DNA of 64,000 nt, from contig CAVGVF010000001.1 in assembly GCA_963632615.1 (NCBI GenBank), positions 72,636 to 136,635 on the forward strand. Direction: 5' to 3'. Positions 1-64,000 of the stretch are shown here, one piece after another (positions within the stretch are counted from its first letter, which is position 1; every line of letters starts with the position of its first letter). Below the pieces are notes generated by a model. It was not told the DNA's origin, ran no database searches, and saw nothing but the letters and a program-made list of their open reading frames with translations. The stretch is from an uncultured Eubacteriales bacterium (GTDB lineage Bacteria > Pseudomonadota > Alphaproteobacteria > RF32 > CAG-239). Position numbers and translations under genes: made by a program.

Positions 1-886
1 AAGCGATTCGCAATATACCGGCGCTCAAGGCGTACCGGAAGACTTAGTTAATGCCCTAAAAAAACAATTCGGCTTTGATAAACCTTGGTACTACCGCTAC
101 GGAAAAATGCTCAAAGACTATTTATGCTTTGATTTCGGCAAAAGCTACTACCGCGATAAAACCATTATAGAGCTGATAAAAGAACGCCTGCCGGTTTCGG
201 TTTCGCTCGGATTGTGGTCTACGCTGATTATTTATTTAATCGCCATTCCTTTAGGCATCAAAAAAGCCCGCTACGATGGCTCAAAATTCGACACCGCCAC
301 TTCATTTTTAGTCATTGTCGGCTCGGCCATGCCGGTATTTTTGCTGGCGGTGTTTTTTATTGTCTTTTTTGCCGGCGGAATATACTGGCAATGGTTTCCG
401 CTCCGCGGCCTAACTTCCGAAAACTGGAATACCTTGGACTTATTCCATAAAATTACCGACTATTTCTGGCATATTGCCTTGCCGGTTTTGACTATGGTAA
501 TCGGCGGATTCGCAAGTTTAACCATGCTTACAAAAAACTCATTCTTGGATGAAATTAACAAACAGTACGTTTTGACTGCCCGCGCTAAAGGAGCTTCCGA
601 AAATCGGATTTTATACGGCCATGTTTTCCGCAATGCCATGCTGATTATTATTGCCGGTTTTCCGGCGCTGCTTATTAAAATGCTTTTTACCGGCTCGCTT
701 TTGATTGAAGTGATTTTTTCGCTGAACGGCTTGGGACTGCTTGGCTATGAGGCCATTACAACCCGCGACTATCCGGTAGTTTTCGGCACATTATATGTCT
801 TCGGACTGCTCGGACTGGTTCTGAAATTGGTAAGCGATTTAACCTATTCTTGGGTAGATCCGCGTATAAATTTTGATAAAAACTAA
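1..886 (+). CDS. ABC transporter permease, OppB/DppB/YejB family (5' end outside window)
   Basis: Frame is open back to position 2. Polytopic membrane protein with the conserved C-terminal SWVDPRI motif of binding-protein-dependent permeases. The track start at 107 is internal. Confidence 0.7.
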
Positions 887-1851
887 AGTTTAGCAATAAG
901 CTCCGCCGCTTCTGCCGCCGCATTCAGGCTCTTTTTCGGCTTAAAATCCGCAGCCTGCTCAGAATCCAGCATAACCGCACAGCCGGTATCGCACAAAGAC
1001 TGTACAAACCGCAGATGTTTCGGCGTCAGCCAATTTTCGCCGGTAAATAAATAAATCGGTTTGCCGGTGCCTGTCGCTTCGCAGCACATGGAAACAGAAT
1101 CTCCTGTTACGATAATATTATCGGCGCAAGCCAAAAAACCGCTGTAAGGATTCTCCGAGGTATCGCCCCACAAATAAGCAAACTGCGGAATATCTTTCAG
1201 CTGCTCCATAATTATTTTTTCCGGTTCGGCTCCGGTACGCCGCGACGTGGTAATAAGCAAAGATCCTCCTGTTTTTTGCTTGAATTTTTTCACAGCCTGC
1301 CCCAAAGCCAAGGCATTGTCATCAGAAAAAGCCTTGCCTTTAATAGCGCCGCCGATAATCAAAGCGGTTATCGGTTTAGGCAGATTGGCAAATTTTTCAG
1401 CCCATTTATTTTTTGCCTCTGCCAAATACTGCGGTGTAACCCGATGCGGGCAGCCGACAATATAATGTATATTGTCCGCAGCTTCTTTATTTTTATCATG
1501 TTCCGGTACAATAACCAAATCAAATTCTTTCAGACCGGTGTGCCCCGGGTGCATAAGCTGTATCAGCTTAGTCTGCGGATTCTGCTTTTTAATATAGCGG
1601 GCAACCGGAGCCGTACGGCGGCTTATGGATAAAACATAATCCGGCCACGGTGCCGAAATTTCTTTTTTACTTGCTTCATCCAGCCCCACAAGAGTACGTC
1701 CGCGCAGCCAGTTCGGCAAACCCGAAAATTTATTATAAACCAATTTTTTTTCAATAACCTCAATATGTTCCGGCAAAGCGTCAATCACGCCTTGTGCCTG
1801 TCCGACGCTGCCGCGGCGGTTATCAAATAAAGCCCAAAGAATTTTTTTCAT
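883..1851 (-). CDS. ELM1/DUF1022-family protein (glycosyltransferase-like)
   Basis: 322 aa. Its N-terminal and central segments are recognised from memory as the ELM1-like family common in alphaproteobacteria. Overlaps the upstream permease stop by 4 nt. Confidence 0.45.
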
Positions 1852-1936
1852 ATTTATATCCGCAAAATATTTTTGAATTTTATTTACTATATGCTATATC
1901 AGAAAGATAGCAAGTTTTTTTTCAGGGAGACAGAAA

Positions 1937-2323
1937 ATGAAAATATTTTATTTTTTAGCCGGTTTAATTTTAGGTTTGGCGGTTTCTGCCCAGGCGCAAA
2001 TCAACAGCCAAAGAAGCGCCGAAGCCGAAGCCATGATGAACACTCCGATTATCAAATACAGCCGTAATATTCTGCTGAATTCAAGTGACGACAAAGTTGC
2101 CAGAAATCTGCTGGTCGTGCATGAAGTTTCAAGTTTCAAGATGGGCGATGAAAAATTAGCAAAAAGCTTTGATAAAGTGGAAAATAATAAAACCTATAAC
2201 AAAAAAATGGATAAAGCTTTTGCAAAATTAAGCAATGACAAACGGCGCAATCAAAAAAATGAACAGATTGTCAATATCTTAAACGAAACAGGCGAGAAGC
2301 TTTATAATATACTGACGGATTAA
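1937..2323 (+). CDS. secreted hypothetical protein
   Basis: N-terminal signal peptide MKIFYFLAGLILGLAVSAQA; remainder is a Lys-rich hydrophilic region. Confidence 0.4.
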   Translation: MKIFYFLAGLILGLAVSAQAQINSQRSAEAEAMMNTPIIKYSRNILLNSSDDKVARNLLVVHEVSSFKMGDEKLAKSFDKVENNKTYNKKMDKAFAKLSNDKRRNQKNEQIVNILNETGEKLYNILTD

Positions 2324-2393
2324 CACTTACTTAATATCTTTAGCTTATAATTTCCTTAATTAGACGGTGTAAATATCCGTAAAGTGAGGAAAT

Positions 2394-2714
2394 ATGAAAA
2401 AAATACTGATGCTGTGCCTGCTGGCTGCAATTTGTGTTTCTTGCCGCGCCAAACCGGTAACCGATGAAGAACCTGTTCCGGTCTATTCTTCGGATGCTGA
2501 GCGTTTTTACCGTAACATTGCCACCAAAGCGATGGGCGATGATTATGTTGTTTATGAATATGTGGATGTGCGTATTGACGATGTTGCCACCTTGGCTTCA
2601 AGATATTGTTTTGAAACAACTAACGGCAAAAAAGCTTATCTGCGCGACATTTATATGTATAAAAACCATAAGAGAAGAGCAACTTTTGACTGCGTCGACC
2701 TTGCAGCAGAATAG
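2394..2714 (+). CDS. secreted/lipoprotein-like hypothetical protein
   Basis: Signal peptide with Cys (MKKILMLCLLAAICVSC); RBS GAGGA upstream. Confidence 0.4.
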   Translation: MKKILMLCLLAAICVSCRAKPVTDEEPVPVYSSDAERFYRNIATKAMGDDYVVYEYVDVRIDDVATLASRYCFETTNGKKAYLRDIYMYKNHKRRATFDCVDLAAE

Positions 2715-2753
2715 TTTTATCCCTATATAAAATCTTAGGGAGAATAATAAAAT

Positions 2754-3698
2754 ATGAGCAGAAATTTATATGATGTTTTAGGTGTTGGCAAAACAGCTTC
2801 TGAAGCTGAAATCAAGTCGGCTTACCGTAAATTAGCGCGCAAATATCATCCGGATTTGAATAAAGATGATAAAACCGCGGCTGATAAATTTAAAGAAGTT
2901 TCAAATGCCTATGATATTATCGGCAATGCCGAAAAACGTAAAAAATACGACAATAATGAAATAGATGAAGAAGGAAAGCCTACCGGTTTCGGAGCCGGAT
3001 TCGGCGGAGCTCAAGGCGGTTTCAGAGGCTATCAAAGCTATGGCGGCAACCCGTTCAGCGGATTTTCAAGCCGAAGCTTTAACGGCGGAACACAGGGCGG
3101 TTTTGATTTTTCATCCATTTTCGGAGACGATATTTTTTCACAGTTCGGCGGTGCTCAAGGCGGTTTCAGACAGCGCACGGCGCCTCAGCGCGGGCAGGAT
3201 GTCGCTTATAATATGAGAGTTGACTTTTTGGACGCGGCCAAAGGTGTTGAAAAGCAAATAAGCTTAAACGGCAAAAACATAAACGTAAAAATTCCGGCCG
3301 GTATGCAAAGCGGCCAGACCATGCGCCTGAAAGGCCTTGGCAATGTCGGCTTGAACGGCGGCGAAAACGGCGATGTTTTAATAACCGTAAATGTCAATGA
3401 ACATCCGTATTTTAAAGCAGACGGCTTAAATATTTTATTAGATTTGCCGATTTCGGTAAAAGAGGCTATCAGCGGCGCTAAAATCACCGTTCCTACCATC
3501 AACGGCAAAGTTGCGGTAACTGTTCCGGCCTTTTCTTCCAGCGGCGAAAAACTGCGTCTGAAAGGCTTAGGCATAAAATCTAAAACCGGACAAGGCGATG
3601 AAATAGTCAATTTGCAAATTGTTTTACCAAAAGTAAAATCCGATAACTTAGCTGAAGCCGCCGAAAAAATGGAAAATTACGCAGTTAGGAGCTTTTAA
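2754..3698 (+). CDS. cbpA: DnaJ-class co-chaperone without zinc finger (CbpA-like)
   Basis: J domain with HPD motif (YDVLGV...[10 protein letters not shown]), a G/F-rich linker and a DnaJ C-terminal domain, but no CxxCxGxG repeats. Confidence 0.7.
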
Positions 3699-4261
3699 TG
3701 CTTTTAGAAAGCCTGAAACAGTTTGATTGGATGAATGAACCGGCAAATGTCCGCTTTGATGAAAAAGGCATGAACGTTATCGCCAAATACCGCACGGATT
3801 TTTGGTGCTGCGCCCGTTACGATTTCCGCAAAGATGACGGTCATTTTTTCTTTAGCTATGTTTTAGGCGATTTTTGCTGTGATTTGAACTGGGAATTCAG
3901 CGATGCCGGACTGTTTAACCAGTGCGGAATTATGCTGCGCACCGATGTCAATAACTGGTTCAAATGTTCCATTATGTATGAAAAAGAAGATGCTCCGCTG
4001 CTTGCCACGTCTTTAACCGTTGACGGCTATTCGGATTTGGCAACCATTCCGCTGCCGGCCGGCGTAAAACGAGTCTGGTACCGCCTGAAAAAATACAAAG
4101 GCTGCTATATTGCCAGTTATTCTTTGGACGGCACAGACTACATTCAGCTGCGCAAGTTTTATCTGGTGCATGAAGTTGACGATGTCAAAGTCGGCGCTTA
4201 TATATGCTCGCCGCAAAAAGAAGATTTTACCGCAACTCTGCATGAGATAAAACTGTACTGA
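3698..4261 (+). CDS. hypothetical protein (possibly DUF1349-like), translationally coupled to cbpA-like gene
   Basis: Its ATG overlaps the cbpA-like stop (TAATG). 187 aa, begins with W..NEP. Confidence 0.35.
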   Translation: MLLESLKQFDWMNEPANVRFDEKGMNVIAKYRTDFWCCARYDFRKDDGHFFFSYVLGDFCCDLNWEFSDAGLFNQCGIMLRTDVNNWFKCSIMYEKEDAPLLATSLTVDGYSDLATIPLPAGVKRVWYRLKKYKGCYIASYSLDGTDYIQLRKFYLVHEVDDVKVGAYICSPQKEDFTATLHEIKLY

Positions 4262-4476
4262 AATTTTTATTCATCCGATGTTAATTTCGTTTTTTAAAAC
4301 CAAATCTACAACCATTATCAAGTGCATCATAAATCAAATTAACCATAACCGATTCGCCGCTACTTAATATATTTACTCAGACTACCTACAAATAAGCTAA
4401 AAAATTTTATAAAAAAAACTCTTGACCTTGAGTACACTCTAAGGATTAAATAACTAAATATAAGGAGGATAAAGAT

Positions 4477-5019
4477 ATGAGTAAAAAAATTTTGATTATT
4501 TCCGGAAGTCCGCGGATACACGGCAATTCAGATATTCTGTGCGATGAATTTAAGCGCGGCGCCTTGGAAGCCGGACATGAAGTAGAAAAAATAAATCTCG
4601 GTACCAAAAAAATAAACTACTGTTTGGGATGCGGGGTTTGCAACGCTACCGGCAAATGCGTGCAAAAAGACGATATGGCTGAAATTTTGCAAAAAATGGT
4701 TGAAGCAGACGTAATCGTTTTGGCTTCTCCGGTATATTTTTATGCCATGAACGGACAAATGAAAACATTTATAGACCGCACGGTTCCGCAATATACTAAA
4801 ATCTCTGACAAAGATTTTTACTTTATCATTACCGCTGCCGATACAATGCAGAAACACATGGGTAAAGTTATTGAAGGCTTCCGCGGTTTTACCGCAGACT
4901 GCTTGGACAATGCCCATGAAAAAGGTATTGTTTACGGCTTAGGAGCATGGCAGAAAGGCGAAATTGAACACAATCAAGAAGCAATGCTGCAAGCCTATGA
5001 ATTTGGCAAAAACGCCTAA
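4477..5019 (+). CDS. NADPH-dependent FMN reductase / iron-sulfur flavoprotein family
   Basis: Flavodoxin-like N-terminus ILIISGSPR and a Cys cluster CLGCGVCNATGKC; strong RBS AAGGAGG. Confidence 0.6.
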   Translation: MSKKILIISGSPRIHGNSDILCDEFKRGALEAGHEVEKINLGTKKINYCLGCGVCNATGKCVQKDDMAEILQKMVEADVIVLASPVYFYAMNGQMKTFIDRTVPQYTKISDKDFYFIITAADTMQKHMGKVIEGFRGFTADCLDNAHEKGIVYGLGAWQKGEIEHNQEAMLQAYEFGKNA

Positions 5020-5043
5020 TAAATCAACCATACACAAAGTTAA

Positions 5044-5076
5044 AGCCGCTCTTATCAAATAAGAACGGCTTTTTTC
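5044..5076. terminator. bidirectional intrinsic terminator between convergent genes
   Basis: Stem-loop agccgctcttatcaaataagaacggct followed by a T-run. Confidence 0.6.
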
Positions 5077-5077
5077 T

Positions 5078-5662
5078 TTAATCAATCTTTTCAAAATTTC
5101 CGCTTTCCGTATCATACTGCAAATGCAAAACTGCGCAATTATCAAAGCTGACATTTTTCAACTTATAACCGCATTGCAAAGCACTGATAACACCGGCATG
5201 ACAAACCACGCCAACCGTATTTTCCGGAGCTGCGGCAATTTGGCGCAGACAGGAATCTACACGGCAAAAAGCATCATGTTTACATTCTCCTTTAGGAAAA
5301 TGCCAATACCAAGTTTGCTGATTAGGATTCAAAAGCTGCTGTTCAAACTCTTGACCATAAGTTTTTCTAACCTCATCAAAAGTCAAACCTTCGGCCGCTC
5401 CAAAATAAACTTCACGCAAATTAGGCATAACATTCAAAGGCAGATTGCTGTTTTTAGCAATAAACTCTGCTGTTTGTTTAGCGCGTGTCAATGATGAGCA
5501 ATAGATTTTTTGCAAACCAAGGTTTTTAACTTTAAAAGCTAAAGTTTTCGCTTGTTGTTTACCTGTTTCATTCAAAGCATCATCACAGCCTGAACCTTGC
5601 CATTTTTGAGCCAGATTTTTATCAGTCTGACCATGGCGGAATATAAAGATATTCTTCTTCAT
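5078..5662 (-). CDS. histidine phosphatase (phosphoglycerate mutase family)
   Basis: N-terminal catalytic motif IFRHGQT (RHG); 194 aa. Confidence 0.7.
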   Translation of the reverse strand: MKKNIFIFRHGQTDKNLAQKWQGSGCDDALNETGKQQAKTLAFKVKNLGLQKIYCSSLTRAKQTAEFIAKNSNLPLNVMPNLREVYFGAAEGLTFDEVRKTYGQEFEQQLLNPNQQTWYWHFPKGECKHDAFCRVDSCLRQIAAAPENTVGVVCHAGVISALQCGYKLKNVSFDNCAVLHLQYDTESGNFEKID

Positions 5663-5769
5663 AGATATATGTAAATAATTTTTTTGTAGATTTTATTATA
5701 CGGCTTTATTTAATATATTTCAACAAAAAAACACCCGATTCATAATTGAACCGAGCGTTTGAAAAATTT

Positions 5770-6138
5770 TCAGAACAAAGCTATTTCCGCTTCTTCCAAA
5801 GATAATCCATCCTTATCCAAAGGAGCTGACCAAGTCCACAAATTCATGTGATGTGTCAAGCTATGGCAATATTCCGATGGAGAATAACTTCCGCCGAAAG
5901 CATTAAACAATGCAGCGGCATGTTCTTTAGTTCCGACAAAATAAGGATTCTTATCCAATGTCAAAACCTCAAACTCCAAACCGATAGACTGTGAACGGCT
6001 GAAAACCACATCGCGCAAAACACAGCCTGTACTTCCGCTGACAAAGAAAACAGCTCCTACATTGTCTACTTTGCGGAAAATCTTCTCCAAAGCTGTTTTA
6101 ACTAAGGATATTCTTTCCTTTTTAGTCTGTAAATCCAT
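5770..6138 (-). CDS. hypothetical protein
   Basis: 122-aa ORF with plausible coding composition; no family recognised. Confidence 0.3.
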   Translation of the reverse strand: MDLQTKKERISLVKTALEKIFRKVDNVGAVFFVSGSTGCVLRDVVFSRSQSIGLEFEVLTLDKNPYFVGTKEHAAALFNAFGGSYSPSEYCHSLTHHMNLWTWSAPLDKDGLSLEEAEIALF

Positions 6139-6317
6139 AATAAATAAGATTTAGTGAAACAAAAAAATTAACATCAAAATTAAAATACGATTATATTTTT
6201 AACATATTTCTTTCATTTTTGCAATATTTTTTGACAAAAAAACTGTTTAAAAAAATGCTTGACCTAGAGTAGGCTCTAAGAATTATTATTTATAACAAAG
6301 AAAGGATATTATATAAA

Positions 6318-7436
6318 ATGCGTATGTGGATTATACTTTTTGTTATTTTGATTTTTTCAACCCTTGCCGGCTTGGCCTATTTAACCAGCCGTGTGGCAAA
6401 ATTTGCGTTTCTGCTGAAAATGGCCGGCGATAACACAAAATTGCTTTATTTTATCAGCCTGATTGCTGTTTTAGCGGGTTTCGGCATTCTTTGCCTAAGC
6501 CTGAATTTAATGAACGCGGTTATAGTACTGCTGCATTTAATGATTTTTTGGCTGCTCAGCGACCTTGTTTTCGGGATTATCGAACATTATCAGCCGCAGC
6601 CTTTCCAGCACTACTACGCCGGAGCCGCTGCTTTGTTTTTGACTATAGCAGCTTTGGGAACAGGCTGGTTTCTTGACCACCATGTCTGGACAACTTATTA
6701 CACTCTGGAAACAGACAAGACAGATAAACCTCTGCGTATTGTGCAATTTGCGGATTCGCACATCGGCACAACTTTTGACGGAGATGGTTTTGCCAAATAT
6801 GTGGAATATATGCAAACTCTTAATCCGGACGCCGTAGTTATTGTCGGCGACTTTGTAGATGATGATACAATGCTTGAAGATATGAAAAAAGCCGCTCAAG
6901 CTTTAAGCAAGCTAAAAACAACTTACGGCGTTTATTTTGCTTTCGGCAACCACGATAAGGGCTATTACAGTCCGGAAAGGCGCGGCTATACCGGCACGGA
7001 TTTAATTAACGAACTGCAAAAAAACAGCGTTAAAGTTTTGCAGGACGAAGCTGTGCTTCTGGACAATAATTACTACATTGTCGGACGTAAAGACTTATCG
7101 GAATTTTACCGCGGCGGCAAACGTGAAAATATGGATACTTTGGTAAAAAATCTGGATAAAAGCAAATACATTGTCGTTTTAGACCATCAGCCGAATGACT
7201 ACAAAAGCCAAGCCGCCGAAGAAGTTGACTTGGTGCTTTCCGGACACACTCACGGCGGGCAGCTTTGGCCTCTGAATAAAGCCGGAGAATGGATGGGCGC
7301 CAACGACAAAACCTATGGCTACGAGCGCCGCAATTTGACTGATTTTATCGTAACTTCCGGAATTTCCGACTGGGCTATAAAATTCAAAACCGGTACAAAA
7401 TCAGAAATTGTGGTAATCGATATAAAAAATAAATAG
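6318..7436 (+). CDS. membrane-anchored metallophosphoesterase (calcineurin-like)
   Basis: 3-4 N-terminal transmembrane helices followed by the phosphoesterase motifs DSHIG, GDFVDD, GNHD and GHTHGG. Confidence 0.7.
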   Translation: MRMWIILFVILIFSTLAGLAYLTSRVAKFAFLLKMAGDNTKLLYFISLIAVLAGFGILCLSLNLMNAVIVLLHLMIFWLLSDLVFGIIEHYQPQPFQHYYAGAAALFLTIAALGTGWFLDHHVWTTYYTLETDKTDKPLRIVQFADSHIGTTFDGDGFAKYVEYMQTLNPDAVVIVGDFVDDDTMLEDMKKAAQALSKLKTTYGVYFAFGNHDKGYYSPERRGYTGTDLINELQKNSVKVLQDEAVLLDNNYYIVGRKDLSEFYRGGKRENMDTLVKNLDKSKYIVVLDHQPNDYKSQAAEEVDLVLSGHTHGGQLWPLNKAGEWMGANDKTYGYERRNLTDFIVTSGISDWAIKFKTGTKSEIVVIDIKNK

Positions 7437-7447
7437 ATTCAAAAAAA

Positions 7448-7477
7448 ATCCTTGGTTATACACCAAGGATTTTTTTA
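7448..7477. terminator. intrinsic terminator
   Basis: atccttggttatacaccaaggat hairpin followed by a T-run. Confidence 0.6.
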
Positions 7478-7490
7478 TAGAGATGATAAG

Positions 7491-7832
7491 CTACTTAACT
7501 TCAACATCCAATTCTGTTGGAACGTCTTCAACAATAGCCATTGCTTCTGCTGTCTTGCCTATATCTATTCCGCAAAGGTTTCCGTCTCTTTTGAGCCAAT
7601 CTGCAACAGTATTATTAAAGCGTGTGCAGACATTCTCAAAAGCAGGATAACCTCGTTTTGTGTAATAGTCTTTAACATTATCGGCTAAAGACTTACTCTC
7701 ATCGTATACATAGTCAACTGCATTCCTTAGAATGTGTGACACTTTGTCATAGTTATCAATAGGATCTATTCTATTGATAATACGACCAGTAGCAACAGAA
7801 ACACTCATCCTAATTTCTAAAATCTCCGTCAT
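7491..7832 (-). CDS. hypothetical protein
   Basis: 113-aa ORF, divergent from the HExxH protein gene. Surrounded by very AT-rich DNA. Confidence 0.3.
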   Translation of the reverse strand: MTEILEIRMSVSVATGRIINRIDPIDNYDKVSHILRNAVDYVYDESKSLADNVKDYYTKRGYPAFENVCTRFNNTVADWLKRDGNLCGIDIGKTAEAMAIVEDVPTELDVEVK

Positions 7833-8039
7833 AATCTAAAATATTAAGGGTAAATAAAATAAATTAACTCAATAAACATAAGTAAAATAGATATTTCCTC
7901 AAAAAAAGAAAACAACGAAAATTACAAAACATAATTTCAACTATAATACTTATATTAAACAATTTCAGTATAACGTATTTTTAGCTAAATGACAATATTA
8001 TTTGTTTATTTTTAGTCAAAAAAGTGCTAGTATGCAGTT

Positions 8040-9134
8040 ATGATAAGCAAAGAAGAATATAAATGGTTGGAACACCATACGGATATTTTGAACAATGTGC
8101 CTGATATAAACGATTACGCACAGCAAAATATTAAGTTTAAAGTATATCGCCCCGGCCATGTTCAAAAAATCAAAAATATCTTCAAAGAATATCAGTGTAT
8201 CAGCGGCCAAAACAAAAATGATATATGGGTAAAAGTCAAAGGCTTAACTATTGATGATTTTAACGACATTGCCGGCCGCTGCTCGGCGGATTTGATTTAT
8301 GATATGTCGGCGCATGATATAAACTATATCCCTATGAATAAAAAACATAATTACAAAATCATACGCCGTTCCACCGCTAAACTGCTTTCAAATTTAAACA
8401 ACCGTAAAAAGCTGGATATTTTATTTTCTTTTGCACAAGGAATTTTTACTTCTGACAAAAAATATAAACGCCAGTTTGACTTTATTGAGCAAAACAGCAA
8501 CAAATTTATTGCTTTGCTTCAGCTTAAAATCAACAAAGATTTTATGCGCCAAGAATATAAAAAAGTTAATAAAATAACCGAACAAATAACAGCTCTTCCG
8601 AATATTCGAAAGAAATTGGAGAATTTTGCCTTATTGCCTAAAACTGAACAATTCAGCCTTTTGAAAGAAACCAGTCGCATTACCGCTGAAGTGAACGGCG
8701 TAACACCGCCAAACATTCATTTTATTACAAATAAACAGGCTCATAAGGATTCCAAGATTGCAGAATGGGTGCAAACCGATGCTTACGCCGGTTTTCATGA
8801 TATTTACATCAACAAAGATTTATTAAAATCATACAGCGGTATAGAAGCCTTGTCTTTGGCTTTTCATGAAACCACGCATATTGCTCAATCTAATTCTGAT
8901 TATTCTGAATTTCCGGAAATTGAAGAGATGTTCAGCCACCGTTTAGACTATCTGCAAAACCATGCCGATACCTATACAGCCATACCGATGGAAATGGTAA
9001 CTTATAACCTGGAGCAGGAATTTTGCGAACAGCTTGACAGCAAATTAAATATGAAAATGCACGATTACGAGTATGAAACCGAATATAATAATGCGCAGCA
9101 ATATATGATTAAAGCCTTGCGCCGCTCCCGCTAA
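8040..9134 (+). CDS. hypothetical protein with HExxH zincin-like motif (DUF4157-like signature HETTHIAQ)
   Basis: Motif LAFHETTHIAQ followed by an acidic segment (EFPEIEEMF) that could supply the third ligand. No signal peptide. Upstream flank 7840-8040 is very low GC. Confidence 0.45.
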   Translation: MISKEEYKWLEHHTDILNNVPDINDYAQQNIKFKVYRPGHVQKIKNIFKEYQCISGQNKNDIWVKVKGLTIDDFNDIAGRCSADLIYDMSAHDINYIPMNKKHNYKIIRRSTAKLLSNLNNRKKLDILFSFAQGIFTSDKKYKRQFDFIEQNSNKFIALLQLKINKDFMRQEYKKVNKITEQITALPNIRKKLENFALLPKTEQFSLLKETSRITAEVNGVTPPNIHFITNKQAHKDSKIAEWVQTDAYAGFHDIYINKDLLKSYSGIEALSLAFHETTHIAQSNSDYSEFPEIEEMFSHRLDYLQNHADTYTAIPMEMVTYNLEQEFCEQLDSKLNMKMHDYEYETEYNNAQQYMIKALRRSR

Positions 9135-9667
9135 ACTTCTTTATTGCGGCGCAGCAAAATATACAAGGCTCCGCTCCCGCCCATTTTTTCTGACGGATGC
9201 TTATAAATCAAAATCATTGCCCTGAGGCGCGCCATATTCAGCCATTGCGGCACTTGCTTGCGCAAAACGCCTTTAGCGGCAAAAATATCTTCATCGGGAT
9301 GAACGCGTATTCCTTTGCCGGTAATAATCATCACACAGCGCCGGCCTAAAGCGTAACTTTGCGGAATAAAGCTGTCTACTTTGGCAAAAGCCTCATCCTC
9401 TGTCAGTCCATGCAAATCCAAAACCGCTTCAACTCTAAACTCTTCGCGTTTGAATTTACGCAGAGTTGACTTGTCTATTCCGCCGTTTTCAAAATCGTCT
9501 AAAAACTTGGAATAGGTAGAAAATTCCTGCTTTATGGCATAATACGTTTTTTCTTTTGGCGCAATCGGACGGGGTTTAGCAACAGATACAACCTGATTTG
9601 ACGCCGTTTTTTTAATATCATTAACCGCGTCCAGCCAAAATTCTTCATCTTCGCTTTGCTGGGTCAT
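9131..9667 (-). CDS. Smr domain protein
   Basis: C-terminal Smr signature LDLHGLT...; 178 aa. Confidence 0.55.
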   Translation of the reverse strand: MTQQSEDEEFWLDAVNDIKKTASNQVVSVAKPRPIAPKEKTYYAIKQEFSTYSKFLDDFENGGIDKSTLRKFKREEFRVEAVLDLHGLTEDEAFAKVDSFIPQSYALGRRCVMIITGKGIRVHPDEDIFAAKGVLRKQVPQWLNMARLRAMILIYKHPSEKMGGSGALYILLRRNKEV

Positions 9668-10875
9668 CAGTTCGCCTTCGGAGCAGAATATTTAGGAGCC
9701 AGCAAGTAATATTTACCGGCAGAATTCATCCGTCCGGCCTCAGCCAAAGCCTCTTCGCCGTGCCCCCAAAAATAGTCGCCGCGCACCACGCCCTTAATTG
9801 CGCTGCCGATATCTTGCGCAAACACAACTTTTTCTATTTTGCCGTTATCCGGATTTACCGTATCCAGCCACAGCATTGCTCCCAGCGGTATAAAACGATT
9901 ATCCACCGCCATGCTGCGCCCGGCGGTTAAAGATAAGCCGTAAGCCCCGACCGGACCATCAGCGTCTACCACCCGCTGAAAAATAAAACGTTCGTTTTCC
10001 GCCATAACTTCGGCTGCTTTCTGAGGATTTTTACGCAGCCACTCGCGGATTTTTGTCATAGAAGCTTCACTCGGCTTAATCAAGCCTTTTTGCAGCAAAA
10101 TAGAGCCGATTCCTTTAAATTTGCGCCCATTGCTGTCGGCAAAACCGATTCTCAATTCCGAACCGTCTTCCATAATGGCAATCGCCGAACCTTGAATCTG
10201 CATAAAATGAATATCCACCAAATCATCGCCCCACATCAAAACCGGAGCTTTGACGCCGTTTTGTTCAATTTGCCGGCGGTTATAGTATGGAATAAACTTG
10301 CTGCCTTCCACTCTGCCGACTAAACGGGTATTCGGCAGCGAACTGTCAAAATCTTTCAAATTTATTTCAATCAAATCATTCGGCTTGCCGTAAATCGGAA
10401 ATCTGTATTTAGCGCTTTTTTCAAAAGAAGCATGAATTGTCGCTTCATAATAAGAAGTAAACTTGCCTGTTGCATTGCCGTCCGCCGAAACTTCATACGG
10501 CGTAAATTCGCTTTCCAAAAATTTTTTCATCTGTGCGCCGCTGTTTATTCCGGCATCAGCAAATTTTTTGCAGGCTTTTCGATAATCCGCAGTTTTGATT
10601 TTTATGGACGAATTGTATAAATAGGTATTTTTATTTTTTAAAACATTTTGGCAGTTCTTGGCAAAAACCGGAATAACCTCGCCGAAATCATCTTGATTCC
10701 AGCCGGACAGCTGCGAAAAGCTTACCTTTTTTAACACAGCATTGCTTTCTTCTGCTGACGGGACACCGGATTCCTCTCTAAAACATCCGTTCAGCAGCAA
10801 CACCAAAGCCAAAGATAAAACAAAATTAAGCTGTTTTTTTAGTGGAAACCAGCACCCAATTATTGTTTTTTGCAT
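9667..10875 (-). CDS. mltA: membrane-bound lytic murein transglycosylase A
   Basis: Lipoprotein signal (LLLNGC); MltA-like length and C-terminal 3D-domain-like region. Conserved mltA / tim44-like / secB neighbourhood. Confidence 0.65.
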   Translation of the reverse strand: MQKTIIGCWFPLKKQLNFVLSLALVLLLNGCFREESGVPSAEESNAVLKKVSFSQLSGWNQDDFGEVIPVFAKNCQNVLKNKNTYLYNSSIKIKTADYRKACKKFADAGINSGAQMKKFLESEFTPYEVSADGNATGKFTSYYEATIHASFEKSAKYRFPIYGKPNDLIEINLKDFDSSLPNTRLVGRVEGSKFIPYYNRRQIEQNGVKAPVLMWGDDLVDIHFMQIQGSAIAIMEDGSELRIGFADSNGRKFKGIGSILLQKGLIKPSEASMTKIREWLRKNPQKAAEVMAENERFIFQRVVDADGPVGAYGLSLTAGRSMAVDNRFIPLGAMLWLDTVNPDNGKIEKVVFAQDIGSAIKGVVRGDYFWGHGEEALAEAGRMNSAGKYYLLAPKYSAPKAN

Positions 10876-11446
10876 TTACCATTCTTTCAAAAGTCCAAAC
10901 ATCGGTAATTTTCTGCACAAAGTTTTCATCGCCTTCCACAACTTCGCCCTGCGCGTTGCGCAGCAGATTAACCTGCTCGCTTACAAATTCTACCACAACT
11001 TTAATGCTGTTTTTCAAAAATCTGACGTCTTTAACTTCTTTCTTATCAAAACAGATAAAATCTACTTCCGATGTCATATTATTTTCTTTACGTTCCGCCA
11101 AAGCATTATTAAATGCTTCAAAAACTTTTTTACTGATTAAATCTTTAACCGGCTGCAAATCGCCTTTGCTGAAAGCCTGTAAAACCAATTCAAAAACTTT
11201 TCCGGCGCCCTGCAAAAACATTTCTTTATTAAATTCTTCTGCGGATTCAGCTTTTTCGGCAGCGTTATCCACAGCTTCTTTAGCTTTTACAATCTGCACC
11301 ACATTATCAACAACCGCTTCATCATTTTTATTTACCGGTTTCAAAACAACATGTACGCTTTTATCATCGCTTTCCTTGCCGAAAACGCTGTAAAGACGCA
11401 TTGCCACAAAAGCTACCAACACAAATAAAAAAATTAAATCAGTCAT
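10826..11446 (-). CDS. Tim44-like domain protein
   Basis: N-terminal transmembrane helix then a Tim44-like C-terminal domain. Conserved alphaproteobacterial neighbour of secB. Confidence 0.55.
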   Translation of the reverse strand: MTDLIFLFVLVAFVAMRLYSVFGKESDDKSVHVVLKPVNKNDEAVVDNVVQIVKAKEAVDNAAEKAESAEEFNKEMFLQGAGKVFELVLQAFSKGDLQPVKDLISKKVFEAFNNALAERKENNMTSEVDFICFDKKEVKDVRFLKNSIKVVVEFVSEQVNLLRNAQGEVVEGDENFVQKITDVWTFERMVNAKNNNWVLVSTKKTA

Positions 11447-11563
11447 AAATCTCTTTTAACCTCTCAAAACATACTCTAATAATATAAAACAAATAAAATT
11501 TTTATCAATATAAATATTTGACGATTAGATTTTTTCGTATTATCTCTTAATAAACTGAAATTT

Positions 11564-12046
11564 ATGGAGAAAAAAATGGAAAATACTCAAAATAATAATC
11601 AACAACCTGCCGGAATTATGATTCACAGCCAATACATCAAAGATATGTCTTTGGAAATTCCTTTGGCTCCTGAAATCTTTAAGGAAATGAACAAAAATCC
11701 TAATGTCAACATAGACATGGGTATGAACAGCAAAAAAATGGAAGACGGCAACTACAATGTTACCTTAACCGCTAAAATGAATGCCGATATTGAAGGCAAA
11801 ACATTATTCATCGTTGAATTGTCATACGCTGCCGTAGTTTCCGTAAATGTTCCGGAAGAACATTTAGAGCCGGTTTTGTATATTGAAATGCCGCGCCTGC
11901 TGTTCCCGTTTGTCCGCAGCATTATCGCCAACAGCCTGTCGGCTGCCGGTTTGCCTCCGATGCTGCTGAGTCCGGTAGACTTTGTGGCTTTATATAATGC
12001 TAAAAAAGCCAGAGAAGCTGAAGAAGCAGCTAAAAAATCAGCTTAA
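11564..12046 (+). CDS. secB: protein-export chaperone SecB
   Basis: 160 aa with SecB-like core (IKDMSLE...LLFPFVRSII) and an acidic C-terminus. Confidence 0.7.
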   Translation: MEKKMENTQNNNQQPAGIMIHSQYIKDMSLEIPLAPEIFKEMNKNPNVNIDMGMNSKKMEDGNYNVTLTAKMNADIEGKTLFIVELSYAAVVSVNVPEEHLEPVLYIEMPRLLFPFVRSIIANSLSAAGLPPMLLSPVDFVALYNAKKAREAEEAAKKSA

Positions 12047-12065
12047 TTTATAGAAAGTACCGACC

Positions 12066-12542
12066 ATGCGCTTAGCTTTATATCAACCTGATATTCCGCA
12101 AAACACCGGAACTCTTTTACGATTGGGCGCCTGCCTTAATCTTGAGTTGGATATTATTGAGCCTTGCGGATTCATTTTTAATGAAAAAGCTATGCGCCGC
12201 GCCGGTATGGATTATTTAGACCTTGTACATTGCCGCCGCCACAACAGCTGGGCGGATTTTATGGAATACCGCGCACAGCATCCGGAAGAATACGGACGCT
12301 TGGTGCTGATGACAACGCACGGCGCGGATTCGTTTCTAGATTTCGAGTTTAAGCCTAACGATATAATTTTAATGGGGCGCGAAAGCGCCGGAGTGCCGGA
12401 AGAAATACATGAACTAGCCGATGCGCAGCTGCTGATTCCGATGTCGCCGGAAGCCCGTTCAATCAATATGGCTGTTTCCGCCGCCATGGCTTTGACCGAA
12501 GCGCTCAGACAGACAAAATTATTTCCAAAAATTAAAAAATAG
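12066..12542 (+). CDS. trmL: tRNA (cytidine/uridine-2'-O)-methyltransferase TrmL (SpoU family)
   Basis: 158 aa; N-terminus LYQPDIPQNTGTLLRLGACLN matches the TrmL/YibK pattern. Confidence 0.65.
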   Translation: MRLALYQPDIPQNTGTLLRLGACLNLELDIIEPCGFIFNEKAMRRAGMDYLDLVHCRRHNSWADFMEYRAQHPEEYGRLVLMTTHGADSFLDFEFKPNDIILMGRESAGVPEEIHELADAQLLIPMSPEARSINMAVSAAMALTEALRQTKLFPKIKK

Positions 12543-12639
12543 TGAAAAATTTACAAAATTTTGCATTTTTACTCTGGATTTAACCCGAAAAATGTGATAT
12601 ATTCACTAATGTTTTCGTGATAAATTTTATTTTTCTGGA

Positions 12640-13152
12640 GTGAACATGAGTATTAAAAAATTACCATCACTAACTTTTAACGCCGGCGAATATGTCGTTT
12701 ATCCAACTCATGGTGTGGGTAAAGTTGCTGACGTGACCAAACAAAATATTGCCGGTTCCGAGCTTGAGCTTCTGGTGGTAAATTTTGACAAGGATAAAAT
12801 GACTCTGCGCATTCCGACTTCCAAAATTCAGCATGTCGGCCTGCGTAAAATCTCTGATGACAAAACAATGAATGAAGCTTTTGCCACCCTTAAAGGCAAA
12901 GCTAAAGTCCGTAAAATTATGTGGTCGCGCCGTGCACAGGAATATGAAAATAAAATCAATTCCGGCAATCCGGTAGCCATTGCCGAAGTTATCCGCGATT
13001 TATACCGCAATGAAAATATTGCCGAACAATCTTACAGCGAACGCCAAATCTATGAACAGGCTGTCAGCCGCTTGGCCAGTGAAGTTTCTGTTTACAGCAA
13101 CTGTTCACTAGAAGAAGCTAATAAAAAATTGCTGGATATCCTGTCTAAATAA
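12640..13152 (+). CDS. cdnL: CarD/CdnL-family transcriptional regulator
   Basis: CarD_CdnL_TRCF N-terminal domain (EYVVYPTHGVGKV); 170 aa. Confidence 0.75.
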   Translation: MNMSIKKLPSLTFNAGEYVVYPTHGVGKVADVTKQNIAGSELELLVVNFDKDKMTLRIPTSKIQHVGLRKISDDKTMNEAFATLKGKAKVRKIMWSRRAQEYENKINSGNPVAIAEVIRDLYRNENIAEQSYSERQIYEQAVSRLASEVSVYSNCSLEEANKKLLDILSK

Positions 13153-13177
13153 AGGCTATAAAAAAGTGCATTAAAAA

Positions 13178-13212
13178 GGCTGTCTCAGTTTGGACAGCCT
13201 TTTTATTTTTTG
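13178..13212 (+). terminator. intrinsic terminator after cdnL
   Basis: ggctgtctcagtttggacagcc hairpin followed by a T-run. Confidence 0.7.
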
Positions 13213-13390
13213 CGTAAAAATAAGCAATTATGTCCATATTTTTTTTGCCTTAAAATGTAATATTTTGCTTGAAGTCTGACGTTTTGTGTTATACATTCTA
13301 GGCAAATTGAAGTTTTTTAATTTTAGTTATGGCTCGCTTGCGGGCTGTGACTTCGTTTTAACAAAATAGCTAATAGGAGCTTAAATAACC

Positions 13391-16069
13391 ATGAGTAAAT
13401 GGGTATATACATTTGGAAATGGCAAAGCAGAAGGCGATGCCAACATGCGTAATCTCCTGGGCGGTAAAGGTGCTAACTTGGCAGAAATGAACAAAGTTGG
13501 CTTGCCTGTTCCTCCTGGATTCACCGTTACAACAGACGTTTGCACATATTACTATGCAAACAACAACACATATCCTGCTGACTTGAAAGACCAAGTTAAA
13601 ACAGCTGTTGCCGGCGTTGAAGCCATTATGGGTAAAAAATTTGCTGATCCGGAAAATCCGCTGTTGTTCTCTGTTCGTTCCGGCGCTAGAATTTCTATGC
13701 CAGGTATGATGGACACCGTTTTGAACCTTGGTTTGAACGATGAAAGCGTAAAAGGTTTGGCTAAAGTTTCCGGCAACGAAAGATTCGCTTATGATTCTTA
13801 CCGCCGTTTTATCCAAATGTTCTCTGATGTAGTTTTGGGTGCAGACCTTGATGAATATGAAGGCGCTCTTGAAGCTATGAAAAAAGCCAAAGGTTATGCA
13901 TCTGATACAGATATGACAACCGAAGACTTGAAAGAATTGGTAAAAGAATACAAAGAAATCGGCAAAAAATTGGGCAAAGTTGTTCCTCAAGATCCTTGGG
14001 AACAGTTGTGGCTCGGGATCGGCGCCGTATTTGGTTCTTGGAACGCTGCCCGCGCTATTACTTACCGTAAATTGAACAACATCCCTGGCGATTGGGGTAC
14101 AGCTTGTAACGTTCAAACCATGGTATTCGGTAATGCCGGTAATGATTCTGCAACCGGTGTATGCTTCTCTCGTGACCCTGCAACCGGTGAAAACAGATAT
14201 TACGGTGAATACTTAATCAACGCTCAAGGTGAAGACGTTGTGGCTGGTATTCGTACTCCGCAGCCTATGGGTTCTGAAGGTAAAGGCAACTCTTTGGAAG
14301 AATTGTGGCCTGATTTGTACAAACAGCTTGTAGATGTACGCAACGCTTTGGAAGCACACTACAAAGATATGCAGGATATGGAATTCACTATTGAACACAA
14401 AAAATTGTGGATGCTGCAATGCCGTAACGGTAAAAGAACTGCCGCTGCTGCTGTAAGAATGGCTGTTGAAATGGTAAACGAAGGTTTGCTGACTAAAGAA
14501 GAAGCTATTATGCGCGTTGGTGCTGACCAATTAGACCAATTGTTGCACCCAATGTTGGACCCTAAAGCCAATAAAAAAGTTATTGCTAACGGTTTGCCTG
14601 CATCTCCTGGTGCTGCTGTGGGCCGTGCTGTATTCTGCGCTGAAGATGCAGAAGCTTGGGCTGCTAAAGGCGAAAAAGTTATCCTTATCCGTAACGAAAC
14701 TTCTCCGGAAGATATCGGCGGTATGCACGCTTCTCAAGGTGTGATTACTGCCCGCGGCGGTATGACTTCTCACGCTGCTGTGGTTGCCCGCGGTATGGGT
14801 ACTCCTTGCGTATCAGGTTCAACAGATATCACTATTGACTACAAGTCTAAAACAATGTCTACAAAATGCGGCGTTGTAATTAAAGAAGGCGATTGGGTAT
14901 CTTTGGACGGCGCTAAAGGTCAAATCATTGAAGGCGAAATCCCGACTGTAAGCGCATCTATGACCGGTAACTTCGGTACATTCATGAGCTGGGTTGATGA
15001 AATCCGCACAATGCATGTTCGCGCTAACGCTGAAACACCTGCTGATGCTAAACAAGCTTTGGCATTCGGTGCTGAAGGTATTGGTTTGGCTCGTACCGAA
15101 CACATGTTCTTTGACGCTAAAAGAATTTCTGATATGCGCACAATGATTTTGTCTGATGACGAAGCCGGCCGCCGTGCTGCTTTGGCTAAATTGTTGCCAT
15201 ACCAAAAAGAAGACTTCAAAGAATTGTACAGAACCATGAACGGTTTCCCTGTAGTTATTCGTTTGCTGGATCCGCCGCTCCATGAATTTTTGCCTCACAC
15301 AGATGCAGAAATGCAGGAATTGGCTGATAAAATGGGCAAAACTTTAGCCGAAGTTAAAAACCGCGCTAACTCTTTGCACGAAATGAACCCTATGTTGGGT
15401 CACCGCGGCTGCCGTTTGCCGATTACATATCCAGAAATTTGCGAAATGCAAACCCGTGCTATATTGGAAGCTGCTATGGAATGCCGTGACGAAGGCGTAA
15501 ATGTTATGCCTGAAATCGAAGTTCCATTGGTTGGTTCTAAGAAAGAATTGGATATCGTTAAAAACATCATTGATACAACTGCTCAAAAGATTTTTGCTGA
15601 AAAAGGCAAATCTATTGAATATGAAGTTGGTACCATGATTGAATTGCCGAGAGCCGCTTTGATGGCTGAAGAAATCGCTGCTTCTGCTGCATTCTTTGGT
15701 TTTGGTACAAACGACTTGACTCAAACAACTTTGGGTATGAGCCGTGACGATACCGGTGCTATCTTGGATTGCTATCGTGCAAAAGGCATTTATGTTGCTG
15801 ATCCGTTTGCTTCTATTGATGTTGACGGCGTTGGTAAATTGGTTAAACGCGCTTGCGAATATGGCCGTAAAACTAACCCAGACTTGTTGTTGGGTGTTTG
15901 CGGTGAACACGGTGGCGACCCTAAATCCATCGAGTTCTTCCAACAGTGCGGCTTAGACTATGTATCTTGCTCACCGTTCCGTGTACCGGTAGCACGTTTG
16001 GCTGCTGCTCAAGCTGCTATCAAATACGGCAAAACTCAAAAAGACCACGCAGAAAAGAAAGCTGCTTAA
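13391..16069 (+). CDS. ppdK: pyruvate, phosphate dikinase
   Basis: 892 aa with a PEP-utilising-enzyme mobile domain (phosphohistidine region GGMTSHAAVVARG) and a TIM-barrel C-terminus. Confidence 0.95.
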   Translation: MSKWVYTFGNGKAEGDANMRNLLGGKGANLAEMNKVGLPVPPGFTVTTDVCTYYYANNNTYPADLKDQVKTAVAGVEAIMGKKFADPENPLLFSVRSGARISMPGMMDTVLNLGLNDESVKGLAKVSGNERFAYDSYRRFIQMFSDVVLGADLDEYEGALEAMKKAKGYASDTDMTTEDLKELVKEYKEIGKKLGKVVPQDPWEQLWLGIGAVFGSWNAARAITYRKLNNIPGDWGTACNVQTMVFGNAGNDSATGVCFSRDPATGENRYYGEYLINAQGEDVVAGIRTPQPMGSEGKGNSLEELWPDLYKQLVDVRNALEAHYKDMQDMEFTIEHKKLWMLQCRNGKRTAAAAVRMAVEMVNEGLLTKEEAIMRVGADQLDQLLHPMLDPKANKKVIANGLPASPGAAVGRAVFCAEDAEAWAAKGEKVILIRNETSPEDIGGMHASQGVITARGGMTSHAAVVARGMGTPCVSGSTDITIDYKSKTMSTKCGVVIKEGDWVSLDGAKGQIIEGEIPTVSASMTGNFGTFMSWVDEIRTMHVRANAETPADAKQALAFGAEGIGLARTEHMFFDAKRISDMRTMILSDDEAGRRAALAKLLPYQKEDFKELYRTMNGFPVVIRLLDPPLHEFLPHTDAEMQELADKMGKTLAEVKNRANSLHEMNPMLGHRGCRLPITYPEICEMQTRAILEAAMECRDEGVNVMPEIEVPLVGSKKELDIVKNIIDTTAQKIFAEKGKSIEYEVGTMIELPRAALMAEEIAASAAFFGFGTNDLTQTTLGMSRDDTGAILDCYRAKGIYVADPFASIDVDGVGKLVKRACEYGRKTNPDLLLGVCGEHGGDPKSIEFFQQCGLDYVSCSPFRVPVARLAAAQAAIKYGKTQKDHAEKKAA

Positions 16070-16094
16070 TCTTTAGAGCCAGTACAAAAAAATT

Positions 16095-16127
16095 CTCCCC
16101 GTTATTAACTTAGCGGGGAGTTTTTTT
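16095..16127 (+). terminator. intrinsic terminator after ppdK
   Basis: ctccccgttattaacttagcggggag hairpin followed by a T-run. Confidence 0.75.
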
Positions 16128-16132
16128 AGTGC

Positions 16133-16921
16133 TTAAAAACTAACTTGTACAGCATATCTGTATTTACTTGGATCTTTTCCTTTATAAGCAGAACATAACT
16201 CATTCATATCATTGAAATTCATATTATTCATACATCTTACGCCTTTAGTGCAATAGCGATTTCCCCAAACGCTATACATTTTTATATCTCCGGCCAGCGG
16301 TTCACGCCATATTTTCCGGACATTATCCTTAAAATTCAAAGCAGCTTCCATAAAGGCCTGACAGACTTTAGGGCTAGCACTGTCAAAACCTAACCAATAA
16401 AAGAAGCCGAACGCCCTGCTTCCTTTATTACCGCTTGAATATAAAGTTACACCAAAGCCGTGTGAATCTTGAAAAGCATTTCCCCGCACATATTTAAATT
16501 CTCTCGGCAGCATATTTAGACTTTTCATAGTATATACATAATTTGTTTCCGTTCCCCAGCCGCCGATTTCTTGATTATTAAAATCATTTCTAATTTGTAT
16601 AAAATTATAAAAAACCTCAGTCCAGGCATCTCTTAATTTAATAAATTTATACCGTTCCATAGCTTTAGAGTAACCGGCAATACCACCCACGCTAAGAACC
16701 GCGATAATCGCCAGCACGCCCAGCATTTCTATCATTGAGCGGCCAACACAATTACCTGTCACACTTGGCTTTGAGCGAAGCGAATTCGCCGAGTGTCCAG
16801 GATGGTACATCCGATTAAAAAACTTGCAACAAATACTAAACACGCGTCCCAAGCACCAGTCATTGCCGGACATGACGGAGAACAAACGAAAGCTAAAACC
16901 ATTATTCAAATTATTATTCAT
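16133..16921 (-). CDS. prepilin-type N-terminal cleavage/methylation domain protein (type IV pilin/pseudopilin-like), paralogue 1
   Basis: Contains G-RSMIEMLGVLAIIAVLSVGGIAGY with Glu at +5 and a hydrophobic helix. The ATG at 16921 sits behind RBS GGAGG in exactly the same leader context as paralogue 2. The leader peptide is unusually long (49 aa); an internal Met at 16810 would give a 23-aa leader. Confidence 0.6.
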   Translation of the reverse strand: MNNNLNNGFSFRLFSVMSGNDWCLGRVFSICCKFFNRMYHPGHSANSLRSKPSVTGNCVGRSMIEMLGVLAIIAVLSVGGIAGYSKAMERYKFIKLRDAWTEVFYNFIQIRNDFNNQEIGGWGTETNYVYTMKSLNMLPREFKYVRGNAFQDSHGFGVTLYSSGNKGSRAFGFFYWLGFDSASPKVCQAFMEAALNFKDNVRKIWREPLAGDIKMYSVWGNRYCTKGVRCMNNMNFNDMNELCSAYKGKDPSKYRYAVQVSF

Positions 16922-16945
16922 ATTTCTGAACCTCCTTAAACAAAT

Positions 16946-17126
16946 AAAAAAACAAAACCCACCAAAATGGCGGGCGGATGTTCAGAAACCGTACTATACT
17001 AAAACGGCTCGGCTTATTCAGCTCATAGCCTTATTTAGCCGACATCCGCTCTAGGCAGAAATCGGCATAAAAAAATTTTAAGTCGTTTATGCATAACGAC
17101 TAGTATAGAAAGGGTTTCTGACGCCC
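16946..17126 (-). promoter_or_regulatory. conserved structured 5' leader element (copy 1) ending in a terminator-like hairpin plus U-tract
   Basis: About 85% identical to 30390-30575 in reverse-complement orientation. Compensatory changes lie in two helices. Putative promoter TTGCTT-N18-TATACT at 17148-17177 on the minus strand. Confidence 0.6.
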
Positions 17127-17371
17127 TGCATTTTGCAATGCAGTTTTAGTATAGCTTATCGCCGTTAAAATAAGCAAGGAAAATTTGAAATTATATTTAC
17201 TGTAAATATAGTGATAAATAAAATAGAGAAAAAATTAAATGAAATCAGTACAAAACTTTCAGAAACTCGGATAGCGTGTATAAATGCGACGGAATTTTTA
17301 AGCGACGTGTACACAATAGTACACGAGCGCAAAAATCCCTAGCAGATACCAGCTAGACGAGTTTCATACCA

Positions 17372-18625
17372 CTATGAGTTCATGTTTTGGAAAAAGTCCG
17401 CATTATTCTTAGTCTGACGCAGCTTATCTAATAAAAATTCCATACCATCGGTCATACCCATTTGCATTAAGACACGACGCAGAACCCACATTTTTGTTAA
17501 GGTTGCACGGTCTACAAGCATTTCTTCTTTACGGGTGCCGGAACGGGTAATATCTATAGTCGGGAACAAACGCTTATCAGTAAGCTTTCTATCCAAAATG
17601 ATTTCTGAGTTACCGGTACCTTTGAACTCTTCAAAAATAACTTCATCCATACGCGAACCGGTATCAATCAAAGCTGTGGCGATAATCGTCAAAGAACCGC
17701 CTTCTTCCACATTGCGAGCTGCACCTAAAAGGCGTTTAGGACGCTGCAGAGCGTTGGCATCCACACCGCCGGTAAGCACCTTGCCTGATGACGGAACAAC
17801 CGCATTGTAGGCGCGTCCTAAGCGGGTTATGGAATCTAAAAGAATTACCACGTCTTTTTTATTTTCGACCAAACGCTTGGCTTTTTCAATGCACATTTCA
17901 GCCACCTGAACATGGCGGGTAGCCGGTTCATCAAAAGTAGAAGATATAACTTCGCCTTTAACCGAACGCGTCATATCCGTAACTTCTTCCGGGCGCTCGT
18001 CAATCAGCAGCACCATCAAATATACTTCCGGATGATTTGTAGAAATGGCATGGGCAATATTCTGCAGCATAACGGTTTTACCAGTACGCGGAGGAGCCAC
18101 AATCAAGCCGCGCTGGCCTTTGCCCTGCGGAGCGATTAAGTCAATCACGCGGGTAGTATAGTCCTTATCGCCGCAAATAATATCAAAATTCAGCTTTTCT
18201 GTCGGATATAGCGGCGTCAAGTTATCAAAATTTACACGCAGCTTAGATTTTTCCGGGTCGTCAAAGTTAATAGCATTAACTTTAGTCAAAGCAAAATAGC
18301 GTTCATTATCTTTTGGCGCGCGGATTTCGCCCTCTACAGTATCGCCTGTGCGCAGACCGAATTTCTTAACCTGAGCAGGAGATACATATATATCATCAGG
18401 GCTGGCCAGATAATTAGATTTAGATGAACGCAAAAAGCCGAACCCGTCCTGCAGAACTTCTATAACGCCGTCGCCGCAGATAACAGTATCTACTTCGGCC
18501 AATTTTTTCATAATGGCAAAAATCAAATCCTGAACACGCATAGAAGATGCGTCTTCAACTCCCAAATCCTCGGCCTGAGTCAACAGCTCTGTCGGAGATT
18601 TCTCCTTTAATTCCTTTAAATGCAT
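17372..18625 (-). CDS. rho: transcription termination factor Rho
   Basis: 417 aa; N-terminal RNA-binding domain, Walker A and hexameric RecA-like core. Confidence 0.95.
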
Positions 18626-19061
18626 ACTAACCTTAAATTTTTGTGATTGTTAAAAATTGAGCAATAAACATTGAAATGTTTGTTGCTATGCTTATATAAA
18701 ATATGCAAGCAAAAGTCAATCGTTTTTATGCACAAAAAATTACCCCTTTTAAAATTTAAAAAATAAATAGTTATTGTTATTTATCCCTGCGCAAAATGTG
18801 GATAAGATTCTATCCACAGACTTACTAACATTAACAAATTATTTAATAAGGTTAATAAAAAGTTAATGATTCAAGAAGTTAAAAAATAGTTAATAAATAT
18901 TTTCAACATATCTTAATAAAAAGGTTTAGATGTTAATAAGTTTGTATAACGTTTTTACAAAAAGTGAATACTTTGTTAAAAACTTTATAGAAGCTGAACT
19001 TATGCACATTTAAAGGTTTTATTGTGGATAAGATTCATAAGTTTTTGATATAAGGCAAAAG
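18626..19061. promoter_or_regulatory. candidate chromosomal replication origin (oriC)
   Basis: Perfect DnaA boxes TGTGGATAA at 18797-18805 and 19024-19032, an inverted 8/9 box at 18810-18818, and a partial TTATCC at 18781. TTAA-N7-TTAA at 18852-18866 and 18879-18893. AT-rich, between rho and coaE-dnaQ. Confidence 0.55.
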
Positions 19062-19649
19062 ATGAAAATTATAGCGATTACTGGTTCCATAGGCTGCGGT
19101 AAATCTTTTTTGGCGAATATTATACGGAGTCTCGGATATGTGGTTTATGATGCCGACAAGTGGGTTAAATATTTGTACTACCGTCCGGCGTTTTTAAAAG
19201 TTATTAAGCAAAATTTTCCGGAAGTTTTTGAGGCTGACGGTGTTTTTAATAAACGAAAATTAAGAAATTTGGTGTTTAATAATAATCAAGAGTTAAAACG
19301 GCTTGAAAAGTTAGTTCATCCCTTTTTAAAGCAAAAATTATTAAATGTTATCCGTAAAAATTCACAGACAAACCGAGTTTTCTTTTTTGATGCGGCTTTG
19401 CTGTTTGAAATGAAGTGGAATATTTATTGTCAGTCGGTTATTTTGGCTGATGTAGATAAAAATATTCAAAAACAGCGTGTTATGGCTCGCGATAATATAA
19501 GTGCTGAGGATTTTGAAAAAATTGTATCGGTGCAAATCGATAATGAGCAGAAAAAGCAATTTGCAGATGCGGTTATAAATACGGACAAGGCTGAAAATTT
19601 ACTGAAAGCCGAACTGATTGAAATTATAGAAGAGTTAATAAATGCGTGA
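19062..19649 (+). CDS. coaE: dephospho-CoA kinase
   Basis: P-loop ITGSIGCGKS; 195 aa. Confidence 0.85.
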   Translation: MKIIAITGSIGCGKSFLANIIRSLGYVVYDADKWVKYLYYRPAFLKVIKQNFPEVFEADGVFNKRKLRNLVFNNNQELKRLEKLVHPFLKQKLLNVIRKNSQTNRVFFFDAALLFEMKWNIYCQSVILADVDKNIQKQRVMARDNISAEDFEKIVSVQIDNEQKKQFADAVINTDKAENLLKAELIEIIEELINA

Positions 19650-20358
19650 GATATGTTTTGATACAGAAACAACAGGTTTTGATCCGGATACCGGCGACAG
19701 ATTGGTAGAAATCGGCGCGGTTGAGCTTATTAACCATTTGCCGACCGGTAAAATTTATCATGAATACATCAATCCGGAACGCGATGTGCCGGAAGAAGTT
19801 GTAAAAGTCCATGGTTTGGATAATGAATTTTTGAAAGATAAGCCGATATTCAGCAAAATAGCGCAGTCATGGGTTGATTTTATCGGCGATGACGGAATTT
19901 TGGTGGCGCATAACGCTGCATTCGACTTAAAATTTATTAACTTTGAACTAAAAAGATGCGGATTTCAAACCTATGATTGGGATAGGGTAGTTGATACCTT
20001 AGCTATTGCAAAGAATGAATTTCCTGGTGCCAGAAATAATTTGGATGCTTTGTGCCGGCGTTTTAATATAGATAACTCCGCACGTACTTTCCACGGCGCT
20101 TTATTGGATGCTCAGCTGCTGGCAGAAGTGTATCTGCAGCTTTTGGGCGGCGATGAGCCGAGTATAAACTTTGTTAAAGCTTCGGAGGAAACGGCTAATA
20201 AGCATGCCGAAAATATCAGCTTTGCGGCCGAAAATGTGCAGAAGCGCAGTTTTCCTTTGTCGGCTGAAGAACAGCAGGCTCATCTTGATTTTTTGAGTAA
20301 AAGTATAAAAAATGCCTTATGGCTGCAAGACACCGAAAGCGATGCTGAAAATGCTTAA
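19642..20358 (+). CDS. dnaQ: DNA polymerase III epsilon subunit (3'-5' exonuclease)
   Basis: Exo I/II/III motifs (FDTETTG, HNAAFD, H..LLDA); overlaps coaE by 8 nt. Confidence 0.85.
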   Translation: MREICFDTETTGFDPDTGDRLVEIGAVELINHLPTGKIYHEYINPERDVPEEVVKVHGLDNEFLKDKPIFSKIAQSWVDFIGDDGILVAHNAAFDLKFINFELKRCGFQTYDWDRVVDTLAIAKNEFPGARNNLDALCRRFNIDNSARTFHGALLDAQLLAEVYLQLLGGDEPSINFVKASEETANKHAENISFAAENVQKRSFPLSAEEQQAHLDFLSKSIKNALWLQDTESDAENA

Positions 20359-21619
20359 ACAGTTGGATTATGTCTATAATACTTATATAAACAAAAGAAT
20401 GCTGATTCTGCTGGCATTGGGATTTACCAGCGGCTTTCCTTTTTTATTGGTGTTCGGCACACTCAGCTTTTGGCTTAAAGATTTAGACATATCCTATACT
20501 TTAATCGGGGCTTTTTCTTTGGTTAAAATCCCCTACTCTTTAAAATGGGCTTGGTCGCCGCTGCTTGATAATGTTAAGCTGCCGGTTTTATATAAACTTG
20601 GACGGCGCCGTTCCTGGGCTGTTTTTATTCAGTTTTTGCTATTTTGTTCTTTGGCTGCAATGGCTTTCACAAATCCGGAAATTCATACGCTGCACATGGC
20701 TTTATTTGCATTTATCGCCAGTTTTTTATCAGCTTCACAGGATATTGTTTTAGATGCTTACCGTGTGGAAAGCTTTGAAGATGAACCGGAAAAACAGGCA
20801 TCCGGCGTGGCTATATATGTGCTGGGCTATCGTTTGGGCTTGATTTTTTCCGGAGCCGGAGCAATTTATATGGCTTCGGTTTTAAGCTGGCCGGAAGTTT
20901 ATTTGATTATGGCTTGCGGTTTGTTTGTAGGGTTTGTGGCGATTCTCATGGCTAAAGAGCCGCAAAAATATCAATATAAAAAGTATAAATTAAAGCTTAA
21001 AGACAGTATTGAGTTTGTTAAAAATTCTATAGTAAATCCGTTTAAAGATTTTGCAAAACGCCAGCATTGGTATTGGATTTTATTGTTTATTTTTACCTAT
21101 CGTCTGAGCAATGCTTATTTTGCGCCGATGAGTTTTCCTTTTTATGTGGATTTAGGCTTTACTAAAGCGGAAATTGCTTCGGTTATCAAAATTTACGGAA
21201 TGATTGCCGCTATTCTGGGCGGTTTAAGCGGCGGCCTGATTGTTATGAGATTCGGTTTGAAAAACAGCTTGCTGCTGTTTGGCCTGACACAGTGCCTGAC
21301 TACTTTTTTGTTTGCCGTTCAAGCCCGATACGGGCATAATATGCCGCTGTTTATAACCATAATTACTTTAGAGAACTTTTCTTCCGGTTTGGCAACAACA
21401 GCTTTGGTGGCCTATATTTCATCATTGTGCAATAAATTGTATACGGCAACGCAGTATGCGCTTTTATCATCGGTTATGAGTTTGTCGCGCGATATATTCT
21501 CTTCAACCAGCGGATTGCTGGCTCAATATGTTTCTTGGAATGTATTTTTTATAATCAGCGGCTGTTTGAGCCTGCCGAGCTTAATTATTGTCTGGTTTTG
21601 CCTGAAAAAGGATAAATAG
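20342..21619 (+). CDS. ampG: MFS muropeptide permease AmpG-like
   Basis: 12-TM MFS protein whose N-terminus aligns with AmpG (ILLALGFTSGFPF). Start chosen at the Met overlapping the dnaQ stop; the track ORF starts at 20312. Confidence 0.7.
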   Translation: MLKMLKQLDYVYNTYINKRMLILLALGFTSGFPFLLVFGTLSFWLKDLDISYTLIGAFSLVKIPYSLKWAWSPLLDNVKLPVLYKLGRRRSWAVFIQFLLFCSLAAMAFTNPEIHTLHMALFAFIASFLSASQDIVLDAYRVESFEDEPEKQASGVAIYVLGYRLGLIFSGAGAIYMASVLSWPEVYLIMACGLFVGFVAILMAKEPQKYQYKKYKLKLKDSIEFVKNSIVNPFKDFAKRQHWYWILLFIFTYRLSNAYFAPMSFPFYVDLGFTKAEIASVIKIYGMIAAILGGLSGGLIVMRFGLKNSLLLFGLTQCLTTFLFAVQARYGHNMPLFITIITLENFSSGLATTALVAYISSLCNKLYTATQYALLSSVMSLSRDIFSSTSGLLAQYVSWNVFFIISGCLSLPSLIIVWFCLKKDK

Positions 21620-21682
21620 CGATTGTAAAAATTGAAAAAAGGCGTTATAATGATAATGTTTTTTATGTGAAAGATTTAAGCA

Positions 21683-22837
21683 ATGGCCGATGAAAATAAA
21701 AATAAATCTTCTGATATAAAAGAAGCTGAAAAATATTATCAAAAACATCGCAATGACGAAGTTGATGAAGTTTTAAATCGCAGTGAATCTTGGCAGGCTA
21801 TTGCTAAGCAGATAGATAAATTTGCCGAAAATACGGAAAGCGGACATATTGTTAATGATATAGTTTTTTCCGGAAAAATGCTGCAAGGCGGTAATTTTAA
21901 CGGTGAAAATTTTGAAAACGCCGATTTCAGCGGCAGTAATATGCAGGAAGGCAGCTTTAAAAATGCCAATATGCAGAATGCCAATTTTACCGGAGCCGAT
22001 TTAAGCGGTGCTGATTTCAGCGGAGCAAATTTGGACGGTGCAATTTTTGTGGGTGCGCAGCTTATCGGTACAAACTTTACCGGCGCTCACATGCACGGCG
22101 TAAAATTCCAAAATGCAAATCTGCAAGATGCTATTTTGCTGGATGCGGATTTAGATAATCTTTCGATTGAAGAGCTGCAGGAACTTGTTGAATATTTAGC
22201 AAAATATTATCCGCATAAATTGAATTTAACCCGTTTGAATTTAACTATGCTTGATTTGAAGCGCATTGATTTAACTCAGGTTAATCTGCGCGGCGTTGAT
22301 TTTACGGGTTGTGATTTTACCGGTGTAAATATTTATGAGCTTGATTTAAGCGAGTGTATTATATCTCCGGCTCAGATTGAACAGGCTATCGGCCACGTGC
22401 CTACGGCATTGGAATTGAAAAAAATTTTGGCGCCGAAAAGCAAGAAAAAACCGCAAAAAATGAAAGGTATTGATTTTGAAGACTTTTTTACCGGAGGAAA
22501 AGGCAGTTTTGATTTGGATACAACAAATATGTATTTGGATGTGAATGCTATCGGTAAAAAGGGAAAAGAAATATTTCAGTCTTTTAAAAAACGTGATTCT
22601 GATGATAAAATTATGGAAAAGTTCGGTAAAGAAAAAGAAAATCATCAGCCGGAGAAAAAAGAAAGCAATATTGAAGAACTGCGCAAAACTATAGAGCAGC
22701 ACAAAAAAGAGGTTTTGGAACGCCGGCAGGAAATGCAGGAGCGCGAAAATAAAGAAAAAATGCGCGAGCAGATAAAAGAAAAAATTAAAGAAAATAAAGC
22801 TATGCTTTTACAGGCTCATTCTTCTAGGGAAAGATAA
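21683..22837 (+). CDS. pentapeptide-repeat protein with charged coiled-coil C-terminus
   Basis: Tandem A(D/N)(L/F)xG pentapeptide repeats across residues ~80-230, then a K/E-rich tail. Confidence 0.75.
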   Translation: MADENKNKSSDIKEAEKYYQKHRNDEVDEVLNRSESWQAIAKQIDKFAENTESGHIVNDIVFSGKMLQGGNFNGENFENADFSGSNMQEGSFKNANMQNANFTGADLSGADFSGANLDGAIFVGAQLIGTNFTGAHMHGVKFQNANLQDAILLDADLDNLSIEELQELVEYLAKYYPHKLNLTRLNLTMLDLKRIDLTQVNLRGVDFTGCDFTGVNIYELDLSECIISPAQIEQAIGHVPTALELKKILAPKSKKKPQKMKGIDFEDFFTGGKGSFDLDTTNMYLDVNAIGKKGKEIFQSFKKRDSDDKIMEKFGKEKENHQPEKKESNIEELRKTIEQHKKEVLERRQEMQERENKEKMREQIKEKIKENKAMLLQAHSSRER

Positions 22838-24156
22838 TGGAAGATACGCTTTTTTCAAACAAAGTTAAACGCCCGCTGGCAGATAGGCTGCGTCCGACTA
22901 AATTAGAAGAAGTTGTCGGGCAAGACCAGATTATCGGTGCAAATGCTCCTTTGGGGCGTATGCTGAAATCAGGCAAAATAAGCTCTTTTATTTTATGGGG
23001 GCCGCCGGGGTGCGGCAAAACCACCATTGCCCGTTTGATTGCCGAATATACAAACCTTTATTTTGAACAGATATCAGCGGTTTTTTCCGGTGTTGCCGAT
23101 TTAAAACGGGTTTTTCAGTATGCTCAGGAGCGCCGTGCTAATCAGGGCAAAGGCACATTGCTGTTTGTAGATGAAATTCATCGCTTTAATAAATCGCAGC
23201 AAGATGGATTTTTGCCGTATGTTGAAGACGGTACGGTTATTTTAGTCGGTGCGACTACCGAAAATCCCTCGTTTGAACTTAATTCCGCTTTGCTTTCCCG
23301 CTGCCAGGTGTTTGTGCTTAACCGTTTGACTCCGGATGATTTTGAAATTTTACTGGAAAGAGCGGAAAAAGAAGAGGGACGCAAGCTGCCGCTTGATGAA
23401 GAAGCCAGAGATTTTATTAAAGAAATTGCCGACGGAGATGGGCGTTATATTTTGAATATTGCTGAAAATATATGGTCGTACGCCCAGAACGGAGAAGTTT
23501 TTAATAAAGAGCAAATTCTAAATATTATCCGCTCGCGGGCGCCGGTTTATGATAAAGGGCGGGACGGACATTATAATTTGATTTCCGCTGTTCATAAATC
23601 TTTGCGCGGTTCGGATGTTGACGCCGCTATGTATTGGGTGGCGCGCATGCTGGTGGCCGGAGAAGATCCGCGCTATATTCTGCGCCGCTTGCTGCAATTT
23701 TCTATTGAAGATGTATCTTTGGCCGACCCGAATGCCGTAAATCAGGCCATAGCCTGCAGTCAGACCTACGAACGGTTAGGTTCTCCAGAAGGCGAGCTTG
23801 CGGTTATGCAGCTTACTGCCTATTTAGCGACAGCTCCTAAATCTGCGGCTGTTTATAAAGGAATGCAAAAAGCTATCACAGCCGCGCGGCAGACCGGTTC
23901 TTTAATGCCGCCTAAGCATATTTTGAACGCTCCGACAAAGCTGATGAAAAACTTGGGCTACAGCGACGGCTATATTTATGATCAAGATTTGGAAGACGGT
24001 TTTTCGGGACAGAATTATTTTCCGGACGGTATGAGCCGCGCTAAATATTATAATCCGGTAGACCGCGGTTTTGAACGTGAAATTAAGAAGCGTATAGAAT
24101 ATTTTGATAAGCTGCGTAAAGAAAAACAAGCTAAAATGAAAGAAAAAAATGACTGA
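22837..24156 (+). CDS. rarA: replication-associated recombination protein A (AAA+ ATPase)
   Basis: Walker A GPPGCGKTT and RarA/MgsA architecture; 439 aa. Confidence 0.9.
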   Translation: MEDTLFSNKVKRPLADRLRPTKLEEVVGQDQIIGANAPLGRMLKSGKISSFILWGPPGCGKTTIARLIAEYTNLYFEQISAVFSGVADLKRVFQYAQERRANQGKGTLLFVDEIHRFNKSQQDGFLPYVEDGTVILVGATTENPSFELNSALLSRCQVFVLNRLTPDDFEILLERAEKEEGRKLPLDEEARDFIKEIADGDGRYILNIAENIWSYAQNGEVFNKEQILNIIRSRAPVYDKGRDGHYNLISAVHKSLRGSDVDAAMYWVARMLVAGEDPRYILRRLLQFSIEDVSLADPNAVNQAIACSQTYERLGSPEGELAVMQLTAYLATAPKSAAVYKGMQKAITAARQTGSLMPPKHILNAPTKLMKNLGYSDGYIYDQDLEDGFSGQNYFPDGMSRAKYYNPVDRGFEREIKKRIEYFDKLRKEKQAKMKEKND

Positions 24157-24526
24157 GTATATCTATAAAATATGCGTTAGCTATAAAGTTTTTTGCAAGC
24201 TGCAGGAATGTGATATAATTCCAAGCCTTGAAGAAAATCATGTTGGGCTTGTAGTTCATATTTCTAAAGATGATTATAAAAAATTAACTGATAATGAAAA
24301 GAAAAATTTAGAGAAATATGAAGTTGCTAATTATCCTTTGCCAAAGCAGCATAAAATTGAACCGCTGTTTGATGAAATAAAATCCGAAGATTTGAATAGC
24401 GCTGCTGAAAAAATCAGGTGCAAAATGAAAATGCCGGATTTAGCGAAACCTAAAAATGTAAAACAAAAGTATTATATTCCCAGAACAATAGGCAAAGTTA
24501 ATACAAAGAAAAAAGGTGGTAGATAA
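24149..24526 (+). CDS. hypothetical Lys-rich small protein
   Basis: 125-aa ORF between rarA and the rluA-family gene, overlapping both ends by a few nt. Confidence 0.3.
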   Translation: MTEYIYKICVSYKVFCKLQECDIIPSLEENHVGLVVHISKDDYKKLTDNEKKNLEKYEVANYPLPKQHKIEPLFDEIKSEDLNSAAEKIRCKMKMPDLAKPKNVKQKYYIPRTIGKVNTKKKGGR

Positions 24527-25457
24527 AATGTCAGGGGTAACAATAGTTAAAATAAAATCTGAGGATGACGGCATAAGGCTTAACCGTTGGTTTTTGCGTG
24601 AATATCCGTCTTTAAGCTTAGGTAGGCTGCAAAAATTGCTGCGTACAAAGCAAATAAAAGTTGACGGCAAACGGGCAGAAACATCTACCCGATTAACTGC
24701 CGGTCAAGAGCTGCGTTTGCCGCCGTTGGATAATGAAAAAGCCGTTAAAACAGCAGAGAATATCAGTAAAAATGATGCTGATTATATAATGTCTTTAGTT
24801 ATTTATAAGGATAAAGATATTATAGCGCTTAATAAGCCGTCCGGCTTGGCTGTGCAGGGCGGAACCAACACCACGCGGCATATTGACGGATTTTTAGAGG
24901 CTTTAAAGTTTGAAAACAACGAAAAGCCTAAGCTGGTGCATCGTATTGATAAAGAAACCAGCGGCATCTTGCTGCTGGCGCGCAACCGTAAATCGGCGGA
25001 AGTTTTAACCAAAGCTTTTCGCGAGCACAGTTTGCAGAAAACATATTTAGCTTTGGTGCGCGGCTGTCCGCAGCAGCTTAGCGGAGAAATCAATCTGCCT
25101 TTAGAAAAAATCGGCGAAAAAATGGAAGTTGTTAAAGGCGGTAAAAAAGCCGTAACAGCTTATGAAGTTTTGGATAACGCTGCTAAAAAGTACGCTTTAT
25201 TGGCGGCTTCTCCTTTAACCGGACGCACTCATCAGATTCGCGCACATCTGGAAGCTCTGGGCTGTCCGATTTTAGGAGATAATAAATATTACGGAACGGA
25301 ACGCGTCCGTTTAAAAGAAGTTGCGGATAAACTATATTTACATGCGTATAAAATAGATTTATCGGCTATATATGGTAAAAAGACGGTGATTTGCGCCGAA
25401 TTACCAAAGTATTATAAAGAAGCTTGTGAATTTTTTGGATTGGAGTATAAAAAATGA
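24516..25457 (+). CDS. RluA-family 23S rRNA pseudouridine synthase (RluC/RluD-like)
   Basis: S4-like N-terminus and catalytic motif HRIDKETSGILLLA. Confidence 0.85.
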   Translation: MVDKMSGVTIVKIKSEDDGIRLNRWFLREYPSLSLGRLQKLLRTKQIKVDGKRAETSTRLTAGQELRLPPLDNEKAVKTAENISKNDADYIMSLVIYKDKDIIALNKPSGLAVQGGTNTTRHIDGFLEALKFENNEKPKLVHRIDKETSGILLLARNRKSAEVLTKAFREHSLQKTYLALVRGCPQQLSGEINLPLEKIGEKMEVVKGGKKAVTAYEVLDNAAKKYALLAASPLTGRTHQIRAHLEALGCPILGDNKYYGTERVRLKEVADKLYLHAYKIDLSAIYGKKTVICAELPKYYKEACEFFGLEYKK

Positions 25458-27265
25458 AAAAATTTTTAATAGTTTTAGCAATAATCATTTTTGTTCCGTT
25501 GATTGGCTTGATTACATTTTTGAAATTAGCCAATTTTAACAACTATAAGCCGCAAATTGAAGCTTTGGCTTTGAAATATGCGAATATGATTGTTAAAATC
25601 AACGGTGATTTGAAAATCGGTGTTTCGCTCAAGCCAAGCATTGAGTTAAACGATGTTTCGGTTGCACAGGCCGAAAATAATCAGCCGGTGGCGCAAATCG
25701 GTCAGGCTCAGGTGCAGTTTTCTTTGCTGCCGCTTCTGAAAAAAGAAATTGTGGTCGATACCGTTAAAACATCTGATACTAATGTTTTTTACAGCGATAA
25801 AGACAGTGTCGAAATTAAAGATTTTGCTATCGGCATGGATAGTTTTGATGCTCCGATTAACTTAAGTTTTGATACAGTGGTTTCCGGTATTCAGATTACC
25901 GGCGAAGGCACAACCTCTTCCTTTAAGTCAATTCAGGATTCTGAATATAATGACGTTGACGCCAAACTGCAGGTAAATGCGTTAGGCTATACTTTGAATT
26001 ATGAAGGCGGTGTTAAAGGCATCACTAAAGGACTTACTTCTGACGGTTCTTATGAAATCACTTATAAATCAAACAAAATAAATGGTAACGTTTCGGCTGA
26101 TTTAACCGGTGAAACACCGTATTTAAAGCTGAACGCCGCCAGCGATAATTTGAATGTATATGAATTCAGCGAAGCTAAAAAAGCAGAAAACAGCTGGTTA
26201 ATTTCAGAAGCACAAGCAAATGAGCTGATTAAAAATACGCCGATTCCTTATGATGCGCTTAAAGCCGCAAACGCTGATGTTAATATTGATTTTAAAACCG
26301 TTAATATTACACCGGATATGGCTTTAACCAATGTTTTGACAGATTTAACTTTGAAAAACGGTGTATTTAAAGCCGATATAAAGAATATCAGTGGCGGCGA
26401 TGGCGTTATTAAAGGCAGTGCAACACTGAATGCCAACGCTAAAAATATGAGCGTTAATTTGAACGGCAGCGGCATTGTTTTGCAAAAATTAAATAAAGCT
26501 TTTGCTAATTCCGGCAATGAAGTTTTGTATGTCAAAAACGGCGGTAAAACCGATTTTAATATCAAACTTAACACTTCCGGTGCCAATACCGACCAATATT
26601 TAGCCAATATGGACGGCCAAATTGTGGCAATCATTGACCAGTCTGTGATGAATATTAAGAGTTTGGAACGCCTGCAGGGTAATATTATTGTTCAGATTTT
26701 GAATAATTTGAAATTGAATATTGTCAATAAAGATATGAACTTGAATTGCGCGGTGGTTCGCAGCGATATTAAAAAAGGCGTGGCAGAATTTCCTAAAGGC
26801 ATAGCGTTTGATGCTAACGATTTTTATGTTGTTGCCGATGGAAGTGTAAACCTGTATAATGAAAAAATTGATTTGGATTTGCAGCCGTTCTCCGGACGCA
26901 TTACCGATACTAATGTTTCCTCAGTTTTGGGTTCTTTGTTAAGTATCAGCGGCACCATGTCTAATCCTAGTGTCGGACTGAACAAAACGCAAACCGCAAA
27001 GGCTGTTGTCGGCATTATTGCTACCGGCGGTCTGTATAATGCCGGAGATATGATTTTGAGCGCGGATTCTTCTCCATGCTACACCGCATTGCAGGGTACA
27101 GCTTATGCTAACCATTTTAAGGCTTCTGAAGGTGTTAAAAATGATGCATCTAAAACCTATTCCGACACTAAAGACGCGGTTAAAAAATCTTTGACTGATA
27201 CTAAAGACGCAGTAAAAGATTTGGGCAGCCAAGCCGGCAGTCTTTTGAAAGGTTTGGTAAAATAA
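25454..27265 (+). CDS. AsmA-family outer-membrane assembly protein
   Basis: N-terminal membrane anchor then a long beta-rich repetitive periplasmic region; 603 aa. Confidence 0.55.
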   Translation: MKKFLIVLAIIIFVPLIGLITFLKLANFNNYKPQIEALALKYANMIVKINGDLKIGVSLKPSIELNDVSVAQAENNQPVAQIGQAQVQFSLLPLLKKEIVVDTVKTSDTNVFYSDKDSVEIKDFAIGMDSFDAPINLSFDTVVSGIQITGEGTTSSFKSIQDSEYNDVDAKLQVNALGYTLNYEGGVKGITKGLTSDGSYEITYKSNKINGNVSADLTGETPYLKLNAASDNLNVYEFSEAKKAENSWLISEAQANELIKNTPIPYDALKAANADVNIDFKTVNITPDMALTNVLTDLTLKNGVFKADIKNISGGDGVIKGSATLNANAKNMSVNLNGSGIVLQKLNKAFANSGNEVLYVKNGGKTDFNIKLNTSGANTDQYLANMDGQIVAIIDQSVMNIKSLERLQGNIIVQILNNLKLNIVNKDMNLNCAVVRSDIKKGVAEFPKGIAFDANDFYVVADGSVNLYNEKIDLDLQPFSGRITDTNVSSVLGSLLSISGTMSNPSVGLNKTQTAKAVVGIIATGGLYNAGDMILSADSSPCYTALQGTAYANHFKASEGVKNDASKTYSDTKDAVKKSLTDTKDAVKDLGSQAGSLLKGLVK

Positions 27266-27765
27266 TGCTGGATTTTAAACAAGCAGAAAGCGAGATAAAA
27301 GAACATCGCGCAGAAGTTATAGAAAAACTGGTGGAATTTTCTTTTACGGATGTAATTTTGTTTTGGAGCGCCAATGATGATATTAAGGCTTTGCAAACTG
27401 AAAAATGGCTTCCGGTTTTGAAATGGCTTAACAATCGTTTCAAAATGACTTTAAAAGAAACTGACGGCTTAACTCCTCCGCCGCAAAATGAAAATAACCG
27501 CGCCGGTTTTACCGAGATTTTAGAAAAAATGAGCTTAAAGACATTGACAGCCTATTATTTAGCGGCTGTACGGCTAAAATCTCCGTTGCTGGCACTCGCC
27601 TTTGCCGAAAAGAAAATAACCGCTGCAGAGGCTTTTGAGCTGGCTTATTTGGAAGAATTATACCAGAGTAAATCATGGGGTGTGGATGAAGAAGCGGAGC
27701 AAGGCCGTCAATGTGTAAAAAATGAACTTTTAGAAATAGAAGAATTTTTACACGGTAAAAAATAA
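27265..27765 (+). CDS. ATP12/ATP11-family F1-ATPase assembly chaperone
   Basis: 166 aa of ATP12-like length and composition; an alphaproteobacterial/mitochondrial hallmark. Confidence 0.55.
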   Translation: MLDFKQAESEIKEHRAEVIEKLVEFSFTDVILFWSANDDIKALQTEKWLPVLKWLNNRFKMTLKETDGLTPPPQNENNRAGFTEILEKMSLKTLTAYYLAAVRLKSPLLALAFAEKKITAAEAFELAYLEELYQSKSWGVDEEAEQGRQCVKNELLEIEEFLHGKK

Positions 27766-28046
27766 TGCTTAAATGCTTTTTAATCAGCGGCAGGGTTCAG
27801 GGCGTCGGTTTTCGCTTTTGGACCCTGCACCGCGTTTTAGAGATTGGCGGAATTTCCGGTTATGTCTGCAACCTGCCTAGCGGCGATGTTTTGGTTTTGG
27901 CCGAAAGTGCCGAAGATAAATTGCAGCAGCTGGAAATTTCTTTATATAAAGGTCCGTTATTTGCGAGGGTAGATAGCGTAAAAAATTCGCCGGAGCTTAT
28001 TTCATATTTTCCGCCGGTGGAAAACGGTGTATTTAAACGTCTATAG
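27765..28046 (+). CDS. acyP: acylphosphatase
   Basis: Signature GRVQGVGFR; 93 aa. Confidence 0.8.
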   Translation: MLKCFLISGRVQGVGFRFWTLHRVLEIGGISGYVCNLPSGDVLVLAESAEDKLQQLEISLYKGPLFARVDSVKNSPELISYFPPVENGVFKRL

Positions 28047-28115
28047 AACTACAGATTAGGTTGTTTGCGGCTATTTAGCGCATATATTTTCTGCTGAATA
28101 AAAAAGGAGGCAGAA

Positions 28116-28397
28116 ATGCAAAAAGTAGATAAAACCACCGAAAATATTAAGCTGTGCCGCTGTATGACTTGTCCGTCATATACGGAACATTGCAAACTTA
28201 AAAATGCGCCGGAGAATTTTTTAAAGTCGCTGGAAAATTTGCAAAATATGCAGCACTATGAAAAACTTTATTGCGCATTTGAAAAGAGCAACTGCATTTA
28301 TCAGGATAAAGGCTGTGTCTGCAGCGAATGCGAGGTTTATAAAAACTATAATCTGCAGAATCATGACTATTGCCTGCACACCGGCGGAGTTATGTAA
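28116..28397 (+). CDS. small Cys-rich hypothetical protein
   Basis: 93 aa; CRCMTCPSY...C..C...CVCSEC pattern; RBS AGGAGG. Confidence 0.4.
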   Translation: MQKVDKTTENIKLCRCMTCPSYTEHCKLKNAPENFLKSLENLQNMQHYEKLYCAFEKSNCIYQDKGCVCSECEVYKNYNLQNHDYCLHTGGVM

Positions 28398-28404
28398 TAA
28401 AAAA

Positions 28405-28428
28405 AGACCTCGTTTGAGGTCTTTTTTT
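28405..28428. terminator. bidirectional intrinsic terminator
   Basis: agacctcgtttgaggtct hairpin flanked by an A-run and a T-run, between convergent genes. Confidence 0.7.
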
Positions 28429-28441
28429 CAAGAATTAAAGC

Positions 28442-29284
28442 TTATTCTTTATTTTCTTTAGCCGCAGCCAGATTTTTTTCATAAGCGCGCTTGTCGTGCA
28501 AAAATTTAATGACTGTAAACGGTATTGTTAATAAATAAGCCAGTGTAAACAGGCCTAATGTCAGCCAAGGCTGAGTTAATAAACAGCTTACAAATAAAGC
28601 GAACAATACCATTAACGGCAAGAAATAATCTGCGTTAATACGGGTTTTTTTGAGCGACAAGGTTGGAATGCGGCTAACCATTAAGTAGGCTACTAAAATG
28701 ATTATAACGCTGCACAGATATTTGTTGCGCAAAATAAAATCGTATTCCGGATAAGCAAATGAAATCAGCAGAGGCATAACAGCGATTGCTGCGGCCATCG
28801 GAGCCGGAACGCCCACAAAATAGTGCGACCAATATTCCGGAACTGTTGCGTCTTCCAGCATAGTGTTAAAACGAGCCAGACGCATAGCCATGCCGGCTGA
28901 AAACATCAGGGTAAAAATCCAGCCCCAATGCGGAATGCCGTTTAAGCACCATTGATACATCAATACTGCCGGAGCTACGCCGAAACTTACAAAGTCAGAA
29001 AGTGAATCCAACTCGGCGCCGAATTTTGACGAGGCTTTAAGCTTGCGGGCAACGCGTCCGTCCAAACCGTCAAACACGCAGGCTAAAAACAGGCATACTA
29101 TTGCGTATGTCCAGTTTTGCATAATTGCGAATTTGATGGTGGTAACGCCTGAGCATAAAGCCATAAGGGTTACGATATTCGGAGCCATTTTGCGGAACGG
29201 AACTTCCTTAAATTTGCCGATTGCTTTCTTTTTTATACCGCTGTGAGCGGCTGATGAGCGGTTGTTTTGGTATGTTTTAGCCAT
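28442..29284 (-). CDS. pssA: CDP-alcohol phosphatidyltransferase (phosphatidylserine synthase-like)
   Basis: Motif DGLDGRVARK...G...D...D; multi-TM. Start overlaps the psd stop (TAATG). Confidence 0.8.
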   Translation of the reverse strand: MAKTYQNNRSSAAHSGIKKKAIGKFKEVPFRKMAPNIVTLMALCSGVTTIKFAIMQNWTYAIVCLFLACVFDGLDGRVARKLKASSKFGAELDSLSDFVSFGVAPAVLMYQWCLNGIPHWGWIFTLMFSAGMAMRLARFNTMLEDATVPEYWSHYFVGVPAPMAAAIAVMPLLISFAYPEYDFILRNKYLCSVIIILVAYLMVSRIPTLSLKKTRINADYFLPLMVLFALFVSCLLTQPWLTLGLFTLAYLLTIPFTVIKFLHDKRAYEKNLAAAKENKE

Positions 29285-29991
29285 TATCTTATTTCTCCTT
29301 CAAGACGGGGAGCATCTGATTTTATATCGGCAACAATAGTTTCGCCGCCGACTAAATACTGTCCTACGCAAACTTGCGGCTCAATTTTTTCCGGCAGATA
29401 CAAATCAACATACCCGCCGAAACGAATAAATCCGAAACGCTGTCCGGCAACAAACTCATCGCCTTTTTTCAAATTGGCGACAATACGTTTGCTGCAAAAC
29501 AGAGCTGTCTGCTGTAACACAAATTCTATGCCGCTGCTATGTTTTATAGCAATCAGCATTCTTTCATTTTTGATATCATTTTTAGCTGTAGAGCCGGAAA
29601 ATTTTTTGCCGGCATCATAAAATGTTTTACTGATAACGCCTTTAATCGGAAAACGGTTGATATTTACATCAAACGGGCTGATATAAAGGCTTACTTTGGT
29701 GTAATTTTTACGGTCAAGCCCTAAAGAAGTAGGGCCTTTTTCACGGCTTATGGCTACAACATAGCCATCGGCCGGAGCAATAACAGTTCCGGATAAAACA
29801 GGCGTAACTCTGACCGGATCGCGGAAACTGTAAAAACACCAAACAGTGATTAAAAATGAAAGGCATCCGAGCGGAAACCAAATAATCGCTGAAATCAACG
29901 ATATAAAGGCTAAAATGCTGACAAATTTCCACCCGTCTTCATTTATATTCGGAAAAAAATAATGATGAAGCGATGTGTCGACAGATTTCAT
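29284..29991 (-). CDS. psd: phosphatidylserine decarboxylase family protein (short type) with non-canonical processing site
   Basis: PSD-like APADGYV, SPFD..NR and FGFIRFG segments, but G-G-Y replaces the expected G-S-(T/R). See findings. Confidence 0.65.
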   Translation of the reverse strand: MKSVDTSLHHYFFPNINEDGWKFVSILAFISLISAIIWFPLGCLSFLITVWCFYSFRDPVRVTPVLSGTVIAPADGYVVAISREKGPTSLGLDRKNYTKVSLYISPFDVNINRFPIKGVISKTFYDAGKKFSGSTAKNDIKNERMLIAIKHSSGIEFVLQQTALFCSKRIVANLKKGDEFVAGQRFGFIRFGGYVDLYLPEKIEPQVCVGQYLVGGETIVADIKSDAPRLEGEIR

Positions 29992-30157
29992 TTTTTTCTC
30001 CCCAAAGAATACCGAAACGCTGTTTCTGTTGTATTCTCAAGTTAATATAGAGGAATGTATTTCCTCTTTCCGCTATTCAATTAAGCATATTTTACAAAAA
30101 AAGACAAGTTTTATGTTGCAAAAGTCAAAAAATTTATGTATATAACAAAACTGTAAT

Positions 30158-30242
30158 GCGCTTGTGGCGGAATCGGTAGACGCTGCAGACTTAAAATCTG
30201 TTGGGATTTATCCCGTGCCAGTTCAAGTCTGGCCTAGCGCAC
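30158..30242 (+). tRNA. tRNA-Leu (anticodon TAA)
   Basis: Cloverleaf with long variable arm, anticodon loop cuuAAaa, T-loop GTTCAAGTC, encoded CCA. Promoter TTGCAA-N17-TATATA at 30116-30144. Confidence 0.85.
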
Positions 30243-30250
30243 CAATAAAA

Positions 30251-30275
30251 AGGCTTTCCTTTAGGAGAGCTTTTT
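30251..30275 (+). terminator. intrinsic terminator after tRNA-Leu
   Basis: gctttcctttaggagagc followed by T7. Confidence 0.7.
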
Positions 30276-30306
30276 TTATGAATAACCGACAGCTAATACA
30301 CATTCG

Positions 30307-30331
30307 TCCGCTAATGAGGCGGATTTTTTTT
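30307..30331 (+). terminator. second tandem intrinsic terminator
   Basis: tccgctaatgaggcgga followed by T8. Confidence 0.6.
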
Positions 30332-30389
30332 CTTTACAAAACTAATTTGCTTAATTAAACTGAAAATTAGATATACGAGAGTTTATCTA

Positions 30390-30575
30390 GGGCGTCAGAA
30401 ACCCTTTTAGTTGCAGATAGTCGCTTTTGCATAAGCGACTTTAAACAGATTATGCCGATTTCTGTCATTGGACGGATGTCGGCTGAATAAGGCTATGCGC
30501 TGAATAAGCCGAGCCATTCTGCATCTGCAACTAATGGTTTCTGAACATCCGCCCGCTTTTTGCGGGTTTTGTTTT
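30390..30575 (+). promoter_or_regulatory. conserved structured 5' leader element (copy 2) ending in terminator-like hairpin plus U-tract
   Basis: Paralogous to 16946-17126. Helices: tcagaaacc/ggtttctga; tagttgcagat/atctgcaacta; agtcgcttttgcataagcgact; tcggct...agccga. Terminator-like gcccgcTTTTTgcgggtTTTGTTTT at 30551-30575. Promoter TTGCTT-N18-ATATAC at 30347-30376. Confidence 0.6.
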
Positions 30576-30602
30576 ATGTGCAATTTTTGGAGGTTTAGAA
30601 AT

Positions 30603-31250
30603 ATGTATAAGAATTTGGAAAAAGGACGTTCCATGATAGAAATGCTCGGCGTCATCGCTATTATTGCTGTTTTATCAGTCGGCGGGATTGCCGGGTATTC
30701 CAAGGCTATGGAAAAATTTAAGGTTAATAAAGCCGTATCAGAATACAGTTATTTAATCCAAGGGCTTATGGAACATCTGGAAAATATTCAAAAAATGTCA
30801 AATGTTCAGGAGGGCGATGTTCATCACGGGCTGGTAAATGTTGTGCAAGCAGCCGGTTTAGTGCCGGAAACTTGGGAAAATTCCGGCAATCCGGCAGATG
30901 ATAGAATGATTGATCCTTATGGCAATGTGATTCAAATATTTTCACGGAACAGCCGTTTGGTTATAGATATGTATCTTGGTGGCTTTAGCAACGTCGAAAA
31001 CGGCAGTGCTTCTCTTTCTTTTTCGCCAAAGTTTTGCAGCGTATTGATGCAGGATGTGGTTAAACCATTGTCTTCGGTTTTGCATCATGTTTGGTTTACA
31101 AATGGCAGCGGCTTATCTTATTTAGGAGATAAATTTTGCCGTTCAGGGCAAAAATGTGTTCGAAATTTGACCTTAATCGATATACAAAAAACTTGTAATT
31201 ATTGCACTAAAGAATCAGGTAAACTTTGCGGGCTAATTTTAGAATTTTAA
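30603..31250 (+). CDS. prepilin-type N-terminal cleavage/methylation domain protein, paralogue 2
   Basis: MYKNLEKG^RSMIEMLGVIAIIAVLSVGG: short leader, Glu+5, hydrophobic helix. RBS GGAGG 9 nt upstream. Cys-containing C-terminal domain. The track ORF start at 30534 is upstream of the RBS. Confidence 0.65.
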   Translation: MYKNLEKGRSMIEMLGVIAIIAVLSVGGIAGYSKAMEKFKVNKAVSEYSYLIQGLMEHLENIQKMSNVQEGDVHHGLVNVVQAAGLVPETWENSGNPADDRMIDPYGNVIQIFSRNSRLVIDMYLGGFSNVENGSASLSFSPKFCSVLMQDVVKPLSSVLHHVWFTNGSGLSYLGDKFCRSGQKCVRNLTLIDIQKTCNYCTKESGKLCGLILEF

Positions 31251-31843
31251 CCTGGATTATTATCAAATAAAATACCTATGTTACAATTTTGATTTTTACA
31301 GGTGTTACATTTTTGCAATGTTTTATTTAGAGTATAATCTTGGCAATTCATATCTTTTGCATATTGACTAGGAGCAGCTTTTCCACAAACTGTATAGCTT
31401 GTCCAATCTCCGACAGCCCAAATGCTGTTGTAATATTTAGGCAGTTCATATAGTTTTTTGCAGCAATTTACGGCATCTTTGCCTGCCGGCATTTGATATT
31501 TAAGTTCAAAGCGCAGGCCGTAATTTTTCCAGCCTATAGTAAACACTCTTAGGATATTTCCAAATAAATCTTTATGGTTAATATCAACGTAACTTGTTTG
31601 TATAATATCTGCACTGATTAAAAAATTGGTTATGTCTTCTTCCTTGGCGGTGTAGGATTTTTGATTAAGGTAAGCGGTTTGAATGTTGTTAATGGTTTGG
31701 ATAAGTCCTTCTTGCCATTTATTCAGTTTATACATTTCCATAGCTTTGGAGTAACCGGATATTCCGCCAACGCTCAATACAGCAATAATTGCCAGTACAC
31801 CAAGCATTTCTATCATTGAATGGCCTATTTGATTATTTTTCAT
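31247..31843 (-). CDS. prepilin-type N-terminal cleavage/methylation domain protein, paralogue 3
   Basis: MKNNQIG^HSMIEMLGVLAIIAVLSVGG with RBS AAGGAAG. An alternative start at 31876 is possible. Convergent with paralogue 2, overlapping it by 4 nt. Confidence 0.65.
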   Translation of the reverse strand: MKNNQIGHSMIEMLGVLAIIAVLSVGGISGYSKAMEMYKLNKWQEGLIQTINNIQTAYLNQKSYTAKEEDITNFLISADIIQTSYVDINHKDLFGNILRVFTIGWKNYGLRFELKYQMPAGKDAVNCCKKLYELPKYYNSIWAVGDWTSYTVCGKAAPSQYAKDMNCQDYTLNKTLQKCNTCKNQNCNIGILFDNNPG

Positions 31844-31932
31844 AACAACTTCCTTTTTCTCTTTGAAATTAAACAAAAAAGCCGTCTGAAAAAGACGACC
31901 GGAAGTTGAGAACTATTGTATATAAGTATAGT

Positions 31933-31964
31933 GTAGCATATTAGCGTATAGCATATTTTGCTAC
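31933..31964 (-). promoter_or_regulatory. conserved leader hairpin motif shared with the other two pilin leaders
   Basis: Stem gtagca/tgctac encloses loop aaatatGCTATACGCTaata. Compare tcggct/agccga enclosing gaataagGCTATGCGCTgaata at 30479-30512. Confidence 0.5.
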
Positions 31965-32089
31965 CTTCCGATCAATAGATCAGAAGGTATTTTACGTCTA
32001 ATATTTGACGTATATACAAGAGGTTCTCACACCTCGGACAGACTATCGCCTGTCTGCTGTAAAGTTATAAAAAAAGCGGTAAAATATCA

Positions 32090-32123
32090 AGTAAAAAATG
32101 TCACAAATTATAAACCGGTGACA
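32090..32123 (-). terminator. intrinsic terminator after fic
   Basis: Minus strand: tgtcaccggtttataatttgtgaca followed by TTTTTTAC. Confidence 0.65.
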
Positions 32124-32140
32124 ATTTGTCGCCGGCTTTA

Positions 32141-32749
32141 CTACATCAAATTGTGAATATTGTATTCGTCATAGCCCTCATAATAGTAGCTGACATCAAT
32201 ACCTTTCATAAAAACTTCGCGCTCGTTGATTTTATCCGTGAGGGCGTTTTGCAGCAAATGTTTGATTTCTATATCTTTAATCGGACTTCTTTCCATGGCG
32301 GAAAGGTAATCCGCCTTATCAATTTTATTCCAATCCACGACTTTTTTCAGTTCTTTTTTAAATATTAAATCAAGCCAGATTCTAGTCGCCCGCCCGTTTC
32401 CCTCTCTAAACGGGTGGGCAACGTTCATTTCCACATATTTTTCCACGATTTCATCAAAAGTTGATTGCGGCATTTTATCTATTTGCTTTAGTGATTGCGC
32501 TAAATACATAACCGGAGCAAACCGAAAATTGCTTTTAGCAATGTTGACGGTGCGGAGCTTGCCGGCAAAATCGTAAATATCTTCAAACAAATACTTATGA
32601 ATTTGCTTAAGACCGCTAAAAGTGCCGACTTTTATTTTCTCAATTTTTCCGCTGTCAAAGAGTTTTTTAGCTTTGATTTTGCTTATTTTCTCTTCAGCTT
32701 TGTTCAGTTCTATTTGGTCCGTGATATTTAATTTATTTTCTAAAACCAT
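32141..32749 (-). CDS. fic: Fic family protein, class III (C-terminal inhibitory helix)
   Basis: Fic motif HPFREGNGRATR and C-terminal S-YYY-EG (SxxxEG) inhibitory motif; 202 aa, the NmFic-like size. Confidence 0.85.
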   Translation of the reverse strand: MVLENKLNITDQIELNKAEEKISKIKAKKLFDSGKIEKIKVGTFSGLKQIHKYLFEDIYDFAGKLRTVNIAKSNFRFAPVMYLAQSLKQIDKMPQSTFDEIVEKYVEMNVAHPFREGNGRATRIWLDLIFKKELKKVVDWNKIDKADYLSAMERSPIKDIEIKHLLQNALTDKINEREVFMKGIDVSYYYEGYDEYNIHNLM

Positions 32750-32768
32750 ATCAATACCTTTAAAATCT

Positions 32769-35700
32769 TTAGAACTTATAGCCTAAATTGAACAGATAAT
32801 AAACATTGCTCTTTTGTTCAAGCGGAGCGTTTACAGTCGCGCTGAGCGAAAGTTTTTTATAGTCGTACTGCGCCTTTACAGTCAATAAACCGCTGTCGCG
32901 CTGCAAACGGTTGCTGTTGATTTGATATGAGCCAAGCATATTGTCCATGGTCACCATCGTTGAATATTTGCTGCCGAATTCATGGAAATAACGCCCGCCG
33001 GCAGTCAGCAAAACAGACTGTTCTTTGCCGAGGTCAAAATCTTTCTTAATATCCATACCGATAACAGATTGAACTGATGTAACTTTGTCGCTGTCGGCTT
33101 TAAGTCCGCCGTTATTTTCTTTTAAGCCGTCAACTTTTACTTCAGTGATATTAGCGCCGGCAACCGGTTCAAGCTGCGCGATGTCAAGGTCTATAGTTTG
33201 GCGGGCTTCAGCGTCAATACCATAGTAGTAGTTGGTTAAATCAGCCTTATAGGCTTTATCCACGCCGCTGCGGCTGTAGTGACCCTTGCCGAAACCGATT
33301 TTAGGCTTAGCCATAGCGCGGAAATTATCATTGCTATAAGTCAGCGGAGCAAACACTTCCAGCACATTGTTATAACGAGATGAATCGTCATCAAAATCGC
33401 TGTCGCTGCGAGCCGCCGCCGCACCGAAACCTGCACGCCAGTTATTGGCAATTTGATAGTCGCTGAAACCGTAAACAGCTGTAACCTTGTCTTTATAGCC
33501 CGAAACATTGTGTTTGCCGTCAAACTCTTGCTGATAAGCCAAAACATTAACTTTAGCACGGCTTATTTCATTTGTTTGCGCCAAAATATCGTCATTGGCC
33601 GCGCGGTTGATATTGGCCAGCAAATCTAAGTCTTGTTTCGCCAAATTCGGAATCATGCTAAAGCCTAACTCGCGGTTTATAGCCGTATCAAAAGCCGAAG
33701 CAGTAGCCATACCTTTTAAGGTATTGAAAACGCCCTCGCCTTTTTGCGCTGCATAGTTTGTGCTTAAATATGCCGCCAGCTCTTTGTTGGCAACAGTTTC
33801 ATCAAACGATTTCATAGTCATAATTACGTCGGTGTTGCCGGATTCGTTAGCGGCTTTTTCAGCATTAAACATATAAGAGCCGGAAACCACATTTAGACCT
33901 GCATCTTTGCCGATAAATGAGTTATCGTTGCGGTAGGTCGTTTCAAATCCGCTTTGGGTAATATCCGCATCGGCTGTAACCGTGCCTTTTAAGGCCGGAG
34001 CTTTATAAGTTCCGTTTTTGCTGATGGCAATAACACCGGAATCTTTTGTTGAAGCATCAAAATCAAAAACATCATTATAGCTTACGGTGCCGTGATTTTT
34101 AAACACAGAGTTGTTTTGCACCATCATAAATCCGGAGCCTGACTGAGTTGACGTGCTTTCTTCACAGTCCATGCCGCTGCACAGTTCAGCACCGTTGACG
34201 GCATCTATAATGCCGTTATTGGTTGCGGTTCCGCCTTCATTTACGATAATGCCGTAAGATGTGCCGGATTGATTATTTTGGTTTATATAAATTCTTCCGT
34301 CGCTGTCGTTGGTAAAGGTTCCGCCTGCAACTCTTACGCCGGCTGAATTTGTACCGTAAACATGAATTTGGCCTTTATTGGTAACTTCGCCTTTTTCAAT
34401 ATAAATACCGGTGCCGCGGTCAACAAAATCTGTAATAATCACATTTCCGGAATCATCAAAACTGCCGGTGCCGATAGTAATCAGCCCGCTGTTTTCAAAA
34501 TTAGCTTCTTCGCCGGTAACTTTTACACCGTAGCCGTTATTGCCGATAACAGTTATATTGCCGGTGTTTTTGCTTTCTCCGCCGCTGACAGACATAGCCG
34601 TGCTGCCGGCTCCCGTCACTTTGATGTTTGAATTGTTGGTAGTTGTTCCGGCTGTTTCAATGCCGGTGCTGTAGTTTGTGCCGACTTCAATAGAGCCGTT
34701 GTTCTCAACAGTTCCTTCATCCGAAACAGAAACAGCCGTATTGCCGCTTCCGCTGTTGTTGCTGCCCAAAACCAGCTCAATGTTGCTGTTGTTGGTAAAA
34801 GTGCCTTTGCCGGCTATAACCGCTGTGCTGTTACTTGTGTTATTCAGGCGCAAAGTGCCGTTGTTGGTAATTTTTGTGCCTGTGCCGCCTGACGAGGCGT
34901 CAATGATGGTGCCTTTTTCAGTAATAGATATCTGCACATTGTCATTGACCGTTAAAGAAGCATTATCCATCAGTTTCGCTAAAGTTCCCTGTTCAAAGCT
35001 CATGCTTTTTTTCAAGGTTAAATCGCCGACTACCAGAAAATATGTCATGGTGGAAGCGGCTTCGGTGCTGCAATTTTCATCTGTAGTCGGATCGCAGATA
35101 TTAACGTTGCCGATATTGTCAATCACGGCTTTGCCGCTGATTTGGAATACGGTGGCGTTAGTGCCGAAAATTTTAATAATATTGTTTTTTATAACAGCGC
35201 CGTCCTGCAGTTCGCCGGTTCCGGCCGAATAAATGCCGATATTGTTATCTCCGTAAAGATTGATAACGCCGTTATTATATATATAGCTGTTTCCGGTGGC
35301 GTAAATGCCGAACGAATATTTGCCGTTTACGTTTATTACACCGGTTTTGTCGTTGATAACGTTGGCAATTCCGCTTGCATCGCTGGCCATGCCTACAGAA
35401 TAATCTGTTCCGACATCAATGCTGCCTTGATTCGTCATTTTTGCCGTGGAAATAACATCTTTATCCATATACATGCCGGCATTGTTGAAATTAGTGCCGT
35501 TTGAAGTCAAAATGATTTTACCGGTATTGGTTGCCGTACCTTGTTTTGAAGATACAGTCATTGCCGAGGTATGCGCCGATGACAGATTGATTGTACCGGA
35601 GTTGGTTATGGTTTCGGTTTCGGATGAGGCAACGGATGAGGTGGATGACGGAGATTTTGTGTTCATCACGCTTTGCTTTACGGTTAAAGTGAATTTGTCG

Positions 35701-37865
35701 GCCAAAGTGGCTGCTTCGCTGGACGAGCCGGAGCCTGACGAACCGGAAGAGCCGGATGATGAAGATTCATCATTCAGAGTGGCATCGTAAATGATGGTGC
35801 CGGCATTTACCAAGTTACTGTAATTTCCGCTGAAAACATCGGTGCCGATGGCGTTTTTATAAACATGGATGGTGCCGTTGTTTATCAGATTTGTTCCGCC
35901 GCTGTAGTCATTTCGGAGGGCTGTCGATTTATTTGAATAAATGTTAATCTGTCCGTTATTTACCAAAGATGTCAGAGTACTATCGCCGGAGCCGTACATG
36001 GCGATATTGTTGGTATAGCGGGTATTGTCGCTGGAACCCAGAGTAATTGTTCCGTTTTTATCATTCAGCAATGTTCCGCCGTTATATGAAGCCATTCCGA
36101 AGCCGTTGCTGGCATTTAACTGAATATTGCCTTTGTTGGTAACTGTTTGCTTGGTTGTGGTATATAGTCCGGATACCGAACCCGAACCTTCAACTGCAAG
36201 CATACCGTAGGTCATGCGCTGGTTATCGCCGTTAGTCTGAATGGTAATGTTTCCGGTGTTGGTAATGCTTCCGCTGTGAACAGACTGCATGCCGGCGGCA
36301 ACGGCAACAGAGTCTGATGAGCTTCCGGATTCGGAACTGTCATCTAAAGTAATATTGATTTTTCCGCTGTTGGTTGCCGTTGTATTGGCGTCTGCCCGCA
36401 TTCCGACAATTCCGCCCAAGCCTTTGCGCAAAGTTTTGGTTGTGTCAAAGGTGTATTGCCCCGTATATCCCAAATCTATGATACCGCTGTTGCTCAAAAC
36501 AGATTTATCGGCTCTTTGAATATTTTTAGAACCATTTAAAAATCCATCGTCCAAATAGCTTCCCATACCGATGATATTCACTTTGATTTCCGAGGCAGCG
36601 GCTCCGGCATCGCCGGCGCTGAGTTTTATGGTGCCGCTGTTTGAAGCTGTGTTGGTTTGATTGATGGCTTGCGAACCGGTATTCAGTATCATTGTTTCCA
36701 TACCGATAATGGTGCCGGATACGGATGTAACTTCCTTGGAACTGCTGTCGGAATTTTCATCTTGAGCAAAAATACCGTTCAGAATGCCGCCCGAAGAACT
36801 GCCGTTTTCAGAATCATCTTTGGTCGGGTCGCTGATTGCTTTAATGGCCGAACCGTTAATTTCTCCGGTATTTATAATCTGCGAGCCGTTATCGGCATAC
36901 ATACCGATAATCGTGTTGTTTTCGGTATATCCGGAAAAATTGAGGTTGATACCGTTGGCATCAGGGTCTTGGATAACCCCTTTTCCGTTATTGTAGGCAA
37001 TGGAATTATTGCTGGCAATCATCGCCACTGAATTATTAAACGCGTCAACATTTATATAGCCGTTGTTTGTAACCGTGCTTTTGCGGATTGCCGCCATTGC
37101 GGCCGAGCCTTCTCCGGCGGATATTTTAGTGTTCAGGCTGTTTGTGTATGAGCCGCCGTCAAGGGCTTCCAAGCCGACATCCATATATTTGCCGGCTTCC
37201 AGTACATTTTTATTGAAGTTAATTTTAGCGATTTCCGCTGTTTTGGTGTTTTTTATGTTTAATAAGCTGCTGTTTACGGCTGTTCCGCTGGTTGATTTTG
37301 CCACAGAGCCTTGCGAGCCTAAGGTTTCGCCGATATAGTTATTAGTTTCGGTTTCAGAGCTGCTGCTGCCGCCCCCGCCGCCTCCGCTCATTGCTAATGC
37401 GGCAATACCTCCGCCGACAGCCAAGCCGCCCAGCAGCCACCAGGTTGTAGAGGAGATTTTATATTTTTCTTTGCCCATTGTTCCATAAGCTTCACGAGGG
37501 GTTGCGGTTACGGAAACAGCTTTGGAATTGTTTACAAAATCTTCATAATATTCTATTTTTTGCACGCATGGATGGCGAGGGTTAGCTCCGGCGGCGCGGA
37601 AGGCATTGTAGGTGTAGGCATCTCTGTTTTGGGCGGCAACGCAAAGTCCGGTGTCGCCGTTTTGGTTGACACTGTCAATATTCATACCGCGGCGGACAGA
37701 AGCTCTCAAAGCTTCAACTTCGCCGTTTTGCGCCAGATTATACATTTTATTGAAAGACAGCGGCGACAAATTATAGGCTTTAGCCTCAGGCGCGGCTATA
37801 GTCAGGCTGAAAGACGCCAAAGACAGTAAACCAACGGTTTTTAGTATTATTTTGTTATTAAACAT
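32769..37865 (-). CDS. large autotransporter (type Va secretion) with beta-helical repeat passenger
   Basis: Sec signal MFNNKIILKTVGLLSLASFSLTIAAPEAKA; Gly/Ser linkers; dozens of degenerate N(N/S/T)G(T/N)I beta-helix repeats; C-terminal ~280-aa beta-barrel ending ...LFNLGYKF. Confidence 0.8.
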   Translation of the reverse strand: MFNNKIILKTVGLLSLASFSLTIAAPEAKAYNLSPLSFNKMYNLAQNGEVEALRASVRRGMNIDSVNQNGDTGLCVAAQNRDAYTYNAFRAAGANPRHPCVQKIEYYEDFVNNSKAVSVTATPREAYGTMGKEKYKISSTTWWLLGGLAVGGGIAALAMSGGGGGGSSSSETETNNYIGETLGSQGSVAKSTSGTAVNSSLLNIKNTKTAEIAKINFNKNVLEAGKYMDVGLEALDGGSYTNSLNTKISAGEGSAAMAAIRKSTVTNNGYINVDAFNNSVAMIASNNSIAYNNGKGVIQDPDANGINLNFSGYTENNTIIGMYADNGSQIINTGEINGSAIKAISDPTKDDSENGSSSGGILNGIFAQDENSDSSSKEVTSVSGTIIGMETMILNTGSQAINQTNTASNSGTIKLSAGDAGAAASEIKVNIIGMGSYLDDGFLNGSKNIQRADKSVLSNSGIIDLGYTGQYTFDTTKTLRKGLGGIVGMRADANTTATNSGKINITLDDSSESGSSSDSVAVAAGMQSVHSGSITNTGNITIQTNGDNQRMTYGMLAVEGSGSVSGLYTTTKQTVTNKGNIQLNASNGFGMASYNGGTLLNDKNGTITLGSSDNTRYTNNIAMYGSGDSTLTSLVNNGQINIYSNKSTALRNDYSGGTNLINNGTIHVYKNAIGTDVFSGNYSNLVNAGTIIYDATLNDESSSSGSSGSSGSGSSSEAATLADKFTLTVKQSVMNTKSPSSTSSVASSETETITNSGTINLSSAHTSAMTVSSKQGTATNTGKIILTSNGTNFNNAGMYMDKDVISTAKMTNQGSIDVGTDYSVGMASDASGIANVINDKTGVINVNGKYSFGIYATGNSYIYNNGVINLYGDNNIGIYSAGTGELQDGAVIKNNIIKIFGTNATVFQISGKAVIDNIGNVNICDPTTDENCSTEAASTMTYFLVVGDLTLKKSMSFEQGTLAKLMDNASLTVNDNVQISITEKGTIIDASSGGTGTKITNNGTLRLNNTSNSTAVIAGKGTFTNNSNIELVLGSNNSGSGNTAVSVSDEGTVENNGSIEVGTNYSTGIETAGTTTNNSNIKVTGAGSTAMSVSGGESKNTGNITVIGNNGYGVKVTGEEANFENSGLITIGTGSFDDSGNVIITDFVDRGTGIYIEKGEVTNKGQIHVYGTNSAGVRVAGGTFTNDSDGRIYINQNNQSGTSYGIIVNEGGTATNNGIIDAVNGAELCSGMDCEESTSTQSGSGFMMVQNNSVFKNHGTVSYNDVFDFDASTKDSGVIAISKNGTYKAPALKGTVTADADITQSGFETTYRNDNSFIGKDAGLNVVSGSYMFNAEKAANESGNTDVIMTMKSFDETVANKELAAYLSTNYAAQKGEGVFNTLKGMATASAFDTAINRELGFSMIPNLAKQDLDLLANINRAANDDILAQTNEISRAKVNVLAYQQEFDGKHNVSGYKDKVTAVYGFSDYQIANNWRAGFGAAAARSDSDFDDDSSRYNNVLEVFAPLTYSNDNFRAMAKPKIGFGKGHYSRSGVDKAYKADLTNYYYGIDAEARQTIDLDIAQLEPVAGANITEVKVDGLKENNGGLKADSDKVTSVQSVIGMDIKKDFDLGKEQSVLLTAGGRYFHEFGSKYSTMVTMDNMLGSYQINSNRLQRDSGLLTVKAQYDYKKLSLSATVNAPLEQKSNVYYLFNLGYKF

Positions 37866-37985
37866 ACAAACCCTCGTAAAAAATAGAAATTTGCTTTTAG
37901 AATAGGCTAAAGAATTTAAATTTTGATTAAAGATATTTAGCTGAATAAAAAAAGCCCTGTTTCACATGAAACAAGGCTGAAAAGA

Positions 37986-38474
37986 TTAGTTGTTATTAGT
38001 TGTGTTAATTGCAATTTTTTTAAATTTTTGTTTTTCTACCGATGTTTTTGGTATCAAAACATTCAGCACGCCATTTTTATAGGTGGCAGCAGCATTGTCA
38101 TAGGCCAAATCCCAAGGTAAAGGGATTGTTCTTTTAAACATTCCGTATGAAATTTCAGAAAAATAGGAATCTTTGCTTGAAGCTGAATTGGTATTTTTCT
38201 TTTCTCCGCTGATTGATAAATATCCATCGGCGGAAATTTGCAAATCCAAATCATTTTCTTCAATTCCGGGCAGTTCGGCCGTTATGGAAACCGCATCTTT
38301 GTTTTCGGCAACTTGAATATGCGGTTCCAGGTCTTCGGTTAAACTTTCGGGAAAATCCTGATAATTCCAAAAATAATTCATAAAATTGTTTAAATCATTG
38401 TTAGTCCGGCTATGCGCTGCGACTTCGGAATGGCGGCTGCGGCTGTTGGCGCCGCCGGCCGTCATATTTTTCAT
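37986..38474 (-). CDS. Hsp20/alpha-crystallin family small heat-shock protein
   Basis: Alpha-crystallin domain (ITAELPGIEENDLDLQI...GVLNVLIPK). The true start may be the internal Met MNYFWNY. Confidence 0.85.
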   Translation of the reverse strand: MKNMTAGGANSRSRHSEVAAHSRTNNDLNNFMNYFWNYQDFPESLTEDLEPHIQVAENKDAVSITAELPGIEENDLDLQISADGYLSISGEKKNTNSASSKDSYFSEISYGMFKRTIPLPWDLAYDNAAATYKNGVLNVLIPKTSVEKQKFKKIAINTTNNN

Positions 38475-38483
38475 CGGCTATAC

Positions 38484-38627
38484 CTATTTGCTGATGGAAA
38501 TTTCATCAATTTCTTCCATTTCCGAAGCAGAGTTACTGCAACCGCAGCCGCAACCGCCTTTAGATACGGTAGGCTGAGCTTTTTGAGACGGCTTTTTGTT
38601 ATCGTATGATTTTGATTCTTTTTTCAT
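38484..38627 (-). CDS. small Cys-rich peptide (47 aa) not in ORF track
   Basis: Strong RBS AAAGGAG 8 nt upstream. Translation MKKESKSYDNKKPSQKAQPTVSKGGCGCGCSNSASEMEEIDEISISK. Stop lies 9 nt before the hsp20 ATG. Confidence 0.4.
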   Translation of the reverse strand: MKKESKSYDNKKPSQKAQPTVSKGGCGCGCSNSASEMEEIDEISISK

Positions 38628-38725
38628 TTTTATCTCCTTTTTTGTTTTACACATATAACATTTTGATGTTACGCTGTAAGAGATAAATATGATTTGCCCA
38701 AATCAAAGCTATCCGTTAGGTTAGT

Positions 38726-40276
38726 TTATTTTTTTGTTTCGTGATAGCTTTTTTCGGTATTAACCTGCCAAATTGCCGCTTTATCCGGAATTTCTCCTAA
38801 AATATGCTTTACGGCAGCAAATGAAGTTGCCATTGAATGATCCATATTATTATAGCGGTGCTGGCCGTTGCGCCCCACACAATAAAGATTTTCAAAGGAG
38901 TTAAGGTAGTCACGCAGCTTATCAATATCTTTATAAGTGTCAAAATAAGCAGGATAAGCTTTTTTAACTCGTTCTAGATGAGAGTCTAAAACATCTTTTT
39001 CATCAGCTATTACGCCCATTTTTAAAAGCTCGTTTACCCCCATGGTTTTCCATTCGGCCGGACTCATATTCCAATATTTGTCATTTTCGCTGCAAAAATA
39101 TTCCAAGCCTATCCACACTGTTTCTTCCGGTTTTGCCACCAAATACGGCGACCAGTTATTAAATATCTGAATCCGCCCCAGCTTTACACCGGTATCCTGC
39201 ACATAAATCCAGCAATCCGGCACAATATTGTTAAGAGTTTTGATTTTTGTTTTGTTTTTAAGATTCAGTTTTTTCAAAAGCAAACCGAGCGTTACAAAGT
39301 CACGGTAAGGCAAACCGCGGGCAATGCGTTCTATTTTGCTTGGTATGGCATCTATTCCGGCAGCCAAATCTTTGAGCGGCATAGATGAAATAACAATATC
39401 AGCCGGCAAGGAGAATTCTTTGCCGTCTTTGCGGTAAATAACTTCTTTAAATTCATTTTTCTTGGTTTTAAACTTGGCTGCCTTAGCATTTTTTATAATG
39501 ATGCCGCCCATCTTTTCAAATTCTGAAGCAGCAGTTTCCCAAAGCTGCCCGGGACCGTATTTAGGATAGCTGAACTCTTCAATCAAAGATGTTTCAACCT
39601 GTTTAGGCTTAATGAACAATATTTTGCCGAAAATATCCTTTATAATCGCTACAATGGACAGCCCTTTTACTCTTTGCGCGCCCCAGTCGGCGGAAATATC
39701 GCGCGGATGCCTGCCCCAAAGCTTTTCGGTATAGCCTTCAAAAAACATTGAATACAATTTGCGCCCGAAACGATTGATATAAAAATTTTCCAAAGATGTT
39801 TCCGGTAATTTCCGCAAAATAGCGAATATATAGCTGAAACCGGCCTGCATGGTAGTAAACAGCCCCATATTTATAATCGTGTTAAGATTCATTTTTACCG
39901 GATAATCAAAAAATTTACGTTTGTAATAAATGCGTGAAACACGGCGGCGTTTCAGCATCACAATATTTTCTTTTTCCGGATTCGGACCGTTTGGATTTAA
40001 TTCCGGTTGCCGTCCGGTTTTTATATCATCCAAAGAAGGAGCTCCCTGCAGCGGCATAAGATTGTTCCACCAGCGTGTAACTTCAGTATCTTTAGAAAAA
40101 AAACGGTGCCCGCCGATATCCATGCGGTTGCCGTTATAGCGTACGGTGCGGGAGATTCCGCCTATTGCTTCGCTTTCTTCCAAAATTGTCACCTGATAGT
40201 CTTTCGATTTTTTCAAAAGTTCAAAACCTGCAGTTAAACCGGCCGGTCCGGCACCTATAATTACAACCTTTTTCAT
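38726..40276 (-). CDS. FAD/NAD(P)-binding oxidoreductase (amine-oxidase/PPO-like fold)
   Basis: N-terminal Rossmann [17 protein letters not shown]...LEE and GGHRFF motif; 516 aa. Confidence 0.55.
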
Positions 40277-40428
40277 GGCGGCTCCTTTCGCTGTTTATAT
40301 AAGCCATTATAATCTGCTAAATTTTACAGATTGGTTAATACAGGCAAAATGTTTATTAAAACTCTTGCCTTTTAATTTATAACAAACTAAATAAATTATT
40401 AGAACAAACGTATAAATAAGGAATTCTA

Positions 40429-40833
40429 ATGAAAAAAGTTTTTTGCTTTCACTGTCAAAAAGATGTATCTCCGATGAAATTTTGGAAATGGCAGTTTTGC
40501 CCGCATTGTCTTCATCAAACCAAAGACAACGGCGAAGGCTTATATTTAGTCTGCGATAAATGCGGAGCTAATATTCCGGTTGACTCTTTTTATTGCTTAA
40601 AATGCGGTCATGGCGTCAACGGACACGCCGATAATGAAAATATTTTATTGCTGCCGGAACAGAAATCTTGGCTGCAATGGCTGAAAGAAATCGGTTTGTT
40701 TGCCTTTTCAATTTTGCTTGCCGCCGGAATCCTGTATGTTTCAGTTTACTTTTTATTGATAGTATTGGCTTTTGTTTTGGTTATTGGCCTGGGTTGTATG
40801 ATTTACAGCGGATTTAAGCAAAAAAGGTTTTAA
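40429..40833 (+). CDS. zinc-ribbon membrane protein
   Basis: Four CxxC pairs (CFHC, CPHC, CDKC, CLKC) followed by two transmembrane helices. Confidence 0.45.
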   Translation: MKKVFCFHCQKDVSPMKFWKWQFCPHCLHQTKDNGEGLYLVCDKCGANIPVDSFYCLKCGHGVNGHADNENILLLPEQKSWLQWLKEIGLFAFSILLAAGILYVSVYFLLIVLAFVLVIGLGCMIYSGFKQKRF

Positions 40834-40843
40834 AATTAAAAAA

Positions 40844-40869
40844 AGCTCTCGGTAAGGAGAGCTTTTTTT
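40844..40869. terminator. bidirectional intrinsic terminator
   Basis: agctctcggtaaggagagct followed by a T-run. Confidence 0.7.
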
Positions 40870-40877
40870 ATGGTAAT

Positions 40878-41288
40878 TCAGTAGCAGAAAAATGCTACCA
40901 CCGCACTGGCCAGCGAGACAATTCCAAAGAATATGCTGGCTGTTTTTGTTTGATCCGAATGATTGGCGTTGACACCAAACGACACCGCAATCAGCAGACA
41001 TAAAACCGTAAGCGATGAAAACATCGCAAAAAAGGTGTGACTCTTTTCCTCTTTTTTAGGCTCATCCGGTTTATCGATAACCGGAGGGTTGCGGATTTCA
41101 TCTTTTTTAACCAGTTGAATGTTTTCTGCGGCGGTGGCTGCGGTTGTTTGAGGCTGAGCTTCTAAAACAACTTCTTTAACCACCTCTTCCGTTTCATTCT
41201 GCAAGAAGTATTTTTGTACAGCAATTACACAGCCGATACCAAAAATTGCTCCCAAAATGAACACGATTAAAAAATAAAAATTCTTCAT
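40878..41288 (-). CDS. hypothetical membrane protein
   Basis: N- and C-terminal transmembrane helices with a Pro/Glu-rich middle segment. Confidence 0.35.
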   Translation of the reverse strand: MKNFYFLIVFILGAIFGIGCVIAVQKYFLQNETEEVVKEVVLEAQPQTTAATAAENIQLVKKDEIRNPPVIDKPDEPKKEEKSHTFFAMFSSLTVLCLLIAVSFGVNANHSDQTKTASIFFGIVSLASAVVAFFCY

Positions 41289-41486
41289 AAGAATAAAATT
41301 AACGGGTTCAAAATAATTTTAAATGTGAATGTATTGTATCTATTTTTTGTCAAAATGTCAACAAAAACAGACTGATTTTTAGATAAATCCGCAAAAAAAG
41401 CCGGATAAGATAACTTTTCATTTTTACTTTAGCTATTGATTAAAGCAAAAAAATAAATTATCTTGGCGGCAAGAAAAGGAGAAGTT

Positions 41487-43289
41487 ATGTCTGATTTAAG
41501 TTTAATCCGCAATTTTGCCATTATTGCCCATATTGACCATGGCAAATCCACCATTGCCGATCGTCTGATTGAATATTGCGGCGGTTTGCAGCACCGTGAA
41601 ATGACGGAGCAGGTTTTGGATTCTATGGATATTGAAAAAGAGCGCGGCATTACCATTAAGGCGCAGACCGTACGTTTGAACTATCACGCCAAAGACGGAA
41701 AAACTTATCAGCTTAATTTGATAGATACTCCGGGACACGTTGACTTTACATACGAGGTTTCCCGTTCGCTGGCTTCCTGCGAAGGTTCGGTTTTAGTTGT
41801 TGATGCTACACAGGGTGTAGAAGCCCAGACTTTGGCAAATGTTTATTTGGCGCTGGATAATAATCATGAAATTGTTGTGGCTCTGAACAAAATAGATTTG
41901 CCGTCCGCCGAACCGGAAAAAGTAAAGCAGCAAATAGAAGATGTGATTGGCTTGGATGCCTCCGATGCGGTGGAAGTTTCCGGTAAAACCGGTTTCGGCA
42001 TTGATAATTTGCTGGAAGAGATTGTGCATAAGCTCCCGGCTCCGGTCGGCGATGAAAATGCGCCGCTTAAAGCTTTGCTGATTGACAGCTGGTATGATTC
42101 TTATTTGGGCGTGATTATTTTGGTGCGGGTTAAAGACGGCGTGCTGCGTAAAAAGCAAAACATTCGTATGATGTCGCACGGCACTGATTATGTGATTGAT
42201 AAAATCGGTATTTTTACCCCGAAAATGAAAGATGTAGACGCGCTTTACCCTGGTGAAGTCGGTTTTATTACCGCCAGCATTAAAAGTGTGGAAGACTGTA
42301 AAGTCGGCGATACCATTACCGATAATAAGCAGCCGTGCGCCGAGCCTCTTGCCGGCTTCAAGCCGTCGGTTTCGGTGGTGTTCTGTTCTATTTTTCCGGT
42401 AGACAGCAGCCAATACGGCGCTTTGAAAGACGCTTTGGCAAAGCTGAAATTGAACGATGCCAGCATTAACTATCAGCCGGAAAATTCCACCGCTTTAGGC
42501 TTGGGATTCCGCTGCGGCTTTTTAGGCTTGCTGCACATGGATATTATTCAGGAGCGAATCGGACGTGAATTTGACCTCGATATTATTACAACGGCTCCGT
42601 CGGTGGCGTATAAAATATATTTGACCAACGGCACGCAGATTATGCTGCATAACCCTGCTGATATGCCGGATGTCTCAACGATTAAAATGATTGAAGAGCC
42701 GATGGTACAGGCTACAATTATGGTGCCGGATACTTATTTAGGTTCGGTTTTGAAGCTTTGCACCGAACGCCGCGGCGAACAGGAAGATTTAACCTATGTC
42801 GGCAACCGCGCCATGGTAGTCTATAAAATTCCGCTCAGCGAGATTGTGTTTGATTTTTATGACCGCTTAAAATCCATTACCAGCGGTTACGCCAGCTTTA
42901 ATTATGAGTTGGTCGGCTATGCGCAGTCAGATTTGGTTAAAGTGCAGATTTTGATTAACGAAGAGCCGGTTGACGCTTTGTCTTTCTTGTGCCACCGTTC
43001 CGAAGCCGAAGCCCGCGGACGCCAAATTTGCGGACGCTTGAAAGATTTGATACCGAAGCACTTGTTTAAAATTCCGCTGCAAGCTGCTATCGGCGGACGG
43101 ATTGTGGCGCGCGAAACGATTTCGGCTTTGCGCAAAGACGTGACGGCTAAATGCTACGGCGGCGATATTACCCGTAAGCGTAAATTGCTGGATAATCAAA
43201 AGAAAGGCAAGCAGCGCATGCGCCAGTTCGGTAAAGTAGAAGTGCCGCAGTCAGCCTTTATTGAAGCCTTGCGAATCGGCGATAATTAA
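41487..43289 (+). CDS. lepA: elongation factor 4 (LepA)
   Basis: GTPase motifs [18 protein letters not shown] and the LepA C-terminal domain. Start placed at the Met behind RBS AAAAGGAG; the track ORF begins 24 nt earlier. Confidence 0.95.
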
Positions 43290-43290
43290 G

Positions 43291-43971
43291 CTATTTTACC
43301 GAAAAAGATATTTTATGCTCCTGATTTTTAAAATCAGCCAGCATTTCTTGCAAACGCTGATTAAATCCGGTTTTTCCGGCAGCAATGGTTTGCAGGTCTT
43401 CATCATATTCTTTAAAGCTTTGTGAATACGCATCTTGCTTTGGAGCGTTTGTGCTTGGTTTTTCATTGATTACCGGTATGTTTTGGGCAATCACAGGCGG
43501 AGTTTGCTCCGTTTCCGGCTGATTATTGCTTATTTGCACAAGATTTTCTTTTTCCGGCAACAATGGAGTTACAGGCAAATTTTCAGTCTTTTCGGCTGTT
43601 TTTAACGGATTCGGTGCCGGATTTTCTGCCGATTTAATCTTTTCTTCTGCTTTTGTAGGCTTTTCAGCAGCTGTTTGTATTTGCGGCGCTGCGGCTTCCT
43701 TTTCAGGCTTAGCCGTTTTTATCGGCGTAGTATCCTCTTTTTTAGGAGTCTGAGTTTTTAAATTGTTTTTAGAAATCTGCTGGGCTTTGTTTTGCACAGG
43801 TTTCTGACGGATTGTCTGCTGCGGCGGAACAATCGGTTTATTAACGGTATTCTGCATAGCTCCGGCCGGCATAAAAAAATTAGGCTGTTTCTGATGTCTT
43901 TGATAAGCCGCATGCACGGTAGCAATGCCGGTTAGAAAACACAAAATAAAAATCGTTATCAATTTTTTCAT
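43291..43971 (-). CDS. secreted Pro/Gln/Lys-rich hypothetical protein
   Basis: Signal peptide then a low-complexity PQ/K-rich region; 226 aa. Confidence 0.4.
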   Translation of the reverse strand: MKKLITIFILCFLTGIATVHAAYQRHQKQPNFFMPAGAMQNTVNKPIVPPQQTIRQKPVQNKAQQISKNNLKTQTPKKEDTTPIKTAKPEKEAAAPQIQTAAEKPTKAEEKIKSAENPAPNPLKTAEKTENLPVTPLLPEKENLVQISNNQPETEQTPPVIAQNIPVINEKPSTNAPKQDAYSQSFKEYDEDLQTIAAGKTGFNQRLQEMLADFKNQEHKISFSVK

Positions 43972-44054
43972 TTTAACTCCTGTTTTCTAATTTAGATTAA
44001 AAACATTTTTTTTGTATTAACGCGGGTTTAATAATTTTTTGCTATTTTATAATT

Positions 44055-44744
44055 ATGAAGAGAGTATGGCAAAAATTTTTTATTATTCTGACAGCAGCGA
44101 GTTTTGTGCCGGTTTGCGCCAATGCTGCTTCTCGTTATTATTGGAAGCGCCGCTGTTTGGAATATATGAATGCAAATCCGGCCGAGATAGAGATATCTTA
44201 TAATTTCGGCCAGCTGCAATATAACAATACTCTTTCGTCCGGAGATATTCAAAAAAAAGTTACGCCGAATGATTCTGTTCAGGCCGGAACCAAATATATG
44301 GGGCTGACATTGATGAATCATTATAATAAGGTATATGTTATGTCTTCCGTTCCACAGGAGTTGGGAGACGGCTACTATTGCACTTATCCGATACGCGTGC
44401 AGGTAATAACCGGATATGCCGAGCCGACAGTCTATTTGGCTAATTCAATGAAAAAAAACAGCTGTTTATACCGCAAAACTCTGCGGCATGAGCAGCAGCA
44501 TGTTGACAATGCACATATATACTTAAATTTATATGTACAGGCTTTAGAAAAGAAAATTCCAAAGATGATAAAAGACATCGGCCCGCTTTTAAGCACCGAA
44601 GAAAATCCGAAAGAAAATTTGTTTTCTTTGTATAAAAAACAAATAGATACGGTTTACGAACATTATTTTAATGAGTACCGCGAAAAAAATCAGAAGATGG
44701 ATACTCTCAAAAATTATGAAAAAGAAAGCCTATTATGCCGCTGA
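44055..44744 (+). CDS. secreted protein with HExxH motif (DUF922-like putative Zn-peptidase)
   Basis: Signal peptide MKRVWQKFFIILTAASFVPVCANA and motif LRHEQQHVDNAH. Confidence 0.45.
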   Translation: MKRVWQKFFIILTAASFVPVCANAASRYYWKRRCLEYMNANPAEIEISYNFGQLQYNNTLSSGDIQKKVTPNDSVQAGTKYMGLTLMNHYNKVYVMSSVPQELGDGYYCTYPIRVQVITGYAEPTVYLANSMKKNSCLYRKTLRHEQQHVDNAHIYLNLYVQALEKKIPKMIKDIGPLLSTEENPKENLFSLYKKQIDTVYEHYFNEYREKNQKMDTLKNYEKESLLCR

Positions 44745-44746
44745 TT

Positions 44747-45421
44747 TTATTCAGCGCGGCAAAAATGCTTTTCTAAATAATCCAGACATTCGTTTATATT
44801 ATCAACGGCAACGTCAATATATTCGCTGCATTTATCGTTTGGTTTGCCATGGCAGAGGCGCATTGTTGACATACCGGCTTTTTTAGCAAATTCCAAATTA
44901 GAATAGCTGTCGTCAATAAACAGGCAGTCTTCCGGCTTGTAGCCGATTGCGGCGCAGAATTTCAAATATACATCCGGGCTTTCATTTTTTTTGTAGCAGT
45001 CAAATTCTTCTACCGAATAAAATTTTTCGGCAAAGAAGTCATATAAGCCAAGGTGTTTCAAAATAGCTTCGCAGGCATCGTGCGAGCTGGTTGAAAGAAT
45101 AAATTGAGGACACGGCAGCTTTTCTATATGCTGCAGAAGCCCTTCATAAGGAACAATCGGGTGCAAATTCAGCTCTTTGCGTTTGTGATAGGCATCAAAC
45201 ATATCTTTGGGCGAAATACCGAATTTCTGCACAAAAATTTCTCCGCCGTCACGGTAAGTGCGGTAAGATTCCGTTACCATTGCTTTAGCTGTTTGAAAAT
45301 CTAACGGCAATTTCAAATCTTCGATTGCGGCTTTAGCGGTAATTTCATCCAGCAAATCGTGAAATTCCGGCGTTTCGCGGTATAATGTGTTGTCTAAATC
45401 CCAAACAATTACTTTTTGCAT
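44747..45421 (-). CDS. HAD-superfamily hydrolase
   Basis: Motif I VIVWDLDNTLY (DxDxT) and C-terminal FIDDS motif. Confidence 0.65.
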   Translation of the reverse strand: MQKVIVWDLDNTLYRETPEFHDLLDEITAKAAIEDLKLPLDFQTAKAMVTESYRTYRDGGEIFVQKFGISPKDMFDAYHKRKELNLHPIVPYEGLLQHIEKLPCPQFILSTSSHDACEAILKHLGLYDFFAEKFYSVEEFDCYKKNESPDVYLKFCAAIGYKPEDCLFIDDSYSNLEFAKKAGMSTMRLCHGKPNDKCSEYIDVAVDNINECLDYLEKHFCRAE

Positions 45422-45539
45422 TTTTTATTCCTCATAATTTTACTCATAGAAAATAACACAATTTGCAACGAGGTCAAGCTGAAATCTTGAAACTTTAAAC
45501 CAAAAAATTTGCACATATATAAAAAGCAAGGAGATAAAA

Positions 45540-45827
45540 ATGTATAAAAGAAAGTTAGCGCTCATAAGTATTTGGACGGCTGTTTCTGTTTTCAGCTACA
45601 GCGATTTTTCGCCGGCCGAAAGCATGCCGCAGGAAAATAATCCGTATCAGTTTGAACCTGACGCCGGCAGCCCGGGAGCAGAAGTTGCACCTTTAGATGT
45701 AAATGCAAAAGATGAAGATGTGCCCTATCCTGCTCCATCTTCATCTCCGCAAAACAAAGAACAAAACTATAAAGAATCTACTTTGCCGCCAATTCAGCCA
45801 ATTTTTTATCAATCAACGGAACAATAA
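45540..45827 (+). CDS. small secreted hypothetical protein
   Basis: Signal peptide followed by a Pro-rich region; its 3' end overlaps cmk on the opposite strand. Confidence 0.3.
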   Translation: MYKRKLALISIWTAVSVFSYSDFSPAESMPQENNPYQFEPDAGSPGAEVAPLDVNAKDEDVPYPAPSSSPQNKEQNYKESTLPPIQPIFYQSTEQ

Positions 45828-46452
45828 CATTAAGCGAATCTTTCAGCTGAAAATTTGAGGTGTCGACAATAATCGCATCCGGAGCCGGTTTCAGAGGCGC
45901 GGTGCTGCGGTTTAAATCGCGGTCATCGCGGGCTTTCATATCGGCATAAACCTGTTCAAACGTGATGTCATGGCCGGCGGCATTCAAATCGGCGCAACGG
46001 CGTTTGGCGCGGATAGCTAAATCGGCGATAACATAGAATTTTAAGTCTGCCTGCGGACAAATTACCGTACCGGTGTCGCGTCCGTCATAAATAGCTCCGT
46101 TTGCCGGAGTTCCGTCAGCAAAAACCGGATTAAGCGCAAAATTTTTCTGCATGGCCAAAAGAGCCGAACGCACACTTGGGTAGGCAGAAATAACCGATGC
46201 GGCCTTGCTTCCGACATCGGAGCGGAAATCTTTGTTTTCGGCTAATTTCATCATTTGCGGAAAAGTCAGGGATTCGGCAATGGCTGCCGCTTTTGCTTCA
46301 TCGCTCAAATCATAGCCGTTTAAAACCATCTGCAGCCCGACAGCACGGTATACCATGCCAGTATCAAAATACGCCATTTTATATTTTTCGGCCAAAGCGG
46401 CCGCGATTGTGCCTTTGCCTGAACCGGCAGGACCGTCTATGGTAATAATCAT
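45778..46452 (-). CDS. cmk: cytidylate kinase
   Basis: P-loop ITIDGPAGSGKGT; 224 aa. Confidence 0.85.
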   Translation of the reverse strand: MIITIDGPAGSGKGTIAAALAEKYKMAYFDTGMVYRAVGLQMVLNGYDLSDEAKAAAIAESLTFPQMMKLAENKDFRSDVGSKAASVISAYPSVRSALLAMQKNFALNPVFADGTPANGAIYDGRDTGTVICPQADLKFYVIADLAIRAKRRCADLNAAGHDITFEQVYADMKARDDRDLNRSTAPLKPAPDAIIVDTSNFQLKDSLNVIVPLIDKKLAELAAK

Positions 46453-46550
46453 TTTTTCCTCCGCTAAAAATTATATTATAGAATAATTAACATATATGCC
46501 GTATACTTACAAAATAAAAGTGTATTTATACAATGTTTTTTTGGCGGTAA

Positions 46551-47267
46551 ATGTTAGTACGTTTATATATAAAAGATAAATTGGAAAAAAACGGGCAGAT
46601 TATTTGTCTGGATGAAAAACAGTCGCATTATTTGGCAAATGTGCTGCGTCTGCGCGCCGGCGATGAATTTTTTGTGTTTGACGGCAGCAGCGGTGAATAT
46701 AAAGCGGCAATTACAGACTTAAACAAACGCGCGGTTACAGCCGTTTTGACTGAAAAAGTATGTGAAATGCAGAAATCTCCGGATATTTGGCTGTTGTTTG
46801 CTCCGCTCAAAAAAGACAAAACTGATATTGTTATTCAAAAAGCGACAGAATTGGGAGTCCGTAAAATAATACCGGTGCAGACAGCTTATACCAATGCTGA
46901 AAAAGTCAGAACCGAACGTTTTGAGCTGCAGGCCGCCGAGGCTGCCGAACAATGCCGCCGATTGGATGTTCCGGATATTTCAGCCGCTTTATCATTGGAT
47001 AAAGCTTTAGAAAACTGGGATAATGAGCGGACGCTGTTCTTTTTGGATGAACGCGGGCTGGGAAAAAAAGTTTGCGAAACAATGCTGAATTCGCCAAAAG
47101 CCGCTGTTTTGGTCGGGCCGGAAGGCGGTTTCAGCTCAGCCGAAGCCGAAAAGCTGCGCAAGCTGCCGTTTGTTAAAAGCATTTCTTTAGGTTCAAGAAT
47201 TTTGCGGGCAGAAACCGCAGTGATTGCCGCCCTTTCCTGCTGGCAGTCAATAAATGGAGATTGGTAA
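46551..47267 (+). CDS. rsmE: 16S rRNA (uracil1498-N3)-methyltransferase RsmE
   Basis: 238 aa with RsmE-like N-terminal PUA-like and SPOUT-fold C-terminal regions. Confidence 0.65.
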   Translation: MLVRLYIKDKLEKNGQIICLDEKQSHYLANVLRLRAGDEFFVFDGSSGEYKAAITDLNKRAVTAVLTEKVCEMQKSPDIWLLFAPLKKDKTDIVIQKATELGVRKIIPVQTAYTNAEKVRTERFELQAAEAAEQCRRLDVPDISAALSLDKALENWDNERTLFFLDERGLGKKVCETMLNSPKAAVLVGPEGGFSSAEAEKLRKLPFVKSISLGSRILRAETAVIAALSCWQSINGDW

Positions 47268-47941
47268 GGATGAAATTTTTAATTGCAGATGACCATGAGT
47301 TATTTTTACAAGGTTTGGAATTTATTTTGAAAAAACAATATCCGCAGACTGAAATAGTTTTGACTAACAGTTATACCGGTATTTTTGAAATTTTGGAAAA
47401 GCAAAAGGATTTTGATTTAATCATTACCGATTTGGCAATGCCTGGTGCAAATTGGCTTGAAGCCATCGGCCGCATTCATTCGACTTGTCCGGAAGTGCCG
47501 ATAATTATTATTTCTGCCGTCTTTGATCCGGAAATTTTGCAAAAAACCTTTGATATAGGCGTATCCGGATATGTTTCAAAGGCTTTCCCTAACAATATTA
47601 TAATGAGTGCAATCAATCTGGTTATAGCCGGAGGCATGTATATTCCGCCGGAATTGCTGCAGCTTAATTTGCAAAATCGAACTCTGCCGATACGCGAACT
47701 GATTGCCGATTTGGATGACAATAAAAAGCCCGTAAAAGAAAATAACGTCTTGACTCCGCGTCAAACCGAAGTTGTGCAGTGCTTGTCCGAAGGGCTTTCA
47801 AATAAGCAAATTGCCTATAAGCTTGGTTTGAGCGAAGGAACAGTTAAAATTCATATAACGCTGCTAATGAGGGCTTTAGATGTCAGCAACCGTGTGCAGG
47901 CTGTGAATGAAGCCCGCCGCCGCGGCTTATTGAAAGAATAG
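47261..47941 (+). CDS. two-component response regulator, LuxR/FixJ (NarL) family
   Basis: Receiver domain (LIADDH...D in DLAMPG) plus C-terminal LuxR HTH (LTPRQTEVVQCLSEGLSNKQIA). Confidence 0.8.
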   Translation: MVRMKFLIADDHELFLQGLEFILKKQYPQTEIVLTNSYTGIFEILEKQKDFDLIITDLAMPGANWLEAIGRIHSTCPEVPIIIISAVFDPEILQKTFDIGVSGYVSKAFPNNIIMSAINLVIAGGMYIPPELLQLNLQNRTLPIRELIADLDDNKKPVKENNVLTPRQTEVVQCLSEGLSNKQIAYKLGLSEGTVKIHITLLMRALDVSNRVQAVNEARRRGLLKE

Positions 47942-47956
47942 AACAGGACTGAAAAT

Positions 47957-48673
47957 ATGAGTGAATTAAACAGTTTGCCTCCGTATATGCGGATATTATA
48001 TAACAAAATTTATGCTGAAAAGAACATTTCCGGCCTTTTGGATGATGAAAGAATTGTCAAGCTGTTTCATTTTGGTTTGAAGAAAAAAATTATGAAAGAT
48101 TTGCTGCGGGATATTTCAAAAAACGCTCATGTTTTGCAAATAGGCCTGACTTTCGGCGATGAGCTTGAATGTATATACCAAAAAATCCGCAAGCAGGGCA
48201 AACTTGATGTTTTTGACGTTTCGGAAAAGCAGATTTCCCGCGCTAAAGAAAAATATGCCCGCAAAAACATTGAGGTTATCAATTATAATGCCGCTTTGTC
48301 TTGGGATGAAAAATATGATGTGGTTATTTGCTATAATCTTTTGCATGAGCTGCCGCTCAAAACCCGCATGCAAGTTATGGATAATGTCTTGGCCAGTCTG
48401 ACTACCGGTGGCAAGGCGGTTTTTATTGACTATGCAAAACCGCTGTGGTGGCAGGTTTTACGCTATCCGCTTTTTATTTTCAACCGGTTATACAAACCTT
48501 TTGCCGAAAGCTTATGGCAGCAGCCTCTGGAAAGCTTCTGCTCCAAAAAAGACGAATTCCGCTGGCAGCATACTTATTACGGCGGCAAGCTTTGGCAAAA
48601 AACTATCGCTGTGCCGAAAATTTTGAGCAATGAAGATGTCAAAAAGCTGACTAAGCTGTTCAGAAACAAATAG
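47957..48673 (+). CDS. SAM-dependent methyltransferase-like protein
   Basis: Motif-I-like VLQIGLTFGDE and class I MTase length; weak. Confidence 0.4.
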   Translation: MSELNSLPPYMRILYNKIYAEKNISGLLDDERIVKLFHFGLKKKIMKDLLRDISKNAHVLQIGLTFGDELECIYQKIRKQGKLDVFDVSEKQISRAKEKYARKNIEVINYNAALSWDEKYDVVICYNLLHELPLKTRMQVMDNVLASLTTGGKAVFIDYAKPLWWQVLRYPLFIFNRLYKPFAESLWQQPLESFCSKKDEFRWQHTYYGGKLWQKTIAVPKILSNEDVKKLTKLFRNK

Positions 48674-48684
48674 CCGGAATCTTT

Positions 48685-49977
48685 TTATTTGCTATTGCCT
48701 TTTTGCTGCTGTAAAAACAGCTGCAAATCAAAAGTTTTATGCTGATGCTCTGAATTATCAACCTGCATTTGCATTTCAGCGTCTTTTTTATAGTCTTTAA
48801 CCGCGTCCGTCTTTTGGGTCAAGTCCGGAGTAGTTATTTTACGGACAATTTCTGCAACATTTTGCTTATCTTTATCCACCTCATGCAAAAAGCTTTTATA
48901 CATATCATCTGCCCCGTCTATGCCGGCCAAGGCAAGCTGACGGGCCGCTTCCACCGTTATGTAGTCGCATTCATTCACTTTTTTTGCTTTATTTACCACT
49001 TTTGGCTCTTTCAGCACCTCTTCGGAGTTGCAGCCGCGGGCGATAGATGAAGAAAGATAAAGGCCTGTTTCGCCCAAAGGCAGACAGGAAGCATCTCTGC
49101 AGCCTTTTCTTTCAGCAGCTTTGCGGGCATTTTTTGCCATTTTGTTGGTTGTTCCGCTGTAGAGAGGGTACATTGCTACCGCAAATTCTCTTTCTGCATT
49201 CATAACTTCATTGTAATGATTTTTAGAAAATGCTTTAAAATTATTTACAAAGTTGGCAGAAAATCTTGTCGGTGCGCCAAGCCCCGAAACTGTTATTTTT
49301 CCTAAATCTTTCAAGGCCTTCTGACGTTGCAGCTCTGCCGCTTTGCCGGTTTTAAGATTGCCGTTTTCATCATACAAGGCTTCTTGCACTTTAACCATCA
49401 AAGCCTTGTTTTGCGGAGTGTTGGAAACATATTTAGCTGCAAAATCGTGCAAATTTTTATCTTTGGAGCAATACATGTAAGCAACCAAATCGCGTCCGAG
49501 CGGAGACGGAAAACTTTGAAAAATAAACAGGCGTTTGTTTCCGGCGCTGGCATTTACCACATCGCCGTTATTGTTGCCTTCGCGGCATTGCATTACGGTA
49601 GTCAGATCATGGCATTCTATTTGTTCTCTGTTGGCGCGTTTAATATTAACGGTTCCGTTTTTGCGCCAATCTTCAACAGACATGACATATTCTACTTTTT
49701 TAGGAAACAACCCCGGCGGCAGTTCTTCTATTTTACTGAACTTGGTGGTTTTCCCTGTTGGTTCTTTATAGTCATATTTGTCGGCTAACTCAGCATCGGT
49801 TATATGCAGTTCTTTGTCCGGAGTTTGTATAACTTCGGTTTTGGGCTTTTGATTTTCGTCATCATTGTCGCCTTTTCCGTTTTGCGCCGGAGTGCCCATG
49901 GCATTTCCGGAAACAACAAGCCCCATTGTCATTAACTTTAATCTGCTTAGTATTGTTTCTTTTTTTGGACTTGCCAT
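48685..49977 (-). CDS. secreted hypothetical protein
   Basis: Signal-peptide-like N-terminus; 430 aa, Lys/Asn-rich, several Cys. Confidence 0.35.
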   Translation of the reverse strand: MASPKKETILSRLKLMTMGLVVSGNAMGTPAQNGKGDNDDENQKPKTEVIQTPDKELHITDAELADKYDYKEPTGKTTKFSKIEELPPGLFPKKVEYVMSVEDWRKNGTVNIKRANREQIECHDLTTVMQCREGNNNGDVVNASAGNKRLFIFQSFPSPLGRDLVAYMYCSKDKNLHDFAAKYVSNTPQNKALMVKVQEALYDENGNLKTGKAAELQRQKALKDLGKITVSGLGAPTRFSANFVNNFKAFSKNHYNEVMNAEREFAVAMYPLYSGTTNKMAKNARKAAERKGCRDASCLPLGETGLYLSSSIARGCNSEEVLKEPKVVNKAKKVNECDYITVEAARQLALAGIDGADDMYKSFLHEVDKDKQNVAEIVRKITTPDLTQKTDAVKDYKKDAEMQMQVDNSEHQHKTFDLQLFLQQQKGNSK

Positions 49978-50116
49978 AATCTTTTCTCCATATTTATCCG
50001 ATATCTGTCTGATTGTAGCATATTTATAACTTAAATTCCAGTTTTTTATTGAAAAAAAAATCAGCCGCGTTTATAGTCGGTAATAGTTTAGAATTTATTG
50101 AATTAGGATATAGAAA

Positions 50117-51589
50117 ATGGCAAATGAAACTAATATTCACAGAGAATCCAGATTGGCAAAATTGAGAACTTTGCAGGAAAAAGGTTATAACCCTTATCCT
50201 TATAAATTTGTTCCGACTATTTATGCCGCAGAATTACAGGAAAAATATAAAGATTTGGAAGCAGGCACGGATACCGAGGACCGTGTGACCGTAGCCGGCC
50301 GCGCTATGGCTGTGCGCAACAGCGGTATGTTTGTGGATATTAAAGATAAAAGCGGCAAAGTTCAGGCTTTCTGCTATAAAAAGATTTTGCCGGAAAGCGA
50401 TATGGAATTATTAAAATGCTTGGATGTGGGCGATATGGTTGGTGTCAGCGGCTTTGTGCGCCGCACTCCGCGCGGAGAATTGACAATCGCAGCCGAAAAA
50501 TTTGATATTATTGCCAAATCATTGCAGCCGCTGCCGGAAAAATTCCACGGCTTGACCGATGTTGACGCGCGCTACCGTCAGCGTTATGTAGATTTTATTA
50601 TGAATGACGACAGCAAGGAAATTTTCAAAAAACGCTGCCGTATAACCTCTGCCGTCCGCCGCTTTTTTGAACAGCATGAGTTTTTGGAAGTAGAAACTCC
50701 GATGCTGCATCCGATTATGGGCGGCGCTAATGCTAAACCGTTTATTACGCATCATAACGCTTTGGATATGGACTTATATCTGCGTATTGCTCCGGAGCTT
50801 TATTTGAAAAAGCTGGTTGTCGGCGGTTTTGACCGCGTGTTTGAAATCGGTCGCAACTTTAGAAATGAGGGTATAGATAAAAACCATAATCCGGAATTTA
50901 CCGGACTGGAAGCATACCAAGCTTATGCCGACTATAACGATATGGCTGATTTAATTCAAGATTTGCTGCGTTTTGTGGCGCAGGAAGTTTTGGGTACGCA
51001 GACTCTGACTATCGGCGATAAAGAAGTTGATTTGGCTAAACCGTTTGTCCGCAAGTCTATTGTTGATCTGATTAAAGATAAAACCGGCATTGACTTGCTG
51101 CAGGCCGAAACTTTGGAACAAGCTAAAGAAATGGCTAAATCAATCGGTGTTGACGCCGGTGCTTGCAGTTGCTGGGGCAAAGTGGTTCAAGAAGTGTTTG
51201 ATGAAAAAGTTGAAGCTTCTTTGATTGAGCCGACATTTGTAATGGATATGCCGAGAGATATTTCTCCTTTGGCTAAAACTCACCGCTCTAATCCGCGCTT
51301 GGTCGAACACTTTGACGCTTATTTAGGCGGGGTGGAAATCGGCTGCGCCTATTCCGAGCTTTCTAACCCATTGGAACAGCGCGAGCGTTTTGAAGCCGAA
51401 GTTGCCGCCCGTGAAAACGGCGATGACGAAGCTCAGATGCTGGATGAAGACTTTATTAACGCTTTGGAAAACGGTTTTCCTCCGTCCGGCGGTATGGGTA
51501 TGGGGATTGATCGCTTGGCTATTTTGTTTACCGGAGCAGAAACCATCCGCGATGTAATTGCTTTTCCGACTTTGAGAAAGAAAGATTAA
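50117..51589 (+). CDS. lysS: lysine--tRNA ligase (class II)
   Basis: OB-fold anticodon-binding domain plus class II motifs ([15 protein letters not shown]). Confidence 0.9.
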
Positions 51590-51590
51590 A

Positions 51591-52703
51591 ATGAAAAAAC
51601 TCAGACGTATATGGATTGTTGCCTTAATCTTATTGGGTATTGCTTTGATTGAAGGCTTGATAGTGGCCTATGATTTGCTGAGGCCAAATCCGGAAAACTT
51701 TCAGCTGGCAACGGCAAGCATTGAATTGCCTGCCCGCGAAATCAAAATCAAGCCTTTTGTCTTTGAGGAGCATAACTCGCCGCTTTTGCAGCAAAAATTG
51801 GATAATATAAAAGCACAGATGACGGATTCTTTGCTGAATACCATTATCAATCAGTCTGCGGCAAATATCAAGCCGGAAGCTGCTTCTGATTCGGAAAGTG
51901 TAAAGGCTGAAACCGAAGAAAAGGCAGTAGAAAACCAACAGTTAAAGACTGAAAAAAAAACTGAAAATACCGTAAAAAACAGCGAACAAAAACAGGCTAA
52001 AATCATTACCGGCGGGCCGGTAATGATTGCGGTCGTGATTGACGATATGGGCGTAAGCGTTCCGCATACACGCGATATTTTAAGCTTGGAAAAGCCTGTA
52101 ACCGCATCTTTCTTGACCTACGGCGCGGCTAATCGCAAACAAGTGCGAGAGGCTAAAGAAAGAGGCTTTGAAGTTATGCTGCATGTGCCGATGATGCCGC
52201 ATGCCAAAGCCGATTTAGCTCCGGTTACTTTGTCGCCGAATATGTCGGAAGATGAAATTAAAAATGATTTTGTGCAAATGCTTGACCGCTATAAAGGCTT
52301 AGGGATGAAGGGCATAAACAATCACATGGGCAGTCTTTTTACCGAAAATGAAAAAAGCCTTGGCTATGTTATGCAAATTTTAAAAGATCGCAATCTGTTC
52401 TTTTTGGATTCTAAAACAACCGCTAAATCAGTCGGTGCCAAAGTTGCGGCAGAATACGGCGTGCCGTATATTGCCAGAGATGTATTTTTGGACAATGAAA
52501 ATGATTATAACTATATAATGAAGCAGCTCCGCCAAACTGAAAAAATCGCCCACATGCGTGGCTACGCAGTAGCTATCGGCCATCCGCGTACACAGACATA
52601 TTTGGCACTGCGCGATTGGATGAAGGAGTTGCCGGAACATAAAATACGTTTGGTACGTTTGGGAGATTTAGTGCGGGAAGTGAATAAAAAGTCAGAAAAT
52701 TGA
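51591..52703 (+). CDS. divergent polysaccharide deacetylase family protein (YibQ-like)
   Basis: N-terminal transmembrane helix, linker, then a YibQ-like domain with NNHMGS motif. Confidence 0.55.
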   Translation: MKKLRRIWIVALILLGIALIEGLIVAYDLLRPNPENFQLATASIELPAREIKIKPFVFEEHNSPLLQQKLDNIKAQMTDSLLNTIINQSAANIKPEAASDSESVKAETEEKAVENQQLKTEKKTENTVKNSEQKQAKIITGGPVMIAVVIDDMGVSVPHTRDILSLEKPVTASFLTYGAANRKQVREAKERGFEVMLHVPMMPHAKADLAPVTLSPNMSEDEIKNDFVQMLDRYKGLGMKGINNHMGSLFTENEKSLGYVMQILKDRNLFFLDSKTTAKSVGAKVAAEYGVPYIARDVFLDNENDYNYIMKQLRQTEKIAHMRGYAVAIGHPRTQTYLALRDWMKELPEHKIRLVRLGDLVREVNKKSEN

Positions 52704-52779
52704 AAAAAATTTGATTTTATGTAAAAAAGTTCTTGACCTTAGCGAAAAATACAAGTATATATACGCTTGTTCTTAACGT

Positions 52780-52854
52780 GGTCCCATCGTCTAATGGTTA
52801 GGACATCACCCTTTCACGGTGGCAATATGGGTTCGAGTCCCGTTGGGATCACCA
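52780..52854 (+). tRNA. tRNA-Glu (anticodon TTC)
   Basis: GGTCCCATCGTCTAATGG...CCTTTCACGG...GGTTCGAGTCCCGTTGGGATCACCA. Promoter TTGACC-N17-TATATA upstream. Confidence 0.85.
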
Positions 52855-52864
52855 ATCCATAAAA

Positions 52865-52890
52865 AGCCCTGCCTTTTGGCGGGGCTTTTT
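52865..52890 (+). terminator. intrinsic terminator after tRNA-Glu
   Basis: agccctgccttttggcggggct followed by a T-run. Confidence 0.7.
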
Positions 52891-53090
52891 ATATATCTGT
52901 AATTCTGGGGCTGGAACCCATAAAAATGTGTTTGACCTGCAGTCGGCAGGCAGACGTGTATGCCGGTTGCGAACTTGTGAGCAAGCCGACAAAGGCGGCG
53001 AAGCGTCAGCGCAGCCAGTCCCGTTGCGCTATTATCGATATTTCAAACAGTATTCTGCCTTTTGGTGGGGATTTTTATATATCTGTAATT
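52869..53090 (+). repeat. 36-bp imperfect direct repeats (52869-52904 and 53055-53090) flanking a GC-rich ~150-bp insert
   Basis: CTGCCTTTTGGCGGGGCTTTTTATATATCTGTAATT versus CTGCCTTTTGGTGGGGATTTTTATATATCTGTAATT. Confidence 0.6.
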
Positions 53091-53101
53091 TATGATTTAC
53101 A

Positions 53102-53638
53102 TTAGTTTCTTTGAGAATTATTTTTTATTCTTAACAACAAAGGTGTCAAAATGTCTTTTTTTAGAATTTCTGTAGCTTCATTATTAAAATAATTTTCGGT
53201 ATCTTTTTGTTGATAGGCACCTTTTCTTTTATAAGAAAATTTAAAACCATTTTTATTTAAAAGTCTTTGCAACATTGGTAAATTTCTATCAGATACCGTT
53301 ATAAGAGGTTTATTCGTATTTAATACTTCACAACTTTTTCTTATGATTTTTCTTGCAATTCCTCTACCTCTGCAATCTTCTCTTACAAATAAACAGCAAA
53401 TTTTCTTTTCTTCATCAGTATCTTTTAAAAGAGCGACTCCTATTGGAGTATTTTCTTTAATATAAGCTATAATAATTTTTCTTTTTCCGCTTTTTAATTC
53501 TGGAAAAAATTTGTTAAACAGCCATTCATTATGTTTTGGATAAGTATCATTGATTGATTTTGTCAGTTTTGCAATATTTTTATAAAGTACCATATCATTT
53601 ACAGAAAATTTATTGATGGCTTTAATTAGATAATTCAT
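53102..53638 (-). CDS. GNAT-family N-acetyltransferase
   Basis: Acetyl-CoA binding motif RGRGIARKII; 178 aa; very low GC. Confidence 0.65.
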   Translation of the reverse strand: MNYLIKAINKFSVNDMVLYKNIAKLTKSINDTYPKHNEWLFNKFFPELKSGKRKIIIAYIKENTPIGVALLKDTDEEKKICCLFVREDCRGRGIARKIIRKSCEVLNTNKPLITVSDRNLPMLQRLLNKNGFKFSYKRKGAYQQKDTENYFNNEATEILKKDILTPLLLRIKNNSQRN

Positions 53639-53710
53639 TTTTATTCTCTTTACAAAGTTAAATTTTTATTTAGTATAACAAATATTACTAATACAATCAA
53701 GGAGATAAAA

Positions 53711-54046
53711 ATGCAAAAATTAAATGTAAAAGAAAAGTACTATAATATGCTGAAACAAGGGACAAAAACAATAGAATTGAGATTATTTGATGACAAGAGA
53801 AAAAATATAAAAGTTGGTGATATCATTGAGTTTTCAAATAATTCTGATTCAGAAGACACTTTTTTAGCACAAGTTGTAAAATTGCATCGAGCAGATAATT
53901 TTGAAGAATTATGTAATAAAATTAATTGTCACAATGCTGGTTTTGAAACAAATCAAGACCTTATGAATGTATTGGAAGAATTTTATTCTTTAGAGCGCCA
54001 AAAAGAATTAGGCGTTGTCGGTATTGAAATTAAGAAAATTGATTAA
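53711..54046 (+). CDS. ASCH (PUA-like) domain protein
   Basis: 111 aa. N-terminus KEKYYNMLKQGTKTIELRL is typical of the ASCH beta-barrel. RBS AAGGAG. Confidence 0.45.
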   Translation: MQKLNVKEKYYNMLKQGTKTIELRLFDDKRKNIKVGDIIEFSNNSDSEDTFLAQVVKLHRADNFEELCNKINCHNAGFETNQDLMNVLEEFYSLERQKELGVVGIEIKKID

Positions 54047-54100
54047 CATGCAAAAAATGCCTCTTTATTAGTATCTGACTAATTTTGAGGCATTTTTAAC

Positions 54101-54286
54101 TTATCTTACGCACATGCAATAAAGTGTTATTACAATCATTGCAATAGCATACCATTTTGTTATTTTCCAAGAAGTTTTTTTATCTTCTTTATAACGGTTT
54201 TCATATTCTACCTTGTTTGTCATTTCAAGCAATCCAAGATAAATGAATGTGCAAACCAAAATTGCTATAAAATAAGCAGCTGCCAT
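54101..54286 (-). CDS. small two-TM hypothetical membrane protein
   Basis: 61-aa ORF with two hydrophobic helices; weak. Confidence 0.25.
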   Translation of the reverse strand: MAAAYFIAILVCTFIYLGLLEMTNKVEYENRYKEDKKTSWKITKWYAIAMIVITLYCMCVR

Positions 54287-54451
54287 AATTATTAAATATT
54301 AAAAATAAAAAACTGCTTGGATTATAATATAATGTCAATATTTTGTCAAATTATATTATTTGAGATAAAAAAAGCCAAAGATAAAACAGTTTTAAGAATT
54401 TGTATTTTACAAAAATAAAAAATCGCCTCTTAAAAGGCGATTTTCATGAAA

Positions 54452-54475
54452 TGATGCCATTAGCAAGAAAGTCCA
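54452..54475 (-). pseudogene. orphan 3'-terminal fragment of tRNA-Thr with duplicated terminator
   Basis: Minus strand ...tcttgctaatggcaTca matches the tRNA-Thr 3' end apart from CCA to TCA. Part of a ~55-bp direct repeat (54416-54472 versus 54596-54652). Confidence 0.55.
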
Positions 54476-54595
54476 TCGCCTGACGGCTCACGACATCTCC
54501 GCCGCCTGCGCATAAGTTCGCTTGGCGATGTCGATTTCGGACTTTCGGATTGCGTTCGCAATCTTTCGCAAGTCTTCTTCTTGCTTAATTAAAAC

Positions 54596-54626
54596 ATAAA
54601 AATCGCCTCTTAAAAGGCGATTTTTA
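54596..54626 (-). terminator. intrinsic terminator after tRNA-Thr
   Basis: Minus strand atcgccttttaagaggcgat followed by a T-run. Confidence 0.65.
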
Positions 54627-54631
54627 TGAAA

Positions 54632-54706
54632 TGGTGCCATTAGCAAGAATCGGACTTGCGACCCCGTCATTACCAATGACGTGCTCTACCACTGAGCTAT
54701 AATGGC
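54632..54706 (-). tRNA. tRNA-Thr (anticodon GGT)
   Basis: Minus strand GCCATTATAGCTCAGTGGTAGAGCACGTCATTGGTAATGACGGGGTCGCAAGTCCGATTCTTGCTAATGGCACCA. Confidence 0.85.
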
Positions 54707-54865
54707 GTGACTAAACTAAAAACATAATACTTAACAGATGACGGGGTCTGCTCCCCCGCTTGTCGGTCTAGGCTCGCCGCGGTCGTTTGCACTTTCCTTG
54801 CTTGCCAAGCCCTTCCAAGGCGTTACAGACAAAAATAACAAAAAATTGTTATTTTTGCTTAGCCG

Positions 54866-54901
54866 CTACCAATGACGTGCTCTACCACTGAGCTATAATG
54901 G
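54866..54901 (-). pseudogene. orphan 5' half of tRNA-Thr (positions 1-36, breakpoint in anticodon loop)
   Basis: Minus strand GCCATTATAGCTCAGTGGTAGAGCACGTCATTGGTA is identical to the first 36 nt of the intact gene 160 bp away. Confidence 0.7.
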
Positions 54902-55081
54902 CAACGCTCAAAACTCATCAACTGAAACATTTCAGCAACAAATTTCATATAACAACATACAGATATGATTTTAAAAATCAATGTATTTTTTTATAAAAGT
55001 GCAAAATTTATGCAAAATTTTTACCATTTACCGAATATAGTAGCCCATGATTATTGTAAAAATAAAGAGTTAGAGGGAAAA

Positions 55082-57190
55082 ATGAGCGCTAAAAATCCTG
55101 AAAAAAAATTGAAAAAAACTGATAAAACCGAAAATTTTGCTTTGCCTGAGCAGCCGGAAAGCTGGTTTGCCAACGGATTGCATCGTTTTATGATTGTTTT
55201 TAGCGTGATGTGGTTTGGTATTGTGGCTGTTTACATTACGGAATTTTTTGGCTGGGATAATCTTTTTTCTATGGTGCCGAATGAATTTAGCGGTTTTATG
55301 GCCGGTATGACGCTGCCTTTGGCTATTGTTTGGGTGGTTATGGCGTATATTGACCGCGGCAGCAGCTTTCGAAACGAGACACAGATGCTGCGCGATTCGC
55401 TTAATCGAGTGATTTTTCCGGATTCTAACGGCAGTGACGCTACTAAAATGATTGCTGATGCCATAAAAGCACAGGTTTCCGACTTAAAAGAGACTACCCG
55501 GGATGTCTGCGCTCAGGCCGATGTGATTAAACGCGATTTAAGCGACCGTATAGCCGAAATGAAATCGCTTGCCGGCGAATTAGACACCTACTCTTCGCAA
55601 ACAATGCAGGAACTGAATTCAGAAATTAAAAAATTGGTTGAAAACTTTACGTTTGTGGCCGAAAAAGCCGCTTCCACAACTGCTGATTTTAGGGTTAATA
55701 CTTTGCAGATGCGTGAAGACAGCGAGCAGCTTTCCAATATTATGAAGCCGATGGTTAATGAAATGGTTACAGCTGCCGAAAATATTAAAGAGGTTGTGAA
55801 TGTAAACAATGAAAATATAGAAAAAGCTCAAGCGCAGCTCAATAATTATTCGGAATCCAGCCAGCTGGCGATTGGGCGGATTATTGAATCATGGGCTGAA
55901 AAAGGCGAAAATCTTGAAAAAACATTTTTGCGTACAGCTGAAAATTGCGAAGAGCTGTTTCATCGTTTGGATTCCGGAATATCGCATATCGAAACCAGCA
56001 TAAATGAGCAAAAAACCGTAGTTGAACAGCAGTCGGCTATTTTGGATAAAAACTCCGGCTATCTGGATAAAAAGCTTGGCGAGTACGGCAAGCTTATCAG
56101 TTTGGAAGTAGAAGCTATGATTGAACGTTCCAATACTTTGGAGCAAAATATTCAGACTCAGATGAAAAATATGCGTGAAGCCTCGGCTCAAACCGAAGAA
56201 ATTTTCGGCCGTTTGGGCTCTGATATAGCCAATAAACGCCAGCTGCTGGAAACTGAGGGCAGCAGAATGATTAACAATATTCATCTGACTATCGGCACAC
56301 TGGGCGATGAAGTGGCGCGTTTACAGGATTTTTATAAAAATACGCAGGACAAAAACAGCGAGCTGGGCAAAGTTTTTTCTTCTATTGCTCAAACATTAAA
56401 AGAAATGGAAGACGGCTTGCTTGCCAGCGTTAATAATTTCAGTACCAAAGCCGGCGGCGTGGTTGATAAATTTAATGAGGTAAACAGTCTTGTTTCCGGA
56501 AATATCGGTAAGTTATCTGAAACTGCCGACAGCATTGCCAACCAAAGCAAAACCAATGCCGGATTGCTGATAGAACAAGATGAATATGTCAACAAAGCTC
56601 TGGGCAGCTTAAAGCAAATCAGCACGCAGATTTCCGCTTTGAATAAAGATATGTCGGCATCTGCCGGCAGTATCGGCAAAACATTGTCTGTATATGAAAA
56701 CAAAATGTCGGCGTTCAGCAAAGCTTTAGGCGAGCATTTGACTGATTTGAACGAAAATTATGATAAAACTCAAAAGCAATATGATGAATTTAATCAAAAA
56801 TTTAAGGTTGCGAGTATTGATACGTTTATGAAGAATTCTGCCGATATTATCAGCGAATTAGAGACTATTTCCATTGATATTAACAGTATCTTCAACAAAA
56901 CCGGCGATGACGAGGCTTTATGGAAAAAGTATTATGAAGGCGATCATAGTGTGTTTGTGCGCTATCTTTCTAAAAATATGACCAAAAAAGAAGTGATAGC
57001 CGTGCGTGAAGATTACGAAAAGAAGCCGGATTTCCGTGTTGTGGTTGACAAGTATCTGGATGATTTCAACAGCCTGATAGAAGCGGCTCGCAGCAATAAC
57101 CGCGCCAGTACTTTGCTTGCTTTGATTTCCGGTTCGGATATCGGTAAAGTTTATTATATCTTGTCACGCGCTTTAGGAAAGGTAAACTAG
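55082..57190 (+). CDS. membrane-anchored long coiled-coil protein
   Basis: RBS AGAGGGA; two or three N-terminal transmembrane helices then ~600 aa of heptad-rich Q/E/K/N sequence. The track ORF starts at 54965, upstream of the RBS. Confidence 0.5.
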   Translation: MSAKNPEKKLKKTDKTENFALPEQPESWFANGLHRFMIVFSVMWFGIVAVYITEFFGWDNLFSMVPNEFSGFMAGMTLPLAIVWVVMAYIDRGSSFRNETQMLRDSLNRVIFPDSNGSDATKMIADAIKAQVSDLKETTRDVCAQADVIKRDLSDRIAEMKSLAGELDTYSSQTMQELNSEIKKLVENFTFVAEKAASTTADFRVNTLQMREDSEQLSNIMKPMVNEMVTAAENIKEVVNVNNENIEKAQAQLNNYSESSQLAIGRIIESWAEKGENLEKTFLRTAENCEELFHRLDSGISHIETSINEQKTVVEQQSAILDKNSGYLDKKLGEYGKLISLEVEAMIERSNTLEQNIQTQMKNMREASAQTEEIFGRLGSDIANKRQLLETEGSRMINNIHLTIGTLGDEVARLQDFYKNTQDKNSELGKVFSSIAQTLKEMEDGLLASVNNFSTKAGGVVDKFNEVNSLVSGNIGKLSETADSIANQSKTNAGLLIEQDEYVNKALGSLKQISTQISALNKDMSASAGSIGKTLSVYENKMSAFSKALGEHLTDLNENYDKTQKQYDEFNQKFKVASIDTFMKNSADIISELETISIDINSIFNKTGDDEALWKKYYEGDHSVFVRYLSKNMTKKEVIAVREDYEKKPDFRVVVDKYLDDFNSLIEAARSNNRASTLLALISGSDIGKVYYILSRALGKVN

Positions 57191-57193
57191 TCT

Positions 57194-58153
57194 ATGACTT
57201 TCGGCGGATTCGACAGTCCGGTGTTTTTAGCGCCCATGGCCGGAGTTACGGACAGACCGTTCCGGCAGATTTTAACATCCTGCGGCAAAGGCAATATGTA
57301 TGCAGAGATGGCGGCCATAAACGCTTTGCAGCGTAAAAATCCTAAGAGCTGGCAAATTGCCGATGTGCGTCCCGAAAATTATCCGGTAGTGGTTCAGCTG
57401 GTGGGCAATGATGCCGGTTTATTTGCCGAAGCGGCAAAATTAGTGGCGGATTTGGGCGCGCGTTCTTTGGATATTAACATGGGCTGTCCGGTTAAAAAGA
57501 TTGTCAATAATGAGTCCGGTTCGGCGCTGATGAAAGATATGCCGCGCGCTGCCAAAATTATTGAAGCGGTGGTAAAAGCCACTCCCCTCTCCGTCAGTGT
57601 AAAATTCCGTAAAGGCTGGGATAATGAGCATATAAACGCTGTTGAGTTTGCTAAAATGTGTGAAGAAAGCGGCGCTTCGTATATTACGGTGCATGGGCGT
57701 ACGCGGGCGCAGGGCTACAGCGGCGAAGCAGATTGGAACATTATTAAAGCCGTGAAAGAAAGCGTCAGGATTCCGGTTATCGGCAACGGCGATATCGATT
57801 CGCCGCAAAAAGCCAAGCAGCGAATGGCCGAAAGCGGAGTTGACGGAGTTATGATTGGCCGAGCCGTACTGGGCAATCCGTGGCTATTAAATCAGACCCA
57901 TGAATATCTGCTGCACGGTACATTGCCGGCTGAGCCGTCAGTGCGGCAAATCAAAGAAATTTTGCTCAAACATTTGCGTATGCTTATGGATTATTACGGC
58001 GAAAAAGCCGGAATTGCCGTGTCGCGCAAGCATGTCGGCTGGTATGTGCGCAGTTTGTACGAGGCTAAAAAGTTTCGCGAGCAATATACAAAGCTTACAG
58101 ATTTTGAAACAGCGGAAAAGCTGATAAATGATTATTTTGCGGGGTTGGAATAA
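57194..58153 (+). CDS. dusB: tRNA-dihydrouridine synthase (DusB-like)
   Basis: FMN-binding TIM-barrel Dus motifs (LAPMAGVTD, INMGCP, VHGRTR); 319 aa. Confidence 0.8.
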   Translation: MTFGGFDSPVFLAPMAGVTDRPFRQILTSCGKGNMYAEMAAINALQRKNPKSWQIADVRPENYPVVVQLVGNDAGLFAEAAKLVADLGARSLDINMGCPVKKIVNNESGSALMKDMPRAAKIIEAVVKATPLSVSVKFRKGWDNEHINAVEFAKMCEESGASYITVHGRTRAQGYSGEADWNIIKAVKESVRIPVIGNGDIDSPQKAKQRMAESGVDGVMIGRAVLGNPWLLNQTHEYLLHGTLPAEPSVRQIKEILLKHLRMLMDYYGEKAGIAVSRKHVGWYVRSLYEAKKFREQYTKLTDFETAEKLINDYFAGLE

Positions 58154-59520
58154 TGAAAATTGTTATCGGCGGCGCTTCAAGCGTCGGTAAAAGTTTAGTC
58201 GGATATCTAAGTTTGGGCAGCAATGATATTGTTGTGGTGGATGAAGATGCCGCAAAACTGGATGATATTGCTAAAGAATATGATATCCAGCCGGTTACAG
58301 GGGCTATATCTAATCCGGATATTCAAGAGGCTGTCGGTATGAAAAAAGCCGATATGCTGATTGCCGTGACGGAAAATGACGAAGTTAATCTGGTGGCTTG
58401 TCAGGTGGCATATACTTTGTTCGGTGTGCCGCGTAAAATTGCCCGCGTGGATTCGCAATATTTTTTGAACCCGCTTTGGAATAAACTTTATAATGAAAAA
58501 AGCTTGCCGGTAGATTTGGTAATCACTCCGGATATTGAAATAGCCAAGTTTTTGCTCGGATTGTTTAAATTGCCCGGGAGTATGGCGGTTTACCCGTTTT
58601 TGAATGATGAATTGAATATTTTTTGTTTCCGCCAAAAAGATACGGATATTCCGTTTATGAAATTTTCGCTGAATCATATCAACAGCAAATTGTCCGAACT
58701 TTCGGCCGCAGTGGTAATGATTTTGCGCGGAAATCACCGTATTTTGGCCGGCGCCGAAGACATTTATCTGCAGCGCAACGATATTATTTATATCGCCTGC
58801 CCGCCGGAACGCAACATTGATGTAATGCGGCTGTTCGGGGTGGATCATAATCCTTATGAAAAAACGGTAATTTTCGGGGCAAACGCCATTTCTTATTATT
58901 TGGCCTCTCAGCTGGAAAGCGATGAAAACGTTATAAGCTGCAGCATTGTTGAAAATGATACGGCTAAAGCGCATCGTCTGGCCGAAAAATTGAACAAAGC
59001 ATCGGTTATTGCAGGAGAAATGATGAGCGACCGTATTTTAGAAGACGCAGGGTTTGCCGCGGCAGATGTCAGCGTTGCGGTTACCGAAAAAGATAAAGAC
59101 AACCTTTTGATTTCTCTGCTGGCTTCTAAAAATAAAGATACTCAGGCGGTATCGCTTGTAAATTCCCGCGAATATAATTTGCTGGCCACAAATATCCGCA
59201 ACAATACGATTATAGACCGTTCGGTTATTACGGTTTCCGGCATTTTGCAATATCTGCGCCGCGCCCGTATCAATGAAGCGTATGCGCTGGGGCGTGAAAT
59301 GGGAGAAATTTGGGAGATCCGCTTGGGAGAAGACAGCAGCAATGCCGGACAAACCATTTTAGAGCTTAAATTGCCGGAAAACAGTGCCGTTTTAGCGGTG
59401 GCAAGCGATGATAAATTTATCTTTAATCCGGCAGAATATAAATTAAAGGAAAATGATAAATTGATTGTCTATGTTTCTCCTGCCGATATTCGGGCGATTG
59501 AGCGTATCTTTTATCGATAA
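58153..59520 (+). CDS. trkA: Trk system potassium uptake protein TrkA
   Basis: Two TrkA-N NAD-binding Rossmann domains each followed by a TrkA-C domain; 455 aa. Confidence 0.85.
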   Translation: MKIVIGGASSVGKSLVGYLSLGSNDIVVVDEDAAKLDDIAKEYDIQPVTGAISNPDIQEAVGMKKADMLIAVTENDEVNLVACQVAYTLFGVPRKIARVDSQYFLNPLWNKLYNEKSLPVDLVITPDIEIAKFLLGLFKLPGSMAVYPFLNDELNIFCFRQKDTDIPFMKFSLNHINSKLSELSAAVVMILRGNHRILAGAEDIYLQRNDIIYIACPPERNIDVMRLFGVDHNPYEKTVIFGANAISYYLASQLESDENVISCSIVENDTAKAHRLAEKLNKASVIAGEMMSDRILEDAGFAAADVSVAVTEKDKDNLLISLLASKNKDTQAVSLVNSREYNLLATNIRNNTIIDRSVITVSGILQYLRRARINEAYALGREMGEIWEIRLGEDSSNAGQTILELKLPENSAVLAVASDDKFIFNPAEYKLKENDKLIVYVSPADIRAIERIFYR

Positions 59521-59650
59521 ATGCTTAAAAATAAAGCTAAAAACTCTTGAAATTTAAAAAAAATGCGCTATTGTTAGGCAACTTTAAGCACGTGGTATGT
59601 ATTTTCCGCGCAGCTTTTTTGTGGAGATTTTATAAAAGGAAAATTTAATA

Positions 59651-61474
59651 ATGAGTATGAGAAACATTGCCATCATCGCCCACGTTGACCACGGTAAAAC
59701 TACCTTGGTAGACGGGCTGTTGCGCCAAAGCGGTACATTCCGCGATAATCAAAAAGTAGCCGACTGCGTTATGGACAGTAACGCTTTGGAGCGTGAAAGA
59801 GGTATTACCATTCTTTCTAAATGCACTTCTGTTGATTGGCACGGTACTCATATAAACATTGTAGATACTCCGGGACACGCTGACTTCGGCGGCGAGGTAG
59901 AGCGTATTTTATCTATGGTTGACGGTGTTGTTTTGCTGGTAGATGCCTCCGAAGGCCCGATGCCGCAAACCAAGTTCGTTTTAGGCAAAGCTTTGAAAAT
60001 CGGCTTAAAACCGATTGTGGTTATTAACAAAGCCGATAAGCCGGATGCCCGTCCGGACGAAGTTTTGAATGAAATTTTTGATTTGTTCGTAAGTCTGAAT
60101 GCTAATGACGAGCAGCTGGATTTCCCTATTTTGTACGCTTCAGGCCGTAACGGCTGGGCTGTACGCGATTTGGCGGACGAACATAAAGATTTAACTCCGC
60201 TGTTTGAAACTATTTTGTCTTATGTCAGCGAACCGGTCTGCGAGCCGGATAAACCGTTTAGAATGCTGGCAACAACTTTGGAATCCGATAAATTCGTCGG
60301 CCGTATTCTGACCGGTAAAATCCAGAGCGGCAGCGTAAAGGTTAATGACGCTGTAAAAGTTATTAACGAACACGGCGAAGTAGAACGTGCTAAAATTACC
60401 AAAATTATGGCTTATAAAGGCTTGGAGCGTGTAGCTTTGGATTCGGCTCATGCCGGCGATATTGTGGCTGTAGCCGGTATTGTTAAAGGCACGGTTGCCG
60501 ATACTATCTGCGCTCCGGAAGTGGATGTAAAAGACTATATTAAGGCTCAGCCGATTGATCCTCCGACATTGGCTATGACTTTCTCGGTAAACGATTCTCC
60601 GCTGGCCGGCAAAGAAGGCGACAAAGTTACTTCCCGCGTGATTTGGGCGCGTTTGGAAAAAGAAGCTGAAGGCAATATCGCTTTGAAAATTTCCCGCACC
60701 GATAATTCCGATACCTTTGAAGTAGCCGGACGCGGCGAGCTGCAGCTCGGCGTTTTGATTGAAACTATGCGCCGCGAAGGCTTTGAGCTTTCTATTTCCC
60801 GTCCGCGCGTTATTATGAAACGTGATGAAAACGGCCAGCTTCTGGAGCCGGTTGAAGAAGTTGTTGTGGATGTGGATGAAGAATTTTCCGGCGCTGTGGT
60901 AGAAAAATTGAGCAAGCGCCGCGCTGAATTGGTAGAAATGATTCCATCTCAGGTCGGCAATAAAGTCCGTTTGATTTTCCATGCTCCGTCCCGCGGCTTA
61001 ATCGGCTATCACTCCGAATTTTTGACAGATACCCGCGGCACCGGCGTGATGAACCGTATTTTCTATGCTTTTGAACCGTATAAAGGCGAGATTGAAGACC
61101 GCCGCAACGGTGTGATGATTTCCAGCGAGAACGGGCAGGCTATTGCCTATTCATTGTGGAAACTGCAAGACCGCGGTCCGATGTTTGTGGAACACAACAG
61201 TCCGGTTTATGTCGGTATGATTATCGGCGAGCATACAAAATACAATGATATTGAAGTAAATCCGACCAAGTCTAAGCAGCTGACAAACATTCGTGCTGCC
61301 GGTAAAGATGAGGCGATTGACCTTATTCCGCCGCGTAAATTGAGCTTGGAACAGGCTTTGGCTTATATCCAGTCGGATGAGCTTTTGGAAGTTACTCCTA
61401 AATCTCTGCGTCTGCGTAAGCGTATTTTGGATCCGATTGCCCGTAAGCGGGCTAAGCCTGAAACAGCCGAATAA
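59651..61474 (+). CDS. typA: translational GTPase TypA/BipA
   Basis: G-domain motifs [18 protein letters not shown]; 607 aa. Confidence 0.95.
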
Positions 61475-61481
61475 AATTCTA

Positions 61482-61504
61482 AAGCGCCCTTGCGGCGCTT
61501 TTCT
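61482..61504 (+). terminator. intrinsic terminator after typA
   Basis: agcgcccttgcggcgct followed by a T-run. Confidence 0.7.
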
Positions 61505-61558
61505 TTATTGAATTTTAAGCATTTTTGCGGTAGGCTTATAAAGAGAAAGGAAAAAATA

Positions 61559-62125
61559 ATGTCTGAAGCAGATGCCCATAGAAAGTGTCCGGAATATTGT
61601 CCGTTTTTGAAAGCAAATAATACTTTTTGCGAATTATTTAAACGTGCTTTGCAGCAAGTTGCCCGTCTTCCGCAAAAATGTGAAGACTGTCTTAATCCGG
61701 AGCAGCGTATGGCATCTTATCAATCGCTTGGCCTGTCCTTGAACAACCGCATAGAAATGTGGCAGAAGGCTGTGGTTAAACACAATGAGATAGAGCTGGG
61801 CAAACACCGTGAAGAAGAGGCTCTGCGCCAAAAATTTGCCGCATTTTTAACAGATAAATACGGCGATAGGCCGCCGCTTGACGGAAATACCTATTTGAAC
61901 AATTTGGTAATCAATCTTTTTATGGTTTTGGATAATACCGAACGGCACATGATGATGTCCGTATTAAAAAGCAAAGGAGGGCTTTCATTGCTGCAATCCA
62001 TTGATAAAGCTCCGAAAGATGACTCTTTGCTGCGTAATATCCGCCGAGAGCTGGATTCACATTATCAGGAATATCAAAAATCTTTGCAAAATTCTATGTC
62101 CGGACGTGAAAACGTGCGTTCTTAA
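61559..62125 (+). CDS. hypothetical Cys-rich protein
   Basis: RBS AAAGGAAAA; N-terminal CPEYCPF...C...CEDC cluster. The track ORF starts at 61490, upstream of the RBS. Confidence 0.4.
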   Translation: MSEADAHRKCPEYCPFLKANNTFCELFKRALQQVARLPQKCEDCLNPEQRMASYQSLGLSLNNRIEMWQKAVVKHNEIELGKHREEEALRQKFAAFLTDKYGDRPPLDGNTYLNNLVINLFMVLDNTERHMMMSVLKSKGGLSLLQSIDKAPKDDSLLRNIRRELDSHYQEYQKSLQNSMSGRENVRS

Positions 62126-62186
62126 TTCTGTTGATTTTTTGTCAAAAACATGCTATTATTCCCAAAAATGTATATAAGGATTTGCA

Positions 62187-64000
62187 ATGTCAAAGGAAAC
62201 CATGCTGCTGGCGACGGCAGACAACCATGTTATAGCTGTTGAGCTGGAATATAACAATAACGCAGAAAAAAGCCGCAAGATGCGCTTATATGAGCGTTAT
62301 TGCGAAAATTTGAATTATCATGATTTTTATCAGATGTTCAATAATTTTGCACATTCTAACAGTTACGGCAGCGCCTTGGAAAGAGAGTTTTTTTTGCAGG
62401 TGGATTCTCCAAATACGGATTTTTTAAATCGGGAAATTACCGGCTATGATTTTGTTAAAGCGCCGCAGTTATATCAAAATAATGTTATAACAAATAATTA
62501 TCCGTCAAATATAGCCGCAAAAGCTAATACGGTGCATTTTGATAATCATGTTGATGATGCTGATATTCCGCAGTTGATTAAAAATCTTGGCTATAAAATT
62601 GAGCCGGAAGACAATGTATATGATGTGCGCTATGATGCAGCCAAGCAGCAATATGAAGCAGTCGGCTTAAAGCGTCGCCGCGCTTCGGTAAATGTAAGCA
62701 AAAAGCGTGTGAAATTGATACGCAATCATTTTACTTTTCCGCCTGCCGAATATGCCGTGCTGCAAAGATTGCTGTCTGATTGGAACAGCCGCCGCCGTAC
62801 AAATCCGGATTTAACTATCGGAAAATTCTGCAAGACCATCAGCGATGCCAAAGAAAGAAGCTTGTTTACGATATATGCTATGGAACAGACAAATGTAAAT
62901 CATCGGATTCTGCTGTTAAGGCATGAGCTTACCCATGTGAAAAACAGTGCGCTGCAAGCCGGATTTGGCTTGAAAAAAAGGGCTAAGCGCCTGTCTGTGG
63001 AGGATTATTACCGTTTGCAGGTAGAAGATGAGCGCAGTGCGTATTTATCTCAGGTTGTTAATGCCGCCAATATGTATTTAAAAAACGGCAATCCGCAAGA
63101 TTTTACCATGTTTGACGGCGAGGCCGGCGCTTTGGTAAAGGCTCTGAAAAGAATGCCCGAAAGCAGCCGTTTTTCGTATGTTTCAAATACGGAAAACTTA
63201 ATGGATGCGGCTTTTAATTCATTTGCTAAAAATCACCGTAATGAATATGACAGCGTCCAGTTTATCAATAATATGAAATTAGAAATGCAAAGAATTCCTA
63301 TGAGTGCGGAAGCTGATGCAAACCGTGAAGAATTTTTTAAGCGGCGTTCTTTGTATTACCGCTATCAGCTGTATAATCCGCAGACCGGGAGTTATGAGCA
63401 TAAAAACTTTACGCCGTTAATCAACGATTCGCGTGAAGTGAATTTAAGTCAGGATAATATAACGAATATCATAGAGCCTTGCCGGCAAATTGTTACGCGC
63501 CGCTTGGCTGAATTTAACCGCGATAAGAGCAGGGGAGAAATAAACCCGGCATTGGTTGAAGAGGCAAAAGCGCTGATGCGTGATAATTTGCATAAATCGC
63601 GGCTGATAAATAATATAAACGGCATAGAAGTTTCTGACTTGGCGGATGACAATCAGCAGCCTGTTTCTCAGCCGGCGCCGCAGCCGCGGAATCCTGCTGC
63701 GTGGAGCAGAGGGCTTGAAGCTTATTGGAGTAAATTTGACGGATATAAAGAGATTGCCAACACAGAGCAAGAATATTCTTTCAGTATAAAGGAAGGTACA
63801 ATAAAATATACTGAGCAGAGTAAAGTTCAGGTCAGCAAGGATGCGCAGTATGAAGCGTATGTAAAATTGCTGCAAGAGCCAAGCAATAAGGCTAAGCCGG
63901 TTATATTCAAAGATACTTTAACGGAAGAGCAAGCCTTGAAATTATATGTGGCTTGTGTTAATAGCAATCGCATAATGAAAGGTGCTGTGCCGCGGGATTT
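62187..64000 (+). CDS. large hypothetical protein with HExxH motif (DUF4157-like HELTHV), 3' end outside window
   Basis: RBS AAGGA then ATG at 62187. The frame is open for at least 604 codons to the window end. Motif LLLRHELTHVKNSALQ. Absent from the ORF track because no stop lies in the window. Confidence 0.55.
   Translation, partial: MSKETMLLATADNHVIAVELEYNNNAEKSRKMRLYERYCENLNYHDFYQMFNNFAHSNSYGSALEREFFLQVDSPNTDFLNREITGYDFVKAPQLYQNNVITNNYPSNIAAKANTVHFDNHVDDADIPQLIKNLGYKIEPEDNVYDVRYDAAKQQYEAVGLKRRRASVNVSKKRVKLIRNHFTFPPAEYAVLQRLLSDWNSRRRTNPDLTIGKFCKTISDAKERSLFTIYAMEQTNVNHRILLLRHELTHVKNSALQAGFGLKKRAKRLSVEDYYRLQVEDERSAYLSQVVNAANMYLKNGNPQDFTMFDGEAGALVKALKRMPESSRFSYVSNTENLMDAAFNSFAKNHRNEYDSVQFINNMKLEMQRIPMSAEADANREEFFKRRSLYYRYQLYNPQTGSYEHKNFTPLINDSREVNLSQDNITNIIEPCRQIVTRRLAEFNRDKSRGEINPALVEEAKALMRDNLHKSRLINNINGIEVSDLADDNQQPVSQPAPQPRNPAAWSRGLEAYWSKFDGYKEIANTEQEYSFSIKEGTIKYTEQSKVQVSKDAQYEAYVKLLQEPSNKAKPVIFKDTLTEEQALKLYVACVNSNRIMKGAVPRD

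What the first reader, a model, noticed from the sequence alone, without database searches (positions are those of the whole stretch)
31877..32100. Third pilin paralogue has a different leader that keeps the same hairpin motif and the pre-RBS terminator-like hairpin
Paralogue 3 (minus strand) has no recognisable similarity to the other two leaders over most of its 5' region. It does contain a hairpin at 31933-31964: stem gtagca/tgctac enclosing loop aaatatGCTATACGCTaata. This matches the core hairpin of the other leaders (stem tcggct/agccga, loop gaataagGCTATGCGCTgaata). The loop is conserved and the stem is fully covarying. Like the others it ends with a GC hairpin plus U-tract (cgtctttttcagacg GCTTTTTTGTTT) about 35 nt before its RBS. 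Several further hairpins are present (tacgtc..gacgta, accttc..gaaggt with a GATCaataGATC loop, gacag..ctgtc). A conserved protein- or ligand-binding loop shared by all three pilin leaders, set in two different scaffolds, suggests a modular regulatory RNA family.
Basis: seen in the sequence. Interest (0 to 1): 0.6.

Follow-up and report, generated by a model that had tools for sequence, protein, structure and literature searches.

The report
Switchable leader RNA before pilin genes
The hairpin is real, but it is one arm of a roughly 190-base folded leader RNA, apparently undescribed, that sits before all three pilin-like genes here and before surface-protein genes in related uncultured gut bacteria, and that can fold into either a "stop transcription" or a "read through" shape.

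Summary
The hairpin at 31933-31964 (- strand), the terminator and the other hairpins are present as described.

Leader 3 is not a different scaffold. A covariance model built only from relatives of leader 3 finds both other window leaders over its full length (61-62 bits, E about 1e-15). It finds 36 members in gut and rumen Alphaproteobacteria MAGs. The 34 members whose downstream ORF was examined each lie just upstream of a pilin-like ORF, apart from one with no ORF found.

Covariation supports eight nested helices: 94% of cells paired, and 46 of 50 pairs change on both sides.

The proposed loop core GCTATRCGCT occurs in only 4 of 36 members; it is a variable apical stem. The invariant part is an AAUA/AAUA internal loop.

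The 3' strand of the neighbouring hairpin P4 has two covarying partners: its own 5' strand, or a CUUCC segment that overlaps the terminator and matches the ribosome-binding site. I read this as a bistable attenuator that is off by default. What flips it is unknown.

Metagenome members also precede outer-membrane beta-barrel genes and occur in tandem. There was no Rfam match, and no description turned up in a limited literature search.

The parts
32062..32090 (-). Promoter-like region of leader 3: -35 TTGATA at 32090-32085 and a -10 region TATAACTT at 32069-32062. The inferred transcript start is near 32056.
   Evidence: Read. The position is conserved as TTGAC/TTTAC plus TAnAAT-like boxes in the type-B alignment. 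The strict sigma-70 scan did not call it. Inference only.
32036..32055 (-). P0, the 5'-terminal hairpin (AGACAG / CUGUCC, loop GCGAUAGU).
   Evidence: Helix 1 of the family structure: 91.6% paired, 6 of 6 pairs change on both sides. The same loop, GCAAUAGU, occurs in some type-A leaders.
32020..32035 (-). S1 mini-hairpin GAGG..CCUC. Its loop carries L (UGAGAAC, 32029-32023), the 5' strand of the long-range helix L:L'.
   Evidence: L:L' is paired 7 of 7 in all 22 type-B members, with many different sequences. It is 98.8% paired in 36 members. S1 is compatible in nearly all members but shows little covariation.
32012..32019 (-). P2a, the 5' strand of the hypervariable long-range helix P2 (UUGUAUAU). 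It pairs with P2b at 31923-31916.
   Evidence: All 8 pairs change on both sides; 95% paired.
31994..32011 (-). P3 hairpin (ACGUC..GACGU), followed by the conserved UAAAU linker.
   Evidence: Helix 4. In relatives with a longer linker the P3 loop pairs with that linker (self -3.3 against cross -1.7 kcal/mol, none of 10,000 permutations as low). This is not seen in leader 3.
31963..31988 (-). P4 hairpin (core CUUCUGAUC / GAUCGGAAG, 31986-31965). Its 3' strand (31973-31965) is the switching strand and resembles a Shine-Dalgarno sequence.
   Evidence: P4 is 94-98% paired, and 6 of 9 pairs change on both sides. UUC and GGA.G are at least 90% conserved family-wide.
31933..31964 (-). P5, the hairpin of the finding. 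Outer stem GUAGCA/UGCUAC, internal loop AAAUAU / UAAUA, and a short variable apical stem-loop.
   Evidence: 98.6% paired, 6 of 6 pairs covary. AAU(A) on the 5' side and AAUA on the 3' side are present in 34-36 of 36 members. GCTATRCGCT is present in 4 of 36.
31907..31932 (-). ACUAU (P6a, 31932-28), P2b (31923-16), AUAGU (P6b, 31916-12) and L' (GUUCUCA, 31913-07).
   Evidence: P2 and L:L' are. The alternative local hairpin P6 (ACUAU/AUAGU; GCCGU/ACGGU in type A) has its three inner pairs (helix 6) changing on both sides, 91.6% paired; its two outer pairs (helix 5) show no double-sided change, 88.9% paired.
31897..31906 (-). Anti-Shine-Dalgarno-like segment A-CUUCCGGUC. It is the 3' strand of the antiterminator helix (with 31973-31965). 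It overlaps the terminator by 3 nt and is complementary to the Shine-Dalgarno sequence.
   Evidence: The helix is paired 9 of 9 in nearly all type-B members, with compensatory changes (GAUCGGAAG/CUUCCGGUC, AGCAGGAAG/CUUCCUGCU, GGUCGGAAG/CUUCCGACC). The centroid fold pairs ACUUCC with GGAAGU.
31872..31899 (-). Intrinsic terminator (GUCGUCU uuuuc AGACGGC) plus its U tract.
   Evidence: Terminator scan hit at 31900-31880. Helix 8 is 92% paired, 6 of 6 pairs covary.
31841..31853 (-). Shine-Dalgarno sequence GGAAGUU (31853-31847) and the ATG (31843-31841) of pilin-like paralogue 3.
   Evidence: The ribosome-binding region AAAGGAAGUU is nearly invariant in type B. The duplex with the anti-SD segment is type-specific.
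31247..31843 (-). Pilin-like gene 3 (198 aa, G|HSMIE prepilin-type N-terminus).
   Evidence: Weak N_methyl PF07963 match: 20.5 bits, just under the 21.2-bit cut-off, E=3.5e-4. Weak prepilin-peptidase-dependent matches in NCBIfam. Alignment.
30368..30575 (+). Type-A member of the same leader family, upstream of pilin-like gene 2 (30606-31250).
   Evidence: R1 (trained on type B only): 61.4 bits, E=8e-15, model positions 1-182.
16948..17143 (-). Type-A member of the same leader family, upstream of pilin-like gene 1 (16133-16921).
   Evidence: R1: 62 bits, E=5e-15, model positions 1-182.

Best explanation
Region 32056-31872 (- strand) is a member of a conserved, cis-acting, bistable leader RNA of about 190 nt. 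It controls the pilin-like gene behind it by transcription attenuation, backed up by sequestration of the ribosome-binding site.

OFF fold. A long closing helix (L:L' plus P2) holds a four-way junction with P3, P4 and P5. The intrinsic terminator forms. In any read-through transcript the CUUCC segment just before the terminator pairs with the Shine-Dalgarno sequence GGAAG.

ON fold. The 3' strand of P4 (GAUCGGAAG, a Shine-Dalgarno look-alike) leaves its 5' partner and pairs with that same CUUCCGGUC segment. This removes 3 nt from the terminator stem and frees the real Shine-Dalgarno sequence.

Shown: the helices, their covariation, the mutual exclusivity, the terminator and the gene association. 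Inferred: that the OFF fold is the default, that the switch is regulated, and that the invariant AAUA/AAUA internal loop of P5 is where the unknown effector acts. P5 abuts the switching strand with no linker.
For: Family and homology:
- The type-B covariance model finds 36 members in 512 kb, including all type-A leaders over the full model length.
- Profile HMMs cross-hit between the two types.
- Of the 34 nhmmer instances examined, 33 are followed by an ORF within about 35 nt, in the same orientation; most carry the prepilin motif, a few have long N-terminal extensions or short ORFs, and L046 gave no ORF.
- In the 64-kb window the model hits exactly the three pilin leaders.

Structure:
- Nested structure: 94.4% of cells paired against 33-42% when partners are slid. 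46 of 50 pairs change on both sides. 0 of 500 shuffles reach this (the MAFFT-only alignment gives 90.4%).
- Alternative helices: the antiterminator helix is 99% paired in type B, with 4 of its 9 pairs covarying there (5 of 9 across all 36 members). The slid controls give 28-59%.

Expression platform:
- Terminator called at 31900-31880.
- The leader folds far better than shuffles (z = -7.2). The centroid shows P0, L:L', P2, P3, P4, the terminator and anti-SD:SD pairing.
- The terminator fold is more stable than the antiterminator fold in 32 of 36 members. For leader 3 the values are -65.7 against -55.5 kcal/mol, with MFE -67.2.
- The anti-SD:ribosome-binding-site duplex is type-specific.

Candidate sensor:
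- The nucleotides conserved family-wide are UUC, GGA.G, AAC.UCC and the two AAUA of P5.
Against: - There is no expression data. The transcript start, termination and read-through are all inferred.
- The strict sigma-70 scan found no promoter.
- The antiterminator overlaps the terminator by only 3 nt, and 2-3 nt in type A.
- In type A the antiterminator helix carries a conserved A-C mismatch (8 of 9 pairs).
- Energy comparisons ignore pseudoknots and co-transcriptional kinetics. For type A they are weakened by alignment-derived constraints.
- The gene association in the genome set is biased, because the loci were fetched by similarity to the pilin.
- No effector is identified.
Confidence: 0.75

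Rival explanations
1. The effector is a small molecule, making this a new riboswitch class. A metabolite or signalling nucleotide binds the junction and/or the AAUA/AAUA loop of P5 and shifts the balance between P4 and the antiterminator. This would switch on surface-protein genes. It is a specific version of the best explanation, not an alternative to the attenuator.
For: - A large multi-helix fold with covariation, invariant unpaired nucleotides and a pseudoknot in part of the family.
- A terminator/antiterminator expression platform.
- More than one gene class is controlled: pilin-like and OMP_b-brl genes.
- Tandem copies exist.
- By analogy, from my own knowledge: c-di-GMP riboswitches control pilin and adhesin genes.
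Against: - No match to any Rfam riboswitch, even at E up to 10.
- The family has a narrow taxonomic range.
- The controlled genes are structural surface proteins, not enzymes or transporters that would point to a ligand.
- Few conserved unpaired nucleotides remain outside the switch strands.
- The tandem copies each have their own promoter, unlike classical tandem riboswitches.
Confidence: 0.3
2. The effector is an RNA-binding protein. One option is an antiterminator or repressor that recognises the quasi-symmetric AAUA/AAUA loop of P5. Another is a CsrA-like protein that recognises the conserved GGA of the P4 3' strand and of the Shine-Dalgarno sequence. Orphan tandem copies would then act as decoys.
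For: - The invariant AAUA on both strands of P5 has two-fold pseudo-symmetry, as expected for a dimer site.
- The type-A switching strand ACGGAUGU resembles the CsrA SELEX consensus RUACARGGAUGU. This is recalled from memory and is a lead, not a test.
- Both the P4 3' strand and the Shine-Dalgarno sequence carry GGA.
- Another pilin 5' region type in the same MAGs shows UUAGGAG in two hairpin loops plus the Shine-Dalgarno sequence.
- Orphan promoter-leader-terminator units occur in tandem.
- The family is restricted to one clade and to surface-protein genes.
Against: - In both predicted folds the GGA is base-paired, not presented in a loop.
- No candidate protein gene is linked to the leaders in the window.
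- The presence of CsrA or another regulator in these MAGs was not tested.
Confidence: 0.3
3. The element is mainly a stand-alone small RNA gene (promoter, about 190-nt RNA, terminator) that acts in trans. It merely tends to lie next to surface-protein genes.
For: - It has its own promoter-like boxes and a strong terminator. The predicted default is termination.
- Orphan units are followed by another promoter and unit rather than by a gene in L098, L132 and L146. L153 has no ORF within 150 nt.
Against: - The 33 genome-set members with a called downstream ORF end no more than about 35 nt before its start codon, in the same orientation.
- The segment before the terminator is complementary to the downstream Shine-Dalgarno sequence in a type-specific way.
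- A covarying antiterminator helix has no purpose in a pure small RNA.
Confidence: 0.1
4. The shared hairpin is a chance resemblance between unrelated AT-rich leaders.
For: - A 9-of-10 match between two 250-nt regions is expected about once or twice by chance (my estimate).
- One of the three window matches to GCTATRCGCT is inside a coding sequence.
Against: - Full-length homology at E about 1e-15.
- The hairpin stem covaries at 6 of 6 pairs across 36 members.
Confidence: 0.01

Closest known systems
Terminator/antiterminator attenuators with 1:2 / 2:3 / 3:4 logic (trp-type attenuators and riboswitch expression platforms)
   Same: Four segments are present: P4 5' strand, P4 3' strand, CUUCC segment and terminator 3' arm. 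The middle pairings are mutually exclusive. An intrinsic terminator lies upstream of the ORF. An anti-SD segment adds a translational layer.
   Different: There is no conserved leader peptide. About 60 nt of conserved structure (P5, P6/P2b, L') sits between segments 2 and 3. A long-range helix ties the 5' end to the region just before the terminator.
c-di-GMP-II riboswitch upstream of the type IV pilin gene pilA1 in Clostridioides difficile (from my own knowledge; not tested here beyond Rfam)
   Same: It is a structured 5' leader with a terminator that gates a pilin gene, with an OFF default and ligand-induced read-through. Its regulon consists of surface structures.
   Different: No sequence or structure similarity. 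Neither c-di-GMP family appears even at E up to 10. The host clade is different. The ligand here is unknown.
CsrA-controlled leaders, for example the flagellin (hag) leader of Bacillus subtilis with FliW-CsrA (from my own knowledge)
   Same: It provides post-transcriptional control of a filament subunit through GGA motifs, one of them in the Shine-Dalgarno sequence. Decoy RNAs with repeated sites exist in Csr systems.
   Different: Here the GGA motifs are in stems, a terminator is involved, and the RNA is far larger and more structured. CsrA has not been shown to be present in these MAGs.
sRNA-Xcc1 (RF02221), the best weak Rfam hit on the type-A leader
   Same: It has a three-way-junction-like layout with a closing helix. 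The hit scored 24 bits, E 0.059.
   Different: The score is far below the gathering score of 53. The family is an integron-associated gamma/beta-proteobacterial small RNA. It does not hit leader 3.

Membership tests
Transcription attenuator / riboswitch-type leader (kind, not a named family) | Intrinsic terminator between the promoter and the start codon | tested here: met
   Terminator-like site at 31900-31880 (-) with a U tract. The helix is conserved and covaries in 36 members.
Transcription attenuator / riboswitch-type leader (kind, not a named family) | Alternative (antiterminator) pairing that excludes the terminator and is supported by covariation | tested here: met
   31973-31965 pairs with 31905-31897: 99% paired in type B, 4-5 pairs change on both sides, 3-nt overlap with the terminator.
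Transcription attenuator / riboswitch-type leader (kind, not a named family) | Conserved structured sensor domain upstream of the expression platform | tested here: met
   Eight helices, 46 of 50 pairs covary, 0 of 500 shuffles reach this. Folding z-score -7.2.
Riboswitch (strict sense) | Direct, specific binding of a small ligand that changes the fold | not testable with these tools
   Needs in-line probing, SHAPE or ITC with candidate ligands.
Any Rfam 15 family (4227 models, including c-di-GMP-I/II, T-box, ykkC, ZTP and r-protein leaders) | Score at or above the family's gathering threshold | tested here: not met
   The window scan gives only 3 tRNAs. The best sub-threshold hits are L10_leader at 21 of 44 bits on leader 3 and sRNA-Xcc1 at 24 of 53 bits on leader 2.
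Leader-peptide (trp-type) attenuator | Conserved short ORF with a start codon at a fixed position overlapping segment 1 | tested here: not met
   No ATG column is shared by more than 16 of 36 members. ORF lengths are inconsistent, from 2 to more than 26 codons.
CsrA/RsmA-binding leader | Two or more GGA motifs presented in hairpin loops, one overlapping the Shine-Dalgarno sequence, and a CsrA homologue in the genome | tested here: inconclusive
   GGA is conserved in the P4 3' strand and in the Shine-Dalgarno sequence, but it lies in stems in both folds. The presence of CsrA was not tested.
The pilin-leader family defined here (model R1) | Full-length match to R1 with P0-L-P2-P3-P4-P5-terminator, directly upstream of a surface-protein gene | tested here: met
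   Leader 3 scores 178.5 bits (it was a training sequence). The independent type-A leaders score 61-62 bits over model positions 1-182.

The most novel reading that the evidence does not exclude
The leader is the aptamer and expression platform of a previously unknown riboswitch class, or of an equally new RNA-protein sensor. It is confined to uncultured gut and rumen Alphaproteobacteria. It turns on a variable repertoire of surface proteins (dozens of pilin-like paralogues and small outer-membrane barrels) in response to one signal sensed at the AAUA/AAUA loop of P5. Orphan tandem units would tune or buffer the response.
Probability: 0.3. Interest if true: 0.85.

Novelty: new member of a known kind. 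Interest (0 to 1): 0.62.

Why it matters
The organisms are uncultured gut and rumen Alphaproteobacteria known only as MAGs. They carry very large families of pilin-like genes: 545 or more confirmed hits in the genome collection. Nothing is known about how these genes are expressed.

A 190-nt leader with two covariation-supported folds gives a concrete regulatory mechanism that can be tested. It also gives a covariance model that marks the controlled genes in metagenomes.

If a ligand or protein effector is found, it would name the signal that governs surface remodelling in this clade. It would also add an orphan class to the riboswitch and attenuator catalogue.

The same leader heads different pilin bodies in closely related strains. 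This suggests the leader plus the conserved N-terminus acts as a fixed expression site for exchangeable surface-protein cassettes.

Tried and rejected
- Rfam at gathering and at permissive E-values: nothing.
- Leader peptide. An apparent 12-codon ORF in leader 2 (ATGCCGATT...TAA) is broken by indels in relatives, and no ATG column is conserved. Rejected.
- Pairing of the P0 loop (AUAGU) with ACUAU. It is not supported by L006 (where ACUGC has no matching change in P0) or by type-A leaders. Rejected on inspection.
- Tetraloop-receptor reading of P5 (UAUG/CUAA resembles the 11-nt receptor). The key positions vary and no conserved GNRA partner exists. Kept only as a lead.
The accepted gapped pattern was too degenerate: only 8 of 80 listed loci are true members by the covariance model.
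- A literature search for a described pilin-leader RNA found none. The human-microbiome structured-RNA catalogue lists motifs next to N_methyl genes, but in other taxa, and it cannot be matched by sequence here.
- No pilus-assembly or regulator genes lie next to the leaders in the window.
- Energy comparison for type A is unreliable. Alignment-derived constraints give energies far above the MFE.

Full report
**What is at the coordinates.** Read on the - strand, 32100-31844 is the 5' region of the third of three pilin-like genes in the window. Those genes are 16133-16921 (-), 30606-31250 (+) and 31247-31843 (-). All three share the prepilin-type N-terminus G[RH]SMIEMLGV..AIIAVLSVGG. GTAGCA/TGCTAC is at 31964-31933 and encloses AAATATGCTATACGCTAATA. 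The hairpins GACAG/CTGTC, TACGTC/GACGTA and ACCTTC/GAAGGT are there too. A terminator-like hairpin at 31900-31880 is followed by TTTTTTGTTTA. The matching hairpin of the other leaders is at 30479-30512 (+) and, with two mismatches, at 17009-17042 (-).

The ten-base core GCTATRCGCT has three matches in the window against 0.32 expected. One of them lies in an Hsp20 coding sequence, and leader 1 does not match the pattern. The motif alone is therefore weak evidence.

**The leaders are one family, not two scaffolds.** A scan of one genome per species with the three pilins returned 80 loci, out of 545 or more confirmed hits. Nearly all come from uncultured gut and rumen Alphaproteobacteria MAGs.

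- BLASTN and profile HMMs show that both leader types are conserved over about 215 nt upstream of many paralogues. The profiles also cross-hit. The type-A HMM finds 32052-31869 (-) at E=4e-5 across HMM positions 4-208. The type-B HMM finds 30356-30583 at E=1.4e-8.
- I built a covariance model (R1: 182 positions, 50 base pairs) from 22 type-B leaders only. It recovers all 12 type-A leaders from model position 1 to 182. These include 16948-17143 (-) at 62 bits and 30368-30575 (+) at 61 bits, E about 1e-15.
- In the 64-kb window it finds exactly the three pilin leaders.
- Downstream ORFs were examined for the 34 instances found by nhmmer. 33 are followed within about 35 nt by an ORF in the same orientation; one (L046) gave no ORF. 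Most carry the prepilin motif near the start. A few have long N-terminal extensions or a short ORF. Two further covariance-model hits (L063 minus strand, L050) were not checked.

**Architecture and covariation.** From 5' to 3' the leader contains:

- promoter-like boxes;
- P0, a 5'-terminal hairpin;
- S1, a small GRGG/CCYC hairpin whose loop carries L;
- P2a;
- P3;
- P4;
- ACUAU, then P2b, then AUAGU;
- L';
- AAC-CUUCC;
- the terminator, the Shine-Dalgarno sequence and the ATG.

On the MAFFT alignment of type B, the nested structure is 90.4% paired against 35-40% when partners are slid. On the covariance-model alignment of all 36 members it is 94.4% paired. 46 of 50 pairs change on both sides, and 0 of 500 shuffles reach this. 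L:L' is 7 of 7 paired in every type-B member, with more than ten different sequences. P2 is hypervariable yet always complementary. In relatives with a longer P3-P4 linker, the P3 loop pairs with that linker; this is not seen in leader 3. Leader 3 folds with z = -7.2 relative to shuffles.

P5 is the best-behaved helix. It is 98.6% paired and all six pairs change on both sides. At least twelve stem variants occur, including GUAGCA/UGCUAC, UCGGCU/AGCCGA, GCAGUU/GACUGC and GUUGCG/CGCAGC.

The 'conserved loop' is not what is conserved. GCTATRCGCT occurs in 4 of 36 members and GCTATNNGCT in 9 of 36. In most members those bases form a variable inner stem, GCUAU..AUAGC. What is invariant is AAU(A) on the 5' side and AAUA on the 3' side of an internal loop, present in 34-36 of 36 members.

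Family-wide, the nucleotides conserved at 90% or more are mainly:

- the GG of S1;
- UUC (P4 5' strand);
- GGA.G (P4 3' strand);
- the two AAUA of P5;
- AAC.UCC before the terminator.

Among the conserved blocks, only the AAUA pair and a few isolated junction nucleotides are not explained by the switch described next.

**A two-state switch.** The P4 3' strand (31973-31965, GAUCGGAAG) has two partners.

- Its own 5' strand (31986-31978) forms P4. This helix is 94-98% paired and contains G-U wobbles.
- CUUCCGGUC (31905-31897) forms a 9-bp, almost entirely Watson-Crick helix. It is 99% paired in type B and shows compensatory changes such as AGCAGGAAG/CUUCCUGCU and GGUCGGAAG/CUUCCGACC. The slid controls give 28-59%.

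The second partner overlaps the terminator's 5' arm by 3 nt, so this helix is an antiterminator. The same CUUCC segment is complementary to the Shine-Dalgarno region AAAGGAAGUU. The centroid fold pairs the two. The complementarity is type-specific: B against B gives -8.5 kcal/mol and B against A gives -6.5; A against A gives -6.1 and A against B gives -5.1.

The logic is 1:2 plus 3:4 for OFF (termination, with the Shine-Dalgarno sequence masked in any read-through) and 2:3 for ON (read-through, with the Shine-Dalgarno sequence free). Two small local hairpins, S1 and P6, are compatible with the ON fold, and P6 covaries.

Nearest-neighbour energies favour the OFF fold in 32 of 36 members. They also favour it in 30 of 36 when the transcript is cut before the terminator's 3' arm. 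For leader 3 the values are -65.7 against -55.5 kcal/mol, with MFE -67.2. I therefore infer an OFF default that needs an activating input. These calculations ignore pseudoknots and kinetics. No conserved leader peptide exists.

**Beyond pilins.** A degenerate P5 pattern scan of metagenomes followed by R1 found further members.

- Three precede pilin-like genes.
- Two (L098, L121) precede small outer-membrane beta-barrel proteins: PF13505, E=3e-20 and 9e-13.
- Several are tandem units, each with its own promoter-like boxes and terminator. L098 has up to five units; L132 and L146 have two each.

The regulon therefore looks like surface proteins in general, and orphan units exist. That keeps a decoy or trans-acting role in play.

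**Comparison with known systems.** Nothing in Rfam 15 matches, even permissively. I found no paper describing it, though that search covers only open-access text.

It works like a classical terminator/antiterminator attenuator with an added anti-SD layer. Functionally it recalls c-di-GMP riboswitches that gate pilin genes, but it shares no sequence or fold with them.

I cannot decide whether the input is a small ligand, a protein or something else. A protein is suggested by the quasi-symmetric AAUA/AAUA loop, by the conserved GGA motifs, and by a second pilin 5' region type with UUAGGAG hairpin loops. I give about 0.3 to each of the first two options.

**Verdict.** The feature is a new, well-supported structured leader family of a known kind (attenuator or riboswitch candidate) and is worth experimental follow-up.

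Noticed in passing
window 31247-31250: Pilin-like genes 2 (+) and 3 (-) are convergent. Their stop codons share the four bases TTAA, and there is no terminator between them.
   Followed up: no
window 32141-32749 (-) compared with L023 2698-2708: The Fic-domain gene (PF02661, E=1.7e-13) between the autotransporter and leader 3 is absent from the syntenic locus of a closely related MAG (flanks 88-93% identical). It is a strain-specific insertion or deletion.
   Followed up: partly
window 31247-31843 compared with L023 3001-3630: In the related MAG, the same leader and N-terminal 35 codons (93% nt identity) head a different pilin body, one resembling window gene 2. This suggests cassette exchange behind a fixed leader and N-terminus.
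   Followed up: partly
window 16740-16921 (-); L002, L008, L017, L019, L022, L027, L035 upstream of the prepilin motif: Many paralogues, including window gene 1 (60 extra residues), carry long N-terminal extensions. Those in the listed loci are built from GC-rich palindromic repeats such as CTAGGCACAGGGCCTAGGATGAC, lying between the start codon and the G|RSMIE motif.
   Followed up: no
L070, L075, L078 about 2800-3000; L007 about 100-313: A different pilin 5' region type. Two hairpins present UUAGGAG in their loops, followed by a UAGGAG Shine-Dalgarno sequence. The pattern resembles CsrA-type binding sites.
   Followed up: no
L026, L041, L044, L061 about 2750-2990: Another pilin upstream type in a different MAG. 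A perfect palindrome of about 34 nt, ATGTCCGAAAAAAGGGATCCCTTTTTTCGGACA, is present twice before the gene.
   Followed up: no
L098 1-1167; L132 636-1071; L146 10-414: Tandem arrays of two to five leader units lie upstream of one gene, each with its own promoter-like boxes and terminator. Some units are degenerate.
   Followed up: partly
window 38484-38654 (-): A 56-aa ORF lies just upstream of the Hsp20 gene. It has a Lys-rich N-terminus, a GGCGCGCS motif and an acidic tail. It could be a small Cys-rich peptide, or it could be spurious.
   Followed up: no
window 30158-30340 (+): A tRNA gene is followed by two successive terminator-like hairpins immediately upstream of the promoter region of leader 2.
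   Followed up: no
window 32769-37865 (-): A 1698-aa autotransporter (PF03797 beta-domain) with a long Ser/Gly/Thr/Asn-rich passenger lies next to the pilin locus. It has no leader of this family.
   Followed up: partly

Follow-up and report, generated by a model that had tools for sequence, protein, structure and literature searches.

A candidate structured RNA in copy-number-variable repeat units at the tRNA-Thr(GGU) gene of uncultured gut and rumen Alphaproteobacteria

Introduction

The closest analogue of the locus described here is the set of 178-bp repeats known as tyrT/rtT in Escherichia coli. The tyrT-tyrV region of E. coli K-12, which was checked for this comparison, holds three 178-bp tandem repeats that reach 19 nt into the 3' end of tRNA-Tyr (tyrV), and the small RNA RttR is annotated inside them. 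The E. coli units are transcribed together with the tRNA, and the RtT RNAs are described as being released from the tRNA transcripts in the course of processing (PMC4986893). The window analysed here, that is, the whole stretch of 64,000 nt of DNA, resembles this region in having tandem units of about 180 bp beside a tRNA gene (in this case tRNA-Thr, with a spacing of 180 bp), each of them with the terminal 18-19 nt of that gene. Contrary to the E. coli repeats, however, it has no match to the Rfam RtT family in either sequence or structure, and it adds an upstream system whose units carry the 5' half of the tRNA through the anticodon loop. We know of no described counterpart for such units. 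The module that follows the tRNA half in the upstream unit, named el1, also differs from RttR in that it covaries across genera and is polymorphic in copy number within species.

Genomic islands and prophages integrated at tRNA genes share several features with this locus, including direct repeats made of tRNA fragments, breakpoints in the anticodon loop and the T loop, sites that are occupied in some strains and empty in others, and the presence of integrases and cargo at the same tRNA in relatives. In the window, by contrast, there is no integrase, the units measure 196 and 180 bp, and the intervening sequence is conserved and structured. Islands, as outlined in the Islander work (PMC4383910), regenerate the tRNA gene with its 3' part, whereas the upstream repeat of the window consists of the 5' part. 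A further parallel is the tRNA-dependent lysogeny of actinobacteriophages, which, as presented by Guerrero-Bustamante and Hatfull (2024, PMC10865867), leaves a disrupted tRNA fragment beside a complete gene of the same isotype that comes from the inserted DNA; the window likewise has a disrupted fragment next to a complete gene of its own isotype. In those lysogens, however, the inserted DNA is an integrase-bearing prophage, and the far junction retains the 3' part of the host gene, while the el1 alleles differ by 196 bp only and are identical downstream.

The interruption of the tRNA sequence next to the anticodon is finally reminiscent of bacterial group I introns in anticodon loops and of the split tRNAs of Nanoarchaeum, and the break between positions 37 and 38 is that of archaeal introns and split tRNAs. 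Position 37/38 is the canonical site of tRNA introns, those of archaea included, and of split tRNAs. Unlike group I introns, el1 matches no intron model and is followed by a complete tRNA instead of a 3' exon. Unlike the Nanoarchaeum split tRNAs, the locus has an intact tRNA and no separate 3' half with a complementary leader, the only other fragment being the last 18 nt.

Architecture of the locus

The preliminary description of this locus listed an exact 36-nt copy of the tRNA 5' half, an intact tRNA-Thr with its terminator, a GC-rich spacer of 160 nt between the two, and a duplicated 3' end with terminator in which CCA has become TCA. All of these elements are present as described, with the orphan half lying one base off the 54901-54866 first given (Table 1).

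Table 1. Features of the tRNA-Thr(GGT) locus in the window, and of the el1 module within it
Feature	Coordinates	Strand	Basis or remark
Promoter-like TTGATT-16 nt-TATGTT	54954-54981	minus	about 50 nt upstream of the orphan half; read from the sequence
Orphan copy of tRNA-Thr bases 1-36	54867-54902	minus	36/36 identity to 54671-54706
el1, structured module of 160 nt	54707-54866	minus	homologues before tRNA-Thr(GGT) and covariation
el1, AT hairpin	54827-54860	minus	
el1, small hairpin	54809-54821	minus	
el1, irregular purine-rich rod (AAGCAAGGAAAG..CGACCG..GCGAG)	54768-54808	minus	
el1, hairpin	54741-54759	minus	3' arm is the invariant 11-mer
el1, 11-mer GACCCCGTCAT	54738-54748	minus	exact complement of tRNA positions 38-48
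el1, AT-rich tail	54707-54737	minus	
tRNA-Thr(GGT), intact	54632-54706	minus	ARAGORN; Rfam tRNA model, 70.3 bits
Terminator hairpin 1, part of the 59-nt direct repeat	54595-54628	minus	repeat finder and terminator scan
el2, GC-rich module of 125 nt, 50% G+C	54470-54594	minus	
Second copy of the tRNA 3' end (TTCTTGCTAATGGCATCA)	54452-54469	minus	identity from the T loop on; CCA changed to TCA
Terminator hairpin 2, end of the 180-bp repeat unit	54418-54445	minus	repeat finder and terminator scan

The orphan half comprises the 5' strand of the acceptor, the D arm, the 5' strand of the anticodon stem, and the loop through A37. The D loop is one base short, and the last of the 36 copied bases therefore corresponds to canonical position 37, the first base 3' of the anticodon. 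The repeat finder returns the upstream repeat as 36 exact nucleotides at a spacing of 196, and the downstream one as a direct repeat of 59 nt (54411-54469 and 54591-54649) that is 92% identical, has a start-to-start spacing of 180, and spans the terminator together with the final 18-19 nt of the tRNA, with GGCACCA changed to GGCATCA in the distal copy. Both repeats are far beyond what chance would produce. Each has one of its copies in the intact tRNA, with its breakpoint in the anticodon loop (after position 37) for the upstream repeat and in the T loop for the downstream repeat, and the displaced fragment is the 5' part of the tRNA in the former and the 3' part in the latter. Counted in units, the window holds 1.18 units of 196 bp (5' half) and 1.33 units of 180 bp (3' end).

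With 46% G+C, el1 stands out from the adjoining intergenic DNA (17-30%) and exceeds the window as a whole (41%). The promoter-like pair upstream of the orphan half agrees with the consensus at 8 of 12 positions, which is under the threshold of the promoter scan; the pair TTGATT..TAT(G/T)(T/C)T is also found before the locus in L002, L003, L004, L007, L009, L012, L123, L130, and L140. It is probably the start of a transcript running through the orphan half, el1, and the tRNA.

The locus is flanked on one side by genes for a 702-aa protein, Dus, TrkA, and BipA, and on the other by genes for a GNAT protein, an ASCH protein, tRNA-Glu, a polysaccharide deacetylase, and LysRS. Between the repeats (160 and 125 nt) there is neither an ORF of note nor an integrase, and the neighbours are the GNAT, ASCH, 702-aa, and Dus proteins. 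In a scan of genome contigs, the nearest relatives were uncultured Alphaproteobacteria from gut, faeces, and rumen.

Occurrence and copy number of the upstream unit

The unit of 196 bp, formed by the first 36 nt of the tRNA and el1, is found before tRNA-Thr(GGU) in Alphaproteobacteria of gut and rumen from about eight lineages. Homologues of el1 are located before tRNA-Thr(GGT) in L003, L017, L098-L105, L130-L133, and in loci within L083-L095. The window shares with L003, L017, L098, L099, L100, L101, L103, and L130-L133 a common junction, in which ...CATTGGTA is joined directly to GC(G/T)GCTAAG, and this junction is kept across two different gene neighbourhoods. A metagenome scan with the right-hand block of el1 yielded eight loci, all of them at tRNA-Thr(GGT) and four from divergent lineages (L098, L100, L101, L103). 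The covariance model built from the el1 homologues found further copies solely at tRNA-Thr(GGT), and also recovered the el1 of L017, whose Dus is 59% identical to that of the window.

Among close relatives, loci were fetched from the window's species (ten, with the neighbouring protein 98% identical) and from a sister species (six, at 93%). Two of the latter (L096, L097) end at or before the orphan half and are unscorable, which leaves four informative loci. For the window's species, el1 is present in 8 of the 10 loci, and for the sister species in three of the four informative ones; it is missing in L082, L089, and L092. The comparison of occupied and empty sites in related strains, suggested in the preliminary description, thus found both types of allele. 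Downstream of the tRNA the two types agree in sequence, and the 196-bp unit is exactly what sets them apart, as illustrated by L090 (occupied) and L089 (empty). In the empty alleles (L002, L082, L089, L092), the intact tRNA starts exactly where the orphan half starts; L002, with a Dus 91% identical, has its one intact tRNA exactly at the position of the window's orphan half.

More distant loci show the unit in different states. L003 (Dus 73% identical) is arranged like the window; its orphan half has diverged, and its spacer is about 74% identical to that of the window. Only a decayed orphan half followed by 13-20 nt is left in L004 and L012, and L007 and L009 have neither the orphan half nor el1. 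In the species carrying protein P0139, L131 lacks an orphan half and consists of promoter, el1 core, and tRNA, L130 carries an additional unit (5' half and full el1), and L132 has at least two units more than L131, or at least 2.7 units in all, so that copy number differs among the three despite an identical neighbouring protein. L100 has 1.3 units and, downstream, an additional el1 core between the decayed 5' and 3' parts of a pseudo-tRNA-Thr (124.6 bits). Across strains, the number of units is 0, 0.67, 1.2, 1.7, or at least 2.7.

The preliminary description had attributed the orphan half to an element that carried the tRNA 5' portion in its attP and was later reduced. The wider survey argues against such an element, since there is no integrase or gene between the repeats, and no gene inside the el1 unit, in about 30 related loci, and no viral contig, phage, or plasmid in the collections searched has the spacer or an orphan 5' half. 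In the viral contigs, the right-hand block of el1 and the junction gave 0 and 0 matches, and the 16 matches to the rod motif are close to the chance expectation, with none fitting the covariance model. The tRNA 5' half matched one viral contig, where it belongs to a complete tRNA beside a serine recombinase, with no orphan half. In GenBank phages and PLSDB plasmids, only the tRNA itself had matches, and el1 had none.

Descent of the orphan half

The orphan halves of L003, L098, L100, L101, and L130 have in common a derived D arm, GCTTTAG..TAGAGC, which lacks the two G residues. Its presence in five lineages indicates that their orphans go back to a single ancestral copy. In L103, which is closely related to L098, the orphan is instead canonical, and L101 has the orphan-type D arm in its full tRNA, which together indicate conversion in both directions. 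The 36/36 identity found in the window is accordingly best explained by conversion and not by recent insertion. The simplest account of the empty alleles in the window's species is deletion between the 36-nt repeats, because even deep relatives retain the unit or relics of it. In every lineage, the first 12 nt of each orphan follow the acceptor sequence of the resident tRNA.

Sequence and structure of el1

The 11-mer GACCCCGTCAT, which is missing from the preliminary description, is complementary to the bases of the tRNA that come directly after the junction (54660-54670), and a complement of 11 nt arises in only 1 of 2000 shuffles. It is unchanged in the window, L003, and L130, three lineages that were found by synteny and not by pattern, while its partner arm varies (GCGGGG or GAGGGG), which places the constraint on the 11-mer itself. 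The rod has a consensus of conserved purine-rich internal loops, AAGYAAGGRAAGYG...RCRACCG...RCGAG.

Covariation was assessed in a small sample of 10-12 sequences from about eight lineages, four of which came from a pattern fixing the right-hand block. In the consensus of 10 sequences there are 37 pairs, and 95.1% of the cells pair, against 37.6-53.3% with the partners slid; compensatory changes affect 14 pairs, against 2-5 in the slid controls, and none of 500 shuffles reached any of the observed pairing measures. When L130 and L017 are added, to make 12 sequences, 16 of 29 pairs show compensatory changes. The pairs include 19 G-U cells and only 4 A-C cells, which indicates that the folded strand is the strand of the tRNA. 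Folding of el1 as a single sequence is not significant (z = -1.8), and the evidence for its structure is therefore comparative. The AT hairpin of L017 is entirely different in sequence and still takes the form of a hairpin. Between the window's species and the sister species, el1 is 96-97.5% identical, compared with 90% for the flanking intergenic DNA.

These comparisons establish el1 as a conserved structured sequence on the tRNA strand, placed between the probable promoter of the tRNA and the tRNA in many lineages. The module would constitute a candidate new structured RNA family of about 130-160 nt, apparently undescribed. Any function it has is dispensable, as it has been lost in many strains and species. 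The preliminary description had considered the intervening material to have been reduced to short remnants, a view that is hard to maintain because spacer length and junction are constant across all lineages and the spacer shows covariation; independent decay would not yield such a spacer.

Several other identities were considered for el1 and its surroundings. At the gathering score, the Rfam scan of the window gave only tRNA and chance matches and no RtT, and a permissive scan of 53800-55300 (E up to 10) gave 20 hits, comprising tRNA and chance matches, with no RtT and no intron model among them. A small ORF was rejected from the alignments, in which neither the possible starts nor the reading frames are kept and the lengths of the indels are not divisible by three. 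No internal promoter was detected by the promoter scan in the el1 tail, where the sequence (T/C)AGACC..(T/G)ATTAT has a spacer of just 14-15 nt. The search by eye for a group I P1 pairing and for hammerhead, twister, and HDV cores found nothing convincing, and none had an Rfam match. The sequence AAGTCCGAT, tried as a genome-wide repeat, is not enriched in the window (12 found, 11.8 expected). The motif ATGACGG, which follows the el1 core in L098, L101, and L103, was considered as a remnant of the tRNA 3' half; it is missing in the window, L003, and L100, and is probably a by-product of the covariation of the rod.

The downstream unit and the integrases at tRNA-Thr(GGT)

The first element of el2 is a hairpin (54540-54575) whose 3' arm imitates the 5' strand of the T arm and the start of its loop (CGAAAGTCCG). 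An acceptor-like GCCGTCA (54481-54487) would be able to pair with the terminal TAATGGC, and the segment formed by el2 and the terminator folds with z = -3.5. No el2 was found in the other strains of the window's species or in the sister species. Modules of similar build are seen in L007 and L130, where a T-arm-like hairpin is followed by a GC-rich insert, the 3' end of the tRNA, and a terminator. The comparison of the window with these two, which covers only three very divergent sequences, gives one compensatory pair, located in an acceptor-like helix.

The interval between tRNA-Glu and tRNA-Thr varies by strain, and its cargo includes the NgoMIV restriction-modification system, methylases, ankyrin proteins, and unknown ORFs. 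In L092, L093, and L095, a decayed copy of the tRNA from the T loop to the 3' end (CAGTCCGAT...GCACCA) lies with a terminator on the far side of a cargo island, some 2 kb away from the tRNA. The island holds two unknown ORFs or the NgoMIV system. The flank past this distal fragment is the same as 54101-54309 of the window, and the second 3' end of the window occupies the same position as these fragments. This correspondence identifies the second 3' end as the distal boundary of a variable-island site, which in the window holds el2 alone (125 nt). The distal terminator of the window (terminator 2) resembles those of L092 and L095, and its proximal terminator is a copy of the distal one, different from the proximal terminators of the other strains. 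The copying of the proximal terminator from the distal one accounts for a 180-bp unit bounded by 59-nt repeats. The downstream unit occupies an attachment site of the T-loop type at which other strains have cargo islands.

Integrases are also found at this gene. In three related species, represented by L129, L127, and L140, a tyrosine integrase (500-585 aa) and a DUF6626 protein are encoded immediately downstream of tRNA-Thr(GGT), repeats of CCGTCA or ACGTCA adjoin the tRNA, and L129 has in addition a type I restriction-modification system beside the integrase. In the viral contigs L138 and L139, a 344-aa integrase adjoins a tRNA-Thr fragment extending from the anticodon loop as far as the 3' end. 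None of these five integrase loci has el1. The strain-variable islands, the distal fragments, and the integrases in three related species and two viral contigs support the recombination hot spot used by tyrosine integrases that had been proposed from the first inspection. The hot-spot part of that reading holds for the 3' side of the gene; on the upstream side, the el1 unit is not a shrunken element.

Origin of the two repeat systems

The explanation favoured here, with a probability of roughly one half, is that tRNA-Thr(GGU) is set in two short tandem-repeat systems, each unit consisting of a piece of the tRNA and a GC-rich structured module, and that these systems change by homologous recombination. 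The junction after position 37 would go back to one old duplication, after which units would have been added, removed, and homogenised through unequal homologous recombination and gene conversion among the copies of the tRNA half. The exact 196-bp difference between alleles and the multi-unit arrays both fit homologous recombination between these copies. On this model, el1 would be transcribed as the 5' leader of the tRNA, and the cut of RNase P at the +1 position of the tRNA would free it as a stable RNA of about 200 nt, comparable to the RttR freed from the tyrT transcript of E. coli. The analogy makes it most likely that el1 is an RNA carried in the leader and set free by RNase P. In the precursor, the invariant 11-mer may be paired with tRNA positions 38-48. 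The downstream unit, on the other hand, would have arrived or been duplicated via recombination within the homology of the 3' end and the terminator.

Three observations do not sit easily with this explanation. The tracking of the resident acceptor by the orphans needs frequent mosaic conversion or some selection, the presence of an 11-mer complementary to the bases just 3' of the junction looks like a feature for target recognition, and so does the el1 core of L100, which lies in a pseudo-tRNA without duplication. A more novel reading is that el1 would be a mobile module without genes that homes to position 37/38 of tRNA-Thr(GGU), recognises its target partly through the 11-mer, folds as RNA or single-stranded DNA into the conserved structure as a requirement for recombination, and regenerates the gene with its own 5' half. 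Such a module is considered quite unlikely; if it did exist, the RNA formed by the 5' half and el1 might act on cleaved or precursor tRNA-Thr.

A refined version of the original idea, which is unlikely, is that el1 is a small non-autonomous integrative element, a 196-bp unit consisting of an attP alone, which is inserted in the anticodon loop by a tyrosine integrase acting in trans, brings the tRNA 5' half and perhaps a promoter to regenerate the gene, and forms arrays through repeated insertion. The anticodon loop is a classic crossover site, a phage-type integrase lies beside a tRNA fragment beginning there in the viral contigs L138 and L139, the 11-mer matches the flank of the target, and presence of the unit varies within species. 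The promoter-proximal start of the arrays also differs in its position within the unit, repeats of CCGTCA, similar to the 11-mer, form an arm beside the integrases of L129, L127, and L140, and the el1 hairpin CGCCTTGGAAGGGC of the window resembles the core CGCCTTGGTAAGGGT of L139. However, no larger parent and no copy away from tRNA-Thr(GGU) is found, the unit being missing from the viral, phage, and plasmid collections. Covariation of the RNA type, with G-U pairs on one strand, would not be expected for the arm sites of an integrase. After an insertion, the orphan should moreover be the canonical half of the host, whereas five lineages have the derived D arm. Because deep relatives carry the unit or relics of it, deletion between the 36-nt repeats is the simpler explanation for the empty alleles.

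It is very unlikely that the locus is a neutral scar, that is, an old duplication or decayed island with functionless DNA between tRNA fragments that persists by chance. The unit contains no gene and can be dispensed with (it is missing in L002, L082, L089, L092, L007, L009, and L123-L127), and its orphan half is decayed or truncated in L004, L012, and L017. The same arrangement in all relatives, with no mobile element associated, had been named at the outset as a sign of old neutral duplication; it does recur in many relatives without such an element, but it is not neutral. Compensatory changes maintain the structure across lineages whose Dus is 59-73% identical to that of the window, the AT hairpin of L017 persists with a wholly different sequence, and between sister species el1 is better conserved than its flanks. 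The last explanation, a highly improbable one, would derive el1 from an intervening sequence at position 37/38, either intron-like or from a split tRNA, behind which an uninterrupted copy of the gene was placed later. It would suit the canonical position of the junction and the third el1 core of L100, lying between the decayed parts of a pseudo-tRNA-Thr without duplication, and a P1-like pairing of 5 bp can be drawn from the sequence (UUGGU with GCUAA, with a terminal U-G). Against it, the intron models of groups I and II give no match at E up to 10, and el1, at 110-160 nt, is too small for a group I core. The U/G rule of group I splicing is ruled out, as the duplication would make one and the same base end both exon and intron; the endonuclease that splices bulge-helix-bulge motifs is not known from bacteria; and the el1 of L131 is a plain leader with no 5' half before it.

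Implications

On the sequence evidence gathered here, the upstream module is a conserved structured unit that varies in copy number and not a decayed integration scar. Partial copies of a tRNA beside a tRNA gene are thus not always scars of integration, and island finders that take repeats of tRNA fragments as att sites would miscall this locus. Assemblies also break at this locus.

In the tandem-repeat explanation, the 5' half of the tRNA would provide the homology through which an RNA-bearing unit can expand, contract, or disappear without trace of the junction, which makes the system a 5' counterpart of the tyrT/rtT repeats. Conversion from the orphan copy can also bring a defective D arm into the working tRNA, as seen in L101. 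The el1 module would add a candidate structured RNA family, with no match in Rfam, to the uncultured Alphaproteobacteria of the human gut and the rumen, a group of bacteria that is almost unstudied.

Recombinases and their probable sites at tRNA-Thr

The hairpin CGCCTTGGAAGGGC (window 54809-54821) of el1, the 160-nt structured module between the orphan tRNA-Thr 5' half and the intact gene, is nearly identical to CGCCTTGGTAAGGGT (about 3296-3312 in viral contig L139), an anticodon-loop-like core adjoining a phage-type integrase in viral contigs L138 and L139. In other el1 lineages, the sequence at this place is GCCCGAAGGC. Another viral contig, L137 (53% G+C), encodes a large serine recombinase next to a tRNA-Thr(GGT) that matches the window's tRNA-Thr exactly over bases 10-36. 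Among related species, three loci (L129, L127 and L140) hold three or four CCGTCA/ACGTCA direct repeats, which separate the tRNA terminator from a DUF6626-integrase pair and have a spacing of 12 nt in L129. These repeats resemble the tRNA anticodon stem and also the el1 11-mer complementary to tRNA positions 38-48, and are probable integrase binding sites.

Features of the tRNA-Thr locus in the window, related loci and a viral contig
Feature	Sequence	Coordinates	Strand	Remark
tRNA-Glu	window	52780-52854
GNAT acetyltransferase	window	53102-53638	-	low-GC segment
ASCH-domain protein	window	53711-54046	+	low-GC segment
61-aa ORF	window	54101-54286	-	downstream of promoter match
Sigma-70 promoter match	window	54321-54349	-	perfect consensus TTGACA-17-TATAAT
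CCGTCA/ACGTCA repeats	L129	9650-9690
CCGTCA/ACGTCA repeats	L127	2130-2180
CCGTCA/ACGTCA repeats	L140	2630-2680
~65-nt module	L085	about 2440-2520		downstream of tRNA terminator
~65-nt module	L131	2010-2080		downstream of tRNA terminator
~65-nt module	L130	1630-1690		downstream of tRNA terminator
~65-nt module	L007, L009, L002, L098, L124			downstream of tRNA terminator
Large serine recombinase (Resolvase + Recombinase domains)	L137	7349-8965		viral contig
tRNA-Thr(GGT)	L137	9130-9204		next to recombinase

Apparent gene conversion and further modules in relatives

The working tRNA-Thr has apparently been altered by gene conversion from the orphan copy in one relative, L101, where the D arm of the full-length gene (1389-1463), GCTTTAGAGTTAGAGC, is of the orphan type and lacks the conserved GG. 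In L100 (minus strand, index 1905-2081), an el1-like core splits the 5' and 3' parts of a pseudo-tRNA-Thr with no duplication, in an intron-like layout, and what is left of a right-hand block of el1 lies upstream.

A module of ~65 nt recurs after the tRNA-Thr terminator in most relatives. Its hairpin (CGGACT..AGTCCG) resembles a T arm, its GAAAAYRSCATTTTT is conserved, and an inverted ATCGGACTTTTT is present as well. The module may serve as an attachment site, encode a small RNA or represent a very small inverted-repeat element. As such it is absent from the window, within which AAGTCCGAT is not enriched.

Assembly and binning artefacts

Short-read assemblies often break at the tRNA-Thr locus, as seen in contigs carrying the flanking 702-aa protein, numerous of which measure about 4.82 kb. 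Among the contigs that break off here (L017, L122, L132, L133, L134 and L096), several stop within el1 or within the orphan half, and the repeated units of tRNA half and el1 are the likely cause of the breaks. Contig L138 ends in Illumina adapter sequence (5665-5709). L002 (CAVEOB010000028.1), deposited in a [Ruminococcus] gnavus bin, is syntenic with the alphaproteobacterial window and its Dus is 91% identical, so it is mis-binned.

Cargo between tRNA-Glu and tRNA-Thr

In the window, positions 53000-54400 of this interval are very low in GC (17-30%), and encode a GNAT acetyltransferase, an ASCH-domain protein and, behind a perfect sigma-70 consensus, a 61-aa ORF that has no match in Pfam. The region of this ORF is ~95% conserved in the sister-species loci L092, L093 and L095, where it adjoins the distal tRNA-fragment site, a decayed copy running from the T loop to the 3' end. 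Other strains carry very different cargo in the interval, including NgoMIV restriction-modification, DNA methylases, ankyrin proteins and unknown ORFs.

Follow-up and report, generated by a model that had tools for sequence, protein, structure and literature searches.

A conserved gene pair of uncultured gut and rumen Alphaproteobacteria encodes a putative HExxH hydrolase of no described family and a candidate five-cysteine partner

We report a pair of adjacent genes at the end of a 64,000-nt stretch of DNA (hereafter the window), the larger product of which is conserved and, judging by sequence comparison, appears to belong to no described family and to be restricted to uncultured gut and rumen Alphaproteobacteria. 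In the reading that we favor, and to which we give about an even chance, the pair is a lineage-specific cassette composed of a zincin-type cytoplasmic hydrolase with a targeting domain and a partner protein carrying five cysteines. The large protein (about 646 aa) would be a soluble, cytoplasmic, metal-dependent hydrolase with the layout of a glutamate-zincin: the zinc ligands would be H246 and H250, which share a helix, and E282, which lies on the antiparallel helix after it, with water activated by E247. Through a flexible Pro/Gln linker the core is connected to a domain of about 125 aa that is likewise undescribed; together with a basic tail, this domain would act in targeting or partner binding, and the small protein could regulate, inhibit, or chaperone the large enzyme while itself binding metal. 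The data show that the gene is real, that its motif is invariant, that the protein is modular, that gene order and promoter are conserved, and that no known family is matched; that the protein binds metal, hydrolyzes a substrate, resides in the cytoplasm, and works with the small protein is what we infer from them.

The large gene (62187..64000, + strand) opens with an ATG at 62187 and runs for 604 codons without a stop up to base 64000; the window thus holds residues 1–604 and the final 42 codons lie outside it. The frame is missing from the list of open reading frames (ORFs) of the window because that list omits ORFs running off the end. A ribosome-binding site, AAGGA (62176–62180, + strand), lies 6 nt before the ATG, and every locus in the alignment has a purine-rich GGAG or AGGA here. 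M1 never varies, and start codon and ribosome-binding site are both preserved across loci. Homologues fall into 68 clusters, all full-length (630–702 aa) and 35%–98% identical to the window protein, the closest being P0001 (98% identical, 646 aa). The original prediction had proposed this frame as a gene and had named an early stop or frameshift as the sign of a pseudogene; homologues end 42 codons past the window, as in P0001, which excludes a pseudogene and bears out the frame. The HExxH motif, downstream acidic residues, and Pro/Gln linker that had been pointed out are also present, and the HExxH motif and E282 are conserved. Neither a signal peptide nor a transmembrane segment was seen when four members of the family were scanned for hydropathy (maximum Kyte-Doolittle value over 19 residues, 0.67 to 1.11; at most 1.21 over the ten proteins scanned).

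The small gene (61559..62125, + strand) precedes the large gene with a spacer of about 62 nt. The upstream boundary of this two-gene unit is marked by a terminator-like hairpin with a T-run (61481..61501, + strand), located after typA/bipA (59651–61474), on the orthologue of which TypA domains are recorded in other loci; the stem has 8 pairs, 5 of them G-C, and is followed by TCTTTATT. Within the spacer lies a conserved promoter with a sigma-70-type match (62129..62159, + strand), consisting of a TTGATT −35 box, a 17-nt spacer containing TTTTGTCAA, and an extended −10 element, TGCTATTAT. The sequence TGTTGATTTTTTGTCAA is found exactly in 23 loci, and the 19-mer TGTTGATTTTTTGTCAAAA, allowing up to 3 mismatches, has a single occurrence, in the spacer just upstream of the large gene, in each of 34 of the 38 GTDB loci that could be assessed, among them loci that do not carry the small gene. 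The large gene therefore appears to have its own strongly conserved promoter element. Canonical FNR/FixK boxes have an N6 spacing, and we rejected such a box for the TTGA-N7-TCAA element of this promoter, given its N7 spacing and a center near −28 rather than −41.5.

The Cys-rich gene that had been noted just upstream is indeed a consistent neighbor: encoding 188 aa, it is adjacent to the large gene in 31 of the 38 GTDB loci that could be assessed, lies 1.4 kb from it in another, and also adjoins the large gene in L001–L005, L051, and L052. In six loci the large gene stands without the small gene in the upstream flank covered (1.6–4 kb), and the partnership is therefore not obligatory in cis. 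The pair is found in at least 40 species-level MAGs. Every locus read has the order small gene, large gene, mnmE-mnmG-PHP-rsmG-parA-parB-dnaE, and mnmE follows downstream in 36 of the 39 GTDB loci in which this could be assessed. Three different contexts are seen upstream of the retained pair (typA; polA and an 847-aa gene; secA and a 250-aa gene). A mobile-element origin was rejected on the basis of a G+C content at background level (0.43) and of a tblastn search that returned no homologue from plasmid and phage collections; the two genes are a vertically inherited, lineage-specific chromosomal pair. Across the same genome pairs, identity is 38%–45% for the large protein, 61%–69% for the small protein, 70%–74% for MnmE, and 92%–93% for TypA. 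A housekeeping enzyme does not usually evolve as fast as the large protein does, and the rate would suit a protein facing other organisms. The literature found on this gut clade consists of 16S survey papers only.

The proposed active site lies in two stretches of the large protein. The first is HELTH (62922..62936, + strand; residues 246–250), which would provide two metal ligands (H246 and H250) and the catalytic base (E247), and the second is E282-R283-S284-A285 within VEDERSAY (63030..63041, + strand), where E282 is the proposed third ligand. Among the 134 relatives covering the site, which go down to about 16% identity, E247 and E282 are retained in all, H246 and H250 in 132 each, and A285 in 122; with this degree of conservation, the HExxH is no chance motif. 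The two exceptional relatives change both histidines at once, to Y and K, and appear inactivated. In the AlphaFold model of P0001 (mean pLDDT 88.7, pTM 0.72), HELTH sits on a helix spanning residues 240–260, with H250 10 residues before its end, and E282 is 11 residues into the helix spanning residues 271–300, matching the distance of H250 from the inter-helix loop. H250 and E282 would then face each other across an antiparallel helical hairpin; this proposed H246/H250/E282 geometry is read solely from the secondary structure of the model. Metal sites of glutamate-zincins likewise have a glutamate on the helix after the HExxH helix, and sequence and model together suggest that the large protein may bind metal and carry out hydrolysis.

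Profile searches of the large protein against Pfam, NCBIfam, PADLOC, and PDB sequences gave no match to any peptidase family, an outcome that the original prediction had itself listed as counting against it. The one PHROGs match was sub-significant (E = 0.005) and to a family of unknown function, and scans of both proteins and distant relatives against Pfam, NCBIfam, PADLOC, and PHROGs yielded nothing significant. Profiles built from the full family, from a diverse core alignment, and from the C-terminal domain drew noise only from PDB sequences (all E > 0.1), namely oligoribonuclease (E = 0.55), YizA, and CDC14. At E < 0.001, Foldseek found no counterpart of the large model in the PDB or BFVD, and the top 50 matches listed included no peptidase. 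The confident model thus shows no zincin fold recognizable against solved peptidase structures, and a canonical zincin fold can only be proposed for the large protein.

This lack of structural or sequence similarity to any peptidase favors an alternative in which the HExxH...E site is not proteolytic and is instead a structural metal site, or that of another hydrolase (for instance an amidase or a nucleic-acid or lipid hydrolase), in a new fold. Faint RNase-H-like echoes point the same way, all of them insignificant (HIV integrase core at a probability of 0.2–0.3, and the oligoribonuclease match above). We nonetheless consider this alternative unlikely: an invariant Glu within HExxH, as E247 is, typifies a catalytic base and not a purely structural site, and both the spacing and the modeled helix placement match glutamate-zincins.

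Beyond the active site, the large protein has a modular architecture. The core module (62364..63596, + strand; approximately residues 60–470) also stands alone in proteins of 440–500 aa and is found inside longer ones; in a search of 1.84 billion representatives, core matches such as P0182–P0199 cover profile positions of about 60–470 with E values of 1e-70 to 1e-10. These matches carry no Pfam domain above threshold, and the genomic contexts of distant core homologues are short, uninformative contigs. A disordered Pro/Gln-rich linker follows (63645..63698, + strand; approximately residues 487–504), including QPVSQPAPQPRNPAA at about residues 490–504; its residues 487–498 have a pLDDT below 50 in the P0001 model, and its length and composition differ among homologues, with for example GGNTPP repeats in P0053. 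The C-terminal domain (residues 505–630, about 125 aa), the first 100 residues of which lie in the window (63699..64000, + strand), is predicted to be alpha/beta, with strands at 521–549, 572–574, and 597–599 among helices. It has no match in Pfam, isolated domains included, nor in the PDB. The same profile search recovered it on proteins of 285–1104 aa with other N-terminal regions, and in many paralogues it is placed mid-protein, hundreds of residues from the C terminus. Two further candidates were rejected: the 847-aa neighbor in L003 as a paralogue carrying this domain, being a different, Cys-rich and secreted-looking protein, and a paralogue of the large protein elsewhere in the 64-kb window.

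The whole protein has a net charge of about 0, whereas its last 30 residues carry +4.3 (range +2 to +7). The final residue is Arg in 62 of 68 homologues and Lys in none, though Lys is commoner overall. Ends in ...GR, GGR, or NDGR are also seen on unrelated proteins bearing the C-terminal domain. A cytoplasmic role leaves this basic, Arg-terminated tail unexplained. Because the domain is also carried by other proteins, we read domain and tail as a probable targeting or partner-binding module.

A rival interpretation is that the large protein is a translocated effector protease, with domain and tail forming a bipartite export signal that works like a BID domain plus tail, the other carriers of the domain being further substrates of the same machine, and the small Cys-rich protein acting as a chaperone or self-protecting inhibitor. 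The charge and Arg ends of the tail, their recurrence on unrelated carriers, the combination of variable N-terminal regions with a common domain, and the fast evolution of the large protein relative to its neighbors would all fit such an effector, and bipartite domain-plus-basic-tail signals of type IV secretion systems (T4SSs) are established in Alphaproteobacteria (PMC6509941). The domain itself, however, is predicted to be alpha/beta rather than the four-helix bundle of BID, it matches nothing in the PDB or Pfam (XVIPCD and BID included), and its mid-protein position in many paralogues likewise counts against this reading. No type IV or type I secretion domain was found in the ORFs checked within the 64-kb window and the flanks of relatives (up to 8 kb), and the gene is fixed in place within the core genome, has the G+C content of the background, and found no homologue in mobile-element collections. 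We think this reading rather improbable, and the same features of the locus, in a core syntenic housekeeping neighborhood, speak against the "effector family" that had been proposed. Quite doubtful, too, is a wider version confined to uncultured gut and rumen Alphaproteobacteria, in which the new domain and Arg tail are the sorting signal of a modular protein set for an export or localization machine, and the HExxH protease, the only member fixed in the core genome, is translocated and kept in check by the five-Cys protein.

Returning to the cassette of hydrolase and partner, the small gene encodes a soluble protein with an N-terminal Cys cluster and a confidently modeled C-terminal helical domain. 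The cluster, CPEYCPF-x8-C-x16-CxxC (C10, C14, C24, C41, and C44; 61586..61690, + strand), presumably binds metal, either Zn or Fe-S: across 33 homologues, C10, C14, C24, and C44 never change and at least 90% retain C41, and all five are invariant in a 5-locus alignment. The 96 homologue clusters, most of 183–212 aa and about 57%–96% identical, are limited to the clade of the large gene, and the protein is far better conserved than the large one. It has no Pfam or NCBIfam match, and no signal peptide or lipobox. Its AlphaFold model (m017117e65102) reaches a pLDDT of 85–93 at approximately residues 81–180 and 55–65 in the Cys region, and retrieved nothing from the PDB with Foldseek at E < 0.001. 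Gene order suggests that this protein may be a chaperone or partner of the large protein.

The label originally attached to the large protein was DUF4157-like, in the same signature class as a protein encoded at 8040 of the window. PF13699 (DUF4157, now named eCIS_core) is not matched by the window protein at E ≤ 10 nor by 29 full-length homologues at E ≤ 1, and the 8040 protein itself scores 12.7 bits (E = 0.15), below the Pfam gathering score of 22 bits that sets membership. BLASTP between the large and 8040 proteins gives E > 1, and hhalign of their families gives a probability of 0.3%–0.5% over 12 aligned columns, the HExxH stretch being all that they have in common; the two families appear unrelated. 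At the level of profile tests, DUF4157 membership is refuted, and we give almost no credence to a divergent DUF4157 protein forming one toxin family with the 8040 protein, even though both have an HExxH with downstream acidic residues and the promoter stretches of their genes are alike (26 of 31 nt identical).

Should the enzyme assignment be true, the large protein would represent an undescribed zincin-like family with no PDB relative detectable by Foldseek, confined to poorly known uncultured gut and rumen Alphaproteobacteria and fixed beside the mnmE-parAB region. The C-terminal domain and Arg-ended basic tails mark out a wider group, at least several dozen proteins strong, for which a common partner could be sought, be it a secretion machine, a scaffold, or a protease adaptor. 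Our analysis also corrects an annotation lead, the large protein not being DUF4157, and designates residues to test (H246, E247, H250, and E282 in the large protein; C10, C14, C24, C41, and C44 in the small one), as well as the promoter element.

Several known systems share features with the pair. DUF4157/eCIS_core proteins also have a short HExxH-bearing stretch, but the motif of the large protein lies at residue 246 of a big globular core, and the genes read near it included none for a contractile injection system. XVIPCD effectors (X-Tfes) are delivered by the bacteria-killing T4SSs of Xanthomonas and Stenotrophomonas and have adjacent immunity genes. They resemble the large protein in that a catalytic N-terminal part, which varies, is joined to a C-terminal domain of about 120 aa, which is conserved; the tail is polar and rich in Gln/Asn, and a small cognate gene lies alongside. 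They differ in that neither full-length members of our family nor isolated C-terminal domains match XVIPCD in Pfam, with no PDB match either, and in that the small neighbor lacks a signal peptide and a lipobox and the gene occupies a fixed core-genome locus. The BID domain is an antiparallel four-helix bundle with a hook; in alphaproteobacterial toxins, relaxases, and Bartonella Beps, it and a basic tail make up a bipartite signal for VirB/VirD4 secretion (PMC6509941). The large protein shares the positively charged C-terminal tail, whereas its domain is predicted to have another fold and is without sequence or structure match to BID, no T4SS was seen near the gene, and the domain is often far from the C terminus in paralogues. 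Relative to the glutamate-zincins (gluzincins; thermolysin-type HExxH...E), the large protein has no profile or fold match to the MEROPS-type families represented in Pfam and the PDB, and its core module is big (about 400 aa). To our knowledge, no described family has its flanking motif, HExxHxKN ... E[RK][ST]A. As in the gluzincins, the model places HExxH on one helix and an invariant Glu, the candidate third ligand, about 32 residues on, on the next helix, and the His pair is lost only together, in the two relatives that appear inactivated.

We report that the frame opened by the ATG at 62187 on the forward strand, which runs to the window end at 64000, is a sound catch: on sequence grounds it is a real gene, previously unlisted and of an undescribed family. 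As originally predicted, it continues for 604 codons without a stop behind a ribosome-binding site (AAGGA, 62176-62180), and it is missing from the ORF list because that list leaves out open frames cut by the sequence end. Among 5.8 billion protein clusters, a search recovered 68 homologue clusters of this large protein (35-98% identity); each has 630-702 aa and spans 99-100% of the query. The nearest homologue (P0001, 98% identity) has 646 aa, so only the last 42 codons of the gene fall outside the window, and these lengths rule out a pseudogene. All aligned homologues share the start Met, and the ATG and ribosome-binding site are conserved at the DNA level in nine loci.

The anticipated HExxH motif is present (HELTH, residues 246-250). 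The family profile, scored against 1.84 billion representative proteins, gave 180 matches, 134 of which span the site: E247 and E282 are kept in all 134, H246 and H250 in 132 each, A285 in 122 and N253 in 118. The only two relatives lacking the motif, P0218 and P0235, have both histidines changed jointly, to Tyr and Lys, while retaining E247 and E282, and are possibly inactivated relatives of an enzyme. Across a 30-sequence alignment reaching down to 15-24% identity, the sole invariant positions are M1, G135, H246, E247, H250, E282 and A285. The AlphaFold model (mean pLDDT 88.7, pTM 0.72) places HExxH on helix 240-260, with H250 10 residues before its end, and E282 11 residues into helix 271-300. 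The original prediction had made its peptidase reading depend on a profile match to a peptidase family, and the family has none in Pfam, NCBIfam, PADLOC, PHROGs or PDB sequences, the last giving noise only; a Foldseek search of the model against 350,542 PDB chains and BFVD had no match below E=0.001 and listed no peptidase in its top 50. With the motif present and no profile or fold match, the protein is thus provisionally gluzincin-like on motif grounds, no known family is assignable, and for now it is best called a conserved hypothetical protein whose catalytic motif offers a good lead. That its putative metal site is instead non-proteolytic seems improbable.

The DUF4157 label did not survive: PF13699 (currently named eCIS_core) has no match in the large protein (E<=10) or in any of 29 full-length homologues (E<=1). 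NCBIfam and PADLOC scans gave nothing meaningful, and PHROGs gave one sub-significant match to a family of unknown function. Nor does the large protein belong, as had been proposed, to one class with the other HExxH protein of the window (364 aa, 8040-9134, forward strand): the two families give BLASTP E>1 and an hhalign probability of 0.3-0.5%, and share only a 12-residue HExxH stretch. The 8040 protein itself scores 12.7 bits against PF13699 (E=0.15), under the cut-off of 22, and its family is narrow (17 clusters at >=46% identity, P0307 being 100% identical), with its own invariant FHETxHxAQ ... ExE motif (E293/E295).

The Cys-rich gene described upstream was also confirmed (61559-62125, 188 aa, Cys 10, 14, 24, 41 and 44). 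Its 96 homologue clusters, at about 57-96% identity, mostly have 183-212 aa, one shorter match covering just 68% of the query. Four of the cysteines (C10, C14, C24, C44) never vary and C41 rarely does, which suggests that the small protein binds metal. These clusters carry no Pfam domain save in two longer ORFs, where the matches fall in extra, neighbouring-gene-like sequence; the model, confident in the helical C-terminal half and uncertain in the Cys region, has no PDB fold match. The small gene was seen beside the large gene in every context read. Among 38 assessable loci from GTDB, sampled at one genome for each species (40 large-gene loci in total), the proposed co-occurrence holds in 31, where it lies immediately upstream; in one it is 1.4 kb off, and in six it is absent from the 1.6-4 kb of upstream flank available. 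A role as dedicated chaperone is therefore plausible rather than firm, the small protein being highly conserved and absent beside the large gene in those six.

Rather than an island, the pair is a cassette of the core genome, inherited vertically. Every long locus read has the order small, large, mnmE, mnmG, PHP-domain gene, rsmG, parA, parB, 81-aa ORF, dnaE, and mnmE lies downstream in 36/39 GTDB loci. The upstream genes differ: dus, trkA and typA in most relatives as in the window, polA with an unrelated 847-aa gene in L003, and secA with a 250-aa gene in L051/L052; the small-large-mnmE trio is kept under all three. The G+C of the locus (0.43) is in line with that of the remainder of the window, and no homologue emerged from tblastn searches of 72,556 plasmids and 50,697 phages. 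Identities between the window and L003-L005 (TypA 92-93%, MnmE 70-74%, small protein 61-69%, large protein 38-45%) mark the large protein as the fast-evolving member. All source-named homologues come from MAGs called Alphaproteobacteria bacterium; nearly all of the 40 loci stem from MAGs of human gut, rumen or horse faeces that bear the label Alphaproteobacteria, Rhodospirillaceae or proteobacterium. Three GTDB records (L009, L010, L012) are titled 'Bacteroidaceae bacterium' and '[Ruminococcus] gnavus'; their contigs have the alphaproteobacterial typA-small-large-mnmE order and TypA 99.5-99.8% identical to the window's, and these bins look mislabelled or contaminated. The ORF that separates parB from dnaE has 80-81 aa, is conserved in each of the four long loci and lacks a Pfam match (L001 16634-16876; L003 16736-16981; L004 16771-17016; L005 16647-16892). 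Also conserved, directly upstream of dus in the relatives, is a 700-760-aa protein with a hydrophobic N-terminus and a long coiled-coil-like body, with no Pfam family above threshold (window 54965-57190, forward strand; L001 899-3007; L004 900-3008; L005 773-3049).

A terminator-like hairpin follows typA (61481-61501). Between the small and large genes, the 62-nt spacer carries a promoter of sigma-70 type (TTGATT, 17 nt, TGCTATTAT), of which TGTTGATTTTTTGTCAA is found unchanged in 23 loci. With up to 3 mismatches, the 19-mer TGTTGATTTTTTGTCAAAA occurs a single time per locus, in the spacer immediately 5' of the large gene, in 34/38 assessable GTDB loci, including loci without the small gene; this gives the large gene a conserved promoter of its own, and conservation of the -35 and spacer exceeds the needs of a promoter alone. 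A 31-nt element upstream of the 8040 ORF (TGTTTATTTTTAGTCAAAAAAGTGCTAGTAT, 8003-8033) is identical to the large-gene promoter element (62129-62159) at 26/31 positions; at 7 mismatches or fewer the window has no further site, and <=5 mismatches arose in 0/60 simulated windows. The -10 of this element ends 6 nt short of the ORF's ATG (8040); the mRNA may thus be leaderless. The GTCAAAA part is not conserved in L053, the one 8040-orthologous locus read, which leaves an operator common to both genes unproven.

Profile searches of the same 1.84 billion representatives separate the large family into two modules. The core (profile positions ~60-470) stands alone in 440-500-aa proteins and is also embedded in longer ones. 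The second module, an alpha/beta domain made up of the last ~125 residues, is also found in dozens of otherwise unlike proteins (285-1104 aa), where it frequently lies in the middle of the chain with long, charged, low-complexity stretches after it. No Pfam or PDB match was obtained for these proteins or for the domain in isolation. The predicted Pro/Gln-rich linker (QPVSQPAPQPRNPAA, around residue 490) joins the modules and is disordered and variable; in P0053 it is enlarged to GGNTPP/DNGGNTPP repeats (alignment columns ~545-590), so its length is evidently free to vary. At L046 4740-8106, one paralogue with the C-terminal domain, P0246 (701 aa), comes after a 397-aa Pfam-less protein, adjoining leuS and holA; the two may form another two-gene unit, at which no TGTTGATTTTTTGTCAAAA-like element was found. 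The last 30 residues of the large protein carry a net charge of +4.3, versus ~0 for the whole protein; its homologues end in Arg in 62/68 cases and in Lys in none, though Lys is commoner overall, and GR, GGR and NDGR ends recur on other proteins with the domain. The large protein has neither signal peptide nor membrane segment.

Most likely, in our view, though at about even odds, the large protein is a lineage-specific hydrolase of zincin type, located in the cytoplasm, with a targeting domain on a tether and a conserved partner that binds metal: the core would carry out hydrolysis in the cytoplasm, the C-terminal domain would act as targeting module and the small protein as partner. We consider it unlikely that the protein is a translocated effector. 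The shared domain and basic tail do resemble the BID domain plus tail that constitutes a T4SS signal in Alphaproteobacteria (PMC6509941), but the predicted fold of the domain differs from BID, the gene sits at a core-genome position, and no secretion-system domain turned up among the ORFs checked in the available sequence. Elsewhere in the window, a 1698-aa ORF (32769-37865, reverse strand) ends in an autotransporter beta-domain (PF03797, E=6.5e-25), and its product is a type V secreted protein, with no Pfam family at E<=1e-5 in its passenger region. In the placing of its motif the large protein is reminiscent of the glutamate-zincins, in that the HExxH helix is followed by E282 on the next helix; if the two helices form an antiparallel hairpin, H250 and E282 would be expected to face each other as glutamate-zincin ligands do.
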